Assembly (NCBI GenBank): GCA_013416795.1
Contig: RQSC01001371.1
Location: forward strand, 69,951-82,752
Direction of reading: 5' to 3'
Origin: Prasinococcaceae sp. CCMP 1430
Lineage: Eukaryota > Plantae > Prasinodermophyta
DNA: 12,802 nucleotides
How positions within the stretch are numbered: the first letter of the stretch is position 1; each line of letters starts with the position of its first letter. Positions 1 through 12,802 of the stretch are shown here, piece after piece. The position numbers were made by a program, and so were the translations under genes. The notes beneath the pieces were generated by a model. The model was not told the DNA's origin, searched no databases, and worked only from the letters and a program-made list of their open reading frames with translations.

Positions 1-182
1 GCGCGCGTGTGCCCGGGGGGGGGGGAAGGGGGGGAAGGAGAGGGGGAAGAGAGGGGGACGAGAGGGACAGACAGACGCATAGAGAGGCAGGTCGGGAGGA
101 GGAGCAGGGGGAAGGCAGGGGTGAGGAGGAGCCACGAGCCACGAGCAGTGCCAGCGCGAGCAAGCACGCACGCACGCACGCG

Positions 183-2036
183 ATGGGGTGGCTCAAAGCG
201 ATCAGGCGCGCGCGCGGCAGCCCCAGGGGCGCCGACCTCTCGCGGCGCGCGCGCGCGCAGGAGCGCGCGCAGCACGGCGTGCGCGTGGATCGGGGGGCGC
301 CGGACGTGCCTCGCGACGACGCGCCTGGATCAGCGGCGCAGCGCGGCGACGAAGGAGCGCGTGGCGGGTACGCCTCCAGCCAGGGGCACGAGGCGCCAGG
401 GGGGGGCGCGACCGATGGCCCCCGCGCACGCGATGCTGTCGCCGCCCAAACAAAAACCGAGGCCGTCGTGTACGTGCGCGTGGGCACGCGTGACCGCACG
501 CTGCACCGCGTCGCGCAGGTCAGCCTGTGCCGCGACTGGACGGCCGCCGACCAGCGTGCGTACGACGCGTGGCGGCAGAGCGACGTCGACGGCCACGAGG
601 GCGGAGGCGGAGCCGACGGTCCCGACGGCGACCGTGCGCGGCGCGCGGTGCCGCCCGCAACGGCTGCTTCGTCGTCGAGCCCTGACGATGCTGCGACTGT
701 CGCCCCCGACGCCGCTGCGCCGCGCGCGTCCTCCGCAGCGGTGCCCGCTGCGGCTGCCGCAGGGGCGGGGCGCTCGCAGGAGCTGGCGCCGCTCGCGCGC
801 GCGCACGTGCTGCCGCCACCACCCGCGGCGCCCAGCGAGGTGGATGGCATCAGTGGGGGGCTCGAGCGACAGAGACGGCGTGCGCAGGAGAAGAGCGCAC
901 GCCGGCAGCCGTCGCCGCCGCCGCCGCCGAGCGCCGGCGACGACGGCGCGGATGCCAGCGGCGGCGGCGGCGCCGCAACCAAAATCGGGCAGCTGCGCAG
1001 CGCGATGTCGGTGGATCCCTTCCACTCGCCGCCGAAGCCCAAGCCCCCGCGCGTGCGCATTCCCAGCGCCTCCGAGGTTCGATGGGGCAACGCGCTCTTC
1101 GAGTGCATGGACGATCCCTTTCCGACGCCAGGCAGCGCCGCGGCAGCGGAGGCTCTCGCGGGGCAGCGCGGCCCGCACGCGCGTGCGCGGGGCGGCCGCG
1201 ACAGCGTCAACGGCGCGCACGAGCCTGGTGGTGAGGACGCCGGCGGCGCCTGGCAGACGATCTGCTCGCCTTCGTACGAGCTGACGGACGCCGAGGCCGA
1301 GGGCGTCCCCATGGCTCTCCAGGACGACGCAGAGGGCGGCGCGGACACGGGCGCGAGCGAGCGCCCGGGCATGCGAGCTTCTAGGAGCCCCGCGCGGTCG
1401 CTGTGGCCGGCGGGAGGAGACGTTCCGAGCGACGGGGAGGGCGCGCGCGATGCGAGCAAGGACGCGCGTGCTGATGAGCCCGAGCTGGAGGGCGCCTTCT
1501 ACGACTGCAGCGAGAGCCTGCCGCAGGAGGGCGCCGAGGACGGCGCTGACGCTTCGCGCGCGGTCGGAGCACCCGTGCCGGAGCCGTCCAGGGGAGAGCT
1601 GCTCTCGCAATCGAACGGCGCCCTCGCATCCGCTGCGTCCGTGGTCAGTTCCGACCCCTCGGGCGCCGTTGAGTCGCCCGAGTCGCGGACGCTCTCAGTG
1701 AGCGTCGGCGCGAGCGAGCACTCCGCGGGCGCATCCTCGGTGACGGTGTCCACCCAGACGCTCGACGAGGACGCCACGCGTGCGTATGTGGACGAAGTGG
1801 ACGAGCGCCGCGCCGAGGCCGCGCGCGCGCGGGCGGAGGCGGATGCCCTGCGCGAGCTCTTACGTCAGGAAATGCGGCGGCGCATCTGGCACGCGCGGGC
1901 GCGCGTGCACCGCCTGTGGGACGCGGTGCTCGTGCGCGAGTCGCAGGAGCGCGCCGCGGCCAGCCGGGTGAGCGACGAGAGCGGCGGCACGGACGTGCCG
2001 CGCGGGGCCGGGAGCGCGGCCGAGGTACACGTGTAA
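183..2036 (+). CDS. Hypothetical, largely disordered Ala/Pro/Glu/Ser-rich protein (~617 aa) with a C-terminal predicted coiled coil
   Basis: The 9..2036 ORF opens on GTG in a purine-rich, UTR-like tract; the first ATG is at 183 (MGWLKAIRR...). The frame is open to TAA at 2034-2036. It has ordered-looking islands (AVVYVRVGTRDRTLHRVAQVSLCRDW; EVRWGNALFECMDDPF) and a C-terminal helical stretch (ERRAEAARARAEADALRELLRQEMRRRIW). No family recognised. Confidence 0.7.
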   Translation: MGWLKAIRRARGSPRGADLSRRARAQERAQHGVRVDRGAPDVPRDDAPGSAAQRGDEGARGGYASSQGHEAPGGGATDGPRARDAVAAQTKTEAVVYVRVGTRDRTLHRVAQVSLCRDWTAADQRAYDAWRQSDVDGHEGGGGADGPDGDRARRAVPPATAASSSSPDDAATVAPDAAAPRASSAAVPAAAAAGAGRSQELAPLARAHVLPPPPAAPSEVDGISGGLERQRRRAQEKSARRQPSPPPPPSAGDDGADASGGGGAATKIGQLRSAMSVDPFHSPPKPKPPRVRIPSASEVRWGNALFECMDDPFPTPGSAAAAEALAGQRGPHARARGGRDSVNGAHEPGGEDAGGAWQTICSPSYELTDAEAEGVPMALQDDAEGGADTGASERPGMRASRSPARSLWPAGGDVPSDGEGARDASKDARADEPELEGAFYDCSESLPQEGAEDGADASRAVGAPVPEPSRGELLSQSNGALASAASVVSSDPSGAVESPESRTLSVSVGASEHSAGASSVTVSTQTLDEDATRAYVDEVDERRAEAARARAEADALRELLRQEMRRRIWHARARVHRLWDAVLVRESQERAAASRVSDESGGTDVPRGAGSAAEVHV

Positions 2037-2090
2037 AGTTGCGCCATTATGCTCCGTGGCCCCTCCCGTGTCCTGTCGCCCATCGCGCGT

Positions 2091-2146
2091 CCCCCCCCCC
2101 CCCCCCCCCCCCCCCCACACACACACACGCGCGCGCGCGCGCACAC
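2091..2146. repeat. Compound simple repeat: C26, then (AC)6, then (GC)7
   Basis: Read directly: C run 2091-2116, AC repeat 2117-2128, GC repeat 2129-2142, in the 171-bp gap between two convergent stop codons. Confidence 0.95.
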
Positions 2147-2207
2147 CCTAGGACACGAGCTCGGCACGCGCGCAGGTGCCCGCCTCGCTGCTCTCATGCA
2201 CGCCCGC

Positions 2208-3799
2208 TCACTCGCTGGCCCGCGTGGCTGCGAGCGCCGCGAGAGCCCCCTTGGGGATCGCCTGCGTGACGCCGTCGACGTCCTCGTCGATGGCGGCAGC
2301 GGTCTTGCCCAACAGCCGCCGCCTGCTCCTGCGCCTGCCCTGCTGGCCGTCGTCCTTGCCCGGTGCCACGTTCTCCTCCTCCGCGGCGGCCTCCGGCTCA
2401 GCGCGCTCGTCCTCGGCGGCATCAATCGCGGCAGCCGGGGCGCCTTCGACGCCAGCGGGCAAATGCGTGGCCAGGTTGCGCAGGGGCGACGTCTGCTCGT
2501 CGGACTCCTCCTGTTTGCGGCCGCGGCCGCGGCTGCGGCTGCGGCTGCGCGAACGCCGCTCAGATATCCTCCGAGACGACCTCCTCCCGCGCGTCACGAC
2601 CACGACGTCCTCCTCCTCCTCCTCCTTCTCGTCCTTCGGGGCAGCTTCCTCGGCATCCGAGTCCGCGACCTCAGACTCGCCCAGCGGAAGGCTGTGCGCC
2701 AGCAGGGACGGCTCGGCCTCCGCGGCGACGTCGTCCGCGGCGGCGTCAGCGCCCTCGCTTGAGACCGCGGGGCACTCCGCCTCGGCCGCATCTGTCTCTC
2801 CCGCCTCGGCCTCCTCATCGTCGCTCGCCGTCGCCGTGACGGGCATCTGCGCAGGCACCTGCGTGTCCATCTCCACCTCGACCTCGTCAGCCTCTCCAGC
2901 GGCGACGGCCACTGCCTCCTCCGCCATCGCAGCTTCGAGCTCCTCGGCAGCCTCGGCCGCCTCGGCCGCATCCGCCGCCTCGGCGTCCCCAACAACCTTG
3001 GCCTCATTTTCGTCCGCATCGTCAGTGGGCTCGTCGGCGGTGGGCGCCGGCTCCTCCTCCACCATCTCGGCATCGACCTTGGGCGTTTCCGCCTCGGTCT
3101 CTTCGGTCGCGGGACCTTCCTCAGGCCGCTCGAGCTCGGCCTCGTCCGCATCCTCCTGCTCGACCTGCTCGTCCGCGGCGTCGGTGGCGGAAGACAGGCG
3201 CAGGTTGAGGGACGCGGGCTCCGATGCGGGGTCGGAGAGGCGCGCGCGCTTGGGCGGTGACTCGTGGTCGGCGTCGGCCTCGGCAGCCTGCTCATCGGAC
3301 GCTGCGCGCGCGAGGGATTGCGGAGGGGGCGCGAGGTGGGGAACAGCGGCGCCCACCCGCGCGCACGCGCGTGCGAGCGCAAAGGGGCGAACATTCGCGA
3401 GAGGACTCGTCAGGTCCTCGCGCGGCGGCGGCACGGCCTCTGACGCGCGACGCGAGGCGCCCCGTGCTGGCGGGCGGCGCACGCGCCGGGCGCGCGGGGC
3501 GCGTACTCACCCTGTTCCCTGTCTTTGCGCACCGCCGCGGCCTTCTTGGCCTCCTCGAGTGCGTCCTTGGGGATCCGTCCAACGCCCATGACGCCCGCGG
3601 CCGCCCTCTCCGCGGCCTTGCTGCCGCCCCATGTCCCGGCGAGCCTCGCGGCCGCGCGCGCAGCCGTGAGCGGCGACGCGGACGTCTTCGCGTCCCCGTT
3701 GAGCTCCGCGCGCGCGGCCGCGCGCAGCAGCGCGCCCACCGCCGGCGCGTGGCCGTTGTACTCCTCGACCGCCGCCGCCTTCTTCTTCGACCCTCCCAT
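2208..3799 (-). CDS. Hypothetical acidic disordered protein with NLS-like and RS-rich segments; probably 2 exons (3799-3511, 3301-2208; ~460 aa)
   Basis: Exon 1 reads MGGSKKKAAAVEEYNG...RKDREQG from ATG 3799 and ends at a phase-1 donor G|GTGAGT (3511/3510). The phase-compatible acceptor cag|CG at 3302/3301 enters the long Glu/Ala-rich frame (SPPKRARL; RSSRRISERRSRSRSRSRGRGRK) ending in TGA at 2208-2210. A second phase-compatible acceptor exists at 3440/3439. Confidence 0.65.
3302..3510 (-). other. Predicted GT-AG spliceosomal intron (alternative shorter version 3440-3510)
   Basis: Minus strand starts GTGAGTACGC and ends CGCGCGCAG; splicing keeps the frame of both flanking ORFs. Confidence 0.55.
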
Positions 3800-3926
3800 C
3801 GCTGCCGCCCGTCTTTCGGCGCCGACCCCGCTCCCTTCCCCCCCACCCGCTTCGCGCGCGCGCTGTGGCCCGGCGCCGCCCGCACGCGGGGCGCGCGCGC
3901 TCTTTTTCGCGCGCGGTGTGGCGACG

Positions 3927-4683
3927 NNNNNNNNNNNNNNNNNNNNNNNNNNNNNNNNNNNNNNNNNNNNNNNNNNNNNNNNNNNNNNNNNNNNNNNNNN
4001 NNNNNNNNNNNNNNNNNNNNNNNNNNNNNNNNNNNNNNNNNNNNNNNNNNNNNNNNNNNNNNNNNNNNNNNNNNNNNNNNNNNNNNNNNNNNNNNNNNNN
4101 NNNNNNNNNNNNNNNNNNNNNNNNNNNNNNNNNNNNNNNNNNNNNNNNNNNNNNNNNNNNNNNNNNNNNNNNNNNNNNNNNNNNNNNNNNNNNNNNNNNN
4201 NNNNNNNNNNNNNNNNNNNNNNNNNNNNNNNNNNNNNNNNNNNNNNNNNNNNNNNNNNNNNNNNNNNNNNNNNNNNNNNNNNNNNNNNNNNNNNNNNNNN
4301 NNNNNNNNNNNNNNNNNNNNNNNNNNNNNNNNNNNNNNNNNNNNNNNNNNNNNNNNNNNNNNNNNNNNNNNNNNNNNNNNNNNNNNNNNNNNNNNNNNNN
4401 NNNNNNNNNNNNNNNNNNNNNNNNNNNNNNNNNNNNNNNNNNNNNNNNNNNNNNNNNNNNNNNNNNNNNNNNNNNNNNNNNNNNNNNNNNNNNNNNNNNN
4501 NNNNNNNNNNNNNNNNNNNNNNNNNNNNNNNNNNNNNNNNNNNNNNNNNNNNNNNNNNNNNNNNNNNNNNNNNNNNNNNNNNNNNNNNNNNNNNNNNNNN
4601 NNNNNNNNNNNNNNNNNNNNNNNNNNNNNNNNNNNNNNNNNNNNNNNNNNNNNNNNNNNNNNNNNNNNNNNNNNNNNNNNNNN
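3927..4683. other. Assembly gap (757 N)
   Basis: Run of N; ORFs spanning it in the ORF track are not real. Confidence 1.
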
Positions 4684-4820
4684 CGGGCTCGCGCTGCCGC
4701 GCGGCTCGCGCGGCCGGCGTGGGCGCCGCGGTCGTGTGCGGCGCGGGCGTCGCGCCGGAAGACGTCGAGAGCGCCGCGAGCGCGTTCTGTGAGGACGAGG
4801 GCAGCGCCCGGGGATACTGA
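4684..4820 (+). CDS. Possible C-terminal coding fragment of a gene lying mostly in the gap
   Basis: The frame ...AAGVGAAVVCGAGVAPEDVESAASAFCEDEGSARGY* looks protein-like and ends in TGA at 4818-4820. It would be head-to-head with the 3799 gene. No homology recognised. Confidence 0.3.
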
Positions 4821-4970
4821 GGCGCCCTGACGCGCGAGGCCCCCGCGCGAATTCTTTCGATGTGTGTACCATGCTGTCTTTTTCACAGCGGAACAATCCC
4901 TGTCGCGCGGGCCCTCCCCCTTGTGGCGTGCGCGCACGGACGCTCGCTGCTCAGAGCGCACGCGCCGGGT

Positions 4971-5237
4971 CTAATGCGGCGGGGTGGAGTACTTGTTGCG
5001 CTCCTCCTTGACCCTGCGCTTGTATCCCGACGGATCCTTGCGGAGCATGTCGTAGGCGTACTGCTGCGCGGGGTCCAAGTTGTTGGGGGTGTTCAGGAGC
5101 TCCTGCACGCCGATGAGGATCTGTTTGATGGCGATGGCCGGCTTCCACTGGCCGCCAGTCGAGGGGTCGTCGTTGATGATGGACAGGCACACCTTTCCGC
5201 TGGGGTAAATGTTCGGATGGAAGAAGTTTGCGGGGAA
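4971..5237 (-). CDS. UBC9: SUMO-conjugating enzyme E2 (Ubc9/SCE1), 3' exon only
   Basis: Translates FPANFFHPNIYPSGKVCLSII...WKPAIAIKQILIGVQELLNTPNNLDPAQ...Y. It has the E2 HPN motif and catalytic Cys, plus the Ubc9-typical HPNxYPSG, W(R/K)PAIxIKQIL(L/I)G and DPAQ signatures. It is preceded by a branch-like GCTGAC and a CAG acceptor (5238-5240), with an in-frame TGA upstream at 5262-5264. Stop TAG at 4971-4973. Confidence 0.88.
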   Translation of the reverse strand, partial: FPANFFHPNIYPSGKVCLSIINDDPSTGGQWKPAIAIKQILIGVQELLNTPNNLDPAQQYAYDMLRKDPSGYKRRVKEERNKYSTPPH

Positions 5238-5742
5238 CTGCGGCGCCCGAGGGGTCCTTTGTCAGCGGGCGGGCGGTGCGCGCGGGGGCCGGGCGAAGGG
5301 GGGCAGGCGAGCGCGCGGGCGCATCCGCGCGCGCCCTCGGCTCGAGGGAGAGGCCCGCGAGCACCGGCACGGGGCGAGGCGCGCGCGCGCCAGCCATCGC
5401 GCTGCGCACGGGTGCGCACTCAGAGCTCAATGCGAACGATTCGCTGGCTGAGTTTGTCGGGGGGGGCTATGGTATGAGCAAGAGCTTCTGGGCGAACGAC
5501 GAGTCGAGCCCGCTGCTCACGGGCATGCCTGTGCCGTGCCGCGCGGGGGGNCCGAGCGCGTTCCTGCGGGCGCGCCACCGCGCCGTCCGAGGCGCGGGTG
5601 CTCGCCGGCACCCAAGTCCTGGCGCATCTCCACAGCGTGCCCGGTTGCGAGCGGGCTGGCGCCTTCGCCAGGCGGTGAGCGCGACAGATCGTGCGTGCGG
5701 TGTCGCTGGAGATGTCGCTTCACACTTTCCACCGCCGCCGCC

Positions 5743-6095
5743 GCGCAGCGGGTCGCCTCGCCGCGCCTGCCCCCGGGGCGCGCCCCGAAGCCCGCGCGCA
5801 CGCGCTCTTTCGAACCGATGGGCAATTCGATCGGCCATCGCACCCATCGTCACCCCCATCGCGCAGCGGCGGCGGGGAAATCGCGCACCTGCGCGCGCGG
5901 GGCGTTCGGCAGGTTTGGGTCTGGGTGGGCAATACTGCACTGTAGGGTTTATATGGGTCCATACCATACAGGGGCAGTCAGGGCGCGTCGTAGAACTCGC
6001 AGAGCATGAACACTTTCTGCTGACAACATGCGCCCGAGCCCGCGATTGAGGGTACTCGAGCGGTGGGAGGTGTGTTGACTCGGGGGGGCAGCGAA
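5743..6095. repeat. Inter-ANK spacer module, copy A (353 bp, identical to 8289-8641)
   Basis: Base-by-base identity at offset 2546; a diverged third copy lies at 10610-10908. Confidence 0.95.
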
Positions 6096-6155
6096 TTGAA
6101 CGCTAATAAGGCGACCGCGGCGACGAGCTGTAGCTCGCTAGGGCCACAGGGGCAG

Positions 6156-8287
6156 TCAGGGGGCGTCGTAGAACTCGCAGAGCATGAACACTTTCTGCTG
6201 CTTCGGGAGACTCTTCTCCTGGCCTCGCATCGCGAGGTCAAGTGCCGTCTTGCCGGCCTTGGTGCGCGCGTGCGTGTCGGCGCCCCGCTCGAGTAGCAGC
6301 CCAAGGACGTCGATGCGGCCGCGCTGAGCGGCACGATGCAGAGGCGTGTAGCCGTTGTTGTCTGCCTTCTCCTTGTCGGCTCCTGCGTCGAGGAGCAGCT
6401 CCACGCACCTCGCTGGCCGACCGTACCAAACGATATCGTTCCTGATCGCATCAGCCGCGAGGTGCAAAGCCGTGCTGCCGGTGCGATCTGCCTTGTCTTT
6501 GTCGGCGCCCGCCTCGAGCAGCAGACCAAGGCATTCGCCAGCCCTCAAAGAAGCTGCGAGGTGGATGGGCGTGCGGCCATCGCAAGCAGCCTTGTCCTTG
6601 TCGACGCCAGCATCGAGCAGCAGCCGCAGGCATTCTACTGCGCGTTCTGCGAATGTACGAATCATCCAGGGATCGGAAAACGCGAGATGCACAGGCGCGT
6701 TGCCTTCGCCATCTGTCTTGTCCTTGTCCGCGCCCACCTCGAGCAGCAGCTGAAGGGAGCTGGGGTTGCAACACCTAGCTGCGAGATGCAGAGGTGTGCT
6801 GCCGTTATCGTCTACCTTATCTTCTTTCGCGCCCGCCTCGAGCAGCAGCTCAAGGCAGCGTTTCTGGTCCCGCTCAGCTGCGACATGCAGAGGCGTTCTG
6901 CCGTTGCCATCTACTCCCTCGATGTTCGCCCCCGCCTCGAGCAGCAGCTGAAGGCAGCGATGTGAGCCTCGCACAGCTGCGAGATGCAGAGGCGTGCAGC
7001 CGTCGCCGTCTACTTCCTCGATGCTCGCCCCCGCCTCGAGGAGCAGCTGAAGGCAGCGTTTATGGCCCAGCTCAGCTGCGAGATGCAGGGGCGTACTGCC
7101 CCACTGATCTGCCTTGTCTATATTGGCGCCTGCCTCGAGCAGTAGCTGAAGGCATCTGTGATTGGCAGAGACACGCTCACCTGTGCGGCCTGCCCGGCCT
7201 GCATCGCCTTCGTGATACATAGGCGCGGCTGCAAGATGCAGAGGCGTGCTGCCGTCGTCGCTTGGCCTGTCCTTGTCTGCGCCTGCCTCGAGGAGCAGCT
7301 GAAGGCAGCTGTCCTCACACCACGAAGCTGCGAAATGCGCAGGCGTGTCGCCCTCGAAGTCTGGCGCGTCCCTGTTGGCGCCCGCCTCGAGCAGCAGCTG
7401 AAGGCAGCTCCGATTGCCATTACTAGCCGCGTAATGCACACTCGTACTCCCGCCGAGATCTCGCTTCTCTGTGTCGGCGCCCGCCTCCAGCAGCAGGCGA
7501 GCGCAGTCGCAGAGGTTGTTTTGAGCTGTGAGATGCAAAGGCGTGAGGCCGTCTTCCTGTGCTGCATCTGTGTTAGCCCCCGCCTCGAGCAGCAGCTTGA
7601 GGCAGTCGTAATTGCCCCTCGAAGCTGCCGCTCGCAAAAGCGTGCATCCGTTGAAGTCTGCCGCGTCCTGGTCAGCGCCCGCCTCGAGCAGCAGGCCGAG
7701 GCAGGCGGCGTGACCTCGGCTGGCCGCGACGTGCGCCGGAGTCAACCCCCCCTCGTTTGCGTGCACATTCGCACCGGACGAGAGCGCACGACGGAGCGCG
7801 CGCCTGCTGCCGCCGAACGCCGCGTGAAACAGCAACTCGTCCTCGTCCATCTCCTCAACGACGAGTCTGTCTATGGTGGCGTCGCACTCCACGCGCGCCG
7901 CGTCGCGCTCCTCGCACAACGTGCGCACAGCGTCCGCGTTGGCGCCCAGCGCCTGCATGGCGAGCAGCAGCGCGTGGCGCTCGCTCGCTGCCGACGCAGC
8001 GCCGGCGTCGAAGTCGGTCACATCCGTCGCGGGTGCACGGACGAGTGCTCTCGTGGCTGCGCCCGGCGGGTCCCACAGGATGTTGGGGTCTTCCAGCCCG
8101 AACCATTCCCAGAAGTTGCCCCAGTCCCAGCAAGGCTGCTGGGCCTGGCGAGAAAGGTCCTCGGCCCGGTCGAACTCCTCCCGCGCCAGTTGGCGCTCCG
8201 CGCGCGCCCGGCGCACGTCGGCCGCGCTCACGCCCAGAGTTTGCGTCGCCAGCAGCAGCGCCTGGCGCGCGCGCTCGGCCGCCGCGC
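6156..8287 (-). CDS. Ankyrin-repeat protein ANK-A (~15 repeats plus N-terminal helical module); its true start lies separately at 10407-10236
   Basis: Tandem 33-aa G-x-TPLHxAA...CLxLLLEAGA-D/N repeats; TGA at 6156-6158. The annotated ORF start at 8678 falls inside a complemented 55-bp block, and the first ~130 aa are translated spacer sequence. Confidence 0.9.
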
Positions 8288-8288
8288 A

Positions 8289-8641
8289 GCGCAGCGGGTC
8301 GCCTCGCCGCGCCTGCCCCCGGGGCGCGCCCCGAAGCCCGCGCGCACGCGCTCTTTCGAACCGATGGGCAATTCGATCGGCCATCGCACCCATCGTCACC
8401 CCCATCGCGCAGCGGCGGCGGGGAAATCGCGCACCTGCGCGCGCGGGGCGTTCGGCAGGTTTGGGTCTGGGTGGGCAATACTGCACTGTAGGGTTTATAT
8501 GGGTCCATACCATACAGGGGCAGTCAGGGCGCGTCGTAGAACTCGCAGAGCATGAACACTTTCTGCTGACAACATGCGCCCGAGCCCGCGATTGAGGGTA
8601 CTCGAGCGGTGGGAGGTGTGTTGACTCGGGGGGGCAGCGAA
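8289..8641. repeat. Inter-ANK spacer module, copy B
   Basis: Identical to 5743-6095. Confidence 0.95.
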
Positions 8642-8696
8642 AACTTGCGATTATTCCGCTGGCGCCGCTGCTCGACATCGAGCGATCCCGGTGTCC
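8642..8696. other. 55-bp block that is the non-reversed complement of 6096-6150 and 10909-10963
   Basis: aacttgcgattattccgctgg...cccggtgtcc versus ttgaacgctaataaggcgacc...gggccacagg: every base is complemented in place. Confidence 0.97.
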
Positions 8697-8701
8697 GGCA
8701 G

Positions 8702-10186
8702 TCAGGGGGCGTCGTAGAACTCGCAGAGCATGAACACTTTCTGCTGCTTCGGGAGACTCTTCTCCTGGCCTCGCATCGCGAGGTCAAGTGCCGTCTTGCC
8801 GGCCTTGGTGCGCGCGTGCGTGTCGGCCCCCCGCTCGAGTAGCAGCCCAAGGACGTCGATGCAGCCGCGCTGAGCGGCACGATGCAGAGGCGTGTAGCCG
8901 TTGTTGTCTGCCTTCTCCTTGTCGGCTCCCGCGTCGAGGAGCAACTCCATGCACCTCACTGGCCGACCGGGCCAATGGGTATCGTTGCTGCTCGCATCAG
9001 CGCGCTCCACGTTTCGGCACGACGGCCACGCTAGACGGAACAGAAACAGCCGCGGGAACTCGAGCAGCAGCCTGACACAGTCGTCGTTGCCATGCCGAGC
9101 TGCGACCTGCAATGGCGTGCGACCGTCACCGCCTGCTTTGTCTTTGTGGTCGCCCGCCTCGAGCAGCAACCGCACACAATCAGCGCCCCCATAGCGTCGC
9201 CGAGCTGCGGCGTGCAAAGGCGCGTTGCCATCGGGATCTGTCTTGTCTTTGTCAGCGCCCGCCTCGAGCAGCAACCGCAAGGAGTCGGTAGAATCGTGAG
9301 AAGCTGCCAAATGCATTGGCGTTTTGCCCCTGGGGTCTGCCGCGTCCTTGTGAGCGCCCGCCTTGAGCAGCAGATCGAGGCAACCTGCTCTGTTGTGGAG
9401 AGCTGCGCAGTGCACAGGCGCGTAGCCTTCCCGATCGGTCTTGTGCATGTCAGCGCCCGCCTCGAGCAGCAGCCGCAGGCAGGTGACCTCGTCGTGCCCG
9501 CGTGCAGTAACCGCGTGATGCACAGGCGTTTCGCCATGCCTATCGGACTTGTCCATGTCAGCGCCCGCCTCGAGCAGCAGACTGAGGCAGCCGGGTTGGC
9601 CCTTTGCTGCGAGATGCAGCGGACCCCGGCCGTCGGTCTCGTACGCGTGCGTAGGATAAGCGAGGTTGACTTCAGTGCCCGTGTTGGCGCCGCGCGCGAG
9701 GGCGTAGCGGAGCGCGTGTTCCTTCCCGTGAGACGCCGCATTCACCAGCAACTGGTCCGCCCCAATCTCCTGGACGAGCTCGTCCAGGGCCGCGTCTCCC
9801 GCCTCGCGCGTCGCGTCGAGCTCCTCGCGCAACGCGCGCACGGCGCGCGCGTTGGTTGTCAGCGCCCGCGTGGCGAGCAGCACCGCATGGCGCACGCTCG
9901 CCGCCGACGCGGCGCTTGCGTCGCAGTGGGCCGTCTCGGACTGCTCCCTAGACGCCCAGGCGTATTCTCCATAAGCTGCATTTCGTCGCGCCCTCCACGG
10001 ATAGGTTCTGTAGAGACGAGTCAGGCTCATGGCCCAGGTCCTGTCCCCCCGCGCCAGGCGGCCCTCCGCGCGCGCCCGGCGGACCTCCGCCGCGGTCACG
10101 CCCAGCGCCCGCGTCGTTAGCAGCAGCGCCTGGCGCGCGCGCTCGGCCGCCGCGGCGTCATCGCCACCGCCGCCGCCGCCAAACAT
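8702..10186 (-). CDS. Ankyrin-repeat protein ANK-B1 (~9 repeats, ~494 aa); one repeat corrupted by a complemented block
   Basis: ATG at 10186 (MFGGGGGGDDAAAAERARQALLL...), in frame with the ankyrin repeats; TGA at 8702-8704. The off-consensus peptide FPRLFLFRLAWPSCRNVER replaces LGADKDKADRTGSTALHLA of the sister copy. Confidence 0.75.
   Translation of the reverse strand: MFGGGGGGDDAAAAERARQALLLTTRALGVTAAEVRRARAEGRLARGDRTWAMSLTRLYRTYPWRARRNAAYGEYAWASREQSETAHCDASAASAASVRHAVLLATRALTTNARAVRALREELDATREAGDAALDELVQEIGADQLLVNAASHGKEHALRYALARGANTGTEVNLAYPTHAYETDGRGPLHLAAKGQPGCLSLLLEAGADMDKSDRHGETPVHHAVTARGHDEVTCLRLLLEAGADMHKTDREGYAPVHCAALHNRAGCLDLLLKAGAHKDAADPRGKTPMHLAASHDSTDSLRLLLEAGADKDKTDPDGNAPLHAAARRRYGGADCVRLLLEAGDHKDKAGGDGRTPLQVAARHGNDDCVRLLLEFPRLFLFRLAWPSCRNVERADASSNDTHWPGRPVRCMELLLDAGADKEKADNNGYTPLHRAAQRGCIDVLGLLLERGADTHARTKAGKTALDLAMRGQEKSLPKQQKVFMLCEFYDAP
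8828..10089. repeat. ~1.26-kb segmental duplication, matching 11095-12356 apart from the complemented block
   Basis: Offset 2267; identical translations in the supplied frames outside 9002-9056. Confidence 0.92.
9002..9056. other. 55-bp block that is the non-reversed complement of 11269-11323 and 6456-6510
   Basis: gcgctccacgtttcggcacg...cagccgcggg versus cgcgaggtgcaaagccgtgc...gtcggcgccc: every base is complemented in place. Confidence 0.97.
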
Positions 10187-10235
10187 CTCTCTCTCTCTGG
10201 TTGCGCACAAGCCCGCGCGCGCTCGTGCGCGCACN

Positions 10236-10407
10236 GGCGAGAAAGGTCCTCGGCCCGGTCGAACTCCTCCCGCGCCAGTTGGCGCTCCGCGCGCGCCCGG
10301 CGCACGTCGGCCGCGCTCACGCCCAGAGTTTGCGTCGCCAGCAGCAGCGCCTGGCGCGCGCGCTCGGCCGCCGCGCGCGCGGCGCCGCTGCCGCCGCCGG
10401 CGTCCAT
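10236..10407 (-). pseudogene. Detached 5' fragment of ANK-A (MDAGGGSGAARAAAERARQALLLATQTLG...), cut at a single-N join
   Basis: 10236-10376 is identical to 8147-8287 (141 bp); ATG at 10407. Joining 10407-10236 to 8146-6156 gives an intact 720-aa ORF, so this may be an assembly fragment rather than a true pseudogene. Confidence 0.7.
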
Positions 10408-10565
10408 CCCCGCTGGCACAGGCGCAGCGCACACAGCACGTTGTTCTGCCGCGCCCACTGTACCGCACGCTGCGCACACCGCTGTCGCCGTCGCCGTCGC
10501 GCGCGCGCCAACAGCACAAAGCGCTGCGCTGTCACATCACGCGAACGAACCATAGCGACTGAGTG
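10408..10565 (-). promoter_or_regulatory. Putative 5' leader/promoter of ANK-A, paralogous to 12399-12552
   Basis: Directly upstream of the ATG; clearly homologous to the region upstream of ANK-B2, including a 34-bp identical block (10518-10551 = 12507-12540). Confidence 0.5.
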
Positions 10566-10566
10566 T

Positions 10567-10611
10567 GCATTTCTAACTGAAATCGCAAAAGGCGATTTCA
10601 GTTAGAAATGC
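10567..10611. repeat. Perfect inverted repeat: 20-bp arms, 5-nt loop, AT-rich
   Basis: GCATTTCTAACTGAAATCGC-AAAAG-GCGATTTCAGTTAGAAATGC; the arms are exact reverse complements. Confidence 0.97.
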
Positions 10612-10968
10612 TCTTTCGAACCGATGGTCAATTCGATCGGCCATCGCACCCATCGTCACCCCCATCGCGCAGTGGCGGCGGGGAAATCGCGCGCCTGCGC
10701 GCGCGGGGCGTTCGGCAGGTTTGGGTCTGGATGGGCAATACTGCACTGTAGGGTTTATAAGGGTACCATCATATCATACTGACCCCGCCCGCGGGCGTGG
10801 GCGCCGGCCGGCCACTGACTGAACGCAGCCACCTGACAACATGTGCTCGAGCCCGCGATTGAGGGTACTCGAGCGGTGGGAGGTGTGTTGGCTCGGGGCG
10901 GCAGCAACTTGAACGCTAATAAGGCGACCGCGGCGACGAGCTGTAGCTCGCTAGGGCCACAGGGGCAG
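10610..10968. repeat. Inter-ANK spacer module, diverged copy C
   Basis: Aligns to 5804-6155 with scattered substitutions and a different central ~58-bp segment. Confidence 0.9.
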
Positions 10969-12398
10969 TCAGGGGGCGTCGTAGAACTCGCGGAGCATGA
11001 ACACTTTCTGCTGCTTCGGGAGGCTCTTCTCCTGGCCTCGCATCGCGAGGTCAAGTGCCGTCTTGCCGGCCTTGGTGCGCGCGTGCGTGTCGGCCCCCCG
11101 CTCGAGTAGCAGCCCAAGGACGTCGATGCAGCCGCGCTGAGCGGCACGATGCAGAGGCGTGTAGCCGTTGTTGTCTGCCTTCTCCTTGTCGGCTCCCGCG
11201 TCGAGGAGCAACTCCATGCACCTCACTGGCCGACCGGGCCAATGGGTATCGTTGCTGCTCGCATCAGCCGCGAGGTGCAAAGCCGTGCTGCCGGTGCGAT
11301 CTGCCTTGTCTTTGTCGGCGCCCAACTCGAGCAGCAGCCTGACACAGTCGTCGTTGCCATGCCGAGCTGCGACCTGCAATGGCGTGCGACCGTCACCGCC
11401 TGCTTTGTCTTTGTGGTCGCCCGCCTCGAGCAGCAACCGCACACAATCAGCGCCCCCATAGCGTCGCCGAGCTGCGGCGTGCAAAGGCGCGTTGCCATCG
11501 GGATCTGTCTTGTCTTTGTCAGCGCCCGCCTCGAGCAGCAACCGCAAGGAGTCGGTAGAATCGTGAGAAGCTGCCAAATGCATTGGCGTTTTGCCCCTGG
11601 GGTCTGCCGCGTCCTTGTGAGCGCCCGCCTTGAGCAGCAGATCGAGGCAACCTGCTCTGTTGTGGAGAGCTGCGCAGTGCACAGGCGCGTAGCCTTCCCG
11701 ATCGGTCTTGTGCATGTCAGCGCCCGCCTCGAGCAGCAGCCGCAGGCAGGTGACCTCGTCGTGCCCGCGTGCAGTAACCGCGTGATGCACAGGCGTTTCG
11801 CCATGCCTATCGGACTTGTCCATGTCAGCGCCCGCCTCGAGCAGCAGACTGAGGCAGCCGGGTTGGCCCTTTGCTGCGAGATGCAGCGGACCCCGGCCGT
11901 CGGTCTCGTACGCGTGCGTAGGATAAGCGAGGTTGACTTCAGTGCCCGTGTTGGCGCCGCGCGCGAGGGCGTAGCGGAGCGCGTGTTCCTTCCCGTGAGA
12001 CGCCGCATTCACCAGCAACTGGTCCGCCCCAATCTCCTGGACGAGCTCGTCCAGGGCCGCGTCTCCCGCCTCGCGCGTCGCGTCGAGCTCCTCGCGCAAC
12101 GCGCGCACGGCGCGCGCGTTGGTTGTCAGCGCCCGCGTGGCGAGCAGCACCGCATGGCGCACGCTCGCCGCCGACGCGGCGCTTGCGTCGCAGTGGGCCG
12201 TCTCGGACTGCTCCCTAGACGCCCAGGCGTATTCTCCATAAGCTGCATTTCGTCGCGCCCTCCACGGATAGGTTCTGTAGAGACGAGTCAGGCTCATGGC
12301 CCAGGTCCTGTCCCCCCGCGCCAGGCGGCCCTCCGCGCGCGCCCGGCGGACCTCCGNGCGCGCGCGGCGCCGCTGCCGCCGCCGGCGTCCACGTCCAT
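10969..12398 (-). CDS. Ankyrin-repeat protein ANK-B2 (~9 repeats); 5' end broken at single-N join 12357
   Basis: Ankyrin repeats to TGA at 10969-10971. The putative start MDVDAGGGSGAAR (ATG 12398) is out of frame across the N, and the AAERARQALLL...GVTAA segment present in ANK-B1 is missing. Confidence 0.8.
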
Positions 12399-12552
12399 CC
12401 CCGCTGGCACGGGCGCAGCGCACACCGCACGGCGTTCTGCCGCGCCCACTGTGCCGCACGCTGCGCACCCCGCCGTCGCCGTCGCCATCGCGCGCGCAAC
12501 CACAAAAAAGCGCTGCGCTGTCACATCACGCGAACGAACCCGAGCGACTGAG
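12399..12552 (-). promoter_or_regulatory. Putative 5' leader/promoter of ANK-B2
   Basis: Paralog of 10408-10565, directly upstream of ATG 12398. Confidence 0.5.
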
Positions 12553-12753
12553 TTTGGGTACTGCACATCTAATTAGGGTCAAACATGTGAACCCCGATCG
12601 GCACATTCCGGTGCATGTGAACGTGCGCCTGTCGATCGAAGTCTGTCGAGGACCCCCATGCCAGGTGTGCCGGAGATTTCATCCATTCTTCTCGCCGGTC
12701 GGGTGCGCGCGCGGGCGCGCGGGCGAGCGGCCGTGCCCATGCGCACGCCAGCC

Positions 12754-12767
12754 TTTTTTTTTTTTTT
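12754..12767 (+). repeat. T14 homopolymer followed by a (GC)n run
   Basis: Read directly. Confidence 0.85.
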
Positions 12768-12802
12768 CTTGTGCGCGCGCGCGCGTGGGCGGCTTCGCGG
12801 AG

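Follow-up and report, generated by a model that had tools for sequence, protein, structure and literature searches.

An ankyrin-repeat gene array on a draft scaffold

The window analyzed here is the whole 12,802-nucleotide stretch of Prasinococcaceae sp. CCMP 1430 DNA running from position 69,951 to 82,752 of contig RQSC01001371.1 (assembly GCA_013416795.1, forward strand), and all coordinates given below are positions within this window. Its base composition is GC-rich. Open reading frames combined with Pfam searches of the window reveal three ankyrin-repeat genes in tandem, all on the minus strand, which are called copies A, B, and C. Each of the three encoded proteins scores far over the Pfam gathering score for Ank and Ank_2 and carries multiple ankyrin repeats. 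Pfam assigns five Ank_2 stretches to copy B compared to eight in copy C. The genes and the assembly gaps around them are as follows.

3927–4683, no strand: 757-N gap of estimated size, marking a scaffolded draft
6156–8678, minus strand: copy A open reading frame, ankyrin-repeat gene
8702–10519, minus strand: copy B open reading frame, ankyrin-repeat gene
10969–12468, minus strand: copy C open reading frame, ankyrin-repeat gene
10235, no strand: single-N scaffold join; by exact match, the next 141 nt (10236–10376) duplicate 8147–8287
12357, no strand: single-N scaffold join that replaces about 85 nt of the copy C N-terminal coding region, as judged against copy B 10090–10174

Single Ns are found at three positions in the window (5551, 10235, and 12357). 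The 141 nt duplicated after the N at 10235 correspond to coding sequence for the copy A N-terminus. This join suggests that a contig was broken at a repeat boundary and was then set beside copy B by scaffolding. The approximately 85 nt missing from copy C at 12357 are present both in copy B and in environmental relatives of these proteins. Their replacement by a single N therefore extends the copy C open reading frame falsely into unrelated upstream sequence. The 757-N gap and the single-N joins, one followed by a duplicate and one occupying the place of missing sequence, mark the region as part of a scaffolded short-read draft. The published genome of Prasinoderma coloniale was assembled from PacBio reads with NextDenovo into 22 chromosomes without a scaffolding or gap-filling step (PMC7455551), and that assembly does not account for the N-containing scaffold examined here.

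Several other features of the window were recorded. A 38-nt exact repeat occurs at 5985–6022, 6163–6200, 8531–8568, and 8709–8746. The 3′ flank common to copies A and B holds a relic of the last ankyrin codons (ending ...KVFMLCEFYD...) about 180 nt past the real stop, and the 38-nt relic in this flank is probably the remnant of an older tandem duplication. Outside the ankyrin array, two long open reading frames, 9–2036 on the plus strand and 2208–3482 on the minus strand, have a GC content that varies over the codon positions as in coding sequence. Pfam gave no match for either, the protein word search returned no match for 2208–3482, and the protein atlas gave no usable match for 9–2036. The two frames may be lineage-specific genes or high-GC by-products. 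Between them lies a low-complexity spot (2091–2146) consisting of a 26-nt poly-C run followed by (CA)n and (CG)n tracts. A tRNA scan and an Rfam scan of the window returned no matches.

Two blocks of copy B complemented in place

The initial annotation of this DNA had claimed that two 55-bp blocks in and beside copy B are complemented base for base, with their left-to-right order unchanged, relative to the sister copies. Exact-match and allele comparisons divide copy B into the following parts.

8289–8641, no strand: left flank of copy B, a 353-nt exact direct match to the 3′ flank of copy A (5743–6095)
8642–8696, no strand: block 1, plain complement, 55/55 to 6096–6150 and to 10909–10963
8697–9001, minus strand: 305-nt interior between the blocks, in normal orientation, a mosaic of A and C alleles
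9002–9056, no strand: block 2, plain complement, inside the copy B coding sequence, 55/55 to 6456–6510 and to 11269–11323
9057–10089, minus strand: right part of copy B, a 1,033-nt exact direct match to copy C (11324–12356)

A scripted coordinate comparison confirmed the claim exactly. Aligned in register, both blocks are the non-reversed complement of each of their two sister segments at every one of the 55 positions, and direct identity is 0/55 in all four comparisons. The blocks share one fixed length, exactly 55 nt. Block 1 is non-coding; copy B lies on the minus strand, and the block lies 5 nt downstream of its stop codon. The sequences around the blocks were said to be in normal orientation, and an exhaustive exact-match search of the window bears this out: every edge of both blocks adjoins an exact direct match. 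In addition to the left flank and the right part listed above, these are a 131-nt match to the right of block 1 (6151–6281 = 8697–8827) and a 245-nt match to the left of block 2 (8757–9001 = 11024–11268).

The background against which the blocks must be read is low. With the blocks excepted, complement-only exact matches in the whole window reach at most 17 nt, a length attained in low-complexity sequence. Exact reverse-complement matches reach 20 nt at most. Mirror matches reach 26 nt, within the poly-C run, and long ones are confined to the low-complexity spot at 2091–2146. By our own estimate, the chance of a 55/55 in-register match at the base composition of the window is about 0.27^55 per block. 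Two such complement matches are far beyond chance.

Apart from the blocks, copy B contains little sequence of its own. Nearly all stretches of copy B overall (8147–10234) are identical to copy A or to copy C. Within the 305-nt interior, copy B has the A allele at two sites (8725 and 8756) and the C allele at 13 others, which span 8828–8991; none of its bases there is private. The switch from A to C alleles falls within a 71-nt run that is common to all three copies and is longer than k, the 55-nt word length considered below. This run is where a walk through an assembly graph loses phase. The N-terminal end of copy B with its upstream region (10090–10234) is the only part without an exact twin in the window, and the N-terminus that it encodes matches environmental proteins. 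Rather than being a third gene, copy B may represent a chimeric path or redundant content of the scaffold.

Block 2 changes the encoded protein in copy B from LGADKDKADRTGSTALHLA to FPRLFLFRLAWPSCRNVER without creating a stop codon. The altered segment FPRLFLFRLAWPSCRNVER aligns to LGADKDKAD(R/H)TGSTALHLA in copies A and C and in the environmental proteins P0001, P0121, and P0122. In P0002, the fifth residue of this segment is H and the form is otherwise normal. These four proteins were located by a word search and a cluster look-up, and all come from independent environmental assemblies. Identity to copy C is 92% for P0001 and 90% for P0002, and P0121 and P0122 are members of the 90% cluster of P0001. 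When the last 310 residues of copy C were used to search JGI metagenomes, only distant ankyrin proteins were returned, with at most 46% identity. The normal form of the segment is thus encoded in four independent environmental proteins, and the 19 conserved ankyrin residues are made nonsense by block 2 in copy B only. Pfam and the protein comparison bear out the earlier statement that the uncomplemented version of block 2 encodes consensus ankyrin. The complemented version in copy B is derived, as had also been proposed, because copies A and C and the four environmental proteins encode the uncomplemented form. For block 1, which is non-coding, the comparison consists of the agreement between copies A and C.

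Block positions and the repeat formed by copies A and C

We compared where the blocks lie in copy B with the pattern of identity between the other two copies. The segments of copies A and C that correspond to the blocks and the interior are listed here.

6096–6510, minus strand: sister segment of copy A; by exact-match comparison, the 55-mers at its two ends are the blocks in their original, uncomplemented form
10909–11323, minus strand: sister segment of copy C; by exact-match comparison, the 55-mers at its two ends are the blocks in their original, uncomplemented form

Exact runs of at least 55 nt are common to copies A and C at four places only: 6096–6178 (83 nt), 6211–6281 (71 nt), 6318–6383 (66 nt), and 6446–6510 (65 nt). 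Outside 6096–6510, the longest run common to the two copies is 44 nt. The initial annotation had placed the start of block 1 exactly where A and C become identical and the end of block 2 exactly where identity between sister copies stops, and both placements hold for the comparison of A with C. A mismatch at 6095/10908 is followed by 83 nt of identity beginning at 6096; at the other end, 6446–6510 equals 11259–11323, and the next position (6511/11324) is a mismatch. Mismatches therefore immediately flank a 415-nt span, whose limits are exactly those of the 55-mers common to A and C. The first 55-mer common to A and C is 6096–6150 and the last is 6456–6510, and these are the originals of block 1 and block 2.

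Since these are the first and last common 55-mers, sequences of the A and C types merge at the vertex 6096–6150 and part at the vertex 6456–6510 when k is 55. The blocks thus coincide with the branch vertices, entry and exit, of the k = 55 de Bruijn graph that A and C define. Their positions in copy B are fixed by a comparison of A with C at one word length, which is meaningful to graph-based software and not to a cell. No process acting on copy B alone could "know" the boundaries between A and C that set these positions.

Origin of the complemented blocks

Templated nucleic-acid synthesis is antiparallel and gives rise to reverse complements, never to plain complements, and the same is true of the products of inversion, fold-back, and template switching. 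The blocks resemble the products of FoSTeS/MMBIR-type inversion, fold-back, or template-switch events in that a short tract has changed its strand sense while the flanks remain collinear. Unlike the reverse complements left by such events, they are complemented in place with their order unchanged. Inversion, fold-back, and template switching do not fit because the blocks are plain complements, and inversion and fold-back were rejected on this ground together with the 20-nt ceiling on reverse-complement matches in the window. Chance resemblance or a low-complexity effect was also rejected. The blocks are far too long for it: they are two 55/55 in-register matches in complex sequence, compared to a background maximum of 17 nt.

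A biological reading would make copy B a true recombinant paralogue, arising when A-type and C-type genes underwent gene conversion or unequal crossing-over, and would require the blocks to be real products of a copying process that is not known. Tandem ankyrin arrays do undergo recombination, and the clean A/C mosaic of copy B is what a recombinant would be expected to look like. Real blocks are another matter. We know of no polymerase, repair, or recombination pathway that yields a non-reversed complement, two events of equal length (55 nt) that both sit at A/C identity boundaries are not expected biologically, and block 2 destroys a conserved ankyrin repeat. We regard the combination of a true recombinant with real blocks as extremely improbable, and the proposition that the complemented 55-mers are truly in the DNA of the organism as next to inconceivable. 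If they were, there would have to be a copying or repair process that, at the margins of conversion tracts, renders a paralogous template as its non-reversed (parallel) complement. The blocks could also have been added after assembly by some other treatment of the data (for example, conversion between formats, a script for merging or polishing, or deliberate alteration of the record), in which case they would still be artefacts. Such an origin is compatible with the fact that nothing in the window identifies a program, and with the long-read assembly of the P. coloniale genome, which involved no k = 55 step. It is nevertheless quite unlikely, since the blocks lie exactly on k = 55 vertices defined by the paralogues, which points to a graph-aware step and not to a generic text operation.

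The two complemented 55-mers are almost certainly not a biological feature. Both blocks very probably arose when software for assembly, repeat resolution, or gap filling, operating on a de Bruijn graph with a k (or overlap) of 55, wrote the sequence incorrectly. The 415-nt span (6096–6510) would have been a repeat in this graph, with 6096–6150 as its entry junction 55-mer and 6456–6510 as its exit. Copy B would have been written as a path that came in on the A-type flank, crossed the repeat, and went out on the C-type flank. The interior would have been emitted correctly, and the two junction 55-mers, which are common to neighboring pieces, would have been emitted complemented without reversal. 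One possible slip is that a piece in minus orientation was reversed as a whole and only its non-overlapping interior was complemented. The initial annotation had arrived at a similar software artefact, in which the terminal k-mers (k about 55) of a putative gap-fill would have been written with complement() where reverse-complement() was needed. A software artefact tied to this k is supported by the coincidence of the blocks with graph vertices, the 415-nt span, the lack of private bases in the copy B interior, the scaffold scars, and the form of block 2 in the relatives, and a repeat-resolving graph path fits the 415-nt segment as well as a gap-fill does. Within the repeat, each of copies A and C retains alleles that are its own. 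A simple collapsed-repeat edge is therefore not enough to account for the entire locus, and the explanation has to assume at least two stages of assembly. The program responsible and the exact coding slip are the parts of the explanation that we infer, and the same applies to whether the cell has a copy B at all.

The locus shares several properties with the mis-resolved repeat paths generated by de Bruijn assemblers of short reads in combination with a scaffolder or gap-closer. The breakpoints are at repeat boundaries defined by k-mers, copy B is a mosaic of its paralogues without private bases between the blocks, and a sized N gap and single-N joins with duplicated flanks are nearby. It differs from ordinary misjoins, in which the bases stay correct, in that the junction k-mers are plain complements and an additional orientation bug is needed. 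The blocks also resemble strand-handling slips in software, being exactly the product of complementing a string without reversing it; seen against an inverted paralogue, a slip of this kind would appear as a mirror image. We are aware of no assembler bug of the complement-without-reversal form, and a literature search for a published bug of this form, or for a case tied to a named assembler, returned none. The two complemented 55-mers were checked by hand and have no common lexicographic canonical orientation on the plus strand, and they therefore give no clue to the program.

These data bear on how the assembly should be used. The error corrupts coding sequence silently, in that 19 ankyrin residues become nonsense with no stop codon to betray it. 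Users who build gene models, compare paralogues, or analyze repeats should screen the assembly for matches of about 55 nt that are either mirrored or complemented without reversal, and should mask any that they find. The status of copy B, and with it the number of genes in the ankyrin array, should not be taken as settled. The blocks themselves are almost surely without biological significance, and all they offer is a warning about the quality of this assembly.
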